The translations under genes were made by a program, and so were the position numbers. DNA of 62,730 nucleotides, counting the filler, from Basidiobolus ranarum (Eukaryota), in assembly GCA_040143965.1 (NCBI GenBank). It is 36 parts of 36 records of this genome, joined end to end, with 100 filler letters (N's around TTAATTAATTAA, not from the genome) between each part and the next. Parts side by side here need not be neighbours in the genome. Positions count along the whole stretch, not along the records: positions 7,003 to 8,652 come from JASJQH010011503.1; 35 more parts are not named here. One strand, written 5' to 3'. The notes beneath the pieces were generated by a model. It saw only the letters and a list, made by a program, of their open reading frames with translations, was not told where the DNA came from and searched no databases. Every line of letters begins with the position of its first letter. The stretch's first letter is position 1. Below, in pieces: positions 1 to 62,730 of this stretch.

Positions 1-199
1 GAGCCATTTTTCATTAGCCACCACAGGTGAGAATGAATCAGGCAAAAGTCTGGGTGGATTTGATCTCTCCAGAGCTTGAAAATGGCTGTCTGTGGTGTTT
101 TCCGTATATGCAACCTTCACACTGATCCAATGTGGTGATATTTTAAAATTTCTAAGCCTGAAACAAGCTGATTTTGGATCCTTTAGGTCTGTTTTTGTT

Positions 200-700
200 C
201 CCCAATGTGGCCTAATTTTCCATTCCATATTTGTCAGCTTATTTCACCAGCTTTGGCCAAGTTAGCATGCTTAGAATGCAATTTGTTGATTTCTAGCTTG
301 TATAGGTTTGGGATTTTGATCCCAGTAGCTAATTTGGTATTGCTCTGAGTTGTGATAGTGCATCCATCCTTGATGAACACAGAATTTAGTCCTTGAGTTG
401 TTGCTTGGCTTACTGAGAGTAGATTCTTGGCTACATTTGGTGCATAGAGCACATCATCCAATTTTGCAGATGGTGAAGCTGAATTTTGGTCACAATTAAG
501 CACAACTGTACCCTAGCCAACTGCATCTAGTGCATAGTCATCTCCTAAGTAAACTCTCCTTGTTTAGACTGGTTTAGGCTGGAAAACCAATCTTTCCAGT
601 TTGACATATGCTGGGAAGCTCCTGAATCAATGTACCATGTTTCTGAGTCTTCTTTAGTGGTTTCTGATAGAGCAGACACAAATAAATGATCCATATCAAT
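200..700 (-). mobile_element. Ty1/copia pol fragment (protease to GAG-pre-integrase region), degenerate
   Basis: The minus strand near 605-640 reads TWYIDSGASQHMS. ORF 234..503 contains DVLYAPNVAKNLLSVSQ, typical of the copia post-protease region. Stop codons are present. Confidence 0.85.
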
Positions 701-706
701 GCTCAC

Positions 707-1058
707 CAATATAAGCTTTTAGCAATTTGGAAGAGTTGTGAACAAGATTAGGATTTGCCAGTTATATACTTAAGCTTTGTTGAATTGAATATATTGTATT
801 TTTAGTTTACTATAAAATAGGACTACTAGAGGTGCTTAGATCATAACAAATATGCCTGTTAAGCATGGGTGAAAATTTGATGTGATTTGGAGAAGTTTTG
901 AGAAATTAGTGAAAATTGATAAAAGTGATCTAAGTGATATTTCTATCAATTAGAGCAATAAACACACATCTTTGAACAACAGAATTGAGTAGTATATAAT
1001 CACAATGTGAATAAGCTAACTACTAAATATTCAGTTGCTATTTGCTTAATTTCACTAA
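707..1058 (-). repeat. Copia LTR family A (about 350 bp)
   Basis: Reverse complement of the LTR seen at 19607-20141, 37832-38181 and 61199-61549. A purine-rich tract (GAGGGGGA) precedes it on the minus strand. Confidence 0.8.
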
Positions 1059-1074
1059 TCCCCCTCAACAAATT

Positions 1075-1296
1075 ATTTTGTATTCAATATTGAACCTAAC
1101 TTATATCTTAATAACACAAACTGTGCTCTAGCTGAAGGATTGGTTAATATGTCAGCAATCATTTCTTTAGAAGGGTAACAGACAAGCTCAATTATATCAT
1201 TCTCTATTGCTTCTCTACAAAATGATCCCTAATATCTATGTGATTTGTTCTAGCATGCAATGTAGGGTTTTTAGCTAATGAAATACAACTTTGATT
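1075..1296 (-). mobile_element. Ty1/copia RNase H C-terminus, degenerate
   Basis: Homologous to 37572-37823 (QSCISLAKNP...IELVCYPSKEMIADILTNP). Confidence 0.8.
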
Positions 1297-1651
1297 AGAC
1301 TTGTTCTATCCTATTAAGCCAGATCAGGCCAGCTAAACAGTGTGCCAGCACAAATTGGCCCAATTGGGCACTATCTGTCATGCTGTTATTTACCATTTGA
1401 AAACAGTTTATTTTACTTATGTGGTATATTTAAGAAAAGTACTTTTAGACAATATGGCACATTCAAAAGATGATGAAAACTTTATTCATAGTGTCATAAG
1501 TCTAGAGCTCTCAATGGATTGCTTTGAATATGAATGTATTGAGAATTAATCAAGATTTTGACTACTCTGCCTAACTTTGATTGAGGCCCACAAAATGATG
1601 TGCCTCTATACTTTCCTGCTACATTGTTATATCTGTTTGGAAACCAAAGCT
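1297..1651 (+). mobile_element. One end of a longer element sharing the 182-bp MITE TIR
   Basis: Begins ATT|AGACTTGTTCTA exactly where the copia RNase H homology stops. The TIR matches GGACTTGTTC of the MITE, but the internal sequence differs and runs off the contig. Confidence 0.55.
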
Positions 1652-1751
1652 NNNNNNNNNNNNNNNNNNNNNNNNNNNNNNNNNNNNNNNNNNNNTTAAT
1701 TAATTAANNNNNNNNNNNNNNNNNNNNNNNNNNNNNNNNNNNNNNNNNNNN
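1652..1751. other. Artificial contig linker (first of 35 identical 100-bp spacers)
   Basis: 44 N + TTAATTAATTAA (stops in all six frames) + 44 N. It recurs about every 1.74-1.75 kb (3403, 5153, 6903 ... 60992). Contig lengths fall steadily from 1651 to 1639 bp. Confidence 0.99.
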
Positions 1752-1960
1752 TTAGAATGTTTTAGCAATTTCCGCTAAACATCAGTTTATTATACAGCAG
1801 ATGGATGCTAAAACTGCTTTTTTGAATGGTGAGCTTGCTGAGGAGACCTATATGGCCCAGCCAGATAGAATTGGTGGACCCAGAAAGCCCTGAAAAAGAT
1901 TCAAGACTCCAGAAAACACTCTATGGCTTGAAACAATCTCCAATAGCTTGGATTAGCAAC
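1752..1960 (+). mobile_element. Ty1/copia reverse transcriptase fragment
   Basis: Reads QQMDAKTAFLNGELAEETYMAQPD and, after a frameshift, LQKTLYGLKQSP. Confidence 0.9.
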
Positions 1961-1993
1961 ATAGTTGCTTTGTGGAAACATGCAAATTCTCTT

Positions 1994-3402
1994 GGATAAT
2001 TAATCTTTATTCAACAACATAGTTAACTTTAGTTATGATAGATATATCAGAAACAGAAAGTAATGTATCTATTGCCCAACATTCAATGGGTAATATTTCC
2101 ATGAATGGAAATTCAAGATTCAACTTGTGCTTGAAGGGAAACCTGTCTGCAAAGTAGTTTAACCAGGTGAAGGGGAAGAAACTTCAGAAGAGAGAAGTAC
2201 AGATTCTGGTGCTGAAACAAAGAAGCCAACATGTAAAGAAGCCAGGGCAACCTTCAAATAAACAGATGGATTGGCATTTAAGCAAATATGTCTAAGACTG
2301 GGATCATAACAACTTATGCTAGTCAGAGATGCTGACTCTGCCAAGAATGCTAGAAAAATTCTAGTGGAACATCATGAGCAAACAGGGCTTGTTCACTTGA
2401 TGATGCTACAAAGAAAATCTCAAACTCTTGTATGTCTGAGGATTCAGATATTATGACATATGTAAATGGTGTCAAGAAACTTACCCAACAACTGGAATCA
2501 GTAATTTATGAAGTACCTGAAATGGATATAGTTTTTACCATAATCTATGGTCTCCCTGAATCATATTTGGCTCTTGTCCTCACTTTGGAAGAAACTGGGG
2601 ATAAGCTTACTCAGCATTATTAGATCACTTGTCTATGTCAAAAAGAATTTAAGAGCATAGACAGAAGTCTGCTTGCAGATGAAACAAAAACAACACAAGA
2701 ACTTCAATCTCAGAGTAGCCAACCCGAAAGGGGCACTGTAAAATGTTACAAATGTGGAAAACTGGGACATATAGCACATTACTGCAGATCAAAGAAGAAA
2801 AGGGTTTCTAAGAAAAAGGAAGCATATAATGCCTCTAAGAAAGGAAATGAATACTATGTACTTATAGCAACCTCTGAATCAGGAAATGAATCTGACGATG
2901 TATGGATTCTAGATTCTGGTGCAAGTGATCATATGTGTGACAATAGAAACATAATGCATGACTATAAAGAAGGAGAGCCTCAGCACATCACAGTAGCTGG
3001 CAGAAACAAACTGGTTGCATATGGATTGGGAAAGTTCACACATGACTTACAAATAAGTAAGACATATTCCATCATTTACAACAAATCTGTTTTCGATTGG
3101 AGCAACTGAAAGAAACATTATAATGTCAAATTTAGCCAAGGAAAAGCTACCATGTACAAATCAAAGGACTTGATAGTAGCAACTGGAACAAGAGCTAGGA
3201 ATTTATATCACCTGGATATTGCATCAATAATTGAGACTGTTTCTAACTTTACAACAATTACTTCTGGAAACTTGATAACTTGGCATCAGCACTTGGGTCA
3301 TCTAAACTATAATAGTGTGAAACTGTTATATAAAAATAGCCTGTGTACTGGAATGGATCTTAAGCCCTCACATATTACTAAATGTGAAAGCTGTATTCAA
3401 GG
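1994..3402 (+). mobile_element. Copia family B: partial LTR fused to degenerate gag (zinc knuckle), protease and GAG-pre-integrase
   Basis: Motifs FHEWKFKIQLVLEG, KCYKCGKLGHIAHYC, WILDSGASDHM and WHQHLGHLN...CESC. The stretch 1994-2080 matches the LTR B start at 22406 and 54652. Confidence 0.9.
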
Positions 3403-3502
3403 NNNNNNNNNNNNNNNNNNNNNNNNNNNNNNNNNNNNNNNNNNNNTTAATTAATTAANNNNNNNNNNNNNNNNNNNNNNNNNNNNNNNNNNNNNNNNNN
3501 NN

Positions 3503-4810
3503 TTTGGAAATACTCCCTGAGCACTTTTACTTTTTTTATATGTCCTTTTGATAAGACACTACTGAGGGTGCTTTGCAGTGTTTATGCAGCTTGTTGCTTG
3601 TCTTTGAACTTGGGGCTACATTCAACACTTTGAAAAGTACCAGTTGAGGTTGAAGAGCCATGAGTTTTATTTGCTGGTGTTTTGGCTTGCTGGGAGGTGC
3701 CAGGTGTTGGATAAACTTCCAAATTTAGTACTCTTCCAACTGGTGTACCTAATTCCATGGTGAAATTAAGCTTTTTTGCTAGTATAGCTGACTCTAGGAA
3801 TGCTGATCTTTGCAATGGTGTAAAGAGTTTGGTAAGTGAGTCAGTAGAGCCTAAACTCACTGACTCCTTTGCTTTTCCCTTGGGCTTACTAACTTCCTGT
3901 TTCTGGAGTTCTTCTTTAGCTGCTTTTTTTTTCTTTTCCAAGGTGATAATTGTGTACATTTTTGAGATGTTTCATGAATAGGCCTATACTTGCCCAATTG
4001 CCATTTGCTTGCAAAAACACAGGATAAGCCACATGAAATAATTCAAGAACCTTCAGAGTAGGGCCTGGTTCTTGGTTTTTCCACAATTGGCTCAAATCCA
4101 GGTGATTTTGGGCAGGATTCAACACAGTTTCCAAATGTTAAACCACTCATCATCAGAACAAGTGAAGGCAGCTCTGACATTCAGAGTCTTTTGTCTTGCC
4201 TCTATTCCAATGTGATTTCTACTTTCATGTGCCCAAGCAATTTTGGGTTGTTGTGTATGCTTTAATGGTCCAACACATATTCTGCTCTGCTAGATTGTCA
4301 TGGTGATGTTCATATGTATGGTGTGGGATTGATTGAAATCCCCTATGCAAATGGAAGGAGGGAGCAGCATTTTGGTGTAGCTCAAGTACAGCATTCTCAA
4401 AGTCTTGTATCATAGTTTAGTGATTTTCTAACTGTTGACTAATTGCATCTGAATGATGCATTAACTGTGATATTGTGGCATTATTGCTTGTCTTGGCCTG
4501 TATAGCAACTTCAAAGTTTCTACTTATGAAAGCATACAAATCACTATGGTGTTCTGCCTGCAATTCCCTTGTTGTAATAATTCTATCCAAATTTTCTACA
4601 GAGGGTTGTTCAATAGTGGGCAAAGCAGCCATTTTGGAAGTTTGTGGTCTTGACGGTGTTTTGGTTGAACTTTGTGCAACTATTGATTTACTATGTAATT
4701 GAGGGATTACAAACTCATCACTTGCACTATTGCTTGAAAGGAACATATCTGGTAAATTGATTTATGCTTCATCATTACTTGAGCTAGTTTCCAGCATGTT
4801 GATGGGCTAT
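3503..4810 (-). mobile_element. CACTA/CMC-like element, ORF2 (unknown protein), degenerate copy
   Basis: ORFs 4417-4746, 4225-4413, 3916-4134 and 3582-3959 are consecutive pieces of one frameshifted gene, repeated at 15751, 47171, 52394 and 55320. Confidence 0.8.
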
Positions 4811-4819
4811 ACATAAAGT

Positions 4820-5152
4820 ACCACCCTTACACGGAAGGTGTTCTTTTTTCTACAATATCTTTCTCATGCCACAACACAGATGTTAAAAGAAGCCCTGCTA
4901 TTATTGTCACAAATTCTTGTGCTATGAAAGCTGGAGGCTTCATAGAAGAAATAACCACAAGCATGGTCACTGCACTAAGCCTGGAGTATAACAATAGTAA
5001 TAAGTACACTAAATCAACTTTAGTTTTGCCCATTGAGTCCACTGACTATAGTTTGCCTCAGAGTTTTGGTAACACTTGCAAAAGTCAAGACACTGTGGAG
5101 TTACCACAGTTACATGACCAGAATGATGTAGGTCAAAATGCAACTTTGGTCA
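4820..5152 (+). mobile_element. CACTA/CMC-like transposase, N-terminal region, degenerate
   Basis: Homologous to 28627-28990(-) and 61550 onward. Contains KKPCYYCHKF. Confidence 0.75.
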
Positions 5153-5252
5153 NNNNNNNNNNNNNNNNNNNNNNNNNNNNNNNNNNNNNNNNNNNNTTAA
5201 TTAATTAANNNNNNNNNNNNNNNNNNNNNNNNNNNNNNNNNNNNNNNNNNNN

Positions 5253-5900
5253 AATAGTTAACAAATGAGGTAAGATGCAGTGGAATACATATGCATAGTG
5301 GATTAGCAGGAACGATCGATTATCTATAGCAGACAAACTGGCTTTTATTGCGCACTACTTGACCCACCATTTCTCTATCATCAATGATCTCTTGTTTTAT
5401 AAGAAGAACCTTTATATTTCAGATCACACTTCCAGACTCAAAATCATGCAGGAAAGACATGACTCACCACTAGCAGGACACTTTGGTGTTGCCAAATCAT
5501 ATACAAGGGCATCCAGGGATTATTGGTAGCCCAAAATGTTTGCATTTGTGAAGATTATGTTTCCACTTGTGTTGGCTACTCTGGAAAAATATCAAAGCCA
5601 CTAGACCTTGTGATAAACTTGATCATAAAAGACTAGGGCCCTTAAGATTATTAAGCCAATCAATTCAATAGCCTTCTGCCTAGAATTCCTAGCCCATTTC
5701 AAAGCCCACAATGTATTCCATGTGTCTCTCTTAGAGCCACATGCCAGAAACACCTTCCAGGGCTGATCCATTGACTGACCACCAGCAATTCAAGTTGAAG
5801 AACACCCTGAATATGTAGTTAGCAAAATTCTAGATTCCAGAATTTATCAATGTAAATTGCAATATTTAATAGACTGGAAGGGATGCTCAATAAATGATCA
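5253..5900 (+). mobile_element. Ty3/gypsy chromovirus pol remnant (integrase zinc finger, SH3-like region, chromodomain)
   Basis: Motifs HDSPLAGHFGVAKSY...RDYW*PKM, AHNVFHVSLLEP and EEHPEYVVSKILDSRIYQCKLQYLIDWKG. The integrase core is deleted. Confidence 0.88.
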
Positions 5901-5929
5901 ACTTTGTAGTTTTTACTTACGATTTAATA

Positions 5930-6350
5930 CAAATCATTATGGTGTTCTGCCTGTGATTCCCTTATTGTAATAATTCTATCCCAATTTTCTGTAGTGTTGT
6001 TCAATAGTGGGCACAGTAGCCATTTTGGAAGTTGATGGTCTTGATGGTGTTTTGGTTGAACTTTGATCAACTATTGATTTACCATGTAATTGGGGGATTA
6101 CAATCTCTTTGCTTGCACTATTGACGGAAAGGAACACATCTGGTGATTTGATTAATGCTTCATCATTACTGGAGTTGGTTTCCGACATGTTAATGCCATC
6201 GAAAGTAGATAGTGAATTGCTAGACTGCTCATCAATTAAGTCCTCTGTTTGTGCTAGTTTTTTTCCTTTTGTGCCAGCAGGCTTTGGCTTGGAAGCCAAT
6301 TTTGATTTAGATTTTGAAAACTTTTTGAATGGCATTGAAATTTTCAGATG
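5930..6350 (-). mobile_element. CACTA-like ORF2 N-terminus
   Basis: ORF 5976..6335 MPFKKFSKSKSKLASKPKP overlaps the 4417..4746 peptide and 29139-29319(+). Confidence 0.75.
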
Positions 6351-6399
6351 GTAAACTGGTGTAATGAAATTGCTTAGAAACAGCTTTGTCCACTCATAA

Positions 6400-6762
6400 C
6401 ACTAACTGTAAAGGAAGCAGCATTGACTATTGAGGAGTGGAGAGTTCAATCCAATCTTGGCAACCAGGTGTTTATTGATTTTCTTACACTTTTACCACAG
6501 TTCATTGGCAATGGTTGCTTGCCACAGACCTGTTACAAGTGGAAAACACTTATCAATTGTATTACTTATAATCCTTCAGTAATTAAACTACCTTCATGTC
6601 CATATGATTGTTTGGCTTTCACCAGTGATCTGAAAAGCCTGAAGTCACGTACTGTTTGCACATAATTGGCAATCACTGAATCAGGTGAATATTGTTCATA
6701 TTTGGCTTACATACCGTTGATTCCCTGTCTTAAAATTTTGATGAAATTACCCAAACATAGAT
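6400..6762 (+). mobile_element. CACTA-like transposase fragment
   Basis: Homologous to 61960-62300 (EWRVQSNL...HVHMIVWLSPVI...CTHNWQS). Confidence 0.75.
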
Positions 6763-6902
6763 CCCTAACAGAAATTTGAGGATTGTTATTGTAGGAAAAC
6801 CATCACAATTTTAATCCATTTGGGATTGACTGTTTACTTACCATCATAAAATCATCAAGTTAGATTTGATTTTAATCAATTTTTTCAGTTTCAGGAGTGA
6901 AA
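6763..6902 (+). mobile_element. CACTA-like element end A (TIR CCCTAACAGAAAT)
   Basis: The same sharply bounded terminus occurs at 17238(-), 29320, 51797, 53472(-), 53655 and 54832, each with an unrelated flank. Confidence 0.85.
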
Positions 6903-7002
6903 NNNNNNNNNNNNNNNNNNNNNNNNNNNNNNNNNNNNNNNNNNNNTTAATTAATTAANNNNNNNNNNNNNNNNNNNNNNNNNNNNNNNNNNNNNNNNNN
7001 NN

Positions 7003-8048
7003 TGGTCAAATGGCACAAAGCTAATTGTAGGACCAAATAAGTGTTGATTTTTCCTGAGACGAGGATCTCGTTTTAGCTCCTCGCTCCGATAGCTTTGGTG
7101 TTTTAATCCGCATTGGACTTCGTGTGATACCTGCTCGATCAATGATGTAAGGCTCATGGCTGATTTTACAGTGATTCGGATAGGTATAACATTTGATGTC
7201 ATGCCAGGGATATGTCGAATTTCGCCAAAGCGAGCCTTAACTGGGAAGCCTAAAGTGACCTGATCAGCGCCAGTCCAACGGTGAATATATACAGCTATAA
7301 CAGCAATCCAAGCATAGATCAAGTGACGTGGGTCAGAGGCAAGAGAGGAGGCAGACTGAGGAGAGAAATGAATCGTCTGACAAATAGGCAAGTGTGTAGA
7401 GACAGCTTTTTTACTTGTCAGTGTTGCAAGCTCAGGCCAATTCTTACAGTAGTTTAGCCAATAGTCCTGATCTATTGTAAATTGAGTCGAGGCACGATAA
7501 TCAAGATCACTCTGGAGTAAGGTGGATAGGGGCTTCATTAAGCACTTGGCAGTAGTGGTATCATTAACCAGTGCACTATATATCTCAGCGGCGCGTTGCA
7601 AAATCAGTACACCACTATACCCATCAAATAGAATATGATGTGCGCACTGATACCAAAGATATTGGTCTTTTGCTACCTTTAGCAGGGTATATCTAACCTT
7701 CAGGCCATATTGAAGATTTATTGGCTGTGCACAATCAGCTCTCATCCAGGCTTCCGCGGCTTCTCGAGGATTAGGGTTAGTGCTGACGTCGATCAAGGGC
7801 AGTGACCAGTTGAGCGGACCAACGAACTGTTCTATGCCATTTTCTCCATTAACAAATTGAAGTCGTGTACATTCGGCTTCCATTAGTACTTGCAATAAGG
7901 CTCTCTCGAACAACGCCCTATCAATGAAACCAGGAATTTCTGCGTACTGAGCAATATTATAGATAGCGCTTTCGGGGTTGAGTTGTTGTGCCAGCCATAT
8001 TTCAGTTTGCCCAGAGGATAAGGGATACTTTTTTTGGTATGAATCCAT
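7003..8048 (-). CDS. Non-ribosomal peptide synthetase, N-terminal (starter-type) condensation domain, 3' truncated by contig end
   Basis: Intronless frame of about 348 codons with YPLSSGQTEIWLAQQLNPESAIYNIAQY, the catalytic HHILFDG motif, PGMTSNVIPIR and HQSYRSEEL. Confidence 0.93.
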
Positions 8049-8188
8049 TCTTTTCTGAATGCAGTTGTATGAACAAATAATCTATAGAAAGTCAAGGTAA
8101 CGAGATTTTTGTGTGATGCACGATCACCTAGCAATGATTTGCACAGTGCTGTAAATAATGGTTGAACCAAATGGACGGTTCATTGTAA

Positions 8189-8194
8189 TTTATA
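8189..8194 (-). promoter_or_regulatory. Candidate TATA box of the NRPS gene
   Basis: TATAAA on the minus strand about 140 bp upstream of the ATG. No Shine-Dalgarno motif is evident. Confidence 0.35.
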
Positions 8195-8537
8195 AGAATC
8201 ATCACGTGATTCCTTGAAATGGATGGAATGTATTTACATGTATGCGGTGTGATAACGGAGAAAAGAAATCTTTATCTTTATGGCATAGTGATGTAGAGTA
8301 CCAGGGGATGAGAAGTATGACAAGGTTTAGACCCCATTGCTGAAACACTAAACTACCAGACTGAGTACTAAGCACCACATTTTACTTATTTCCACCAGTC
8401 TGAGCATGACGTTTTCAAAAACAAGCTAATACACAATGCAGACCGTCGTTTCCAATTTCTGCATACTTTCCTAAATGTACTCATCAGCTTGGAAAGTTGT
8501 TATTAAAAACATTTGGTCACGTCTATCACATTTACTT

Positions 8538-8629
8538 AATGCTATTGAGTTCAACACACAAAATACTTAGTTTAAGCAAAATAAATGCTATTGAGTTCAA
8601 CACACAAAATACTTAGTTTAAGCAAAATA
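8538..8629. repeat. Perfect 46-bp tandem duplication
   Basis: AATGCTATTGAGTTCAACACACAAAATACTTAGTTTAAGCAAAATA x2. Confidence 0.95.
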
Positions 8630-8753
8630 GGTTGCATAAATATCTATACGATNNNNNNNNNNNNNNNNNNNNNNNNNNNNNNNNNNNNNNNNNNNNTTAA
8701 TTAATTAANNNNNNNNNNNNNNNNNNNNNNNNNNNNNNNNNNNNNNNNNNNNT

Positions 8754-9020
8754 GGCCCCAAGAGCCCAGTTCTCTACTCCACAAACGTGTATTGGATCTT
8801 GGCATTTGTAGTGGTTGGACTAATCCTGTGCTGCTTTGTACGTGTTACCATTCAAGATCGCCTGTTCCCCGCTGTTCCAGGGCAAATCATTCGTTTTCGA
8901 GCATTTGGTAAGATCGTGCGCCTTGTCAAAGGAGAAAACGGAATGAGATTCGAAAAATGCAGCAAAGAACAAGAACATGCAGAATGGACACAATACTTGA
9001 ATCAACGCTCTTCTCAATAA
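8754..9020 (+). CDS. C-terminal part of a probable membrane protein (5' truncated)
   Basis: The frame is open from the contig edge, has a hydrophobic segment YWILAFVVVGLILCCFV and shows normal CpG content. Confidence 0.45.
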   Translation, partial: GPKSPVLYSTNVYWILAFVVVGLILCCFVRVTIQDRLFPAVPGQIIRFRAFGKIVRLVKGENGMRFEKCSKEQEHAEWTQYLNQRSSQ

Positions 9021-9667
9021 TATAACCCTTAGATCATGTGTAATTATCACAGTTCTATTCAGCCTCACATCCATCCTATCTAATAACCACTAACTTATGG
9101 TTCTTTTTGGCATATCCTTTTGCATCTAAATAGCATCCTCAACTTTTTTGAGAATTGGATGCTAACGAAAATATGTGCTTCGTTTGGTGTTTTTGCCAAA
9201 TTCAAAAGATTCAATAACGAGCGTAAGGTAAAGCGTACGAGAGTTTCTATATCAACACTAATAAATACTTGTTTGAGTACAATCTGCTGAGCTATTATAT
9301 AATAAATCAAATCACGGTGCAATATTGTAAACATCCACTTCCAAGATCCGCGTTAAACCCCGGACTTTAGAGGAATAGGAGAAAAAGCGATTTGATTGGT
9401 CAAAGTGGGTTAAGTGATGATAGAGTATAAAGTGTTGCTTGGATACAAACGAAGAGGATCTACCACTTATGCCATGCTGCTCATTCAGTAAGAGTGCAGA
9501 ATCATAGCAATTTGATTTGTCAAAACAGATTTAAGGTCATGATCTTTGCAGTAAGATACAATTTTCCTACAGCTTTAACTGGGATACTTTTCTGGTAAGA
9601 GTGCAAAGTTAGACCATTGGATTAGTCAAAATGGGTATAGATTTTCTGGTAAGGGTAAGGATGAAAA

Positions 9668-9739
9668 CAGGGGGTGTGGGGGATGCAGTCCTCCCAGTAT
9701 AAAAAGAAAGCAGGGGGTTTGGGGGATGCAATCCCCCCA
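9668..9739. repeat. Two tandem G-rich hairpin units
   Basis: CAGGGGGTGTGGGGGATGCAGTCCTCCCA and CAGGGGGTTTGGGGGATGCAATCCCCCCA. Confidence 0.75.
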
Positions 9740-10502
9740 TGTACACCCCTCTCTCAAATATTAACAAGTTACCAGTATATGGGAAGAATTGGGCTTGCCC
9801 AAATTTTCAAAGGCCAGATTACTGAGCTTTGCCTGAAATCTTGAAGAAAAACTATTCCCAAAACTTCTACCAAGTCTTCACACAATTTTATAGATTGTCA
9901 AAATTTTGTGATGCTTCTCAATTTAATATGTACTAACAATTGATTTTCTTGGAATGTTCTTTTGTTTCACTTCCAAAAGTTTCTTAAGTAGGCCTATATA
10001 CTTGGAATTAAAATTCTAATTTCCAAGTCTTTATTTATTGATAGCTGATGCACACCTATGTGATAACTTAAAATTCTCAAGATTAACATTATCCAAATAT
10101 TTGGCTTCCTTAGGGTAAGGGGGAAACAGTCACCAACAGGTGAAATCTTTATTACAAACAAAACAAAGAAGCCATAACTACTTTTGTAGCTTCTTAATCA
10201 TAGTGTGAAGTTCTGGAGTATTGGTATGAATGTTGCAAAGTAGAAAAGTTAATTTTAGTAGAGTCTAAGACACTATTAAGTGGAGTGGGAGGGAGCAATA
10301 GAGGTAAAAATGGTCTGTCAACAATAGAAATAAGAGGAATGAGGCTAGGATTAACATAAAGCATAAAAGGAGTGTGTTTCTGAAGATATTGCTGCCAAAG
10401 GTNNNNNNNNNNNNNNNNNNNNNNNNNNNNNNNNNNNNNNNNNNNNTTAATTAATTAANNNNNNNNNNNNNNNNNNNNNNNNNNNNNNNNNNNNNNNNNN
10501 NN

Positions 10503-10692
10503 CTATGTATTCCTTGCTCAGACCTCAGTCTGATCAATGCCAGTTATCAATAAAGATTCTGGCCAAAGTATCTTCCTTGTCCAGTCTTGACTTGTCTTGT
10601 CTTGCCTTGTCTTGTGGTCTACACCCAAGTACTCTCCTGCCTTCTAGCCTCTTGTCATTGTTTCCAGTCCTTGTCCAGCTCCTTATTGTGAT
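10503..10692 (+). repeat. Gypsy-type LTR, 3' part
   Basis: Matches the reverse complement of 42212-42390 and also 59353-59392 (end TTATTGTGACA). Confidence 0.8.
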
Positions 10693-11033
10693 GCAGAAAT
10701 CAAAAGGGGAGTGATGTAGCTTCTGGAGCTGAGCAAAATAACTTGTGTAAACTTCATTATATTAGGCCAATATAAGAACAAGTTAATATAGCCACAGCTG
10801 AAAAGATAGACTGGAAAATCTGGCATAGGAGATTTGGCCATCTAGGAGCTGAAAATAAGGGATATTTAATCAAAACCAAGATGGTTTTGGGACTAAACTT
10901 TTTAAATCCACCAGATCTGGAGCCATGTGAAGGTTGTCTATATAGTAGGTAACACAGACAGCCATCTGTGGGCTTTGGAATAAGCAAAATTCATCAAAAT
11001 GTGGGCCAAATACACTCAGATCTGTGTGGCCCA
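10693..11033 (+). mobile_element. Copia GAG-pre-integrase fragment
   Basis: WKIWHRRFGHLGAE...CEGCLY...HSDLCGP. Homologous to 45630-45965. Confidence 0.85.
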
Positions 11034-12015
11034 CCCTAACAAAAATACAATCAATTTGATCCAGATTGGATCAACCCTCCAAAATAGCAAAACTGGCAGA
11101 GAACCATCTCAATATTGGTTGCTTGCATTCTGCCAGGGATTTTGATGGTGTGATGGCAGTTTTTTGACCATATTTTGATGTTATTCATACATGTTAAAAT
11201 CTTGATCCTCAAATTTGGCATGTGTTAGTCAAAATCCACCAGTTTTTGCAAAAAAATAGTTTTTGAATGGCAAATTACGGGGGGAACTGCTATAGAAATT
11301 CAAATTAATATTCATGCCTTTATTTTGATACTTTAGGCTTTGTATTCCAGCCATAATGAGAATCAAAAAATGTAAGAATCTTGTTGTGTTTAGTCTCTAC
11401 ATACACACATACTTGACTGATTAGATAAAACTCAACAACCTCAATATGCTTTACCAGCAAACTCATAGTTGAAAAATTGCCAAACATCAGAAATTTTGAA
11501 AAGCACTGACACTAGGCTAATAGCTGACTTTTGTTACCATTCACAATGAGAATAAGCTCTTGGATTTTGCCAAATTTCCATAAAGAATTCAGCCAATATA
11601 TCCCCAACTTGGAGTCAACAAATGTCCTGCCACAAGTAGATGTGTCATTGCTAGACTAGATTACCTCATGGCTAAAACAATAATACTGCATATCTTGATC
11701 TATCTCATTAAGAAGTCTGTCTTGCAGCATTCCTAAAAATACTGTCAAATTATCACACAAGCAAATTACTCTGATTATAGAGGTACTTAGTCTGTGTCCA
11801 TTGATTGGGCTTTGTTGCTGTTATTGTGCTCAAACAATGTGAAAACCCATGGGCACATTGAAAATAGCCCTTTGTTGGCAGATTAATATACTCTGGAGTC
11901 TCCTTAACCCATTGCATTACATCCATCACTGATTTTGCTGATATATTATTAATTAGATTAGCATACTGTAATACTGACAATTTCACACAGAGCATTGTTT
12001 CACCACAGGTGTGCC
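11034..12015 (-). mobile_element. CACTA-like element end B (TIR CCCTAACAAAAAT) plus transposase 3' region
   Basis: The TIR interrupts the copia integrase right after DLCGP. The same end occurs at 18760, 31629(-), 58247 and 60562(-). Confidence 0.85.
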
Positions 12016-12017
12016 AT

Positions 12018-12140
12018 AGTTGTTTTTGGGTGTAAGCAGCAAGTATAACTGCAATATCCTAAGGGTTCTGTGAGGTGTCCAAAGGGTGCAATAACCATGG
12101 TTGAATAACTCTGGGATGTACTGTAATATGGGTCTGTCTC
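12018..12140 (-). repeat. Unclassified dispersed repeat (second copy at 47754-47880)
   Basis: About 125 bp inverted match ending at the terminus G(A/G)GACAGACCCATATTACAG. Confidence 0.7.
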
Positions 12141-12253
12141 TTGCCTCTTGGGNNNNNNNNNNNNNNNNNNNNNNNNNNNNNNNNNNNNNNNNNNNNTTAA
12201 TTAATTAANNNNNNNNNNNNNNNNNNNNNNNNNNNNNNNNNNNNNNNNNNNNT

Positions 12254-12427
12254 ACCAGTATGGCAAGTCCTCAAGTGGCTGGTGTGGCCGCATTGTACCT
12301 ATCCCCAGGTGGTTTGAGTACCCCTGCCCAAGTATACGCCGCACTTGTATCCAAGGCCACCAAGAATGTGATTACAGGATTGAAGGGTACCACTCCCAAT
12401 CTTTTGGTCTTCAACTCTAACCAATAA
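12254..12427 (+). CDS. Subtilisin-like serine protease (S8A, proteinase K type), C-terminus
   Basis: TSMASPQVAGVAALYL...KATKNVITGLKGTTPNLLVFNSNQ*, containing the catalytic Ser motif. This frame is absent from the ORF track. Confidence 0.93.
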   Translation, partial: TSMASPQVAGVAALYLSPGGLSTPAQVYAALVSKATKNVITGLKGTTPNLLVFNSNQ

Positions 12428-13367
12428 GGTGTTCTGATATCCATGAAACTGTTGTGAATAAATAAATAAGTCAAATAAATCCAAAGAAGCAACATAGCTA
12501 AGTTAAAAAGACATAAAAGTATTTGTGATTGCAATGATGACGATCAATCTATTGAGTAAGTTGTAACGTATACATGATATAGTAAATCCCGTGAGCTTAT
12601 TGCTAGTACATCCAACCTGCTGATCAAATATATCTTTGTATAAGTACGCACAAAAACATCTAAGATAATGGGACATGGCTCATTATATAATTTGATACAA
12701 TATACTGGATATTACAAAGTGAAGCTTTTACTTGGCGATAAGCAAATATATATCAATCTCGACTCTGCATGGTGCAATCTCTGTTGAGTTTGATTTGTGA
12801 ATTTACTGACTAGATCAAACTAAGAAGTGATAGTCAGCAACATCTGAAATCCCATCGTGATGCGAGGTATAACCAACCACAGGGATTTAATATATCCGAT
12901 TTCAACCTACAATACTGATTCATGTGATTCACATTTATATCCCACATATGCTGAAACATGGAAGGGATCAACCAGGAAATCAGAAATATCAATCACATCA
13001 TGTTAAGTCTAAATGTTCTTAATCTTCTAAGACATAAACCCGAATATCAGGATTCTGAATACCAGGATTCCGAATTTTTACCGGTAGCCATGGGAACGAT
13101 AAACTAGATGGTAAACTAAGTGCTTAGGTAATTTCCAAAATAATCAGAGTTTCTATATCTAGTCGACTCGCTAATATTTACCAATGACGATCTAAATTAG
13201 AAATTGTAATCTACAGAAACGTCTTACAGAGGTCAACTAGTTGATGCCACACTATGAGAAAATAGTCACTGAATAATACGATGAAGACATATAAAAGAGA
13301 TGAGCCTGGAGAAGTATTACTCAACATTCTAATAATCTGAGTATCGGATTAACTTACTAATTCTTCC

Positions 13368-13901
13368 ATGGTCAACGTACGCATCTTCACCTTAGGATCT
13401 CTTCTCGCTATTGTTTTGGCTGTGCCAATCACTGATGGCCAGAGTGTTGATGTTTCCAACCGCTATATCGTAAAAATTAAGGAGGGAGCTGATTCTAACA
13501 AAGGTATGCGTGCGTTGTTATGGCAATAACAGTATGAGAAGCAGTACTGATTTGTGTAAATAACTATATTAGTCGACCAATTTTTGAAGACAAAACTTGA
13601 TCAATACAACCGTGGTCGCAGTGGCAACAACTCCCTTAAAAACGAGCTAAAGAACAAGTTCGCCTTGGAGAACTTCAATGCTTATGCTGGTACACTCAGT
13701 CAAGCCCTTGTCAGTGAACTCAAAACCAATGGTGATGTCGAGTATGTTGAGGCCGAGCAAGTGTTCACTGTCTCTGGAGTTCAAAACAGCCCACCAAGCT
13801 GGGGTCTTCCTAGAGTCTCTCAGCGTGCATTGAATGCCAATGCCCCATACAACTATCCCGACTCAGCTGGTGAAGGGGTTGATGTGTACATCATCGACAC
13901 C
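13368..13901 (+). CDS. Secreted subtilisin-like protease (signal peptide, I9 prodomain, start of S8 domain), 3' truncated
   Basis: Exons 13368-13503 and 13573-13901 with a 69-bp GT-AG intron. Reads MVNVRIFTLGSLLAIVLA, RYIVKIK, VEYVEAEQ, PPSWGLPRVSQR and GEGVDVYIIDT. TATAAAA lies near 13290. Confidence 0.94.
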
Positions 13902-14002
13902 NNNNNNNNNNNNNNNNNNNNNNNNNNNNNNNNNNNNNNNNNNNNTTAATTAATTAANNNNNNNNNNNNNNNNNNNNNNNNNNNNNNNNNNNNNNNNNNN
14001 NT

Positions 14003-14404
14003 GGCTATAGACCTCCTGGTGGTGGTGGTCCCCCTGGTGGCTATAGACCTCCAGGCGGTGGTAGTCCCCCAGGTGGGTATAGACCTCCCGGCGGTGGTGG
14101 TCCCCCAGGTGGGTATAGACCTCCTGGGGGTGGTGGTCCTCCTGGTGATTATAGACCTCCTAGTGGTGGTGGTCCTCCAGGTCACAACAGGCCCCCAGGC
14201 GGCGGTGGGCCCCCGGGCTACGATACACCTCCTGGTGGCGATAATCCTCCTGGTGGTGATAATCCTCCCGGTGGCGACAATCCTCCTGATGGCGACTATC
14301 CCCCTGGTAGCGACAATCCTCCTGGTGGTGACAGACCCCCTGGTGGCGACCAACCACCAGGCTACCCACCAACTGGCTATAACGGACGTAATCATTATGG
14401 GTAA
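14003..14404 (+). CDS. Gly/Pro-rich tandem-repeat protein, C-terminal part
   Basis: About six 12-aa units GYRPPGGGGPPG, then about seven 6-aa units DNPPGG, ending YPPTGYNGRNHYG*. Variation between units falls mostly on third codon positions in this frame. Confidence 0.8.
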   Translation, partial: GYRPPGGGGPPGGYRPPGGGSPPGGYRPPGGGGPPGGYRPPGGGGPPGDYRPPSGGGPPGHNRPPGGGGPPGYDTPPGGDNPPGGDNPPGGDNPPDGDYPPGSDNPPGGDRPPGGDQPPGYPPTGYNGRNHYG

Positions 14405-15750
14405 AATAGTGGATATCATAGCAATCACGGTTGTAAGAGTATTGAGAAAACTTAGTATCTTGATCAACCTCTAACCATTCCCGATACACTTATGGTACTG
14501 TCCTTATTAGTGTACGTAATTCATGCTTGTCCATCTGTCTTTCAGCTTAAGCTTACAACGAATAAAGAAATTTTCAACTAACCACTTCGATGTACTTTAA
14601 AACAAACGCGAATCGATTTTTGCTTTTCACTCCGTTCTTATCATAGCTTTCTTGTGTGTGTTGCTCTGGACAGCCGATTACTCTTGATCGTAATTCTATA
14701 TCAAGCTTTACTGATTCCACTTCTCGATCTGTAAAAGCTTGTAAAACCCTGGTGAGCATGGTATGTAGTGCATTATGGTGCCAAGTAACTTAACAGTTGG
14801 CTATTCAACAGATGGGGTGCATAATTAAGCTGCCGAATAGTGTTACATTAATAGATAATTGTCTCGCTTTCATACAAAGGTATTGAATTCAAGCTTCAAT
14901 GATGTTGTTCCTGTTTAGCGTCATAATTCTTTGAATCATACCCTTCCACAATACATCAGTCAAAATACATCGAAATAATGCATTAGGACACTGAGAAACT
15001 TGATTCAATGTCTCATTCTATTAGTTTTGAATGTAGGCCAATAATCACTTTTTCATTGTCAGCATTCATTATAACAGCCAGTATAGCACTGCAGTTAACG
15101 AGAAAAACTTTAAAATTACTGAGCAATCTATTCTATTTTAATTACTTAGAAATTCAAAAGCCTGCTTTTGTTGACTGAATTTATAGTTTGTGTTACTCTA
15201 GTGATTGCCACAAATCTTATCACATACTTATATGTTTGGATCTCTCGAGCAATATTCTCCATGTTGGATGGCGCCTCATACACTATATACATAACACGCA
15301 AGACATGAATATTCGTGTTCTTCACTGTAAGCGATGACTGTTGGTTTGACATATGCATCCTGTCATGATATCAACAACAACAAAACCAGATGAATGGGAA
15401 GAGATTGGTTACACTACAGCATTAGCAGACAGAACTAGTACTTTCAAGCATACTACTCTCGCAATGCTAAACTCTACTTGTAACTGAGTTCTTATCTACA
15501 CATTGAAGTGCCGAAAAGATATATAAGTGAGACTAATTTCCCAGTAGTATATCAAGTTAGCAGTTCCCAATACACCTTCCCAATTGAACTGAATCATGAA
15601 GCTTTTCGCAAGTGCCCTAGTATTATTGCCAGCTGTGCTTGCAATGGCCGNNNNNNNNNNNNNNNNNNNNNNNNNNNNNNNNNNNNNNNNNNNNTTAATT
15701 AATTAANNNNNNNNNNNNNNNNNNNNNNNNNNNNNNNNNNNNNNNNNNNN

Positions 15751-17238
15751 CAAGCAATAACACTGCAATATTGCAATGAATGCAGTGTTTGGAAGGAACT
15801 AGTCAACAGTTAGTAAGTCACCCAACAATGATTCAAGACCTTCAAAATGCTGTACTTGAGCTACAGCAACATGCTGCTCCCTCCATTCATTCTCATTCAG
15901 GGTTTCAATCAAACCCACACCATACATATGAACATCACAGTGACAATTTAGCAGAGCAGAATATGTGTCAGACCATTAAGCTTACACAACAACCTGAAAT
16001 TGCTTGGGCACATGAAAGTAGATACCTCATAGGAAAACTGCAAACCAAAAGACACTGAATGTCAGAGCTGCCATCACTTGCTCTGATGATGAGTAGTTTA
16101 ACATTTTATAAACTGTGCAGAATCTGGCCCAAAATCTGGATTTGAGCCAATTGTGGTAAAACCAAAAACCAGGCATTACTCCAAAGGTTCTTGACTTATT
16201 TCATGTCTCTTATCCTGGGTTTTTGCAAGCAAATGGCAATTGGGCTATTATAGGCTTATTCATGAAACTTCTCAAAAATGTACACAATTATCAACTTTGA
16301 AAAGACAGAAAAGCAGATAAAGAAGTACTCAAGAAGCAGGAAGCTAGTAAACCTATGGGAAAAGCAAAGGAGCTGGTGAGTTTAGGCTCCACTGTCCCAC
16401 CTACCAAATTGTTCACACCATTACAAAGATCTGCATTTCCAGAGTCAGATATATTGGCAAAAAAGCTGAATTTCACCATAGATCCAGGTACACCAGTTGG
16501 AAGAGTGTCAAATTTGGAAGTTTACTCAACACCTGGCACCTTGCAACAAGCCAAAGCACCAGCAAATAAAACTCATGGCTCTCCAACCTTGACTGGTACT
16601 TTCCTACCCTCAGTAGTGTCATACTAGAAGGATGTATGAAAATAGTAAAAGTACTTGAGGAGTATTTTCAGAAGTATGAAGGCAAAACACAGTGCAAGTA
16701 TGCAGAAAGTGGCTTCAAAAGAAGAACATGAAACTTGACATTCAGTCTGGTATTGACCATGCAGATATCTGGGAAGAACTTAATACAGAGTGGCACATTA
16801 TTGCAGGGTACCTGCCGGATAGATGGAAGAATGTTGATTCAGCAATGTTAATACAATGGTGAGCTTTGATGGAGATACTGATACAAACTTGTGTTGGATA
16901 TGAGCTAAACCTTAGGCATGCAGAAGTCCATAAAATATTCAGGAAAATATGTCAAAGAAACTAGGAATTTGGAAGGTGACAAATTAGCATTCAAGTGATA
17001 AATGTGTAAAATTTGAGTTATGTTTTTGCATATGCATTGATCCATAGTTTGCTGAGATTGTAGCCAATCATGTGCAACTATTTTGCAAGATCTTGAAATT
17101 TCACTTCTGATTCTGAAAAAATTGATTAAAATCAAATCTAACTTGATGATTTCACAACAGTAAGTAAACAGTCAATCCCAAATGGATTAAAACTGTGATT
17201 GTTTTCCTACAATATCAATCCTCAAATTTCTGCTAGGG
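15751..17238 (+). mobile_element. CACTA-like ORF2 (3' two thirds) reading into element end A
   Basis: The ORF2 peptides are followed by about 400 bp of subterminal sequence and the inverted TIR ATTTCTGCTAGGG. Confidence 0.85.
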
Positions 17239-17239
17239 T

Positions 17240-17399
17240 CTAAGTAGTATCTTCAGACTTTGAGGCAATGGAAATGGCAAGCATTGCCTTTTCATGAACT
17301 GGATAGTTCTGTTCAGTGTTGTTCATCTTCTTGGACTCATAGGCATTTGAGTATTCTACATCAGCACAAATCTGGCTAAGAACTCCTCTTATGGCATAG
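17240..17399 (-). mobile_element. Ty3/gypsy RNase H fragment
   Basis: YAIRGVLSQ...AYESKKMNNTEQNYPVHEKAMLAI. Confidence 0.85.
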
Positions 17400-17499
17400 N
17401 NNNNNNNNNNNNNNNNNNNNNNNNNNNNNNNNNNNNNNNNNNNTTAATTAATTAANNNNNNNNNNNNNNNNNNNNNNNNNNNNNNNNNNNNNNNNNNNN

Positions 17500-17975
17500 T
17501 ATGTAATTGCTAATTCTCACATAATTCACATATATATAAAATATATGTTCCGATTTGCAGCTAAGTGATATTTGACTAAATAATGTTGACTAACTAATAT
17601 GTGATATATGTAATAGTTAGGTGTATAAAGATAGGGATAACATATATGATAAAGACAATAAACTTCAACAGTTCTAACCTTTACAGCATGACAGAAACCA
17701 CTACTACCACTTTTATTAATTCAAGTGTTGAAAAGCTTGATGGAGAAAATTATAATTTCTGGAAGTTCAAGATGCAAATCATGTGGGAAGACCTGGAACT
17801 TTGGGATGTAGTCTCTGGAGATGACATTATTCACATATATATATCATATAAGTTCCGATTTGCAGTTAAGTGATATTTCACTAAGTAATGTAAACTAACT
17901 TATATATAAAATGTGAAATTGTGAGGTGCATAAAGATATAGATAACACATATGACAAAGACAATAAACTTCAACA
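17500..17975 (-). repeat. Two partial LTR family D copies flanking a copia gag N-terminus
   Basis: Copies at 17500-17670 and about 17826-17975 both end AAACTTCAACA, as does 50653-50878. Between them the + strand reads EKLDGENYNFWKFKMQ. Confidence 0.75.
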
Positions 17976-18890
17976 AAAGCCAGGTGAATATCAACTGTAA
18001 TAAGTGTACAATCAACTTTAGTTTTGCCCACTGAGTCCACCCACTGTACTCTGCTTCAAAGCTTTGGTAACACTGCCAAAAGTCCAGATACTATGGAGTT
18101 ACCACAGAGATATGGCCAGAATGATGTAGTTAGAAATGCAACTTTGGTCAAACCAGTAAGTCCAGACAACTTTGAGGACATGCAGCTAGATGTTGACCAT
18201 GGTTATTCCAGTACCAATGGTAGTATATCAGAAGTTGAAGAATAAGAAAATGGTTTTGTTACAGACTCTTTGTTATTGGAAAGCATTAGTCCTCTCATAA
18301 CACTTACGGTGAGGAAAGCAGCTTTGAATATTGAGGAGTGGAGAGTTCAATCTAACTTCAGCAACTGAGTGTTTATTGGATCTTTTACGCTCTTACTACA
18401 GTTGATTAACTACTGTTTCTTGCCACAGACCTGGTACAAGTGGAAAACACTTGTCAATTGTATGATGGAGTAACCCTGTGGTGAAATGATACTCTGCATC
18501 AAATTCTTGGTATTTCTGTATCCTAATCAGATTAACAATGTATTAGTAAAATCAGTGATGGTTGTAATACAATGGGAAAAGGAAGCTCCAGAGTATATTA
18601 ACTTTCCTACAAAGAGCTTTTTCCATGTGCTCAGGGGTTTTTGCATTATTTGTTCACAACAACAGCAACAAAACTCAATCAATGGAGTTAGAGTAAGTAC
18701 CTCTATCATTTGGACTAATATGTCTATGTGATATTCTGAGGAGATAGATGAAGATATGCCCATAACAAAAATTAAATCAATTTGATCCAGATTGGATCCA
18801 CCCTTCTGGATTGCAAAACCATCAAAGAACTGTCATAGTATTGATGGCTTGCATATTGCCTGGGATTTTGATGGTGAGACAACAGCTTCT
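17976..18890 (+). mobile_element. CACTA-like transposase fragments (internally deleted) with a nested end B at 18760
   Basis: The N-terminal transposase region is joined directly to the C-terminal region at about 18465, followed by CCATAACAAAAATTAAATCAATTTGATCC. Confidence 0.75.
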
Positions 18891-19147
18891 AAAAAACAAT
18901 CTCTCTCTATCTTTAGAGATTTTAAAACACTTGTGGAGACTGAAACTGGAACTAAAATTGAAAAACTACATTTTAATATTGGTGGAGAATATACTTCAGC
19001 ACTATTTAAGCACTTTTGCAAAGTTCATGGAATTACGCAAGAAACTACTGCCCCCTATTCACCTCAACAAAATGGAGTTGCTGAAAGAGCTAACAGGACT
19101 ATAATAGAAATGGCAAGATCTATGATAAATGCACAAAATTTATCTCA
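18890..19147 (+). mobile_element. Copia integrase core fragment
   Basis: GGEYTS...TAPYSPQQNGVAERANRTIIEMARSM. Confidence 0.92.
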
Positions 19148-19606
19148 NNNNNNNNNNNNNNNNNNNNNNNNNNNNNNNNNNNNNNNNNNNNTTAATTAAT
19201 TAANNNNNNNNNNNNNNNNNNNNNNNNNNNNNNNNNNNNNNNNNNNNTTGATGTTTCAAAATTTCAGATGCTAATGGTGCTAGAAGCCAAGGACCTGAGG
19301 TGATTGGTTGTGGGGGTTACACATGTTCAAAAGTGACCCCTTTAGGGCAAGGAAAACATATTATGTGTTGTAAGTCCATTGCAATCAGTAAAAAAGGAAG
19401 TAGGTCAAAATATATCTAGAGAGAGAAGAGCAAGCAGATATAATAAAAAAAAGTTCAAAGCAAGGTTATTGGTAACAGGTCATTTACTGACTCTAGGAGT
19501 GCAATTTGATTAAAGCCATTACCCTTGTAGACAAGCTCAGCTCCAATAAATCAATCCTGGCACTCTCCCCCATATAAACTTAAGGGCATCAAATATACAT
19601 AGAAAC

Positions 19607-20141
19607 TGTTGAATTACGTAAATAGGAACTCATTATATAGTAGTTAGTTTATTCTTACTCAGATTATTTAGCACTCAATTCTGCCATTAAAAAATGTGTG
19701 TATATTGCTCTAATTGATAGAAATATAGACTTGTTCTCTGTGATAGTGCCAGATTGTGCTGCATATATCATATTGGATAAAGTATTCTAAAATTTATGCG
19801 GCACAATTTGGCACTATCCATCACCCTCTGGCATGATCAATTTCAATCACATTTACTCTAATATATTGATCCAAGGTCTGATAAATCTTGGCACAATGGA
19901 ACAAGTCCTATCAATTAGGTCACTTTTACCAATTTTCACTATTTTCTCAAAACTTCACCAAATCACCTCAAACTTTCACCTATGCTTAACAGGAATGTTT
20001 ATTATGATATAAGCAGTCCAATAGTCCTATTTCATAGTAAATTATAAATAGGACAAATTCAATGCAATAAAACTTAAGTGTCTAATTCACAAATCCAAAA
20101 CTTGACCAAAACACTTCCAAGTCCCCTAAACAAATTTATCA
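19607..20141 (+). repeat. Copia family A 5' LTR (TG...CA) containing a MITE insertion
   Basis: TGTTGAAT...TTTATCA. Its length minus the MITE and TSD is 350 bp, matching 61199-61549. Confidence 0.85.
19727..19908 (+). mobile_element. 182-bp MITE, TSD TAT
   Basis: TIRs (A)GACTTGTTC...GAACAAGTCC. The empty site GAAATATCAAT is seen in the other LTR A copies. Confidence 0.9.
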
Positions 20142-20172
20142 GCTTATGTGTCCCATACTAGCTGTTAAAGGA

Positions 20173-20895
20173 ATGTCTATCACTAATATTACCAACATTT
20201 TTGCATCCACAGAGAAGTTTGATGGTGAAGACTTTCACATTTGGAAGTTCAAGATGCAAATGGGTGCTAGAAGACAAGGACCTTTGGGGATTTGTTGCTG
20301 GAGAGGAAATAGAGCCAAAGGGACCACCTGGAGCTATCTGTGCCTTTCACAAGAAGCTGAGGAAAGCACTTTCTACACTTTGTCTACACCTCAGAGACTC
20401 TAAATTGAGGCACATACAATCAACCAAAAACATCCAAAATGCTGGGGAAACACTTGAGGGACTATATGAGACTAAAAGTATGGCTAATAGGCAATATCTT
20501 AGGCAAGAATTTTTCTCAATTCAGATGAAAACTGATGATGCTATACCCAATCATATAAATTGGAAAAAAACTATGGCAGATCAGCTCTCATCCATTGGAG
20601 CTCCTCTAAATGACAATTACTTAGTCATGACACTACTTGGAAGCATGCCAGATGAGTTTGAGAAACTCATAATTGCCCTAGAATCAAGATCAGAGCTATT
20701 AACAATAGAACATGTTGGTGCTAGGCTTTTGAATGAAGAATTAAGGAGATCTAATTCTCAGCAAAATAATGCAGAACAGGCATCTTTTGGAGCTGTAAAA
20801 TGTCCAACAGGCTTCAATAATGGTGCTCCTATTAGGAAATTAATCATCTGCAAGTATTGCAAGAAACCAGGCCATTTAATCAAAGATTGCAGAAA
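20173..20895 (+). mobile_element. Copia family A gag (one frameshift), ending in a zinc knuckle
   Basis: EKFDGEDFHIWKFKMQ, LLGSMPDEFE and CKYCKKPGHLIKDC. Confidence 0.92.
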
Positions 20896-20995
20896 NNNNN
20901 NNNNNNNNNNNNNNNNNNNNNNNNNNNNNNNNNNNNNNNTTAATTAATTAANNNNNNNNNNNNNNNNNNNNNNNNNNNNNNNNNNNNNNNNNNNN

Positions 20996-22405
20996 CTAAT
21001 CATGTCAAGGGATGTGGACTTTGCTCAAAAAGAAAAATTTATCAATCTAAGCAATCCAGGATCAAGAAACAACCAAAAATTGATGAAGATTCTTCTTTCT
21101 CTCACCAGATCCAGATTGGTGAGAAAAACATCAAAATTCCTCACCTGCAGACTCCTCAACCAAGCCTGAGGTGGTTTCATTGCCTAAATTGGTACCAGAC
21201 GCTGTATTGCCAATTTCCCATCTTAGGAGATCTAATTGGATGGGATCTTGGCCTGATTACTACTGTTGCACTGGCTAAAAGGAGCCTAGTGCTAATTTTG
21301 CCTTTTCCAATGAGCCCAAATCAGTTCAGGAGGTTATGGAGAGTGGCAACACAAAGTTTTACAGTGCTGCAATGGCAGAGGAGTATCAGTCACTCATAGA
21401 TAACCAAACTTGGACTTTGGTTAAGTTACCTGATGACCAAAAATCAATTGAATGCAAATAGATGTTTGAAGTTAAGCAGCAAGCTGATGGATCTGTAGAA
21501 AGCTATAAAGCCAGACTTGTAGCTAAAGGATACTCTCAAATGGAAGGAGTGGACTACAATGAAACATTAGCTCCTGTAGCAAAGTTTAATCCCATCACAA
21601 CTGTACTAGGAGTAGCAGCCAAACCCAGCTTAAAAATCCAACAAATGGATATTGAAACTGCTTTTTTGAATGGAGACTTGGAAGAAGATATATTCATCAA
21701 TCAACCAGATGGTTTTGGGGATCCTGAGCACCCTGATGATGTGTGTAAGCTTCAAACATCACCTTATGAACTTAAAGAATCACCCAGGGCCTGGTACACT
21801 AAGATAGACTCTTACTTGGAATAATTTGATTTCCAAAATAATGTGGCGGATTTTGGGATCTACTTTAAGACAGATAAGGACAGTAAGGTGATACTTGCCT
21901 TATGTGTCGATGATCTGATTATAGCTACCAATAATGATGAAGCTTCATGAATACCAAAAGAGATCTATCAGTCCAATTCAAGATGACCGATTTAGATGTA
22001 CTTACATATTTTTTAGGTCTGCAGATCCATACAGACATATTGAGCAAATCTATTACTCTGAAACAATCTAAATACATTTCAGACATTCTCAGACATTACA
22101 GGATGGGGAAATGTAAGCTAGTAGCAACTCCCATGGATCCAGGTGTGAAACTAGTCAAAAATCACATCAAAAATGATTAAAATTGCCCAAATATGGCTCA
22201 AACTATGTCACTTGAAAGCACTGAGTTGCCTTATCAATATATATTAGGTAGTTTGATCTACGCTATGACTGGAACCCAACCAGATATCTCTTTTGCAGTG
22301 AGAATAGTCAGCCAACAAGTGCAAAACCAAGGATCTGAGCATTATGCCACAGTTAAGTGGATTTTCAGATATTTGAAGAGGACAATTGATCTGAGATTAA
22401 GATAC
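20996..22405 (+). mobile_element. Copia reverse transcriptase, degenerate
   Basis: [33 protein letters not shown] and YQYILGSLIYAMTGTQPDI, with multiple stops. Confidence 0.95.
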
Positions 22406-22643
22406 TGTTGGATAATTAATCTTCGTTCAACATCAGAGTTAACTTTAGTTATGATACATATATCAGAAACAGAAAGCAATGTATCTATAGCAACAATATT
22501 CTCAATAGGAATATCTCTATATCTATATTAGTAGTATGTCTTATTACCTCCACTTATCTATTATATCTTATTACACAAACTCCTGAATGTCTCAAACAAT
22601 TGATTTACTTTTCTACTATATAAGTCACCATATACTCTTAAGA
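22406..22643 (+). repeat. Copia LTR family B (5' part), inserted in RT
   Basis: Begins TGTTGGATAATT and matches 54652-54337(-). Confidence 0.85.
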
Positions 22644-23153
22644 NNNNNNNNNNNNNNNNNNNNNNNNNNNNNNNNNNNNNNNNNNNNTTAATTAATTAAN
22701 NNNNNNNNNNNNNNNNNNNNNNNNNNNNNNNNNNNNNNNNNNNGGCTAAAGTAATTGAAAATTCCGTTCTTCATGATATCCAAAGTCTAATTACTTTGAG
22801 ACTGTTTACTCGAATGTTGCTTCGTCAATACTGAAAACGTAAATCTCGATGAACTTAGTCAAGATTACGAAAAATTCACCATATCAGCAAAATTACGCTC
22901 CCATCTCTGTTGGAGAAATGAAGCAGAAATGAAGCAGAAATTTCGCTTACTAATTTTTTTGCCTATGACTAATCGTCATTGGATAAACAGTAAAGAAAAT
23001 TGGAAGTTGCCATTGGCTTACTAATAATCAGTGATTGTTTCCGATTTAAGCAGTAGAACAACATACCAATACGTATGCTCTGATGGAGTATAAAGCCATT
23101 ACTCTTACTTACCATTACCTTTATTCACAACTATATTTCTACCATTTTCACAT

Positions 23154-24167
23154 ATGAAAGTAATTTTGCAACAAAAGGGGGGAGACATTTCCGTCCTCGA
23201 AGAGAGCACCCTTCCTAAACCATCCCCTACGGGATCCGACATACTGGTCCGTAACCTCGCTGTTTCTGTAAATCCGGTCGATTACAAAGTACGCTCTGGA
23301 GTTTTCATTCAAACGTATCCTTTGGTCATAGGTTGGGACGGAGCTGGCGTGGTTGAAGCAGTTGGTGAGAATGTTAAACAGTACAAAGTGGGTGATGAAG
23401 TTATCTATTCTGGGTCTGTAATACGTTCAGGTTCCAACTCGGAGTACACCCTGGTCGACGAGCGAATTGTAGGTAGAAAGCCTAAATCTTTGTCTTTTAC
23501 TGATGCGGCAGGTTTGCCTTTGACAGCTCTTACCGCATGGGAAGCGCTCGTGGAACAGCTTGCGATCCCTGTTCCAGAAAGCAAGTCCTCTAAAAATCCT
23601 AAATCGATCTTGATCATCAACGGGGCTGGTGGTGTTGGCTCACTAGCCACACAATTCGCGTCCAAAGTTTTGAATCTCTCCAATGTTGTTGCTACCGCCT
23701 CTCGCCCGGAGACAATTGATTGGTGTAAAAAAATGGGTGCAACACATGTGATTAATCATCGCGAAGATCTCAAACAACAAATAACTCAACTTGGGTTGAC
23801 TGTGGACTACGTATTCATTTGCCATTCTACCGCAAATTACCTCCCGATAGTCCAAGATATTATTAAACCATTTGGACGTATTGTTACCATCGTCGAGGTG
23901 GAAAGCCCCTTACCTTTTACTGACATGTCTAAGTCTTTAAGCTTTTCCTGGGAGTTTATGTTTGCAAAGAGCATGCACAATCACGATATGATTTCACAGT
24001 CTGTGATCTTAAATCGTGTTGCTGATCTTGTTGATTCAGGCGTGATTCTACCAACTGTTACCGAAACGTTGGACTTTTCGTTGGAAGCTCTTCGTGCAGC
24101 TCACAAGAAGGTTGAGGATGGTGTAGTTATAGGAAAAATTGTGTTAGATATGGAAAATTGGGTCTAG
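23154..24167 (+). CDS. Zinc-type alcohol dehydrogenase-like / NADPH:quinone oxidoreductase (MDR superfamily), complete and intronless
   Basis: 337 aa with AVSVNPVDYKVR, GWDGAGVVEAVG, LPLTALTAWEAL, the Rossmann motif INGAGGVGS, KSLSFSWEFMF and IGKIVL. TATAAA lies near 23089. Confidence 0.95.
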   Translation: MKVILQQKGGDISVLEESTLPKPSPTGSDILVRNLAVSVNPVDYKVRSGVFIQTYPLVIGWDGAGVVEAVGENVKQYKVGDEVIYSGSVIRSGSNSEYTLVDERIVGRKPKSLSFTDAAGLPLTALTAWEALVEQLAIPVPESKSSKNPKSILIINGAGGVGSLATQFASKVLNLSNVVATASRPETIDWCKKMGATHVINHREDLKQQITQLGLTVDYVFICHSTANYLPIVQDIIKPFGRIVTIVEVESPLPFTDMSKSLSFSWEFMFAKSMHNHDMISQSVILNRVADLVDSGVILPTVTETLDFSLEALRAAHKKVEDGVVIGKIVLDMENWV

Positions 24168-24524
24168 CGATTCCATTTACCATTTGTCTTTTCTGCGTTT
24201 TTGTCAGGTACAGTGTTTGAATCTAAAATGATATGAATTAAAAAAATTAATTAAACATTTCATAAAATCAATCGCAAAAGATTGGAAATAAGTGAAGACA
24301 CATGGCAAAAGAAACTTACTCAAATATTTAGTGTGGCGATTGTGTTTAGTGTAGCGATAACCACACAGGATTTGATAACCACACAGGAATANNNNNNNNN
24401 NNNNNNNNNNNNNNNNNNNNNNNNNNNNNNNNNNNTTAATTAATTAANNNNNNNNNNNNNNNNNNNNNNNNNNNNNNNNNNNNNNNNNNNNAGTTGAAAT
24501 TAACTTGTTGGGTTTTAATTTCAG

Positions 24525-25989
24525 TATAGCAAAGGCCGGAATCGTGTGTAGTCTTCCAGCAAGAACATGTGTTATAGGTACTTTAACTAAAGACATCCTT
24601 TTGCAATTCTAATCTCACAATATCTTTTTATCAAGCTGCTGCTAACCCTATTGGAGGACATTATAAGTAATTCTTGAATATTTTATCTTATTGTTGTGCA
24701 TTTGGCAAATAACTAATCGTATCTGCATTGTGCTATATCAGTAAAGCCAAAACAGTATCAGAGAATTTAAAGATGAGTAGCGCTTTGCTTTCTCGATTTG
24801 ATTTGATTTTTATCTTAATTGATAAACCGAATGAAGAGATGGACATGTTCCTCTCTGAGCACGTTATGGCCGTAAGCAATTTTTATCAAGATGCATTTTG
24901 ATTGCATTAACTAACATTCTCACTAGCTTCATTCAGGCTCAAGTGACAAGAAGACATCTGCTCGCTTTTCAGGTAGTAATCGAGTTACAAGTAGAGCCTG
25001 TGTAATTTTATGTACTTTACTAACCATAATACTGGCGCATAAGGTGACGACTCAGATGCCCAAGATGTTCAAGATGAAACACCGTTAAGCGAGCGATTGA
25101 AGCTAGGTCGTTATGAATCTTTGGATTTAATTCCACCTTCATTACTTCGAAAATATATTGCTTATGCACGAAAATACGTTCACCCAAGGTTTTTAGATGA
25201 TGCTTGATGCTTTATACATACCGATTATTGATTTTTCTGTCTAGACTTTCAAAAGAAGCCTGCGATATACTTCAAGACTTCTATCTGAGTCTCAGGGCAA
25301 ACCATCGCTCTCCGGACTCTACACCGATTACAACACGTCAGCTAGAGTCTATGATTCGCTTGGCAGAAGCTAAGGCACGATCAGAGTTACGAGAAACTGT
25401 TAGTAAAAAAGACGCCACAGATGTTGTTGAGATCATGTAAGTGTATCTTAATATTGCCTATCAAGTAAACCTATGGCCTAAGCAAATTCATGGTATGTAG
25501 GAAATACAGCCTATTTGAAACCTACAAGGATGAATTCGGGAATCTAGATTTTCAAAGATCTCAACTAGGTACTGTCTTGCTCAAAAATGGAACTTCGATA
25601 ATTATATTTTGACGTTAGATTTCATCCATTAGGAACAGGGATGAGTAAAAGATCGGAATCTAAAAGGTTTGTGGAAATAATTGTTTAAGCTATACCATCC
25701 AAGTGTTGAGTAGTTTCCATAGATTCATTGCCCGCCTCCAAAGTATCAGTGAATCTACTTACAACAATAGATTCACATACCAGCAACTATATCAGATTGC
25801 CTCAGGTAAACTCCAAACATCCCTAATAATCATAATAATCTTACTTCGCTAACTCGCATAACTTATATAAATGCAGAAATGAATTTGCGACTGGATAACT
25901 TCAATGATTTCGTCGATACACTGAATAACCAAAGCTACCTGCTCAAGAAAGGGCCCAGAGTATATCAATTAACAACTTCAAGTCTCTAA
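24525..25989 (+). CDS. MCM8: DNA helicase MCM8, C-terminal half (10 exons)
   Basis: Exons 24525-24577, 24636-24666, 24742-24871, 24927-24972, 25044-25188, 25245-25436, 25501-25568, 25633-25666, 25723-25805 and 25877-25989 splice in frame. They give [55 protein letters not shown] and [12 protein letters not shown]. Confidence 0.92.
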
Positions 25990-26487
25990 GTTGGTATTAA
26001 TTTCCAATATCCTGTATAAAGGTAGTCTGAGTAATATTGTATATTAGTTTACACTTTTCAATTTTCAAATACTATAAATTAAACCAGTGTTCTCGAGACC
26101 ATTTTCAGAAGGATTATTTTGGATATACCCTAAGTATANNNNNNNNNNNNNNNNNNNNNNNNNNNNNNNNNNNNNNNNNNNNTTAATTAATTAANNNNNN
26201 NNNNNNNNNNNNNNNNNNNNNNNNNNNNNNNNNNNNNNTAGTCCTATTAAACATTAAACAATATATAGAACATATTCAATTTTTTAAAACCTCAGTGTCT
26301 AATTCTCATATATAAATTTTGTCCAAAACACTTCCATATCCCCTGAACACTTTTATTACATATAAGGCTAATACATCTAGGTTTGTCTTATCTAGCCTGA
26401 AATAAATACATTAGTTGGCATTACTCTTTTGGAATTTGAGTATTTCTAGATTAGCATTTATCTAGCTATTCTAAGCTCTTTGCAATT

Positions 26488-26669
26488 GGACTTGTTCAAT
26501 TGAGCCAGGATTTATCAGACCTTGGATTAATATGATGAAATATATGTATTTGAAATTAGTTGTGCCTGAAGATGATGGCTAGAGCCAAACTGTGCCATTT
26601 AAACTTTAGAAAACTTTATCTAATATGCTATATACAGCCAAATCTGGCACTATTGCAGACAACAAGTCC
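26488..26669 (-). mobile_element. 182-bp MITE, TSD ATT
   Basis: ATT|GGACTTGTTC...CAACAAGTCC|ATT, in reverse orientation relative to the copy at 19727. Confidence 0.9.
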
Positions 26670-26672
26670 ATT

Positions 26673-27884
26673 GTTTTAAGCCTTATAGAACTTTCCAGAA
26701 ACTAAAAACTTTTTTAGGGTTTTCTAGGTCCACAAATCCATCTGGCTGCTCCATTTAGATCTCCTCAGCAAGCTACCAATTCCAAAACAGCAATTTCATC
26801 ATTCATATGTGCTAAATATACTGATATTTTGCTGTAATTGCTGAAATCAATATAAATGAATTGAACTCTGGTATAAGAGCAAAAGTTTCTGTATAATATA
26901 TTTCTGGTGTTTGAGAACAGCCTTTGGCTACTTGTCTAACATTGTACCTTCCTATATTGCCATCAGAGTGGTAATTAACTATTAACACCCATTGGCAACC
27001 AGTTGATTTTCTATCATCAGGTAAGTTGGTAAGACCTAAGTCTGATATCAAACAGTGCATGGTACTCATCAGCCATTGCAGTTCTCCAAAATTTTGTATG
27101 AGAGAAATTTGGGCCTCTTTAACAAACTGAGGCTCATGTATATGAGCTGTGTAGGCATGGGCCCAATGCTGGGACTTAATGATGTAGTAATCAGGGCTAT
27201 TGCTAATGCATTTTTATATCCTAACATGGAATAAAGTCATTATAACTTCTGGCATCATATTGGTCACTTTAGTGGGCAAGATATTTGTTGACAGGTCAAC
27301 AGGAATGCCATTTACTTCATGTTATGGTTTGAATCAATTTAAATGATTGGGTCATGAGAAAATTGATCAAATGTAGACTGATATTTGGTTGAGGTTTTGA
27401 CACATGCAATGCATCCAAAGATCCTCAAATGTTTTCCATCAGGTTTAGTTCCAAACCAAGCTTCATATGGTGTAGAGATAGACAGACTTATAGTAAAACT
27501 GCAATTATTCATATATACAGCTATAGCAACAGATTTGGCCTAATAGGTATAAGATAAAATTTTGTTCATTTATCATATATTTTGCAATTCCTATTATAGT
27601 CCGGTTAGCTCTTTCAGCAACTCCATTTTGTTGAGGTGAATAGGGGGCAGTGGCTTCTTTCTTAATTCCTTGAACTTTGCAAAAGTGCTGTACATTCCCA
27701 CTCAACTAATTATTTTGTATTTCTCTTAAACCTAACTTATATCTTAATAATTCAAATTGTGCTTTAGCTAAAGGCTTGGTTAAGTTATTAGCTATCACTT
27801 CTCCAGTAGGGCAATAGACAAGCTTAATTATATCATTCTCTATTGCTTCTCTAACAAAATGATGCATATTATCTATATGTTTTG
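26673..27884 (-). mobile_element. Copia integrase/RT fragments plus a nested RNase H end with PPT
   Basis: APYSPQQNGVAERANRT and RKSTGCQWVL...RQVAKGCSQ. The stretch 27697-27884 matches the RNase H/PPT at 61092-61200. Confidence 0.85.
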
Positions 27885-27984
27885 NNNNNNNNNNNNNNNN
27901 NNNNNNNNNNNNNNNNNNNNNNNNNNNNTTAATTAATTAANNNNNNNNNNNNNNNNNNNNNNNNNNNNNNNNNNNNNNNNNNNN

Positions 27985-29319
27985 CCATCCAGAGCCAATG
28001 CAAATGCATGATCATACATGTTCTCAAAGAAACCTTGACTTTTCAGATTCTGGTAGTGATATCCATGAAGTATATTGGTAATACCATCAGCTTTACGGTG
28101 AGTACTTTGGTATTGGAGCAATGACTTATATTTGGGTGATTTTATCAAAACTTTAAGACAGGGAATCAATGGTATGTAAGCCAAATATGAATGATACTTA
28201 TCTGATTCAGTGATTGCCCATTGTGTGCAAACAGTACTTGACTTCAGGTTTTACAGATCACTGGTGAGAGCCTAATAGCCATTTGGACATGAAGGTAGTT
28301 TATTACTGAAGGATTATAAGTCATACAATTATCAAGTGCTTTCCACTTGTACCAGGTCTGTGTCAAACAACAGTTGCCAATTAACTTTGGAAAAAGAGTA
28401 AGAAAACCAATAAACACCTGGTTGCTAAGATTGGTTTGACCTCTCCACTCCTCAATAATCAAAGCTGCATCCTTTACTGTAGGTGTTATGAGTGTACTAA
28501 AGCTTTCCAATTACACAGAGCCCATTACAAAACCATTGTCTTCTTCTTCATCATCTGATATATTACCATCAGTACTGGAATAACCAAGGTCAACATCTAG
28601 CCGCAAGTCCTCAAAGTTGTCTGGACTTACTGGTTTGGCAAAGTAGCATTTATATCTACATCATTCTGGTCATATAACTGTGGTAACTCCATGATATCTT
28701 GACATTTAGTGGTGTTACCAAAACTTTGAGGCAGAGTACAGTCAATAAACTCAGTGAGCAAAACTAAAGTCAGTTGTGCGCACTTATTACTGCTGATATT
28801 CACAAGGCATTGTGCAGCTGGTGGCTTTGTGCAGTGACCATATTTGTGATTATTTTTTCTACAAAGCCTCTGGCTTTCATAACTCAAGAATTTTTGACAA
28901 TAATAGCAGGGCTTCTTGAAATGTTTGTGTTCCAGCATGAGAAGGATATTGTGGAAATAAGAACACCTCATATGTAAGGGTGGCATTTTAGGTATAGCTC
29001 AGCAATATCATCATCTGATTCTGAGATAGTGTCACAGATGAGTCATCAGTGTATTTACAAGAAATTTCTGGCAATGGATGTCAATTTTGGTTTATTATTA
29101 GCTCTTTCTAACCAACTTTATTACACCAAGTTTACCATATGAAAATTTCCAAGCCATTCAAAAAGCATTCAAAATCTAACTCATAATTGGCTTCCAAGCC
29201 AAAGCCTGCTGGCACAGAAGGAAAAGAACCAGCAAGAACAGAGGATTTAATTGATGATCAGTCTAGCAATCCACTATCCACTTTGGAAGGCATTAACATG
29301 CCATTGACTAACTCAAGTA
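27985..29319. mobile_element. CACTA-like element central region: transposase 5' half (minus) and ORF2 start (plus), arranged divergently
   Basis: The minus strand from about 29050 down to 27985 ends FFENMYDHAFALALD. The plus strand from about 29139 reads MKISKPFKKHSKS. Confidence 0.8.
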
Positions 29320-29630
29320 CCCTAACAGAAATTTGAGGATTGTAATTGTAGGAAAACCGTCACAATTTAATCCATTTGGGATTGACTGTTTACTTACCAT
29401 CATAAAATTGTCAAGTTAGATTTGATTTTAATCAATTTTTTCAGTTTCAGGAGTTAAATTTCGAGATCTTGCAAAATAGTTGCAAATGATTGGCTAAAAT
29501 CTCAGAGAACTATGGATCCACACATGTGCGAAAAACGTAACTCAAATTTTACACAATTGCCACTTGAACCCTAATTTGTCACCTTTGAAATCCCTAGTCT
29601 CTTTGATATATTCTCCTGAATATTTTTATA
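29320..29630 (+). mobile_element. CACTA-like end A nested in ORF2 of another copy
   Basis: CCCTAACAGAAATTTGAGG. Confidence 0.85.
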
Positions 29631-29742
29631 NNNNNNNNNNNNNNNNNNNNNNNNNNNNNNNNNNNNNNNNNNNNTTAATTAATTAANNNNNNNNNNNNNN
29701 NNNNNNNNNNNNNNNNNNNNNNNNNNNNNNTTTTATTAGCCA

Positions 29743-30330
29743 ACTTGCGCTGCCAGTATCTATAACAAACTGTTTCCATTCACCAAGGAATTCGGTACAC
29801 TAGGTCATTCTTCCAGTGAAGTGCGCTTGAAATATTGCCAGTTGACTCTTGCTGTAATCTACAGATATCGTGTCCTCAGCTATTCAAGGGTTACTACAGC
29901 AATCCCGAGGCTAACAAACAAGCCGTCACTAAAGATGGATGGTTCTGAACAGGGGATACAGACAATCTTGTCAATGAGAACTTGTTAGAAGAACCAAGGA
30001 TAGTAATATTCTTCGTGGTGTAAGTTATTACAGTAATGAACTCGAGGCTGCATCAAAAGATATAGACAGGATTTTTCTTTCATATGTTGATGTTTGTCCT
30101 GTCTTTTCGTCGCTGTTTGTCCTATCCGGCCAAAGGGCTCTCAAACAGAACAACTTGCCGTTTTCTATCTTCCTTCATTCTCACTATCCGATACTCATTC
30201 CAGTATTCAACAATGCTCTCAGGCACCTCACGTAATACTGCCACTCTCCAAAAATATCTTGACTAAAGATTCATTGGGCAAGTTGTCAAGAGGAAAGCTA
30301 CGTCAACGATATGAAAAATTATTAAGATTG
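29743..30330 (+). pseudogene. Decayed adenylation domain of an A-T-TE NRPS-like (alpha-keto-acid-dimerising, atromentin/terrequinone synthetase type) enzyme
   Basis: Colinear motifs across shifting frames: TCAASIYNKLFP, EFGTLG, NLQISCPQLFKGYYSNPEA, DGWF*TGD, RTKDSNILRGVSYYSNELEAA, PIRPKGSQTEQLAVFYLP and TKDSLGKLSRGKLRQRYE. Confidence 0.75.
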
Positions 30331-31476
30331 TCGAACAAATCGTCCAAACAAGAAAGCTTTGGAAATATAAGAAGCCAATATCCGATACTGAAATCGCTTT
30401 AGCTTGAATTATTGAACACTTAAATTTAGTCAAGGTAAGACTACAATTGTAATACGGAAATGCCATGTGTTTTTTACTAATCGATATGTTTCATTACAGA
30501 ATTGGCCAGTCATCAGAATTATGCAGTATACCACTATTTGAGCACTTGCAACACATTGAATGCTCAACCAGAACTATGATCCAGTTGTCCTGTTACAAGT
30601 AGCAGGATCAGGTGTCAGTACTATCGCTATAGAACTATGATCTTGATTCTCACTTACAATGTTTATTATTGGAATGTAGACATAGCTTATACTAACCACA
30701 GTATCCTTAGCTGAATAACATTTAACTAGCAATCGAAACTTGCTTCATGTTGGCGAACAGACATAACCCGAGAATATGATTCTAGTAAAGATGTGATTGA
30801 GACAGACACAGAGCCCAAGGAATAATTTGAGATTCTGCTGGTAACTGTACCTGAACTACTACTTGAGCCTCTGCATGTGACTGTAGTATTGCAAGATCAG
30901 GACGCTCAAAAAAGATATACACACTAAAGCACACTTTCCATTTAATACTCCGAGATATCGAAAAGTTCTACTTTTCTACTTGCCATATCCAAAATTTTAG
31001 CTTGTACCAAAATGCGATTCTGTGGAAATGCAGGGAAGTAATTTTAAAAGAAGTTGTTTGAGTTTTCCCACTACTTGTGTTGCAGAATAACAAGATAATC
31101 CAGTATAATGCAACGTCGAAAGTCAAATTATTGGGAGTATCAAAGGGAGATATGAGTACTTCTTCACATTGTTCATTGGCAGGATGCTGGTACAAATTTC
31201 TATGATTGGACAATTATTGACTTCGTCCAGTAGTAGTAAGCAACATTGAACCATTGCATGGTTTATTTTTAATGAGTGATATTAATGAATATATACTAAT
31301 TACATAATGTGTTGCTAATCACATCTTTAGTTACACCTGCCGCACCTTGAGCCGGAGGATGAGGGCTCTTCCGGCTNNNNNNNNNNNNNNNNNNNNNNNN
31401 NNNNNNNNNNNNNNNNNNNNTTAATTAATTAANNNNNNNNNNNNNNNNNNNNNNNNNNNNNNNNNNNNNNNNNNNN

Positions 31477-31629
31477 ATGAATACCATCAAGATACTGTCA
31501 AGAAACTGCCACCACACCATCAAAATCCCTGGCAGAATGCAAGTCACCAATATTGTGACGGTTCTCTGATTGTTTGGCAATTTAGAAGGGTGGATCCAAT
31601 CCAGATCAAATTGATTTTATTACTTAAGG
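31477..31629 (+). mobile_element. CACTA-like end B
   Basis: Reverse complement of the 58247 terminus (GGATCCAATCCAGATCAAATTGATTTT). Confidence 0.75.
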
Positions 31630-33122
31630 TTAAGCAGTGTTTTGCTACTACTACTAGTATGGTTCTAATGGAATTAAACTTTGCTATAGGAGCAAATGTT
31701 TCATTGTAGTCCACTCCTTCCATTTGAGAGTATCCTTTAGCAACAAGTCTGGCTTTACATCTTTCCACAGACTAATCAGCTTGCTGTTTAACTTTAAACT
31801 TTCATTTGCATCCAATTGCTTTTTGGTCTTCAGGTAACTGAACCAAAATATAAGTTTGGTTATCTATGAGTGACTGATACTCCTCTGCCATTGCAGCATT
31901 CCAAAACTTTGTGTTGTGACACTCCATAGCCTCCTGTACTGTTTGTGGTTCATCAGAAAAGGCTAAATTGGCACTAGGCTCCTTTTGGCTAGGGTGAGAG
32001 TAGTAATCAGGTAGAGATCCCATCCAATTGGATCTCCTAAGATGGGAAACTGGCACTGCAACTTCTGGCACCAATTTAGGTATTGAAATCACCTCAGGCT
32101 TGGATGAGGAGACTGCAGGTTAGGAATTTTCAATGTTTTTCTAACTAATCAGGATCAGGTGATAGTAAGAAGAATTTTCATCAATTTTTGGTTGTTTTTC
32201 TTGATCCTGGATTGTTTTGTTTGAAAATTTTTCTTCCTCAGCAAATTCCACATTCCTTGCCCTGATTAGCCTCTTAGTATCAGTGTCATAGAGTTTGTAC
32301 CCTCTTGTTTCATCACAATGTCCCTAAAAAAGACATTACTGGCTTTTTCTGTCTAATTTTGTCTCTTCAGGTCTGAAATCATTGCATATGTGGTACTGCC
32401 AAAAACTCTGAGTTTTGCAACCTCAGGTTTACTTCTAAACCAAGCTTGATAAGGTGTCATAGTAAACAGAGACATAGAAGGACACCTATTCCTAGTATAT
32501 ACTGCAGTTACAACTAATTCAGCCCACAATTGTTTTGGTAAATCTTGATCATTAAGCATTGCTCCTGCCTTTTCCATTAGTTATCTGTTTGCATGTCCTG
32601 CTACTCCACTCTGCTGTGAGGAATATGGCACTGTAGTCTGCTGTTTATTGCATCTGTTGAGCAGAAGTTAGAGGAGTTTTGAGGTATATTCCCCTCCATT
32701 ATCAGTATGGATAATCTTGATCTTTAGACCTGTTTCAATCTCTACCACTGCATTGGGTTTCTTGAAGGTATCAAAGGCTTTATCCTTGCTGGCAACAAAG
32801 TACACCCAAGTATACTTTGTCTTATCATCAATAAAGCTCATAGAGTACCTTTTTTCTCCAAAGGATTTGGTCTCTGTTGGGGCACACAGATCTGAGTTTA
32901 TAAGGCCTAATTTTGGATCAATTTTGCCTATTCCAGTGCCCACAAACAGCTGTCTGTGTTGTCTTCCATATAGGTAAACTTCATATAGCTCTAGATCCAG
33001 TAGAATTACACAATTTAGTGCCAAAACATCCTGTTTTTGATTGAATTTCTCATATTTTTAGCTCTTTGATGACCCAATCTCCTATGCCAGATATTCCAGT
33101 CTATCTCTTCAGCTGTGGCAGT
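31630..33122 (-). mobile_element. Copia pol (GAG-pre-integrase, integrase, RT start), degenerate
   Basis: SDLCAP, FIDDKTKYTWVYF, HTDNGGEY, LWAELVVTAVYTRNRCP and [11 protein letters not shown]. Confidence 0.93.
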
Positions 33123-33222
33123 NNNNNNNNNNNNNNNNNNNNNNNNNNNNNNNNNNNNNNNNNNNNTTAATTAATTAANNNNNNNNNNNNNNNNNNNNNN
33201 NNNNNNNNNNNNNNNNNNNNNN

Positions 33223-33600
33223 GACTGTGGTCGTGGTGCTTGGATCAGCGATAGCCAAGGTAATTCATGGTGTGATCCTTACAAGAGCTGGCAAATCGTT
33301 TACAACTATGATCTCACTGCCAACATGACCAAGGAAGAAGGTAAATTGGTCCTTGGTGGTGAAGTTGGACTCTGGGCTGAGCAGATTGATGGTATCAACA
33401 TTGACAGTGTCTTGTGGCCTCGTGGTTCAGCTGCTGCCGAAGTTTTGTGGTCCGATATCAAACTTGCTGATGGTACTATCCGCAAGACTGGTGATGTATT
33501 CCCTCGTATTAATGAACAAAGAGCACGTTTAGTTGATCGTGGTATTGGAGCTGTTCCTTTGCAACCATTGTGGTGTGCTCGCAACCCACGTAATTGCTAG
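33223..33600 (+). CDS. Beta-N-acetylhexosaminidase (GH20), C-terminus
   Basis: DCGRGAW...SWCDPYKSWQIVY, VLGGEVGLWAEQID, LWPRGSAAAEVLWS and PLQPLWCARNPRNC*. Confidence 0.95.
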   Translation, partial: DCGRGAWISDSQGNSWCDPYKSWQIVYNYDLTANMTKEEGKLVLGGEVGLWAEQIDGINIDSVLWPRGSAAAEVLWSDIKLADGTIRKTGDVFPRINEQRARLVDRGIGAVPLQPLWCARNPRNC

Positions 33601-34167
33601 ATATTCAACACTGGCAACAGTGAAATAGTCAATTAATCACATTAGCTTATACAAAGTACAGTTATAATTTTGAATATTTAATTAATAAATTCAATCTGCG
33701 CAATTGATCATGAATAATCGGAAAAAATTTGGTATCAAAATTTCTATTACGACACTACGAATGATATATGAAGGTAGTAAATCCTAGAGAGTTGGCAGTG
33801 ATATTTCAACTTCAATGCTTAGTCCGATGAATTGTTTACCATATTTGACTACTTGAAGTATTAATATATTCGACGCCTATGCAGTTAATCGCGATAGAGA
33901 ACAGCCTCTATTCCGTATTGATCAAAAGATTTTAGAAGTAACAATGAAGCTGTGTTACCTTTTCCCATACGTGACTTGGAGCAACGTCCTTAAGTACAAT
34001 AAAAATTGAATATTCCCAAACTAGTTTGATCAAACCTCAAAGAAATCGGTATCACGTTACTCATAGGCAGTATATTTGAAATAGGCACAAAAATAATGAT
34101 ATCATTGCATATAAAAGTGTATGTAGGAATCTCTTAGTACCGTATCTTACGACTACACTAATTAATT

Positions 34168-34867
34168 ATGGTTGCCATTAAGCTTCTTACTACCATCTCA
34201 CTTTTGGCTGCCACTTCGATGGCTTGGGTTTGGCCATTGCCTGCGAAGATGGATGTTGGCCATAACATCATTCGCTTGAGCAGAAATGAACTTGATATTT
34301 CTATCAAAGCCCCAGCAGGAGCTGATATTCTCGAGAGAGCTGTCCATCGTTACAAGAAGTTGATCTTCACCAAAGGTGAGTTCAGTTCCCTCCTTAACCC
34401 AGTCGAGAAGACAGTGTTCCCCATTCCTACTACTTCCGTCCCCGTTCATCAGCTTGCACCCAAGGGCAAGTACCCTACACTGACTGGACTCAGCATTCAG
34501 GTCAGTGGCCACAACACCAAACTCAATCTCGACACCGATGAATCCTACACTATCGATGTTCCTGCACGTGGTGGCAAGGCTACCATCAAGGCCAAGAGTG
34601 TGTACGGAGCTCTCCGTGGACTCGAATCATTCTCCCAATTGGTCAAGTGGACTGCTGAGGCCAATCAGTACCGCATTCCATTCGCTCCAGTCTCTATTTC
34701 TGACAAGCCAGTCTTCGTCCATCGTGGTGTGATGATTGATTCATCCCGTAACTTCCTCAAGATCGAAGATATCAAGCGTACTCTAGATGCTATGTCTTAC
34801 AACAAGCTCAATGTTCTTCACTGGCATATCATTGATCAACACAGTTTCCCACTTAAAACCAAGACCT
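34168..34867 (+). CDS. Beta-N-acetylhexosaminidase (GH20), N-terminal part, secreted
   Basis: Signal peptide followed by VWPLP, DESYTI, YGALRGLESFSQL, HRGVMIDSSRNF and NKLNVLHWHIIDQHSFP. TATAAAA lies near 34110. Confidence 0.95.
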
Positions 34868-34967
34868 NNNNNNNNNNNNNNNNNNNNNNNNNNNNNNNNN
34901 NNNNNNNNNNNTTAATTAATTAANNNNNNNNNNNNNNNNNNNNNNNNNNNNNNNNNNNNNNNNNNNN

Positions 34968-35149
34968 TTAAGGAAGGTCCCAGGAACATGTGTGCAAAGT
35001 TTGGGGCTTCTTTGAGAAATCTATATATCTGAGAACTTCTAAGTAAATTCCTTATGAGAACAATGGGTAATATCTTAGTGAAATATAAGATAACTAAGTA
35101 CCAAGCTATATATGACTATATAGGTGTTTAGGCAATGCTAATTTCAACA
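34968..35149 (-). repeat. Copia LTR family C, partial
   Basis: Ends GGCAATGCTAATTTCAACA, as at 41126, 43946 and 51386. Confidence 0.8.
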
Positions 35150-36247
35150 GAAAAAGATATCTATGAAGAAGATTACCCAGTAAATAGTACGGACGCAGCA
35201 CCTTGAGGAACTTTGAGCTGGAGTAAAGTAACCAAGTCTGAGATTAATTAGTACTTCTGATGATAAGCATAGCTACTGGTTGTCGTAACTAACTACACAT
35301 AAGGTGGATTTAAAAGCAATGGGTCAGTAACTTGCGTCTGATATTGGTAAACTTCCATGGGCTGTATCATTGTATTCACAGTCTAGATTCTCGTGAGTTA
35401 TCAATATCAGTTACGTTGTACAAATGAAACTTAATGTGGTTGATGACGCTTGGAGAGATTCTAATTGCCAAGATCAAATCTCATTTACAGACCTTATAGA
35501 AATACACATGTAAAGTATAGAATTTCAATTTGAGTATTCTCTGATACATTGGTCTTAAATTTCATTGGGCAGTTATTATAGAGTTCGTGAAACTTGCGGC
35601 TAATACTTCTGGGATGTTAGTCCTAATTCTAATGAAAGATGAGATTCACATTCATGGTTTTGCATTTAATGAACCAGTCCTGTATCCTAGTATGTGGGAC
35701 TACAATATGATGGTAATACGACAACACTACTTACAAATAATAATTTTTTTTGAAGAGGCTCGAAAGAACTTAGCATTGCCGATAGACAATCCAAGATCAC
35801 CTGTGAATAGACAAGTGTGCAAGAAGGGTCTGTCACTCATCACATGAATGGACCTACTTACATGATTGAAACACATGAAGCATTGGGAATTGAACCCCGG
35901 ACCTCTCCTACCCAGGTTTTCTGCATCAACAGGGTTTCAATGATAAAAAAGTTGCTTGGTGCAATTCCAGACTCGGATTTATTAATCCGGCTATTTGGAA
36001 ACCTGTTTCATTTGTGATACTTTTGGAATTGCCATGAGAATACAGTAGCAGTTTATGACCATTGCACAGGTTGACATGCTCCTGATGTCATTAGGCTACT
36101 AGAATAGGGGTTTATGATTTGAGTTCCATTGAATATGGAGTTATAATTCTGCTGCCACTAATATGAGAAATTCGCCTACTACGCTAAGCCTAAGGATGGA
36201 GAAATTTACTCAGTTGGAATAAGTGACAATGAGATCTAATATGAGGT

Positions 36248-36322
36248 AGTTCTGAAGCCTTGTCAATAACCATCCGATTCCTATTGAGTTCTAAAGCCTT
36301 GTCAATAATCATTTGATTCCTA
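36248..36322. repeat. Imperfect tandem duplication of about 39 bp
   Basis: AGTTCTGAAGCCTTGTCAATAACCATCCGATTCCTA and AGTTCTAAAGCCTTGTCAATAATCATTTGATTCCTA. Confidence 0.8.
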
Positions 36323-36712
36323 CATTTTTAATAATAATTTGTGTAACTGAGAAGTGCTCGATTCTAATTGACTTGATTTACTAAATAATTAGAAACAATT
36401 TGCGTCTGTTTTACATTCTGGGTCATCGTAATAATATTCGATTTAAGTGGTTCTCAGTTGGAGAAGAAAAGGTGCGCCAATTTAATAAAAATATCCGCAT
36501 CTTCTCATCGAGAATGAATACACTAATACCTTCTTTCGTAAACTACACGGCACGAGGCTGTGAGCTACATTTACTCATACCTGTGCGAGCTGAATGGGGA
36601 GGATAGTCCGTANNNNNNNNNNNNNNNNNNNNNNNNNNNNNNNNNNNNNNNNNNNNTTAATTAATTAANNNNNNNNNNNNNNNNNNNNNNNNNNNNNNNN
36701 NNNNNNNNNNNN

Positions 36713-38181
36713 ATTTTGACTCAAGCAGAGACCTAGGGCATGGTACCACAAGATAGATACCTATTTGAAGTCACAAGAATTTCAAAAATGCCCAGCATAT
36801 CATAGTAATAAGATCAAAACAACTGGAAATAAGATTCTTATCTTGGCACTGTCTGTGGATGACTTGATCATAGCAACAAATGATCTAGAAGCTCTCAATC
36901 AGAGAAAATACAGCTTATCAAACCAATTTCAGATGACTGATATGGGTGAATTAAGTGATTTTCTTGGATTACAAATCAAGAGAGATAAACCCAACCAGAA
37001 AATCATGCTGAAGCAGTCTAGATACATCCTAGACATCCAAAAACACTTCTACATGAAGAATAGCAAGCCTGCATTAGTACCAATGGATCCCAATGTGAAA
37101 TTAATCAAAATTTCATCCAATTAGGCCAATAATGACTCAAATCAAAGCCAGAAGTTCCCTAATCAATCCATTGTGGGTAGTTTGTGGTATTGAATGGTTA
37201 GAACACATCCAGACATTGCTGTAGCAAGGGGAACTGTCAGCCAATACATCAAAAATCCAGGATCGGAGCACAAAACTGCAGTAAAGCAAATATTCAGGTT
37301 TTAAAAGGAATTATAGATCTAGTTCCAGAATACTTTGGCACTCCTGGTGCACAACATTTTGAAGGCTACAGTGATGCAGACTGCAGAAGAATCCTTGATG
37401 ATAAAGATCACCAACTGGGTACACTTTTCCCCTGGTTATAGAGCCATAACTGGCAATAGTAAGAAGCAACCTAATGTAGCACATTCCTCTACAGAAGCAG
37501 AGTGTATGGCTGCCTCTGCTACTACACAAGAAGCAATGTGGTTAAGGAAGTAATTTACAGACTTACAATACATGCAAAAATTTGCTATTACTGTATTTGA
37601 AGAGAATCAAAGTTGTATTTCCTTAGCCAAAAATCCTAGACTTCATGCATCAACAAAACATATAGTTTTATGGCATCCTTTTGTTAGAGTGGCAACAGAG
37701 AATGATATAATTGAACTTGTCTATTGCCCCACTAAAGAAATGATTGCTGACATCCTAACCAAGCCTATAGCTAAAGTACAATTTGAATTACTAAGATATA
37801 AGTCAGGTGTAAGTGAAATATGAAATAGGATTTTTGAAATCACGAAAATAGCCACTCATTACTTAAAAGTTAGTTCATTCATATTCTGGTTATTTAGTAC
37901 TCAATTCTGGCATTCAAAACATGTGTTTATTGCTCTAATTGATAGAAATATCAATTTGATCACTTTTACCAATTATCACTATTTTCTCAAAACTTCTCCA
38001 AATCATCTCAAATTTTCACCTAAGCTTAACAGGCATGTTTAATACAATCAAAGCACATCCAATAGTCCTATTTCATAGTAAACTATAAATAGGTCATATT
38101 TATTTCAATAAAACTTGAGTGTCAAATTTACAAATCTAAATCCTTCCAAAACACTTCCCAATCCCCTAACCACTTTTAGCA
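36713..38181 (+). mobile_element. Copia RT-RNase H 3' end with 3' LTR A (37832-38181)
   Basis: LSVDDL, GYSDAD, SSTEAE, ENQSCI and MIADILTKP, followed by LTR A. Confidence 0.92.
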
Positions 38182-38456
38182 CTCCATTGGTTGTCAAACT
38201 TCCTGCTCCATTGTTTTTCAAGAGTGGAATCACATTCCAGGACATGGTGATCAACTTGTAGTGGATTTAGTTGGAGAGGATGGTTTTTGTTGGACTAGTG
38301 CTTGTTAGCAATTCTGGCTTTCTTCAATTCTTCACCAGCTTTTTCTACATTAACATNNNNNNNNNNNNNNNNNNNNNNNNNNNNNNNNNNNNNNNNNNNN
38401 TTAATTAATTAANNNNNNNNNNNNNNNNNNNNNNNNNNNNNNNNNNNNNNNNNNNN

Positions 38457-38599
38457 TGATGGGACGCGTTAGAAGTGACCCCAGATTCTCTGCTTCCAAA
38501 CTCGTTATTAGGCGTGTCATTTAACTCGTTGTCACCACCACTTAATTGCGAGTTGGAAAGACGCTCATTAACACGTAAATTCAATAAAGTAGAATCCAT
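38457..38599 (-). CDS. N-terminus of an unidentified gene, divergent from the DUF4504-like gene
   Basis: ATG in AAATG context, frame open to the contig edge (MDSTLLNLRVNERLSNSQ), CpG-rich. Confidence 0.45.
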
Positions 38600-38940
38600 T
38601 TCATAGTATTCTGCTGAATTTTCTTCTATGAGGCTGATGACACTTTGCTAACTAAACCCGTACGTGGTGGTGTAGTCCAAAGTGAATATATTTAATGTAT
38701 TTGTATACAAGATAACTCCAACTATCGAACCAACAAAATCACTTCAGTTGTGATAGTAAAATAATCTTTGAATTGACAAAGCGATAATTTTGCGGATTTT
38801 CACTAGTAGTGATTAAGCTTTGCCTCCATCCATGAAAATCCACACATTGAATTTTCTTATTAAAATATTGTTCTGTATTTGTATTATTTACAATGATCAC
38901 CAAAATAATGTATATACGACACGTGATATATATATGTAAA

Positions 38941-39924
38941 ATGAACCTCTTTGCGAAACACAACCAGTTATACAATGAATCAGAAGTTGAACTTGGACCA
39001 GAGACTATTTTCACATATCAACACGGTCGTAAAGGATCATTTTTCAAGAAAGGCAAGAAACTCAAAGTTGGATATTTTCACACTTGGCATGTGACTTCAA
39101 AGAAGCCATTTTTTCAACGCTATTTTTAATATTTACTCTTTTATCAGATGTACTTGCGGTTGTATGTGGTTTAAGGTAGTTAGTTAAGTGTGAAACAGAT
39201 CTACGCCGTTTAACTTCCAAACTTCGCGAATTACAGTTTTCAGATTCTTATATGTTTATATGTCACCTTGGACTTCTTCAAGATCTGGTGGAAGCAGGAC
39301 TAAGTTCGTATACGATTATTACGCGGACGAGAAATTGAAGAAACCTCAACTTGTAAGCTTGTCCGAAGATTTATTTTATTGTTCGAAATGTTAATTGTAT
39401 CTTGCTTTAATTATATCAAGCTTGAAATTAATGAGCATACGAGCGTTACTTCTTCATTAAGGGGCTATATTGATGTTTTTTAGTGCCTTTTCTATCTTCC
39501 TCGCGCCTTGTACTATATGCTTCAAGTCTACCTCCCATGCTGATCACATTCACGGGTTGGCTGTTAAACTATCCAATTGTTTACTATCAACCAGGAGATA
39601 CTCAGACTAACAAAAACTGCCTTTCTAATGAGCCTCTTACCTTATTTAGAGTGATGGTAAATCCTTCGCTTGACATCCTCTCGTAATATGATTTCTGTTA
39701 ACCATTTATAATGTAATAACACTAATAGAGATTGTTTTAGAAAATCAAGAGGTACACGGGAGCATATTCTTCTGAGCTTTAGCGTTCCATCAGACTTAAA
39801 TTTAAAAGAAACCATTCAAATAGAATTCTCGCGAAAATTTAAGGAAAGATTTGAAAAGCAATCATTTTGTAAGAGTTTTTAAGTAGTCATCAGTCAAGTA
39901 TTACTACCAAGTATCTCTCTATGA
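38941..39924 (+). pseudogene. C1orf74/UPF0739 (DUF4504)-like multi-exon gene with an apparent premature stop
   Basis: Exon peptides DVLAVVCGLR, LITFTGWLLNYPIVYY...NCLSNEPLTLFRV and EHILLSFSVP. An in-frame TAA at 39880 precedes VLLPSISL*. The start site is uncertain. Confidence 0.55.
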
Positions 39925-40200
39925 AAACACTAATGTGCAGGTGATTTCGTCAAGAATCTTCATTTATTTTGGTATCACTATATTATTAAAAGGCATTATC
40001 GCATCGAGTGAGAATATTCTGAATGGATTTATTTATGTATGAAAGTATGCAAAGAATGCTATGGAAGCCTAATACTGGAAGGTTGCCTTCTTCCGATTAC
40101 NNNNNNNNNNNNNNNNNNNNNNNNNNNNNNNNNNNNNNNNNNNNTTAATTAATTAANNNNNNNNNNNNNNNNNNNNNNNNNNNNNNNNNNNNNNNNNNNN

Positions 40201-40575
40201 CCCTGGAGTCTGCTTAACCCATAGCTATACATCTGTCACTGATTTTGCTGATACATTACTAATCAAGTTAGCATATGGTACTACTGATGATTTCACACAG
40301 AGTATCATTTCACAGCAGTTGTGCTCCATTGGGAACTCCCAGAATGTATAGCCAGTGCCTATAATCTCTAAGCATTGTGAAAGATGCAGCAGGGAATTTA
40401 ATGAATACCAGCATAGATTCAGTCTATCTTCTTTAAGTCTTTAATAAAGTTTCCATATCCAATTACAAAATCTTAGCATATTTGCTCTATCTGCCTGAGA
40501 TCTGCCAATGTGAGTTGATGCTGTAAGAATATATTAACAGTATTGACAAATAGCTATACATGTCTACATATATGT
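40201..40575 (-). mobile_element. CACTA-like transposase C-terminal region
   Basis: SLLHLSQCLEIIGTGYTFWEFPMEHNC, a variant of the H-L...GP...W-FPMER motif. Confidence 0.85.
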
Positions 40576-40592
40576 TTAGGCAATGTTAATTT

Positions 40593-41126
40593 TGGTTAAA
40601 GTATTTGGGAGTGTTTTGGAAGTGGTTTAGAGAATTGGAGGAATTGGTGGTCTTCATCTGTTGATTTATTGTGTAGAAAGTTGACATAAGTACTTTTGTC
40701 AAGATGTAAGCAAAGTAACATGTGGAATGTGTTAAGGAAGGTCCCAGGAACATGTGTGCAAAGTTTGGGGCTTCTAGCACAAGTTTGAAAAATCTATATA
40801 TCTGAGAACTTCAAAGTTGATAAAAATATTCTAAGTAAATTCCATTTGAGAGTGGACTTGTTCTCTGTGATAGTGCCAGATCATGCTGTATATATCATAT
40901 TGGATAAATTATTCTAAAATTTGCATGGCACAATTTGGCACTATGCATCACCCTCTGACATGATCAATTTTAATCATACTTACTCTAATATATTGATCCA
41001 AGGTCCAATAAATCCTGGCCCAATGGAACAAGCCCAATAGTTGATAATATGTTAGTGAGTTATAAGATAACTAAGTACTAAGTTATATATGATCATATAG
41101 GTGTTTAGGCAATGCTAATTTCAACA
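40593..41126 (-). repeat. Copia 3' LTR family C with a MITE insertion
   Basis: On the minus strand the PPT GAGAGAGAG is followed by TGTTGAAATTAGC...CTTTAAC. Confidence 0.8.
40854..41035 (+). mobile_element. 182-bp MITE, TSD AAT (left copy AGT)
   Basis: GGACTTGTTC...GAACAAGCCC. The empty site TTGAGAATAACTG is at about 43851. Confidence 0.9.
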
Positions 41127-41139
41127 CTCTCTCTCAACT

Positions 41140-41843
41140 AAATAGTCAGATACACTAATCTAAATAAAGGTCTAAATTTCTGTCTAGATGATGGTTTGGT
41201 TAATAAATCAGCAATCATTTCTTCTGTAGAACAATAATATAAGTCAATAAACATATTCTCTATAGTCTCTCTAATGAAGTGATGCTCAATCTCTATGTGT
41301 TTGCTTCTATTATGAAATGTGGGATTTTTAGCTAATTGTGTACAATTTGATTATCTTGAAATATTGTGGTTGGTGAACCTTGGGAATAAGCCAAATCTGT
41401 TAAGAGTTTTCTTAACCATAATGCTTCTTTTGTTGCTTCACAGGCAGCCATGTATTCAGCTTCTGTTGTTGAAAATGCTATGGTAGGTTTTTTCTTTAAA
41501 TTCCAAGAAATAGCTCCATTAGAGCAAGGAAATCAGTATCCTGTAATAGATCTCCAGTCTTCAATATCTCTTCCCCAATTTGCATGAATATCCCATCAGA
41601 TCACAGTATCATCCAGAATATGTGTATTTAAGCATGGATCCACAGTACCTTTCAAATATCCAAAAATGCCCTCAACTGCTATGATTTGATCAGATCCATA
41701 ATCTTGAAGATATTGGCACATAACTCCTACAGAATATGCAATATCTGGCCATATTCGAACCATAATAAACATCAAACCATCAACCATAGATTGATAAGGA
41801 AATTTCTGGCTTTCATTTCTATCTAAAAACATCTGATTTGAGC
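41140..41843 (-). mobile_element. Copia family C RT-RNase H, degenerate
   Basis: FPYQSMVDGLMF...PDIAYSVG, STTEAEYMAA, KHIEIEHHFIRE and MIADLLTKP. Confidence 0.9.
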
Positions 41844-41943
41844 NNNNNNNNNNNNNNNNNNNNNNNNNNNNNNNNNNNNNNNNNNNNTTAATTAATTAAN
41901 NNNNNNNNNNNNNNNNNNNNNNNNNNNNNNNNNNNNNNNNNNN

Positions 41944-42752
41944 CTTGACAAAAGAATATGCTGGTATCAACGTCCTTTGATCTTGATCAAGTACTAAAGC
42001 TTCTTTGATCAAAAACAACTGTAAACTCAACCAGTAGTGTCTTGACAAGGATGCACTTAGAGCAATTATCCAAAGGTGGAAGGTACCTTTGCCTTAGCAG
42101 GGAAGCTTGGGAAAGATGGGGAATAAGAGGGAAGCCAACCTTGGGGGTTTCAAGGTTGGAGAACAGGGATGGAGAGAAGTCTACAGGCAAGTATAAGTAG
42201 TCTGATCAAACTGTCACAATAAGGAACTGGACAAGGACTGGGAACAACAACAAGAGGCTAGAAGGCAGGAGAGTACTTGGGTGTAGACCACAAGACAAGA
42301 CAAGACTGGACAAGAAAGATACTTTGGCAAGAATCTTTATTGATAACTGGTGTTGATCAGACTGAGGTCTGATCAAGGAATACATGGGGCTTATATAGAT
42401 ATTGCAAGATGAAACATAATATACTTAATAGGGAATATACTGTGGCAAGTTTGAGAGTTGGGGTGTAAGGGACTACAAGGACCAATACAAAGAGGGATGA
42501 TGTAAGGATGATGTAAGGATGATCAGGTGACCTTCCATGGAAGGTCTTGGCAGAAATACACTATGTGTGGGATGACATGATTGGTTAGGCTTCATGGAAT
42601 GTTCTAAAGAACATGACTTCCAAATAAGGTACCCCGGATGAGCTAACAGAAGATTGCCAAGAAGGGGTGGCAGAGCAGATATAATGTTGTAATCTAATAA
42701 TAGAAGAGTTCTCTTTGCAGTGGATCAGTATGCTGAGATCACAATCTTGACA
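41944..42752 (-). mobile_element. Ty3/gypsy 5' LTR (about 42752-42212) with a self-priming-type PBS (42209-42199) and downstream leader
   Basis: The LTR ends TTATTGTGACA and is followed by GTTTGATCAGACT. TATATAA (42397-42391) and AATAAA lie inside the LTR. Confidence 0.75.
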
Positions 42753-42754
42753 AT

Positions 42755-42873
42755 TGCTGTAAGAGCATCCTTGTGAATACACTACTGGTTAAGTTTATAG
42801 ATGTTTTTGATCAAAAAGCTTTAGTACTTGATCAAAGTCAAAGGATGTTGATACCAGCATATTCTTTTGTCAA
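42755..42873 (+). repeat. Inverted, diverged copy of the gypsy post-LTR region 41944-42070
   Basis: The reverse-complement match is visible over about 120 bp. Confidence 0.8.
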
Positions 42874-43686
42874 GATGCTCGAGTGGGGCAGCATTGCTAC
42901 CCACTGGCAGGTTCACTTATTTCCTCTCCAATCCCACATTATTACTATTGCACAATTCCTATAATCCATATTTGATTTGCCTATATTTTCTAGCCAATCA
43001 TATTGCACCATTAGTATCATCCACTATTATTTCAGATTTATCAGTATTAACCCACTTTAGCCCCATTATTTTCTGGAAAATTCTATAACCTTCCAGAAAA
43101 TTGCACAAGATTCTTGGAATATTTGATGATTAATTATATTTGAACCAATCAAAACTTGCTTTTGCTAGAACATATCATGACTCTCTGGATTCTTCTACAA
43201 TTTTGCAGAACATTTCATAGATTACTAATCTTATGATTTATGATGATATCATACCCCAGATCACCACCAATAGAATTCTTTGGCACTTTCTGGAAATTCT
43301 CCTTAGTAATCATATCTACCTTCAGAAAAGTACAAATAGGAGCTGTATCTTTTGAAATAAAAAGCATCCTGGTTTTCAACTAGCAATTATTAATTGTGAT
43401 CATCTCTTATTTTCATCACCACTTACAAGACCTTTGAAGAGGAAGCTCAAGAGAGACTACTAGAGACAGTTACAGGCTACTGTGTGACTAGAAAGGACTT
43501 GACTAGCTCAAAGGAAGTACTGACAGGTAGGTGTTATATTTCTGATACTTTATATTTTTTCCCTAGCTTTGTCTGCATAGGCAAGGNNNNNNNNNNNNNN
43601 NNNNNNNNNNNNNNNNNNNNNNNNNNNNNNTTAATTAATTAANNNNNNNNNNNNNNNNNNNNNNNNNNNNNNNNNNNNNNNNNNNN

Positions 43687-44370
43687 TTGACATTTATAGT
43701 TTTGTCAAGATGTAAACAAACTAACATGAAGAATATGTTAAGGAAGGTCCCAGGAACATGTGTGCAAAGTTTGGGGCTTCTAGCACAAGTTTGAAAATCT
43801 ATATATCTGAGAACTTCCAAGTTGGTAAAAATATTCTAAGTAAATTCCAATTGAGAATAACTGATAATATCTTAGTGAATTATAAGATAACTAAGTACTA
43901 AGCTATATATGACTATATAGGTGTTTAGGCAATGCTAATTTCAACAAAAACATGTGTACAGAGTTTGGGGACTCTTGGACAAGTTTAAAATATCACATAA
44001 TCTGAGAACATGCAAGTTGGTAAAGACATTCTAATTAAATTCTGAGTCAAGATATTGATTAAGAACATAGTGAAACTTAGGTAGCTAACTATCTGACAAT
44101 ATGGATGCTTAAGCCATGTCTTTTTCTGTTGAAATTAGCATTGCCTAAACACCTATATAGTCATGTATAGCTTGGTAAATTCCGATATCAAATAATGGGT
44201 AATATCTTAGTTCAATATAGGATAACTAAATACTATGAATATTTTTACCAACTCAGAAGTTCTCAGATATATAGATTTTTCAAGCTTGTTCTAGAAGCTC
44301 CAAACTCTACAAACATGTTTCTGGGATCTTTCTTAACGCATTCTACATGTTTTTTGCTTACATCTTGACA
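43687..44370. repeat. Cluster of LTR C copies (direct, diverged and inverted)
   Basis: 43687-43946(-), a diverged copy at about 43950-44115 and an inverted copy starting TGTTGAAATTAGC at 44127. Confidence 0.8.
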
Positions 44371-45225
44371 TCTCCACTATGTAGTTCTAGAATTATTAAT
44401 GGCGAATATTGAAGTAAAGTATAAGACTACTAATGTACATATGGCTATGAGGAGCTTAGCATTAGAGTTGTCTGATCCATATGAGTTAAGGTTTACGCCT
44501 TAACCCAAAATTACAAAACCATTGAATTTTGACAGAGTGGCTGCCTTAATCTATACATCGATTTATCATCAATTCGGAAGTTAATATTAAGTATTCTCGG
44601 GCACCATACGCATTGGGTTCAGTAATACTTGAGGACAAGTAGTCTCTAAGTAAACCAACAAAGTTAAACTATTTTGGCCCATTTAAGCAGATATACATGG
44701 AGGGTAGTAGGTGTATGTAAAGAACCAACATTTCATAGCCATGCAAGCAGTCTGATTACAGCTCTAAGTTCTCAATGTAACTCTCACATTGCACATACTT
44801 TTGTAATCTCGGTACCATATTATGGAGATACCTGGATTCCGAATGAGATACGAACCGACTCAAACAGGAAACGTGACCCAAGTTACCAGGTATCTGGTGG
44901 TAGGTATCTGGTGGTAGCCAGAATTCAATGGGCCACAATACTTGGAAAGAGTTTTAACAATAACTGATCGACACTTAGATTGGTTAGGGATAAACATATG
45001 GACAGAGAGCGTATGTTGGGAATAGTAATGATGTCATCGATACTGTAAACTTCCAACCCAGATGAATATCAAATACGAAACAACACATAATGAATGATTT
45101 GTGTACTCGTGTCTTACTTGCGAAAGAACCTCTCAGTACTGGATTGAAACATGCGTGCTAGATATTTATACGAGTAAATGAAACATTGTAGACTGACTGT
45201 TACATTACTATTACATAATTGAAAT

Positions 45226-45327
45226 CTATGGTTTAGCTAACCCTAAATATTGGGCTAAATATTGGAAATCAATAGGGTAAGTATTGTTATGAGCATGACC
45301 ATGACCATGACCATAACCATGACTATA
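45226..45327 (-). CDS. Possible C-terminus of a His/Gly-repeat protein
   Basis: The frame is open from the contig edge: YSHGYGHGHGHAHNNTYPIDFQYLAQYLGLAKP*. Confidence 0.35.
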   Translation of the reverse strand, partial: YSHGYGHGHGHAHNNTYPIDFQYLAQYLGLAKP

Positions 45328-45428
45328 ANNNNNNNNNNNNNNNNNNNNNNNNNNNNNNNNNNNNNNNNNNNNTTAATTAATTAANNNNNNNNNNNNNNNN
45401 NNNNNNNNNNNNNNNNNNNNNNNNNNNN

Positions 45429-47070
45429 CGGATAAAAGATTGCAAACTTAGAAATTACAACAAAAGTGAGAAGTCAGAACAAGCAAATCAGGTTTCAACC
45501 AAAGAAGAAGTTTTATTCACTTCTGACCTATCAGTGACCTCAGAACCAGACTGTAGGTTGTGGTATATTCATTCTGGAGCCTCTCAAGGATATAGCTTTA
45601 ATTTTGATCAAAATGGCTGTACAATCAGGGATCAAAAAGGGAATTACATGGCTTCTGGAGTTAAGCAAAATAGCTTATATAAACTTCATTATATTAGGCC
45701 AATATATGCACAAGTTAATAGTGCCACAGCTGAAGAGTTAGACTGGAAAATCTGGCATAGGAGATTGGGTCATCTAGGAGCTGAAAATATGAGAAATTTA
45801 ATCAAAAACAAGATGGTTTTGGGACTAAATTTCGTAATTCCACCGGATCTGGAGCTATGTGAAGGTTGCCTATATGGTAGGCAACACAGACAGCTGTTTG
45901 CAGGCTCTGGAATGAGCAATATTAATGAGAAATTGGGCCTGATACACTCAGATCTGTGTGGCCCAATGCAGACAAAATCCTTAGGCAGAAAAAGGTATTT
46001 TATGACCTTTATTGATGATAAGACAAAGTATACTTGGGTGTACTTTCTGGCCAGTAAGGATGAAGCCTTTGATACCTTCAAGAGGTTCAAAGCAATGGTG
46101 GAGACTAAAACAGGTCTAAAGATTAAGATTATCCATACTGACAATAGAGGGGAATATATCTCAAAACCCTTCTCTAACTTCTACTTAACACATAGGATAA
46201 AATAGCAGCCTACAGTGCCATATTCTCCACAGCAGAAAGGAGTAGTAGAATATGCAAACAGATCAATCATGGAAAAGACAAGAACAATGCTTTGTGATCA
46301 AGATTTACCAAAATAGTTCTGGGCTGAAATGGTTGCAATTGCAATATATATTAGGAATAGATGTCCTGCTAGGTCTCTATAAGCTATGTCAAATTATCAA
46401 ACATGGTTTGCAATGAGACCTGATGTGGCTAATCTCAGAGTTTTTGGAATTACCACATATGTAATGATTACAGACCAGAAGAGATCAAAATTAGACCAAA
46501 AAAGCAAGAAATGTCTTTTTTTTGGGATATTGTGATGGTACAAAAGGGTACAGACTGTATGACACTGAAAATAAGAAGCTAATCAAGTTGAGGGATGTGG
46601 AATATGCTGTAGAAGTAAATTTTTTTATCAAAACAATCCTGGATCAAGAAAAACAACCAAAAATTGATGAAACTTCTGTTTCTCACCAGATCCTGATGAG
46701 TGAAAAAAATATTGAAAACTCTTTGCCCACAGTCTCCTCAACCAAACCTAAGGTGTTTTCATTGCCTAAATTGGTACCAGATGTTGTAGTGCCAATTTCC
46801 CATCTTAGGACACACAATTGGATGAGATCTCTGCCTGATTACTAATCTCACACTAGCCAAAAGGAGCCCAGTGCTAATTTAGCCTTTTATGATGAGCCCA
46901 AATCAGTACAGGAGGCTATGGAGATTCCCAACACAAAGTTTTGGAGTGCTGCAATGACAGAGGAGTATCAGTCACTCATAGATAATCAAACTTGGACTTT
47001 GGTTAAGTTACCTGATGACCAAAAATCAATTGGATGCAAATGGGGGTTTAAAGTTAAACAGCAAGCTGAT
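45429..47070 (+). mobile_element. Copia pol (deleted protease, GAG-pre-integrase, integrase, RT start), degenerate
   Basis: WYIHSGASQ, WHRRLGH, HSDLCGPM, FIDDKTKYTWVYF, GYCDGTKGYRLYD and IGCKWGFKVK. Confidence 0.95.
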
Positions 47071-47170
47071 NNNNNNNNNNNNNNNNNNNNNNNNNNNNNN
47101 NNNNNNNNNNNNNNTTAATTAATTAANNNNNNNNNNNNNNNNNNNNNNNNNNNNNNNNNNNNNNNNNNNN

Positions 47171-47580
47171 TGGTTTAACATTTTGGAAACTGTGCGGAAT
47201 CTTGCCCAAAATCACCTGGATTTGAGTCAATTGTGGAAAAACCAAAAACCAGGTGTTACTCTGAAGGTTCTTGACTTATTTCATGTGGCTTATCCTGGGT
47301 TTTTGCAAGCAAATGGCAATTGGGCTAGTATAGGCCTATTCATGAAACATCTCAAAAATGTATGCAATTATCAACTTGGAAAAGAAAGAAAAGCAGCTAA
47401 AGAAGTATTGAAGGAGCAGGAAGTTAGTAAACCCAAGGGAAAAGCAAAGGAGCCAGTGAGTTTAGGCTCTACTGTCCCACTTACCAAATTCTTCACACCA
47501 TTACAAAGATCTGCAATTCCAGAGTCAGATATACTGGCAAAAAAGCTTAATTTCACCACAAAACTGGGTACACCAGTTGG
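47171..47580 (+). mobile_element. CACTA-like ORF2, best-preserved globular region
   Basis: WFNILETVRNLAQNHLDLSQLWKNQ...FHVAYPGFLQANGNWASIGLFMKHLKN. Confidence 0.8.
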
Positions 47581-47753
47581 TAAACCACTTCTAACAAGCT
47601 CCCAAATACTCTAACAAACTCGTCAAATTTTTGTCTAGCAAATGGTTTAGTAAATATACAGCAATAGTATCTTGTATAGAACAATAAGTAAGTCAATAAG
47701 CTTATTCTCCATAGTATCTCTTACTAAATGATGTTTAATACCAATATATGATT

Positions 47754-47880
47754 GGGACAGACCCATATTACAGTACATCCCAGAGTTATTCAACCATGGT
47801 TATTGCACCCTTTGAACACCTCACAAAACCATTAAGATAATGCAGGTATAGTTGCTGCTTAAATCCTAATACAATTACAT
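47754..47880 (+). repeat. Unclassified dispersed repeat (copy of 12018-12140)
   Basis: Begins ATT|GGGACAGACCCATATTACAG, interrupting a copia RNase H fragment. Confidence 0.7.
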
Positions 47881-48711
47881 TGCCAGATTATCACACAAGC
47901 AAATTGGTCTAATTATAGAGGTACTTACTCTGTGTCCATGGATTGGGCTTTGTTGCAGTTATTGTGCTCAAACAATGCAAAAACCAGTGAGCACATTGAA
48001 AAGAGCCCTTTGTTGGCATGTTAATATACTCTGGAGTCTCCTTAATCCATTACATTACATCCATCACCAATTTTGCTGATACATTGTTAATCAGATTAGC
48101 ACACAGTGATACTGACAATTTCACACAGAGCATCTTTTCACCACAGGTGCGCTCTATTGGGAACTCCCAGAATGTGTAGCAAGGGCCTATAATCTCTAAG
48201 CATTGTCAAAGATGTAGCAGGGAATGTATAAAATACCAACATATATTCACTCTATCTTGTTTGAACATGTAATAAATTTATCATATACAATTACAAAATC
48301 TTTGCACAGTCACTGTATCTGCCTGGACTATAAGTAAACACAATTGACAAGTGTTTTACACTTGTACCAGGTCTGTGGCAAGCAACAGTTGCCAATCATC
48401 TGTGGTAAAAGTGTAAGAAAACCAATAAACATCTGGTTGCTAAGATTGGATTGAACTCTCCAATCCTTGGTAATCACAGATGCTTCCTTTACTGTAAGTG
48501 TTATGAGTCGACTAATGTTTGCTGATAACAAAGAGTCCGTAACAAAACCATTGTCTTCTTCTTCAACTTCTGATATACTGCCATTGGTACTGGAATAACC
48601 AAGGTCAACATCAAGCAGCAAGTCCTCAAAGTTGTCTGGACTTACTGGTTCAACCAAAGTTGCATTTTGACCTACATCATTCTGCTCATATAACTGTGTC
48701 AACTCCACAGT
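47881..48711 (-). mobile_element. CACTA-like transposase pieces (N- and C-terminal regions joined)
   Basis: IHSLLHL*QCLEIIGPCYTFWEFPIERTCG near 48140-48230, plus ORF 48328..48708. Confidence 0.85.
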
Positions 48712-48911
48712 ACCTTCAGTCTAGCAATCCACTATCCACTTTGCAAGGTATTAACATGCTGGAAACTAACTCAAGTGATGATTAAGACTTAATTGATTTA
48801 CCAGCTGTGTTNNNNNNNNNNNNNNNNNNNNNNNNNNNNNNNNNNNNNNNNNNNNTTAATTAATTAANNNNNNNNNNNNNNNNNNNNNNNNNNNNNNNNN
48901 NNNNNNNNNNN

Positions 48912-49267
48912 ACCGACATTTGCTCCAATGTTTACACCACCCGATTGACTACCTCCATTGCCTTTGACACCACTACTACTACCTACGCCTGGTAACTTGA
49001 CGTCAGTATCAATGCTGACTCTACTTTTACCACCACTACCTTTATCACCGCCATCTACACCCGATAGATTAATATCAGCGCCAATATTGATTCCACGTTT
49101 ATCATCACTGGCTTTGCCACCAACGCTTACACCCAGTAGATTAACATTGGCACCAATATCGACTCCGATTTGGCCTCCGCTGTCTCTATCTCCACCACTG
49201 CCGCCTACATCAGGCAAGTTGATGCTGGCATCATTAGTAATACCTCCATTACTCAGTACTAGTGACA
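48912..49267 (-). CDS. Gly/Val-rich pseudo-repeat protein exon, 3' truncated
   Basis: Repeating G(V/I)(N/D)IGA(N/D)(V/I)NL(P/L/S)GV units separated by Gly/Ser linkers. A branch-like TACTGAC, a T-tract and an AG acceptor precede it. Confidence 0.65.
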
Positions 49268-49805
49268 CTTATAGTGCTCATAATTAAAGCGACAAAAAAA
49301 CTTAGGGTCAGTAAATGGTCTCACACATTTAGCAATGGTCAATACAAAAGGTTTTGGTGGGATGCACAAAAAATCTGAACTGAATTGTATTCATTTTAGA
49401 ATTTATTCATGATTTATACAAGCCAAATCAAAGATGGTAATAGTAAAAGTTTGCTACTATACTTACACTTAACTTTGGATATTTTGCATGCCTGAGTGCT
49501 ACATAAAGTATGAATTAATCTTGCAAGTACTGGAAACCTTTCTGACTTACACTACACTCTTCACCATTGAATCGTAGTTCCATGCTCAATAATATATGAA
49601 ATAGTTAGAGGTTTACACATAGCGATAATAGTTATAATAAGAATGATACACTTCAACACAGTCTTCAATCAACAGTAAGCCTGTAATATGTTCAACGACG
49701 GATATTTCGGGGCATGTGCGCATTGTTCGGCAATATTATGATTATTACTCGGTGGGTTCTTTCTATTTGGCTTACGTTTCTACTGCTTTTATGCCCTTTT
49801 AGGGA

Positions 49806-50552
49806 TTACCCTTCAAATTTCACTTTTGATGACTTTAACTTTGATATCATACCCTTTGGCACCAACTCTGTGCTCATCAAATGAAGACTCCCAAATGAAT
49901 CCAAAAATCGTTGCCCATAATGGCAAACTATCCATTCCCAATAAGCACTTTTTGCGCCTGGAAAACTACTATCCATGTGACCCTTGAGCCGGTAGATGTT
50001 GGCAGTCACTTCTTTTGAAAACACTGGTGGTTCAGGATATGTGAGCGTCAAGAGTTTTCTATACATTTGGAACCACTGGACAAGCCTAAATTCACGGCCT
50101 TCACAATATTCATCAAAGGAAAGTAGTCTCCTCACCTTGTTCCGTTCTTGGTCTTGCTCCTCAACAAGAGTACTTACGAGTTTTCTCTTCTCTCTAGAGT
50201 GTTCGCCTTCCAACGCATCCCATGCACTATCTTTGTAACGGTAAACAAGTTGTCTTGCTTTATCGTATGCTTTCTTCTGTTGATCGTACAATTTCACATC
50301 CTCCTCGGGTAATTGACTAAATCCATCACTAGATCCTGTTCTCTCCAATGCTTTTCGAAGCGCCAAAATTTCAATGAAAGGATTCTTGAGGCCAAGGCCA
50401 CCGGCATTAATTGGCCAGTATACCCAAGCGTCTGGAATGACAGTATCTTGCAATGAAGGTATGCGTGCTTTAATGATCGTAGACAGGTATGTCAAAGCGT
50501 CACCATTCTGTGAACGAAAAATTTTGTGCTCGATCATCTTTAGAGCCTCAAT
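49806..50552 (-). CDS. rvt: rvt-family cellular reverse-transcriptase-related protein, C-terminal region (5' truncated)
   Basis: Open frame of about 248 codons with IPDAWVYWPINAGGLGLKNPF, SFDEYCEGRE, YWEWIVCHYG...FGSL and LVPKGMI...KVKFEG*. I recall this motif series from the C-terminus of fungal RVT proteins. The frame is intact and not CpG-depleted. Confidence 0.8.
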   Translation of the reverse strand: MEALKMIEHKIFRSQNGDALTYLSTIIKARIPSLQDTVIPDAWVYWPINAGGLGLKNPFIEILALRKALERTGSSDGFSQLPEEDVKLYDQQKKAYDKARQLVYRYKDSAWDALEGEHSREKRKLVSTLVEEQDQERNKVRRLLSFDEYCEGREFRLVQWFQMYRKLLTLTYPEPPVFSKEVTANIYRLKGHMDSSFPGAKSAYWEWIVCHYGQRFLDSFGSLHLMSTELVPKGMISKLKSSKVKFEG

Positions 50553-50652
50553 NNNNNNNNNNNNNNNNNNNNNNNNNNNNNNNNNNNNNNNNNNNNTTAA
50601 TTAATTAANNNNNNNNNNNNNNNNNNNNNNNNNNNNNNNNNNNNNNNNNNNN

Positions 50653-51796
50653 GTGGGAGTAAAATGAGCTATCATTGGGGCAATTTGGACAAGTTTGAAA
50701 TTTCTAATATGGAATTGCTAATTCTCACATTATTCACATATATATATGATATATGTGGCAATTTTCAGCTAAGTGATATTTGACTAAGTAATGGTAACTA
50801 ACTTATATGTGATATATGAAATAGTTAGGTGTAATAAGATAGCGATAATAAATATGATAAAGACAATACACTTCAACAATTACTATATCAATGAGTCCCC
50901 AAAATTAGGCCTATGCCTGCACAGTGCCAATGAATGAGCCTCACACTGTAAAGAAGATGCTGAATAGCTCTTACATGAAGTTTTGGAGATCTGCAATGGC
51001 TGATAAGTGCTGAAATCAGCATTGCCTAAGTACCTACATAGTCATATATAGCTTAGTACTTAGTTATCTTATAATTCACTAAGATGTTTACAAAACTTTT
51101 TTCAACATCTTCCATCCATTCATTTTCATGTTTAAATATGGGTAAAGAATTAATACCAGGATTGTGACCAAACAATGTCACACTTTTCCAATTTAATTTA
51201 TATATCCAGTCTGGTATTGGTCCACTTAGTTTATCAATCTATATATCCAAGAACTTCTAAGTTGGTAAAATTATTCTAAGTATATTCCAATTGAGAATAA
51301 TTAAAAATATCTTAGTGTATTATCAGATAACCAAGTACTAAGCTATATATGACTAGATGGGTGTTTAGTCAATGTTAATTTCAACACTTGCCCTTAAGTA
51401 AATAGTTATATAAGCTAATCCTAATAAAGGTCTAAATTTCTCAAATTTCTGTCAAGCTAGTGGTTTTGTTAACATATCAGCAAGCATATCTTATGTAGAG
51501 CAATAAGTTGAGTCCATAAACTTATTCTCTACAGTTTCCCTAATTAAGTGATGCTTAATATTAAATGTTTGCTCCTATCATGAAATGTGGGATTCTTAGC
51601 TAATATGATGCAACTCCAATTATCTTGAAATATTGTAGTTGGGGGATTTGGAGAATAACATATATCTGTTAAGAGTTTTCTTAAGCATATTGCTTCTTTT
51701 GTTGCTTCACAGGCAGCCATGTATTCAGCTTCTGTTGTTGAAAGTACAATGGTAGGTTGTTACTTCGAATTCCAAGAAATAGCTCCATTACAGCAA
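50653..51796 (-). mobile_element. Mosaic of LTR D (50653-50878), LTR C pieces and copia RNase H
   Basis: LTR matches as above. STTEAEYMAACEA appears on the minus strand near 51700-51745. Confidence 0.8.
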
Positions 51797-52293
51797 CCTA
51801 ACATAAATTTGAGGATTGTTATTGTAGAAAAACCATCATAATTTTAATCCATATGGGATTGACCTTTTACTTACCATCATTAAATCATCAAGTTTGATTT
51901 GATTTTAAACAATTTTTTCAGTTTCAGGAGTGAAATTTCAAGATCTTGCAAAATAGTTGCACATGATTGGCTAAATTTGCAGAGAACTATGGATAAACAC
52001 ATGTGCAAAACATGTAACTGAAATTTTACACAATTACCACTTGAACGCTAACTTGTCACCTTTGAAATCCATAGTCTCTTTGATATATTCTCATGAATAT
52101 TTTGATAGAGTTCTTCATACCCAAGGTTTAGCTCATACCCAACACAAGTTTGTGGCAATATCTCCAGCAAAGCCCACCAATTTATTAACGTTGCTGAATC
52201 AACATTCTTCCAGCTATCTGGCGGATACCCTGCAATATTGTGCCACTCTGTATTAACTTCTTCCCAGATATCTGCACGGTCAACACCAGACTG
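51797..52293 (+). mobile_element. CACTA-like end A and subterminal region
   Basis: CCTAACATAAATTTGAGG, then the ORF2 3' end on the minus strand. Confidence 0.8.
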
Positions 52294-52393
52294 NNNNNNN
52301 NNNNNNNNNNNNNNNNNNNNNNNNNNNNNNNNNNNNNTTAATTAATTAANNNNNNNNNNNNNNNNNNNNNNNNNNNNNNNNNNNNNNNNNNNN

Positions 52394-53472
52394 TGCACGC
52401 AAATGGCAATTGGGCTAGTATAGGCCTATTCACAAAACATCTCAAAAATGTATACAATTATCAACTTAGAAAAGAACAAAAAGCCGATACAGAAATACTA
52501 AAGGAGCAGAAAGTTAGTAAACCCAAGGGAAAAGCAAAGGAGCCAGTGTGTTCAGGCTCTACTGTCCCACTTACCAAATTCTTCACACTATTACAAAGAA
52601 CTGCATTTCCAGAGTCAGATATACTGGCAAAAGAGCCTATATTTCACCTTGGAACAAGGTACAACAGTTGGAAGAGTGCTAAAATTTAGAAGTTTATCCA
52701 ACACCTGGCACCTCTCAACAAGCCAAAGCACCAGTAAAAAAAATTATGGCTCTCCAACCTCAACTGGTACTTTTCAAAGTGTTGAAATTAGCCCTAAGCT
52801 TTAAGGCAAGCAAAAAGCCACACAAACACCGCAAAGCACCCTTTGTAGTGCACACTACAAGGATGTACAAAAATAGTCAAAGTGCTTGAGGAGTATTTTC
52901 AAAAGTAAGAAGGGAAAAACACAGTGCAAACATGCACAAAGTGGCTTCAGAAGAAGAATATTCCACTTAACATTCAGTCTGGTTTTGACCATGCAGATAT
53001 CTGGGAAGAACTGAATACAGAGTGGCACAATATTGCAGGGTATCCATCACATAGCTGGAAGAATGTTGATTCAGCAATGTTAACACAATGGTGGGCTTTG
53101 ATTAATCTATTGATACAAACTTGTGTTAAATATGAGCTAATTCTTGGGTATGAAAAACTCTATAAAAATGTTCAGGAGAATATATCAAAGAAACTAAGGA
53201 TTTCAAAGGTATCAAATTAGTGTTCAAGTGGTAAATATGTCAAATTTGAGTTACATTTTTCACACATTTGTTGATCCATAGTTTTCTGAGATTGTAGCCA
53301 ATCAAGTGCAACTATTTTGCAAGATCTTGAAATTATATTCCTGAAATTGAAAAAATTGATTATAATCAAATCTAACTTGACACTTTTATGATGTTAATTG
53401 AACAGTCAATCCTACACAGATTAAAATTGTGATGGTTTTCCTACAATAACAATCTGCCAATTTTTGTTAGGG
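52394..53472 (+). mobile_element. CACTA-like ORF2 3' half through end A
   Basis: Parallel to 16230-17238 and ends TTTTTGTTAGGG. Confidence 0.85.
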
Positions 53473-53654
53473 AACGTGTGGCCATCTCCAATAAGAACCT
53501 TTCCAATTTGGATTTCTTCATAATCCACAAACCAATGTTTTTCATTTGTAAAATGTTGGGAGGCCCCAGAACAATATACCACATCTGCAAATCCTTGTTG
53601 GTAGTCACATATAGGGCAGATATGAACAAGTGATCTTCCATTGTAATCACATTA
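53473..53654 (-). mobile_element. Copia protease remnant between two CACTA-like ends
   Basis: HLFISAL...MWYIVLGPP, a degenerate WYIDSGAS region. Confidence 0.6.
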
Positions 53655-54033
53655 CCCTAACAGAAATTTGAGGATTGTTATCATAGGAAAACCATCACAA
53701 TTTAAATCCATTTGGGATTGACCATTTGTTTACTGTCATAAAATCGTCAAGTTAGATTTGATTTTAATAAATTTTTTCAATTTCAGGAGTGAAATTTCAA
53801 GATCTCACAAAATAGTTGCAAATGATTGGCTAAAGTCTCAGAGAACTATGGATCAAACATGTGTGAAAAACATAAATCAAATTTTATACAATGACCACTT
53901 GAACACTAATTTGTCACCTTTGAAATCCCTAGTCTCTTTGATATATTCTCCTGAATATTTTTATAGAGCTCTTCATACCCAAGGTTTAGCTCATACCCAA
54001 CACAAGTTTGTGTCAATATCTCCATCAAAGCCC
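53655..54033 (+). mobile_element. CACTA-like end A
   Basis: CCCTAACAGAAATTTGAGG. Confidence 0.85.
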
Positions 54034-54133
54034 NNNNNNNNNNNNNNNNNNNNNNNNNNNNNNNNNNNNNNNNNNNNTTAATTAATTAANNNNNNNNNNN
54101 NNNNNNNNNNNNNNNNNNNNNNNNNNNNNNNNN

Positions 54134-54652
54134 CTTCTTTGTTTCAGTGTCAGAATCTGTACTTTCTTCTTCAGAAGTTTCTTCTTCTTCATCTGGTTGA
54201 GCTACTTCCCAGACATGTTTCCCTTCAAGCACAAGTTGCATCTTAAATTTTCATTCATGGAAATCTTCCTGATTGAATGTTGGAATATTAGTAAGCTCCT
54301 TTTGGGAAAAAGACTCTAACTCACTTGATGCTACCATGTTGGAGGATCTTGACATAATGGGGGTTGACTTTGAGTAGTAGAAGTAACTTATGATAGTGTG
54401 CTTAGTTACCTTATTCTTAAGAGTATATGGTGACTTATATAGTCAAAACGTAAATCAATTGTTTGAGATATTCAGGAGTTTGTGTAATAAGATATAATAG
54501 ATAAGTGCGGGTAATAAGACATACTTGTTATTTAGATATAGAGATATTCCTATTTAGAATATAGGGGCTATAGATACATTGCTTTCTGTTTCTGCTATAG
54601 GTAGCATAACTTAAGTTAACTATGATGTTGAATAAAGAATAATTATCCAACA
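54134..54652 (-). mobile_element. Copia family B complete 5' LTR (54652-54337), PBS and gag start
   Basis: TGTTGGA...TCCAACA (316 bp), followed immediately by TGGTAGCA. The gag frame reads FNQEDFHE*KFKMQLVLEGK. Confidence 0.88.
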
Positions 54653-54831
54653 AAAGCAACCTTATAATTTTTCCTTATGATCTAACACCAATGACTACAG
54701 TGTTCTACCCAAAATTCCCTTGTTATTATGATTCTTTACAAATAATCTATGGAGGGATATACAATACTTAGTGAAGTAGGCATTGATGAAGTGGCTGGTC
54801 TTGATGGTGATTCTATTGAACTTTGCTCAAA

Positions 54832-55773
54832 CCTAACAGAAATTTGAGGATTGCTATTGTAGGAAAACCATCACAGTTTTAATCCATTTTAGATTGACCA
54901 TTTACTTACCATCATAAAGTTGTCAAGTTAGATTAGAATTTAATCAATTTTTTCAGTTTAGTAGTGAAACTTCAAGATCTTGCAAAATAGTTGCACATGA
55001 TTAGCTACAATCTTTGAGAACTATTGATCAACACATGCACAAAAAACATAACTCATATTTACTCAGTTACCACTTGAACACTAATTTATTATATTTGAAA
55101 TCCCTGGTTTCTTTGGTACATTATCCTGAATATATTCATGGAGTTCTTTGTACCCAAGGTTTAACTCATATCCAAGACAAGTTTGTATCAATATCTTCAT
55201 CCAAGCCCACCATTGTATTAACATTGCTGAATTAACATTCTTCCAGCTATCTGGCATATATCCTACAAAAATATGCCCCTCTGTATCAATTTTTTCCAAG
55301 ATATCTCCATGGTCAACACCGGACTAAATGTCAAGTTGAATGTGCCTCTTCTGAAGCCACTTTCTGCACACTTGCACTGCATTTTTCCCTTCATACTTTC
55401 AAAAATACTCCTCATGAACTTTTATTATTTTTAAATGCCCTTGTAGGATGATACTACTGAAGGTGCTTTGAGATGTTTGTGTAGCTTTTTGCTTGCCTTT
55501 AAGTTCGGGGCTAATTGCAACACTTTGAAAAGTACCAGTTGATGATGGGGGGCCATTAGTTTTATTTGCTGGTGTTTTGGCTTCTTGAGAGGTGCCAGGT
55601 GTTGGATAAACTTCCATATTCAGCACCCTTCCAACTAGTGTACCTGATTCCATGGTGAAATTAAGCTTTTTTGCCAGTATATCAGACTCTGGAAATGCAG
55701 ATCTTTGTAATGGTGTGAAGGACTTGGTAAGTGGGACAGTAGAGCCTAAACTCACGGGCTCCTTTGCTTTTCC
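54832..55773 (-). mobile_element. CACTA-like end A and ORF2 3' half
   Basis: The TIR is at 54832. ORF 55399..55755 matches ORF2. Confidence 0.85.
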
Positions 55774-55873
55774 NNNNNNNNNNNNNNNNNNNNNNNNNNN
55801 NNNNNNNNNNNNNNNNNTTAATTAATTAANNNNNNNNNNNNNNNNNNNNNNNNNNNNNNNNNNNNNNNNNNNN

Positions 55874-56056
55874 AGTGATTCCTTTCAAGATCACTTTGTC
55901 GGTCATTTTGGTCTTTGAAAAGGGACCAGATTTCTTAGTTGTGTCTTTAATGGGGACTGAATATGTCAAATCTCTGAACACCACTTGGACTGGCTCTGGC
56001 TTGGATAGATATTTCCCTGGCATGGACAGGCTAGTATCCTGGTTTGAGGGAATCAT
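55874..56056 (-). CDS. ABCG-type ABC transporter, N-terminus (copy 1)
   Basis: VQVVFRDLTYSVP...KVILKGIT, the pre-Walker A segment of NBD-first ABCG proteins. Confidence 0.8.
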
Positions 56057-57330
56057 TAGTTTTGCTATGATTGTTGAATTGATTTGGTGAAATTAAATGA
56101 TGACTGAGGTAAGTATGATGCTCCCAACTTATATAGTTTGATCTTTGAGGTGTTCATTACTGAGCACCTCATCAGATCGATAACTAGGAGAAGTCGACTC
56201 GATGGATAAACGGATAAATGGGCAAATAGATAAAATGAACTTTTGGGTACACTCACAAGTGCCAATCACATTATTGGATTGAGTCTGGCATAGAGTTGAT
56301 GTGTAGTACCAAAAGGAGTAAGATAATTTCCGTAATATTTCAAGTTTTAATGCATCATTGGTTAGCACTATCCAACTGGAGGGAGTCCGCAGCTTATAAC
56401 TGGATTTAACGCTGTACCTCATATTTAATACTGTTAGAACTTGGCAATAACCTGTTGGATGAGTTTTGATCTATTAGAGGGCCAAACACATTCTAAGGGT
56501 AGTTTAGAAGACGATCAGCGACTGCAGCTTCTCAGGTATCGATTTCTAGCTGAGTGTCAAATTTCTAAAATATATAGCATTGTTTTTCCACACGATTGAG
56601 TACGATCTTCATACCTTGTCCATGCTCCTTCACAATCGTGATTTGATGTTGATTAATCAAACGATTTGAAATTAGCAAGGAGAGCTATGGCAATAGATCT
56701 GAAATGCAAGATCCATTATGCGTTATTTATGGAAATACAACACTACAAGATAAGTACTAACAACAAAAACCTTAACCTTAGTTGAATGAAACCGTGACTA
56801 GATAGGTAGTGTACATTGTACAATTTTCGATCAATATAATCTTCATCCACACATAAAAGGGTGAGCTGCGGACCTTGGAAGTGAAATCTAAACTTATCCA
56901 CTGGTCAATAGCAACGTTACTATTTGATCGGAAAAATGGAGTTACTCTGCTCCGACAGCAGCCTTAAGACAGTAACCTTAAATTACTTTCATATGAATCC
57001 CAAATTCTGGGATATACGGAGAAGGGGCTTTCGTAATAATAAAGAAATATCAAACTAATGTTCACTCTATGGAAAATAGAAGTAATCATATGAACGAGGT
57101 GCGTAATTTAATGACCAATTAATTCTACTAAGTGTTAGAATCAAAGGGATGCGCGATTCATCATATTGTCTTCTGTGTTTCATGATTCAGGGAGGTCGAT
57201 GCTATGAACCTATTAAATCCATATGCCTGTCTATATAAAGTCTGAAGTATCCTAAGTTTATTTCTTCAGTTATTTATTTCGCCTTGTATTCATTCATACT
57301 TAAATCAACAACAGCAACCCAAGCAAACAA

Positions 57331-57513
57331 ATGGACTCCTCAATCCAGGAACATAGCCTGTCCATGCCAAGGAAATATCTATCCAAGCCAGAACCGGTCC
57401 AAGTTGTGTTCAGGGATTTGACATATTCAGTCCCCGTTAAGGACACAACTAAGAAATCTGGTCTCTTGTCGAAGACCCAAATGACCAACAAAGTGATCTT
57501 GAAAGGACTCACC
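57331..57513 (+). CDS. ABCG-type ABC transporter, N-terminus (copy 2)
   Basis: VQVVFRDLTYSVP...KVILKGLT. TATATAAA lies near 57232. Confidence 0.8.
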
Positions 57514-57613
57514 NNNNNNNNNNNNNNNNNNNNNNNNNNNNNNNNNNNNNNNNNNNNTTAATTAATTAANNNNNNNNNNNNNNNNNNNNNNNNNNNNNNN
57601 NNNNNNNNNNNNN

Positions 57614-57719
57614 ACAAAACTATAAATGTCAACTTTCTACTCAATAAATCAATAAGTGAAAACCACCAATTCCTCTAATTCTCCAAACCACTTCCAACAG
57701 GCTCCCAAATACTTTAACA
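57614..57719 (+). repeat. LTR C 3' end
   Basis: Ends CCCAAATACTTTAACA, the reverse complement of 40593-40690. Confidence 0.75.
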
Positions 57720-59030
57720 TTTTGATGGTAGTCATACGCGTTAAAATATTGATCCTCACATTTAGCATCCATTATTTAATTTCCAGCAATTTTGCAAAAA
57801 TATAATTCTCAAGTGCCAAATTACTGGGTTTACTGCTGTGGGAATTTGAATTAACATGTATGCCTTTATTTAGATATTTTTGGCTTTATATTCCAGGCAT
57901 AATGAGAATCAAAAAATACAAGAATCTCATTGTGTTTAGTCTCTACATATGCATTTACTTGACTGATTAGACATAGCTTGACAGGATCAATATGCTTTAC
58001 CAGCAAACTAATGGTGGAAAAATTGCTAAACATCTAACATTTTGAATAGCACTGACACTTGGCAAATAGCTGACTCTTGTTACCATTGACAATGAAGATA
58101 AGCTCTTGGATTTTGGCAAATTTCCAAAACAAATTTGGCCCAAATATCCCCAAATTGCAATCAAAAAATGTCCTGCCACAAGTAGATGTTTCATTGCTTG
58201 GATAGATTACCCCATGGCTAAAACAATAATAATGCATATCTTGATCCCCTAACAAAAATAAAATCAAATTGATCCGGATTGGATCCACCCTACAAAATAG
58301 CAAAACTGTCACAATATTGGTGGCTTACATTCTGCCAGGGATTATGATGGTGTAATGGTGGTTTCTTGATGGTATTTTGATGGTATTCATACATGTTAAG
58401 ATATTAATCCTCAAATTTGGCTTGCATTATTCAATATCCTGCAATTTTTGCAAAAATCTAATATTTAAATGGCAATTTACTGGGTTTACTGCTGAAAAAA
58501 TTCAAATTAATATGCATGCCATTATTTAGTTATTTTTGGCTTTATATTCGAGCCATAATGAGAATCAAAAAATACAAGAATCTTGTTGTGTTTTGTCTCT
58601 ACATATGCACGTATTTGACTGATTAGACATAACTCAACAAAGTCAATATGCCTTACCAGCAAACTAATGGTAGAAAAATTGTTAAACATCTGAGATTTTG
58701 AACAGCACTGTCACTTGACAAATAGCTGACTCTTGTTGCCATTTGCAATGACAATAAGCTCTTGGATTTTGGCAAATTTCCATAAAGAATTCAGCCAATA
58801 TATCCCCAACTTGCAGTCAACAAATGTTCTGCCTCTAGTAGATGGGTCATTGCTTGAATAGATTACCCCATGGCTAAAGCAATAATACTGTGTATCTCCA
58901 TCTATCTCACCAAGAGGTCTGTCTGCAGCTTTCCTAAAGACACTGTCAGATTATTACACAAACAAATTAGTCCTAATTATGGAGGTACTTACTCTGTTTC
59001 CATGGATTGGGCTTTGTTGCTGTTATTATG
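57720..59030 (-). mobile_element. Two nested CACTA-like end B regions
   Basis: The subterminal copy 57720-58246 is interrupted by a second copy starting CCCTAACAAAAAT at 58247. Confidence 0.85.
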
Positions 59031-59392
59031 CTTGTTGTGTCCAAGAGAAAAGTGGATAAAAAGTTTTGAACTTTACTGAACCAAAGAAACAGTTAAGTGC
59101 TGAATCTTAGAACTGTTTAAGCAGGATATATAAGCAGAGCAGATCTTATTGGGAAAATATGGGCTGTTTGGAGGAACTTTAGAAAAGTGGAGTTGTGAAT
59201 AGCTTTGTGAGATAATTATTTATTGACCAGAAATTAAGCATTTATACATTTTNNNNNNNNNNNNNNNNNNNNNNNNNNNNNNNNNNNNNNNNNNNNTTAA
59301 TTAATTAANNNNNNNNNNNNNNNNNNNNNNNNNNNNNNNNNNNNNNNNNNNNGTCATTGTTTCCAGTCCTTGTCCAGTTCATTATTGTGACA

Positions 59393-60562
59393 CTTACATT
59401 GGCAGATCTCAAGCAGATACAACAACTGTGCAGAGATCTTGTAATTAGATATGAAAGACTTTATTACTGGTCTAAAGAAGATGGACTAAATCTGTGCTTG
59501 TATTCAATACATTCCCTGCTGCTTCTTACAGAATGTTTAGAGATTATAGACGCTTGCTATACATTTTGGGAGCTCCTAATGGAGGGCACCTCTGGTGAAA
59601 TGATGCTTCTTGTGAAATTGTCAGTTTCACCATATGCTAATGTAATTAGCAATGTGTCAGCAAAATCAGTGATGAAGGTAACAAAATGGGTTAAGCAGAC
59701 TTCAGAGTGTATTAACCATTCAAAAAGGGCTCTTTTCAATTTGCTCATTGGTGTTTGCATTGTTTGATCACAATGACAGCAACAAAACCCAATCCATCAA
59801 CACAGAGTAAGTATCTCTATAATTTGGACTAATTTTTTTGTGTGGTAATGTGACAGTATTTCTAGGAAAGCTGCAAGACAGACTTCTGGGTGAGATAGAT
59901 CAAGATATACAGTATCATTGTTTTAGCAATGGGGTAATCTATTAAAGCTATGATACATCTACTTGTGGCCAGGCTTGTTGACTGCAAGTTTAAGATATTT
60001 TGTCTTAAATCTTTTTGGAAATTTGCCAAAGTCCTTGAGCTTATTCTCATTGGGAATGGTAACAAGAGTCATATTTTTGGCAAGTATCAGTGCTAGTCAA
60101 AATTTCAGATGTTGAGCAATTTTTCCACTGTCAGTTTGCTGATAAAGCATACTGATGTTGTTGAGTTATGTCTGCTCAGTCAAGTATGTGCATATGTAGA
60201 GACTAAACACAACAAGATTCTTGTATTATTTGATTCTCATCATGGCTGGATTATAGAGCCTAAAATATCTAAATAAAGGCATGCATATTAGTTTGAATGC
60301 CTACAGCAATAAACCCAGTAAGTTTCCATTCCAAAATTAGAATTTTGAGAAAATTGTTAGAAATTAATTAAAGCATTCCATATGTGAGGATCAATATTTT
60401 ACCATATATGAATACCACCAAAATACCACCATCATTCCATCATCTCACCATCAAACTCCCTGGCAGAATGCAAGCCACCAAAATTGTGATGGTTCTCTGA
60501 TGGTCTTGCAATCCAGAAGGGTAGATCCAAAACTGAACAAATCAATTTTATCTGTTTTAGGG
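59393..60562 (+). mobile_element. CACTA-like transposase C-terminus through end B
   Basis: RYERLYY...CLYSIHSLLLLTECLEIIDACYTFWELLMEG. Ends ATCTGTTTTAGGG. Confidence 0.85.
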
Positions 60563-60991
60563 ACCAATTCTGGTACTTATAGTAGTTGTTGGCTAGTAGT
60601 CTTGCCTTATACCTTTCTATAATACCATTGGAGTTATATTTAACTTTGAATACCCATTGGTAGCCAATTGATTTTCTATCAGTAAGTTAGTTGATAAAAT
60701 TCACATTTGATGATTAGTCAAAGACTGGTACTCATCACTCAATTTTGGGTCTCACTAATAGAGTAGTCAGGGCCATATCTGGTCAAACTTAATCTCCTGG
60801 TTCTGGATATAGGTACTACAGCTTGTTGCATTGTATTAGGTACTTGTGTAAGAAACATTTTGTTTGAAGGGTTTGCAGAAATGCTATTTTCTAGTTGTTT
60901 TTATTTCATTCAATTTGATTGATTAGATCGGGAGAAAACTGATTTCAATGATAATATGAGATTCTTTTAGGCAAACATCATTTATTTCTCA
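60563..60991 (-). mobile_element. Copia integrase-RT linker and RT start, highly degenerate
   Basis: The minus strand gives RKSIGYQWVFKVKYNSNGIIERYKARLL. Confidence 0.8.
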
Positions 60992-61091
60992 NNNNNNNNN
61001 NNNNNNNNNNNNNNNNNNNNNNNNNNNNNNNNNNNTTAATTAATTAANNNNNNNNNNNNNNNNNNNNNNNNNNNNNNNNNNNNNNNNNNNN

Positions 61092-61549
61092 GAAATGATA
61101 GCTGATATCTTAACCAAACCTTTAGCTAAAGCACAATTTGAATTATTAAGATATAAGTTAGGTTTGAGAGAAACACAAAATAATTAGTTGAGTGGGAATG
61201 TTAAAATTAGGTAAATAGCAACTCATTATTTAGTAGTTAGTTTATTCATATTCTGATTATTTAGTACTCAATTCTGTCATTCAAAAACATGTGCTTATTG
61301 CTCTCATTGATAGAAATATCAATAGATCACTTTTACCAATTTCCACTGTTTTCTCAAAACTTCTCCAAATCACCTCAAATTTTCACCCATGCTTAACAAG
61401 CATGTTTGTTATGATCTAACCATGTCCAATAGTTCTATTTCATAGTAAACTATAAATAGGACATATTCCATTGAATAAAACTTAAGTGTCCAATTCACAA
61501 ATCCAAATCTTGTCCAAAACACTTCCAAATCCCCTAAACACTTTTATCA
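61092..61549 (+). mobile_element. Copia family A 3' end: RNase H tail, PPT and complete 3' LTR (61199-61549)
   Basis: MIADILTKPL, then the PPT GAGTGGGAA, then the LTR TGTTAAAA...TTTTATCA (351 bp). Confidence 0.9.
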
Positions 61550-62730
61550 AGCTGGAGGCTTTATTGAAAAAATAATCACAAGCACGGTCACTGTGCAAAG
61601 CCTCCTGCTACACAAAGCCTGATGAATACCAACAGTTATAAATGCACAAAATTGACTTAAGTTTTGCCCACTGAGTCTACTGATTGTACCTTGCTTCAAA
61701 GTTTTGGTAACACTGCTGAAAGCCAAGATATTGTGGAGTTACCACAGTTATATGACCAGAATGATGCAGGTAGAAATGCATTTTTGGTTAAACCAGTAAT
61801 TCCAAGCAGCTTTGAGCACATGCTGCCAGATGTTGATTTGGTTAATCCAGTACTGATGGTAGCACATCAGATGTTGAAGAAGAAGACAATAGTTCTGTCA
61901 CCGACTCTTTGTTATCAGCAAGCTTTAGTTCACTCATAACACTTACAGTAAGAGCAGCAGCTTTGATTATTGAGGAGTGGAGAGTTCAATCCAATCTTAG
62001 CAACCAGGTGTTTATTGGTTTTCTCACACTTTTACAATGGTTGATTGGTAACTGTTGCTTGCCACAGACCTTGTAAAAGCAGAAAACACTTGCCAGTTGT
62101 ATGACTGATATTCCTTCAGTAATTAAACTACCTTCATGTCCAAATGGTGTTTGGCATTCACTGGTGATCTGAAAAACCTTAAGTCACGTACTGTTTGCAC
62201 ACATTTAGCAATAACTGAATTAGGCAAATATTGTTCATATTTGGCTTACATACTGTTGATTCCCCATCTTAACGTTTTGATGAAATCACCCAAATATAAA
62301 TCATTGATCCAATACCAAAGTACTCACAACAAAGCTGATGGTATTACCAATATACTTGATCAATAGCACTGCCAGAATCTGAAAAGTCAATGCTTCTTTG
62401 AGAACATGTATAATCATGCATTTGCATTGGCTCTTGATGGTTACTTGCTAAAAAACTACACTATTAGAAAGGCTTGCTGGCCAATAATTTTAATTAACTT
62501 AATTGTTCTTCCTTCTGAGCAGTACAAGAGTCATAATATTTTGATACTCTCCATCATATCTCAACCTAATTCACCAGTGCTTATAGATAGCTGCTTGGAG
62601 CCTTTGATTGCAGAATTTGTATGGTTGTCTAATGTGGTTGAGATGGGTGAGTATTTTATTAAAGCTAATATCATTGTATGTATTGGTGACACTCCTGCCA
62701 ACAGTAAACTTGGAGGTTTTTGTGGAAACA
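61550..62730 (+). mobile_element. CACTA/En-Spm (Tnp2/Transposase_21-like) transposase, N-terminal region and catalytic core, degenerate
   Basis: The frame open from about 62397 to the end reads AFALALDGY...CWPIILINL..LP...NILILSII...IDSCLEPLIAEF...IGDTPANSKLGGFCG. Confidence 0.9.

Follow-up and report, generated by a model that had tools for sequence, protein, structure and literature searches.

A starter-type condensation domain at the start of an NRPS gene of probable beta-proteobacterial descent in a Basidiobolus ranarum assembly

The gene start and its surroundings

The analysed stretch of DNA (the window; 62,730 nucleotides from Basidiobolus ranarum, assembly GCA_040143965.1) consists entirely of 36 separate contigs of 1.64–1.65 kb, ordered by length and joined by artificial 100-bp spacers of the form N44-TTAATTAATTAA-N44. 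The contig treated here (positions 7003–8652; JASJQH010011503.1) is a 1,650-bp fragment whose sole gene is the start of an NRPS (Table 1). Because the window is made of joined, unrelated fragments, the NRPS gene is not physically linked to the surrounding 'fungal' DNA, which includes a copia gag/integrase, a GH20 hexosaminidase, and an ADH gene on other contigs, and arguments from context across the spacers are invalid. The 'fungal-looking contig' described in the original prediction is an artefact of this joining, and the 1,650-bp fragment itself carries no host gene.

Table 1. Coordinates of the NRPS gene start and neighbouring features (positions along the window)
Feature	Position	Strand	Basis
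Artificial spacer, preceding unrelated contig to gene contig	6903..7002	.	N44-TTAATTAATTAA-N44
5' part of NRPS CDS, residues 1–348, N-terminal starter-type condensation (Cs) domain	7003..8048	-	Translation, Pfam, PDB, homologues
Gly146 = RzmA R148 ('entry gate' of acyl pocket)	7611..7613	-	Alignment; R148 role as given in PMC7804268
Catalytic motif HHILFDG (HHxxxDG), residues 137–143	7620..7640	-	Direct read; aligned to RzmA H139–G145
Ala136 = RzmA Y138 (acyl-pocket residue)	7641..7643	-	Alignment; Y138 role as given in PMC7804268
Gln34 = RzmA Q36	7947..7949	-	Alignment
Predicted start codon ATG	8046..8048	-	First ATG past in-frame stop at 8082–8084
Non-coding DNA above the ATG (604 bp, 34.6% GC), putatively promoter and 5' UTR	8049..8652	-	GC, frames
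TATAAA, 146 nt before ATG; match to consensus only	8189..8194	-
Perfect tandem duplication, 46-bp unit, in upstream region	8538..8629	.
Artificial spacer, gene contig to following unrelated contig	8653..8752	.

The gene lies on the minus strand, which departs from the earlier description. An in-frame stop is located 11 codons above the predicted ATG, which in alignments falls only a few residues from where the homologues P0002 and P0313 (both beginning C-A) and RzmA start. From the ATG, 348 codons continue without a stop or frameshift to the contig end, where the CDS is still open; about 90 final residues of the C domain and every downstream domain are absent, and no A, T, or TE domain or other NRPS piece was found in the window. 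The C domain is the first coding domain of the synthetase within the contig, the upstream frames being at most 68 aa long; a further exon past the contig end is conceivable. An ORF opening with a C domain and carrying HHILFDG had been predicted, and both features were found, the motif falling within the match to Pfam PF00668. The gene had also been called intronless. Since the contig shows just 348 codons, all from a single domain, this description holds for the 1,044 bp of the C domain only; further on, the gene could be truncated, intron-interrupted, or dead.

The region above the ATG is free of genes and poorer in GC than the CDS (34.6% vs 43.9%). No GAGG/AGGA/GGAG-type (SD-like) motif was found in the last 25 nt before the ATG, and no sigma-70-like site was found on the minus strand upstream of it. 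The AT-rich upstream DNA of about 600 bp with a TATAAA and no SD motif was thus present as described.

Domain type and closest relatives

The Pfam search matched residues 5–344 to positions 2–356 of the 456-position PF00668 profile (E 1.1e-45; 156.6 bits against a cut-off of 30.6). The best solved relative is RzmA-Cs (PDB 7C1H/7C1K), to which phmmer aligned the domain without a gap (E 1e-104), with 164 of 342 residues identical (48%). The other solved relatives were far weaker (ObiF1, 1e-45; CDA-C1, 3e-41; EntF, 1e-33), and elongation-type C domains reached at most 64 bits in the same comparison. RzmA-Cs is the starter domain of the rhizomide synthetase of Mycetohabitans rhizoxinica HKI 454, reported with the structures 7C1H, 7C1K, and 7C1P (Zhong et al. 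2021, PMC7804268); its gene is RBRH_RS12370 on pBRH01, and the protein is 7,658 aa long by gene coordinates. Both domains are N-terminal and carry HHxxxDG, and Q36, Q136, G145, P271, and S287 of RzmA-Cs are conserved in the window domain. The opening strings quoted earlier are also present and align to RzmA-Cs. An AlphaFold2 model built on a 19-row alignment was too poor for use (mean pLDDT 53.7, pTM 0.41).

The nearest relative of the window NRPS is a partial B. ranarum protein (KAK9693534.1, 894 aa; 73% identical), followed by ORX94939.1 of B. meristosporus CBS 931.73 (2,352 aa; 64%), which is encoded on a 137-kb contig. After Basidiobolus, the next closest are NRPSs of endofungal Burkholderiaceae, and the resemblance to NRPSs of Mycetohabitans and Basidiobolus named in the original prediction is borne out by these matches. 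The ranking of protein representatives was dominated by multi-module NRPSs, in which C-domain scores add up, and four short representatives were used; a search of genome contigs with a single protein returned one distant locus, in a Roseobacteraceae MAG (26% identity). The two Basidiobolus homologues share with the window domain the WYQC-x-HHI context and small gate residues (A/M/V at 138 and G/A/G at 148). They are themselves uncharacterised, and ORX94939 is named in no publication found in our literature search. For the NRPS fragment, identity is higher to B. ranarum than to B. meristosporus, but for the ADH gene the order is reversed (70% vs 79%). Because the two identity orders are opposite, orthology of the three Basidiobolus NRPSs is not established.

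In a maximum-likelihood tree of 59 rows, the window grouped with the B. ranarum protein (support 100/97) and then with that of B. meristosporus (100/100), the latter clade sitting on a stem of 0.30. The three Basidiobolus rows lie inside a 36-row clade (100/97) together with RzmA-Cs, the only characterised Cs member in the tree, and with other Mycetohabitans, Mycoavidus, and Paraburkholderia sequences; the bootstrap is not fully settled (correlation 0.968), and the amino-acid composition of the window row is unusual. Outside this clade are DhbF C1, EntF, the actinobacterial and Vibrio N-terminal C domains, and the internal LCL domains, the internal C domains being separated by a branch of 2.05. 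Among the references, RzmA and EntF were taken from plasmid and E. coli collections and DhbF from named database matches; sequences of SrfA-A, CDA-PS1, HolA, and MxcG were left out. The starter type assigned in the original prediction is upheld by the best solved relative and by the position of the domain in the RzmA-Cs clade, apart from the LCL class, DhbF, and EntF, in the C-domain phylogeny that the prediction had proposed. By sequence, the encoded domain belongs to the RzmA/HolA type of starter condensation (Cs) domains and is intact as far as it can be seen. The accompanying label of a 'lipopeptide' synthetase is not retained, as it rests on a single domain.

Some of the profile matches point instead to a DhbF/EntF/MxcG-like domain, the aryl-capping C domain of synthetases for catecholate siderophores, whose donor would be 2,3-dihydroxybenzoyl on an aryl carrier protein in place of a fatty acyl-CoA. 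The best NCBIfam models were MxcG (264 bits against a cut-off of 2300) and EntF (134 against 2400), the query being one partial domain of a multi-domain model. However, RzmA-Cs, a proven acyl-CoA user, also ranks MxcG first (406 bits), so the MxcG match is not diagnostic, and this calibration removed the MxcG/EntF identity from consideration as a diagnostic one. DhbF C1 is 39% and EntF 28% identical to the window domain. The DhbF, EntF, and MxcG C domains are N-terminal, and those of DhbF and EntF form sister groups of the RzmA clade within a superclade well separated by the branch of 2.05, but a single clade of Basidiobolus, DhbF, and EntF was rejected by the AU test (delta lnL 98, p 3.6e-6), in which the group was picked after the tree had been seen. 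Every one of the 36 rows in the RzmA clade has Q at position 36, in contrast to E in DhbF and H in EntF. The B. meristosporus homologue ORX94939.1 has, by Pfam, the domain order of DhbF (C-A-T-C-A-T-TE), but its second C domain resembles the E/C domains of lipopeptide NRPSs from Burkholderiaceae: it is 63% identical to an RzmA domain with dual E/C motifs (as defined in a Mortierella preprint), 23–24% identical to LCL domains, and 24% identical to DhbF C2. Even with the siderophore activity reported from Basidiobolus (Tabima 2020, PMC7466969), we regard the aryl-capping function as very improbable.

The acyl pocket and the integrity of the domain

The pocket and acceptor residues of RzmA-Cs were compared with those of the window domain. 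Three are kept (Q36, P271, and S287), the P and S belonging to the acceptor site, and four are replaced (Y138 by A, M143 by F, R148 by G, and T289 by V). According to Zhong et al. (PMC7804268), the R148G mutation of RzmA shifts the product from C2 to C8, and the addition of Y138A shifts it to C10–C12. Acetyl specificity is not expected of the window domain, because R148 and Y138 are replaced by Gly and Ala. Since the two residues that close the acetyl-specific pocket of RzmA correspond to Gly146 and Ala136, the replacements, read through engineered RzmA mutants, suggest a medium or long fatty acyl donor (about C8–C12 or longer) rather than acetyl. The donor could also be an acyl-ACP. To our knowledge, no natural Cs member with A/G at the pocket-gate sites has been characterised, and the natural Ala/Gly pocket offers a ready test of the chain-length rules drawn from engineered RzmA.

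In the mechanism that we envisage, acyl-CoA would be bound at the donor site of the Cs domain, and the acyl group would be moved to the alpha-amino group of the first amino acid on the carrier domain of module 1, with His138 of HHILFDG presumably positioning both substrates. By analogy with the B. meristosporus homologue, we would guess that the full enzyme may be organised as Cs-A-T-E/C-A-T-TE and make an N-acyl dipeptide.

The known cases in another early-diverging fungus raise the question of whether the domain is catalytic. MalA, MpcA, and MpbA of Mortierella alpina are likewise bacterial-like NRPSs with an N-terminal C-type domain, but their Cs-like domains are shortened or have lost the HH motif, are reported to be inactive (PMC9365243; preprint), and are reported to lie apart from the bacterial acyl-transferring Cs domains, with which, through RzmA-Cs, the window domain clusters. 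The window domain might similarly be a structural Cs domain or a fragment of a decaying gene: of two candidate gene models in B. meristosporus, one is reported to be unexpressed, a second B. ranarum paralogue has HRxxxDE in place of HHxxxDG, and only 348 codons can be seen. In the window, by contrast, the domain is full-length as far as visible, with the HHxxxDG motif intact, the reading frame undisturbed, and the alignment to RzmA-Cs gapless over 342 residues. Alignment A1, with 19 rows including the window, has 33 invariant columns; the window carries the family residue in all of them, and also in most of the near-invariant ones. The retention of the acceptor-site P and S also speaks against a non-catalytic or decaying domain, which we hold to be quite unlikely.

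Bacterial descent, fungal residence, and significance

The best relatives outside Basidiobolus are bacterial, and the Basidiobolus rows are nested in a bacterial clade. Several 'fungal' entries of this clade (Linnemannia, Podila) fall, at 90% identity, into the same clusters as proteins of Mycoavidus or Glomeribacter and are probably, to judge from these clusters, endosymbiont contigs. The composition of the CDS differs from that of its bacterial relative: GC is 43.9% and GC3 39.4% in the window, compared with 57% and 62% in the RzmA-Cs DNA, and the host of the former is probably a fungus. The ADH gene on another contig of the window (22744–24391), which is 79% identical to its B. meristosporus counterpart, has a GC of 44.3% and a GC3 of 41.7%. 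By trinucleotide deviation, the gene contig is sixth of the 36, below the ADH and hexosaminidase contigs. Bacterial ancestry combined with host-like composition fits horizontal acquisition, as had been proposed. The gene would then descend from a beta-proteobacterial NRPS of the Burkholderiaceae kind and have taken on the base composition of the fungus.

A family that is otherwise wholly bacterial, with endosymbiont-like entries under fungal names, also invites the view that the contig itself is bacterial, stemming from a contaminant or from an undescribed endosymbiont of the isolate, and that the gene start is that of a common bacterial lipopeptide NRPS. With a length of 1.65 kb, the contig holds no host gene, and a low-GC contaminant is conceivable. 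The GC and GC3 values are, however, those of host genes and far from those of RzmA, and the gene-free, AT-rich upstream region is without SD-like or sigma-70-like signals. The nearest relatives are moreover found in two Basidiobolus assemblies, in a fully supported clade on a distinct stem, one of them on the 137-kb contig. In addition, Tabima 2020 (PMC7466969) reported Basidiobolus NRPSs with beta-proteobacterial best matches, at host coverage and on scaffolds with fungal genes, so that the existence of bacterial-origin NRPSs in this genus, mentioned in the original prediction, is published. A bacterial source of the contig is therefore judged very improbable. We consider it likely that positions 7003–8652 represent the promoter and first 348 codons of a nuclear Basidiobolus NRPS of beta-proteobacterial descent, with an intact Cs domain for which a medium or long acyl donor is likely.

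A broader proposal, which we put forward as speculative and rather unlikely to hold in full, is that a functional lipoinitiation NRPS entered the genus from a bacterium related to the endofungal Burkholderiaceae (Mycoavidus, Glomeribacter, Mycetohabitans), at a time when at least three Basidiobolus lineages had yet to diverge, that the Cs domain is active with an Ala136/Gly146 pocket that loads a long acyl group, and that the product is the first Cs-initiated N-fatty-acyl peptide of an early-diverging fungus. If true, the uptake would suggest that a member of the Zoopagomycota was once associated with bacteria; we know of no Burkholderiaceae-type endobacteria in Basidiobolus. The genus is associated with the gut of amphibians and reptiles and is occasionally pathogenic to humans. 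Were the domain active in the fungus, Basidiobolus would produce N-acylated peptides through lipoinitiation of the bacterial kind. Early-diverging fungi have so far not been shown to do so, and the Cs-like domains known from them are inactive. In our literature search, the only match for Basidiobolus with starter condensation or lipoinitiation was a Mortierella preprint, and no Basidiobolus lipopeptide was described, by title and abstract, among the matches listed.

The bacterial origin of Basidiobolus NRPSs is already established (Tabima 2020), and for this reason the gain is incremental; the homologues ORX94939.1 and KAK9693534.1 are also already deposited. The 'surfactin-like' genes of that study (PMC7466969) resemble the window gene in genus, inferred donor class, and host-like composition, and include the gene models 372991 and 298977, which have two A domains and find their best matches in beta-proteobacteria. 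The study classifies A domains only and does not use the terms 'starter' and 'C-domain', whereas the window carries no A domain. In the same source, 61% of the HGT candidates are intronless.

The condensation domain fragment and its setting

The 62,730-base window consists of 36 pieces of 1,639–1,651 bp each, ordered by length and separated by 35 identical 100-bp spacers (N44-TTAATTAATTAA-N44; 1652–1751, 3403–3502, ... 60992–61091), and the NRPS feature is confined to the fifth piece (7003–8652). The DNA beyond this piece is therefore physically unlinked to the NRPS fragment, though it comes from the same assembly, and arguments from neighbouring genes across a spacer are unsound. This invalidates the genomic-context argument of the original prediction, which had placed the gene in a fungal-looking contig; its molecular reading, a starter-type condensation (C) domain, was largely right.

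The feature itself is real. The ORF lies on the minus strand, not on the strand first described. An in-frame stop is located 11 codons before the ATG, and no frame longer than 68 aa was found in the 604 bp upstream. The Pfam Condensation profile (positions 2–356 of 456) matched ORF residues 5–344 with an E-value of 1.1e-45. About 90 residues at the end of the domain, along with all downstream parts, are absent from the fragment, and a tblastn search using full-length relatives as queries found no further NRPS fragments in the window; what had been called an NRPS is an N-terminal C domain represented by just 348 codons. The other sequence observations were confirmed: the HHILFDG motif, AT-rich upstream DNA (34.6% GC in the 604 bp versus 43.9% in the CDS), a TATAAA 146 nt 5' of the ATG, and no SD-like motif (GAGG, AGGA, or GGAG) in the final 25 nt before the ATG. 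No sigma-70-like site was found in the 604-bp region on the gene's strand.

Features located in the window (window coordinates)
Feature	Position	Strand	Remarks
NRPS ORF, 5' part	7003–8048	minus	ATG at 8048 to contig end at 7003; 348 codons without stop
HHILFDG	7620–7640	minus	residues 137–143 of the NRPS ORF
Perfect tandem duplication, 2 x 46 bp	8538–8629		in the NRPS upstream region
Copia-type LTR retrotransposon fragments, three different contigs	18792–19147, 20201–20895, 45534–46205		gag (PF14223, E 7e-36), GAG-pre-integrase, integrase core
Zinc-type alcohol dehydrogenase or quinone reductase (ADH)	23154–24167		complete, intronless, 337 aa
GH20 beta-hexosaminidase, N-terminal part	34168–34867		open at contig end

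Affiliation of the domain

A search of all PDB chains put 7C1K, 7C1H, and 7C1P first (E = 1e-104), in alignments that cover query residues 7–348 without a gap. ObiF1 (7e-45), CDA-PS1 C1 (3e-41), EntF (1.5e-33), and VibH (9e-20) matched more weakly, and elongation, epimerisation-linked, and other C domains in the PDB scored at most 64 bits. The protein in 7C1H corresponds to the N-terminal end of RBRH_RS12370, encoded on pBRH01 of Mycetohabitans rhizoxinica HKI 454. It is RzmA-Cs, the starter C domain of rhizomide synthetase (Zhong et al. 2021, PMC7804268), and shares 164 of 342 residues (48.0%) with the window fragment.

A maximum-likelihood tree (IQ-TREE, LG+C20 PMSF, 59 segments) was built from 56 proteins, named and unnamed, picked from the match lists, each represented by the C-domain segment that matched best; three internal C domains, from RzmA and DhbF, formed the outgroup. 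The window sequence grouped with B. ranarum KAK9693534.1 (100/97) and then with B. meristosporus ORX94939.1 (100/100, stem 0.30); the bootstrap was not fully settled (0.968), and the amino-acid make-up of the window row is odd. This Basidiobolus trio lay inside a 36-row clade (100/97) that also holds RzmA-Cs, other Mycetohabitans, Mycoavidus, and Paraburkholderia youngii; of the proteins in the tree, RzmA alone has been characterised biochemically. Outside this clade, DhbF C1, EntF, and the N-terminal C domains of actinobacteria, Vibrio, and Solibacter formed an unresolved comb, and the internal C domains lay beyond a branch of 2.05. The phylogeny thus upholds the starter type.

An aryl-capping siderophore domain might be suggested by the NCBIfam models, of which MxcG (264 bits) and EntF (134 bits) ranked highest. 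For RzmA-Cs the two models came out in the same order (406 and 193 bits), so the ranking is uninformative on aryl capping and was discarded as not diagnostic. The AU test rejected a grouping of the trio with DhbF and EntF, named after the tree was seen (delta lnL 98, p = 3.6e-6). We regard this assignment as very improbable.

Acyl pocket and predicted product

According to PMC7804268, the RzmA-Cs tunnel takes up the CoA arm at its donor side, and H140 positions the carbonyl of the acyl group as well as the acceptor amine. The acyl chain bends into an N-lobe pocket that has R148 as its gate and Q36, Q136, Y138, and M143 as its lining. The R148G mutant made a C8 instead of a C2 product; R148G plus Y138A or Q36G gave C10–C12, and triple mutants reached C14–C16. 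By alignment, RzmA residue n corresponds to window residue n-2. The window pocket has Q34 (Q36), Q134 (Q136), and G143 (G145) conserved, with A136 for Y138, F141 for M143, and G146 for R148; on the acceptor side, P, S, and V stand where RzmA has P271, S287, and T289. At the positions of Y138 and R148, each of the three Basidiobolus proteins carries a small or non-aromatic residue (138: A/M/V; 148: G/A/G). From these residues and the mutants of the 48%-identical enzyme, we infer that the window domain would be catalytically active as an acyl-CoA-dependent N-acyltransferase whose pocket admits medium or long chains.

An inactive remnant has a precedent in Mortierella: PMC9365243 and a preprint report that the Cs-like N-termini of MalA, MpcA, and MpbA are truncated or inactive and show no kinship with the Cs domains that transfer acyl groups in bacteria. 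For the window domain, with its intact HHILFDG motif and gapless alignment to RzmA-Cs, such inactivity seems unlikely.

The B. meristosporus homologue ORX94939.1 (P0313) has the architecture C-A-T-C-A-T-TE. The second of its C domains shares 63% of residues with RzmA domain 3147–3613 and just 23–24% with the LCL domains of RzmA and DhbF, and contains the HH[I/L]xxxxGD and HH[I/L]x[G/I]DH motifs, which the Mortierella preprint quotes for dual E/C domains. Such a build would yield an N-acyl-D-Xaa-Yaa product; that the window's gene shares it is conjecture. A 146-aa stretch of the two A domains of ORX94939.1 (451–596 and 1520–1665; 73% identical overall) is identical throughout, which could reflect recent intragenic conversion or an assembly artefact.

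Relatives and probable residence in the fungus

Among proteins of 610–2,000 aa, 44 of the 3,866 candidates passed E 1e-3. The top match, KAK9693534.1 (73%), was followed by Mycoavidus sp. HKI (55%), 'Linnemannia gamsii' (54%), Mycoavidus sp. SF9855 (51%), 'Podila', and many Mycetohabitans (40–49%). ORX94939.1 (2,352 aa, on a 137-kb contig) was found among longer proteins with the B. ranarum protein as query, and is 64% identical to the window fragment (219/344). Plasmid tblastn matched 782 records, the top nine being Mycetohabitans megaplasmids (48–49%).

The possibility that the contig is a bacterial contaminant or endosymbiont has parallels among these relatives. NRPSs labelled Linnemannia gamsii and Podila verticillata share 90%-identity clusters with Mycoavidus or Glomeribacter proteins, and are probably endosymbiont contigs filed under the fungus. 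Apophysomyces-labelled NRPSs, which interleave with Mycetohabitans on short branches of the tree, are likewise likely endosymbiont contigs within fungal assemblies. The Basidiobolus NRPSs are unlike these, since no bacterial protein found exceeds 55% identity to them. The composition of the fragment (GC 43.9%, GC3 39.4%) is close to that of the window ADH gene (44.3% and 41.7%), versus 57% and 62% in the homologous part of rzmA, and the NRPS contig ranks 6 of 36 in trinucleotide deviation from the other contigs, below the ADH and hexosaminidase contigs. These values are consistent with a gene of the fungal genome, short of proof; the evidence for fungal residence consists of composition and the homologues in other Basidiobolus assemblies. 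We consider a bacterial contig quite improbable, and a nuclear Basidiobolus NRPS of beta-proteobacterial ancestry with an intact RzmA/HolA-type Cs domain reasonably likely.

The gene family and its bacterial origin were already known. Tabima et al. 2020 (PMC7466969) report Basidiobolus NRPSs enriched in bacterial clades, including a 'surfactin-like' one, many with beta-proteobacterial best hits; examples of the latter are two models with two A domains each, of which 372991 is highly expressed and 298977 is not expressed. Its HGT candidates have host coverage and host-like composition and lie among fungal genes, and 61% are without introns. That study analysed A domains, and 'starter' and 'C-domain' are absent from its text. 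Literature searches on Basidiobolus lipopeptides, starter condensation, lipoinitiation, or ORX94939 found no description of the window domain, and for Basidiobolus a Cs of the RzmA type that is intact and has an open pocket appears undescribed in the literature searched.

In a second B. ranarum paralogue, P0161 (KAK9768550.1), and the Mycetohabitans NRPSs P0018 and P0319 of the same clade, HRxxxDE replaces HHxxxDG. This group may represent a Cs subtype of its own, possibly a non-canonical one, and its occurrence in both fungus and bacteria hints at a second transfer.

The window ADH shares 79% of its residues with a B. meristosporus protein and 70% with one of B. ranarum; other fungi follow at 53–55%. 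The assembly thus belongs to a Basidiobolus, or to a very near relative, distinct from the two species already sequenced. The ADH has at least four B. meristosporus paralogues (79, 71, 70, and 54%), and after the few fungal matches the remaining ~50% matches are mostly bacterial or metagenomic. The GH20 fragment has a hydrophobic N-terminus, perhaps a signal peptide. At 13946–14474 (contig 14002–15650, 42.4% GC), both strands carry long overlapping ORFs with repetitive, low-complexity translations (T, R, V, and I runs), which probably reflect a degenerate tandem repeat in the DNA and not a gene.

What the first reader, a model, noticed from the sequence alone, without database searches (positions are those of the whole stretch)
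49806..50552. Intact rvt-type domesticated reverse transcriptase gene (C-terminus)
Seen: an unbroken, CpG-normal frame in non-repetitive context, unlike every TE-derived RT in the window. Known: rvt genes are a patchily distributed class of non-mobile cellular RT-related genes (Neurospora, bdelloid rotifers, some bacteria) with terminal-transferase-like activity and an unresolved biological role. The motifs IPD..(Y/F)WP...GGL.L.NPF, SF.EY...RE, YW.W....YG.....FG.L and L.P.GM......V.(W/F) match my recollection of their C-terminus. Inference: this is a functional rvt in an early-diverging fungus. The contig break inside the gene may point to a near-identical second copy.
Basis: partly seen in the sequence, partly recalled or inferred. 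Interest (0 to 1): 0.75.

Follow-up and report, generated by a model that had tools for sequence, protein, structure and literature searches.

The report
C-terminal piece of an rvt gene
This is the last third of a known kind of non-mobile, reverse-transcriptase-like host gene (rvt) of a Basidiobolus-type fungus, cut short only because a small assembly contig ends there; it is an ordinary new member of a known family.

Summary
Window 49806-50552 (minus strand) is an open 248-codon frame ending in TAA. It runs up to the end of a 1641-bp contig; the window is 36 short contigs joined by N linkers. The peptide has no Pfam hit. It aligns end to end with the C-terminus of a family of 800-1000-aa RT-related proteins: a 912-aa Basidiobolus ranarum paralogue (67% identity), a Philodina roseola "reverse transcriptase-like protein" (E 4e-23), many fungi, and bacteria (Chloroflexota, Micromonosporaceae). 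The spread over bacteria and eukaryotes, the HDD core and the large insertion before motif A (seen in the paralogues) fit the rvt class. Its contig has normal CpG content, like the host-gene contigs and unlike every transposon contig in the window. Differences from the paralogue avoid conserved columns, which indicates purifying selection. The RT core is not in the window. A 656-aa B. ranarum model stops 8 residues before this fragment starts and is probably its missing 5' part. No support was found for a near-identical second copy. The deposited gene model probably mis-splices the 3' end. Verdict: a known kind, of modest interest.

The parts
49806..50552 (-). Open frame of 248 codons plus TAA stop. 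It corresponds to the end of the last thumb helix plus the whole C-terminal domain of an rvt-class RT-related protein (P0001). Its 5' side is cut by the contig end.
   Evidence: frame. (67% identity to residues 663-911 of the 912-aa paralogue P0002). (E 4e-23 to residues 683-908 of the 909-aa Philodina roseola protein). (P0002 model: helix 655-673 precedes the C-terminal domain).
50376..50438 (-). Most conserved block of the C-terminal domain, IPDAWVYWPINAGGLGLKNPF (residues 39-59).
   Evidence: family consensus IPDGWxYWPxxxGGLGLxNPF, with P47, G51, G52 and L53 invariant in 40 sequences; the block is also kept in the bacterial member P0115.
50136..50324 (-). Variable long helical hairpin (residues 77-139) between the conserved blocks.
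   Evidence: helices 77-114 and 120-139; this stretch is gappy and poorly conserved across the family; only generic helical-hairpin matches, best Z 7.5.
50091..50120 (-). Conserved block SFDEYCEGRE (residues 145-154).
   Evidence: consensus FxSFEEYxxxRE, R153 nearly invariant.
49884..49943 (-). Conserved block YWEWIVCHYGQRFLDSFGSL (residues 204-223).
   Evidence: consensus YxxWxxxxYGxxxxxxFGxL, F220 and G221 nearly invariant; kept in bacterial P0115.
49809..49865 (-). Conserved C-terminal tail LVPKGMISKLKSSKVKFEG (residues 230-248), directly followed by the TAA stop at 49806-49808.
   Evidence: consensus LxPxGMV........KW reaches the last residues of the family, P232 invariant.
49796..49852 (-). 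57-nt GT...AG interval that the deposited gene model (P0154, 262 aa) must treat as an intron. Splicing it removes the conserved last 14 residues. Probably a mis-prediction.
   Evidence: P0154 departs from the plain frame after ...ELVPKG; its alternative tail is encoded at 49693-49793, with a stop at 49690-49692; the unspliced tail matches the family. The intron boundaries are my reading of the sequence.
48912..50552 (.). The 1641-bp contig that carries the fragment. It is one of 36 contigs of 1639-1651 bp concatenated in the window.
   Evidence: the 90%-identity cluster mate of the window's product sits on a 1641-bp contig.
50553..50652 (.). Artificial joiner (44 N, TTAATTAATTAA, 44 N). What follows it is an unrelated contig.

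Best explanation
The frame is the 3' third of a cellular rvt-class gene, the reverse-transcriptase-related, non-mobile genes described by Gladyshev and Arkhipova, in a Basidiobolus-type fungus.

Shown:
- The peptide is colinear to its last residue with the C-terminal domain of a family found in fungi, bdelloid rotifers, a springtail and bacteria.
- It keeps every invariant family residue.
- Its contig has host-gene-like CpG content.
- It has diverged from its 912-aa paralogue almost only at family-variable positions, so it is under purifying selection.

Inferred:
- The gene is whole in the genome and only the assembly is broken.
- Its 5' two thirds are probably the 656-aa model K7432_009384, which carries an N-terminal helical region, an RT fingers/palm with an insertion of about 120 residues before motif A, YRIHDD, and most of the thumb.

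Inferred from the literature on other family members, not tested here:
- The complete ~910-aa protein would work like Neurospora RVT: a stress-induced polymerase that adds nucleotides without a template (terminal-transferase-like).
- It may be protein-primed and multimeric.
- The all-alpha C-terminal domain encoded here would pack on the thumb and palm through its conserved blocks, while its variable helical hairpin projects outward.
For: Family placement:
- 67% identity over 100% of the fragment to B. ranarum K7432_014290 (912 aa), aligned to its residues 663-911.
- 398 proteins with E <= 1e-3 among 1.84 billion representatives. In the long hits listed, the match sits at the extreme C-terminus.
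- E 4e-23 to residues 683-908 of the 909-aa Philodina roseola 'reverse transcriptase-like protein', which itself matches the paralogue at E 1e-123 over 99% of its length.
- A bacterial member, an Anaerolineae MAG protein, matches the fragment at E 8.3e-10 in the library search, is named, and gives BLASTP E 5e-10. Five more bacterial loci were found in Chloroflexota and Micromonosporaceae, and two of them (L001, L002) pass Pfam RVT_1 at 41 and 50 bits against a cut-off of 29.6.
- In a 33-row tree the fragment joins the two Basidiobolus proteins (SH-aLRT 100) inside a eukaryote clade that is split from bacteria (SH-aLRT 100).

RT nature of the family:
- RVT_1 is found in 13 of 40 alignment members; only 25 of the 40 are long enough to hold a core.
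- A profile search of the PDB hits DRT9, group II intron and retron RTs.
- The paralogue model (pLDDT 83, pTM 0.82) matches R2, LINE-1 ORF2p, DRT9, group II intron RT, Prp8 and TERT.
- D420, R505 and D508 are nearly invariant.

Host-gene behaviour:
- The contig's CpG o/e is 0.70. All 10 ORFs with transposon domains lie in contigs of 0.11 or less. All 5 ORFs with ordinary enzyme domains lie in contigs of 0.63 or more.

Constraint:
- Identity to the paralogue is 30/30, 33/36, 37/52 and 52/100 in columns of falling family conservation. Fisher p is 6e-9 for the upper two classes against the lower two.

Split gene:
- K7432_009384 (656 aa) aligns to paralogue residues 1-654 at 80% identity and then stops; the fragment starts at residue 663.
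- The ratio of C-part to N-part identity is 0.84. This lies within the family range of 0.65-1.04, median 0.80.

Function of relatives:
- N. crassa RVT is non-essential, strongly induced when translation is inhibited, and has terminal transferase activity (PMC3520738, passage read).
- RVT genes have a large loop 2a and are the only RT group found in both bacteria and eukaryotes (PMC5718144, passages read).
Against: - The RT core of this very copy is not in the window: tblastn with the full-length paralogue finds only the C-terminal part. Intactness of the whole gene is therefore unproven.
- No DNA of the paralogues could be fetched, so no dN/dS was computed. The constraint test is a protein-level proxy.
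- The link between K7432_009384 and this fragment rests only on complementary coverage.
- The founding paper (PMC3251080) and the 2018 biochemistry paper were not held. That the Philodina entry is one of the published rvt genes, and the details of protein priming and multimerisation, therefore rest on recall and on a title seen in reference lists.
- No Neurospora crassa sequence was compared directly.
- Expression was not testable.
Confidence: 0.9

Rival explanations
1. The fragment is a genuinely truncated or dead rvt copy in the genome (a 3' remnant), not the end of an intact gene split by the assembly.
For: Only the last 248 codons are present and nothing upstream can be seen. The deposited annotation treats it as a short stand-alone 262-aa protein starting at an internal Met. 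B. ranarum has at least one other full-length copy, so loss of this one would be tolerable.
Against: The frame is open right to the contig's last base. Not one of the 30 most conserved columns differs from the paralogue, and the differences pile up in variable columns. A 656-aa model ends 8 residues before the fragment begins. All 36 contigs of the window are short, so truncation by the assembly is the default expectation.
Confidence: 0.07
2. The contig broke here because a near-identical second copy of the gene collapsed the assembly graph.
For: Two gene models break at nearly the same codon: 654 in K7432_009384 and 663 here. That would fit a short stretch shared with another copy. The genome holds paralogues.
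Against: The closest copy found is 67% identical in this region and 80% in the N-terminal part, which is far from near-identical. The 90%-identity cluster of the window's product holds only two entries, both on a 1641-bp contig. Breaks every ~1.6 kb are the norm in this part of the assembly.
Confidence: 0.1
3. It is the C-terminus of a mobile retroelement RT (LINE, Penelope-like or other) rather than a host gene.
For: The paralogue's best solved structural neighbours are R2 and LINE-1 ORF2p. The window is rich in retrotransposon debris.
Against: Those structural matches have only 10-14% identity and cover the generic RT fold; DRT9, group II intron RT, Prp8 and TERT also match. No endonuclease, integrase, gag or RNase H family turned up in full-length members: RVT_1 and one Nucleoporin_FG hit were the only families in 40 members. 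Named fungal homologues are listed on a single contig each, many of them hundreds of kb to megabases long. The CpG content is that of host genes, while every transposon fragment in the window is CpG-depleted. The family also occurs in bacteria next to ordinary genes such as P450, MerR and PTS EIIC.
Confidence: 0.02

Closest known systems
rvt genes (Gladyshev & Arkhipova 2011): Neurospora crassa RVT and bdelloid rotifer rvt
   Same: - Same protein family by sequence. The fragment aligns end to end with the C-terminus of the Philodina roseola RT-like protein (E 4e-23), and its paralogue aligns over 99% of its length (E 1e-123).
- Same size class (about 850-1000 aa).
- HDD catalytic motif and a large insertion before motif A in the paralogues.
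- Found in both bacteria and eukaryotes.
- Signs of purifying selection.
   Different: - Only the last 248 residues of this copy are visible.
- The host is a Basidiobolus-type fungus with at least two diverged copies (67-80% identity), whereas the literature passage I read speaks of single-copy genes.
- No direct comparison with N. crassa RVT was possible.
Bacterial rvt proteins (Yushenova & Arkhipova 2018; only the title was seen, in reference lists)
   Same: The two conserved C-terminal blocks (IPxAWxYWPxxAGGLGL and YWxWIxxxYGxxxLDxFG...LVP) are shared with an Anaerolineae protein. Related genes occur in Ktedonobacteraceae, Anaerolineaceae, Catellatospora and Virgisporangium.
   Different: The bacterial proteins form a separate clade (SH-aLRT 100), are shorter (about 800 aa), and match the fragment only in two stretches rather than along its whole length.
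AbiK / Abi-P2 / DRT9-type protein-primed, template-independent RT-like polymerases of bacteria
   Same: This concerns what it may work like: an RT-like palm combined with an all-helical C-terminal region and untemplated synthesis. DRT9 is the best PDB sequence-profile match to the family core (9ioa_A, E 2.4e-7) and a strong structural match (9vma_A).
   Different: The C-terminal domain shows no detectable similarity: Foldseek gave 0 matches at E <= 1e-3, and VIA-align gave only generic hairpins with Z of 7.5 or less. Those are prokaryotic phage-defence enzymes, and no defence role is known for rvt.
Non-LTR retrotransposon RTs (R2, LINE-1 ORF2p)
   Same: They are the best solved structural neighbours of the full-length paralogue model (8gh6_A at E 1.6e-11; 9hdo_A, 8uw3_A).
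   Different: - Identity is only 10-13%.
- The family has no endonuclease domain.
- It is not CpG-depleted like the transposons of this genome.
- The sequence hits of the fragment are all to the rvt-like family, not to LINEs.

Membership tests
rvt (RT-related cellular genes) | Sequence homology to founding members (bdelloid rotifer rvt, Neurospora crassa RVT) | tested here: met
   The fragment matches the Philodina roseola 'reverse transcriptase-like protein' G3KGX1 at E 4e-23, colinear to the last residue. The paralogue matches it at E 1e-123. That this entry is one of the published rvt genes is recalled, not shown by a call. N. crassa RVT itself was not compared; the nearest Sordariales member found is Staphylotrichum.
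rvt (RT-related cellular genes) | RT core with catalytic aspartates (HDD in motif C) | not testable with these tools
In the paralogues it is present: YRIHDD in P0002 and P0156, D420, R505 and D508 nearly invariant, and an RT fold.
rvt (RT-related cellular genes) | [quoted passage not shown] | not testable with these tools
   This could not be tested for this copy. In the paralogue model, about 120 residues (295-413, partly low pLDDT) lie between the finger hairpin strands 278-294 and the motif-A strand 414-421. The motif assignment is my own inference.
rvt (RT-related cellular genes) | Conserved C-terminal extension beyond the thumb | tested here: met
   There are 248 residues colinear with the family C-terminus. 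All 5 invariant and 3 nearly invariant columns are kept.
rvt (RT-related cellular genes) | Representation in both bacteria and eukaryotes | tested here: met
   The family of the fragment includes fungi, rotifers and a springtail, and Chloroflexota and Actinomycetota. The two domains separate cleanly in the tree.
rvt (RT-related cellular genes) | Non-mobile host gene: no endonuclease or integrase, low copy number, under purifying selection | tested here: met
   No transposon domains were found in 40 members. CpG o/e is 0.70, like host-gene contigs and unlike all transposon contigs. Substitutions against the paralogue avoid conserved columns. Copy number in this genome is known only from three deposited models. 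dN/dS was not computable.
rvt (RT-related cellular genes) | Terminal-transferase-like activity and induction when translation is inhibited | not testable with these tools
   Known for N. crassa RVT from a meeting report (PMC3520738). No expression or biochemical data could be obtained here.
LINE / other mobile RT | Best sequence matches to mobile-element RTs, with associated endonuclease, gag or RNase H | tested here: not met
   No such match appears among the hits, and no such Pfam family. The only structural resemblance is to the generic RT fold.

The most novel reading that the evidence does not exclude
Basidiobolus has duplicated its rvt gene, and one of two distinct bdelloid-rotifer rvt lineages (Adineta/Rotaria) is the sister of the Basidiobolus clade rather than of the other rotifer gene (Philodina). 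A springtail gene likewise sits with Mucoromycota. This would mean that a 'domesticated' RT-like host gene has moved horizontally between early-diverging fungi and soil or freshwater animals. The patchy distribution of rvt would then reflect transfer, not only loss.
Probability: 0.15. Interest if true: 0.45.

Novelty: new member of a known kind. Interest (0 to 1): 0.2.

Why it matters
The biological role of rvt genes remains unresolved, and each well-placed member helps. This one adds little on its own.
- It shows the family in a Basidiobolus-type fungus, with at least two diverged copies.
- It shows that the deposited models are fragmentary and probably mis-spliced at the 3' end.
- It gives a confident all-alpha model of the C-terminal domain that has no solved counterpart.
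- In this genome, CpG content separates host genes from transposons cleanly and places the RT-like gene on the host side. That is a simple, reusable test for domestication.

Tried and rejected
- **Family and structure searches on the fragment.** Pfam gave only two sub-threshold chance hits. A PDB sequence search gave nothing below E 1.5.
- **Fold searches with the fragment model.** Foldseek against the PDB gave 0 matches at E <= 1e-3. VIA-align wide gave only generic helical hairpins over residues 72-171, best Z 7.5, rmsd 6.8, 104 residues aligned. No fold assignment was made for the C-terminal domain.
- **Looking for the rest of the gene.** tblastn of the full-length paralogue against the window found no N-terminal part. 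No whole genome is held for this window.
- **Bacterial relatives.** The search for related loci with the 25-sequence alignment failed because no stretch was conserved enough. I then used the single bacterial protein P0115.
- **Papers not held.** The PNAS 2011 rvt paper and the 2018 Current Genetics paper were not available.
- **Paper searches.** 'Basidiobolus' with 'reverse transcriptase' gave 20 papers, 10 of them listed, none on rvt by title. Other searches for recent rvt work gave only citations of the two papers above, apart from the passages used.
- **Homodimer test.** It never ran, so nothing is claimed about self-association.
- **Neighbouring ORF.** The Gly-rich ORF next to the gene gave no Pfam hit and no Atlas hit.
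- **Contamination.** I considered contamination by a rotifer or bacterium and rejected it, because the fragment groups with Basidiobolus proteins.

Full report
**What the window is.** The 62,730-base window is not one stretch of chromosome. It consists of 36 contigs of 1639-1651 bp in descending size order. Each is separated from the next by 44 N, TTAATTAATTAA and 44 N. The finding lies in the contig at 48912-50552 (1641 bp). Whatever stands beyond 50552 in the window is unrelated.

**The observation.** On the minus strand, 49806-50552 reads as 248 codons followed by TAA. The frame is open to the very last base of the contig. From the contig's base composition, such an open frame has a chance of about 1.5e-8.
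- CpG o/e is 0.69 in the ORF and 0.70 in the contig.
- By contrast, 23 of the 36 contigs have CpG o/e of 0.17 or less while GpC stays near 1.
- I scanned 36 of the 37 frames of at least 110 codons against Pfam; the rvt frame itself had been scanned.
- All 10 frames with transposon domains (copia-type gag, RVT_2, integrase, Pol_BBD, SH3_retrovirus, Transposase_21) lie in 9 contigs with CpG o/e of 0.11 or less.
- All 5 frames with ordinary enzyme domains (NRPS condensation, Inhibitor_I9, Zn-dependent dehydrogenase, GH20 twice) lie in 4 contigs with CpG o/e of 0.63 or more.

**What it is.** The peptide (P0001) has no Pfam family and no PDB relative by sequence.
- A search restricted to longer proteins found a 912-aa Basidiobolus ranarum protein, K7432_014290 (P0002). 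It is 67% identical over the whole fragment, aligned to its residues 663-911.
- An exhaustive HMMER search of 1.84 billion representatives found 398 proteins at E <= 1e-3 and 83 at E <= 1e-10. In the long hits listed (800-1000 aa), the match lies at the extreme C-terminus.
- The 90%-identity cluster of the window's own product also holds a deposited protein, K7432_017915 of B. ranarum, on a 1641-bp contig.
- Named family members come from Mucoromycota, Chytridiomycota, Blastocladiomycota, Ascomycota, Basidiomycota, bdelloid rotifers (Philodina, Adineta, Rotaria) and a springtail.
- The Philodina roseola entry, called 'reverse transcriptase-like protein', matches the paralogue at E 1e-123 over 99% of its length. 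It matches the fragment at E 4e-23 through to the final residue.
- The fragment also matches a bacterial protein from an Anaerolineae MAG: E 8.3e-10 in the library search, named, BLASTP E 5e-10.
- With that protein as query, five bacterial genome loci were found: Ktedonobacteraceae, Anaerolineaceae, two Catellatospora species and Virgisporangium.
- Two of these were scanned. They pass Pfam RVT_1 above its threshold and sit among ordinary genes such as P450, MerR and PTS EIIC.
- A 40-sequence alignment gives the family consensus IPDGWxYWPxxxGGLGLxNPF, FxSFEEYxxxRE, YxxWxxxxYGxxxxxxFGxL and LxPxGMV...KW. P47, G51, G52, L53 and P232 are invariant and all kept in the fragment.

**Is the family rvt?** Passages I could read describe RVT genes as domesticated RTs on a very long branch, with a big loop 2a between motifs 2 and 3. 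They are also described as the only RT group present in both bacteria and eukaryotes (PMC5718144). Bdelloid rotifers and Neurospora crassa are named as carriers (PMC3520738).
- The family found here is RT-related. RVT_1 is seen in 13 of 40 alignment members, of which only 25 are long enough to hold a core.
- A profile search of the PDB hits DRT9, group II intron and retron RTs.
- D420, R505 and D508 are nearly invariant, with YRIHDD in the Basidiobolus proteins.
- An AlphaFold model of the paralogue (pLDDT 83, pTM 0.82) matches R2, LINE-1 ORF2p, DRT9, group II intron RTs, Prp8, DRT2, G2L4 and TERT at 10-14% identity.
- About 120 residues separate the finger hairpin from the motif-A strand in that model. 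This fits a large 2a insertion, though the motif assignment is mine.
- The family spans both domains, and bacteria and eukaryotes separate with SH-aLRT 100.
- These features were met in relatives. For the window's own copy, only the C-terminal extension could be tested.
- The founding paper and the 2018 biochemistry paper were not held. The identity of the Philodina entry with a published rvt gene is therefore recalled, and no N. crassa sequence was compared directly.

**State of this copy.** In a quick IQ-TREE of 33 rows that I chose from the named hits (876 of 1749 columns kept), the fragment groups with the two Basidiobolus proteins (SH-aLRT 100).
- Identity to the 912-aa paralogue is 30/30 in the most conserved family columns. 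It then falls to 33/36, 37/52 and 52/100 as conservation drops.
- Fisher p is 6e-9 for the upper two classes against the lower two. Both copies have therefore been under purifying selection since they split. This is a protein-level proxy; no paralogue DNA could be fetched for dN/dS.
- A third deposited model, K7432_009384 (656 aa, on an 11,962-bp contig), aligns to residues 1-654 of the paralogue at 80% identity and then stops. The fragment begins at residue 663.
- The drop from 80% to 67% identity fits the family's usual ratio between C-part and N-part (0.84 here; range 0.65-1.04, median 0.80).
- I infer, at roughly 70% odds, that these are two pieces of one ~910-aa gene separated by an assembly gap of about 8 codons.
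- Nothing supports a near-identical second copy, though it cannot be excluded without reads.

**Annotation point.** The deposited 262-aa model follows the plain frame up to ...ELVPKG and then switches to a tail encoded at 49693-49793. This requires a 57-nt GT...AG intron at 49796-49852. That splice deletes the last 14 residues, which are conserved across the family. The unspliced reading is more likely correct. The model also starts at an internal Met, because the true start lies off the contig.

**Structure of the encoded part.** With the 40-sequence alignment, the fragment folds confidently (pLDDT 85.4) as an all-alpha domain. Conserved blocks flank a long, variable helical hairpin at residues 77-139. 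By alignment to the paralogue model, it starts inside the last thumb helix (helix 655-673). No solved structure resembles it beyond generic hairpins.

**How it most likely works.** This part is inference. The complete protein would be an RVT-type polymerase. According to the meeting report read, the Neurospora enzyme is dispensable for growth, strongly induced when translation is blocked, and has terminal transferase activity in vitro. For bacterial members, the title seen in reference lists names protein priming and multimerisation. The C-terminal domain encoded here would be the family-specific module that sits on the thumb. Its role (priming, oligomerisation or substrate holding) is open. 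A homodimer prediction could not be run.

**Verdict.** The item is a fragment of a known family, already deposited as a hypothetical protein. Interest is modest.

Noticed in passing
whole window; e.g. contigs 1-1651, 10503-12152, 26239-27884, 40201-41843: 23 of 36 contigs have CpG o/e of 0.17 or less (many at 0.02) with GpC o/e near 1. Every frame with a transposon domain lies in such a contig, and every frame with an ordinary enzyme domain lies in a contig of 0.63 or more. This looks like CpG-specific decay of repeats, perhaps methylation-driven deamination.
   Followed up: partly
window 49690-49852, minus strand: The deposited gene model for this fragment (262 aa) splices out a 57-nt interval and replaces the conserved last 14 residues with an unrelated 33-residue tail. 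This is probably an annotation error.
   Followed up: yes
window 48912-49268, minus strand: A glycine-rich, loosely repetitive frame of 119 codons (GxxIGANVNL-like units) runs off the other end of the same contig, downstream of the rvt stop. It has no Pfam hit and no Atlas hit, and only a weak 15-bp tandem repeat at 49021-49049.
   Followed up: partly
related proteins P0168, P0224, P0225, P0220 (not in the window): The bdelloid rotifer rvt proteins do not form one clade (AU p 1.25e-5; I named the group after seeing the tree). Adineta and Rotaria are sister to Basidiobolus (SH-aLRT 96), Philodina sits with Dikarya, and a springtail protein sits with Mucoromycota (SH-aLRT 99) (quick tree with long branches).
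   Followed up: partly
window 7005-8081 (-), 23094-24164 (+), 33223-33597 and 34162-34866 (+), 13560-13901 (+): Other contigs carry host-gene fragments: an NRPS condensation domain, a zinc-dependent alcohol dehydrogenase, a GH20 hexosaminidase and a peptidase inhibitor I9 propeptide.
   Followed up: no
L001 and L002 (bacterial loci): Bacterial rvt-like genes in a Ktedonobacteraceae MAG and in Catellatospora coxensis are flanked by ordinary genes (P450, MerR regulator, PTS EIIC). There is no visible retroelement or defence partner within 2 kb.
   Followed up: partly
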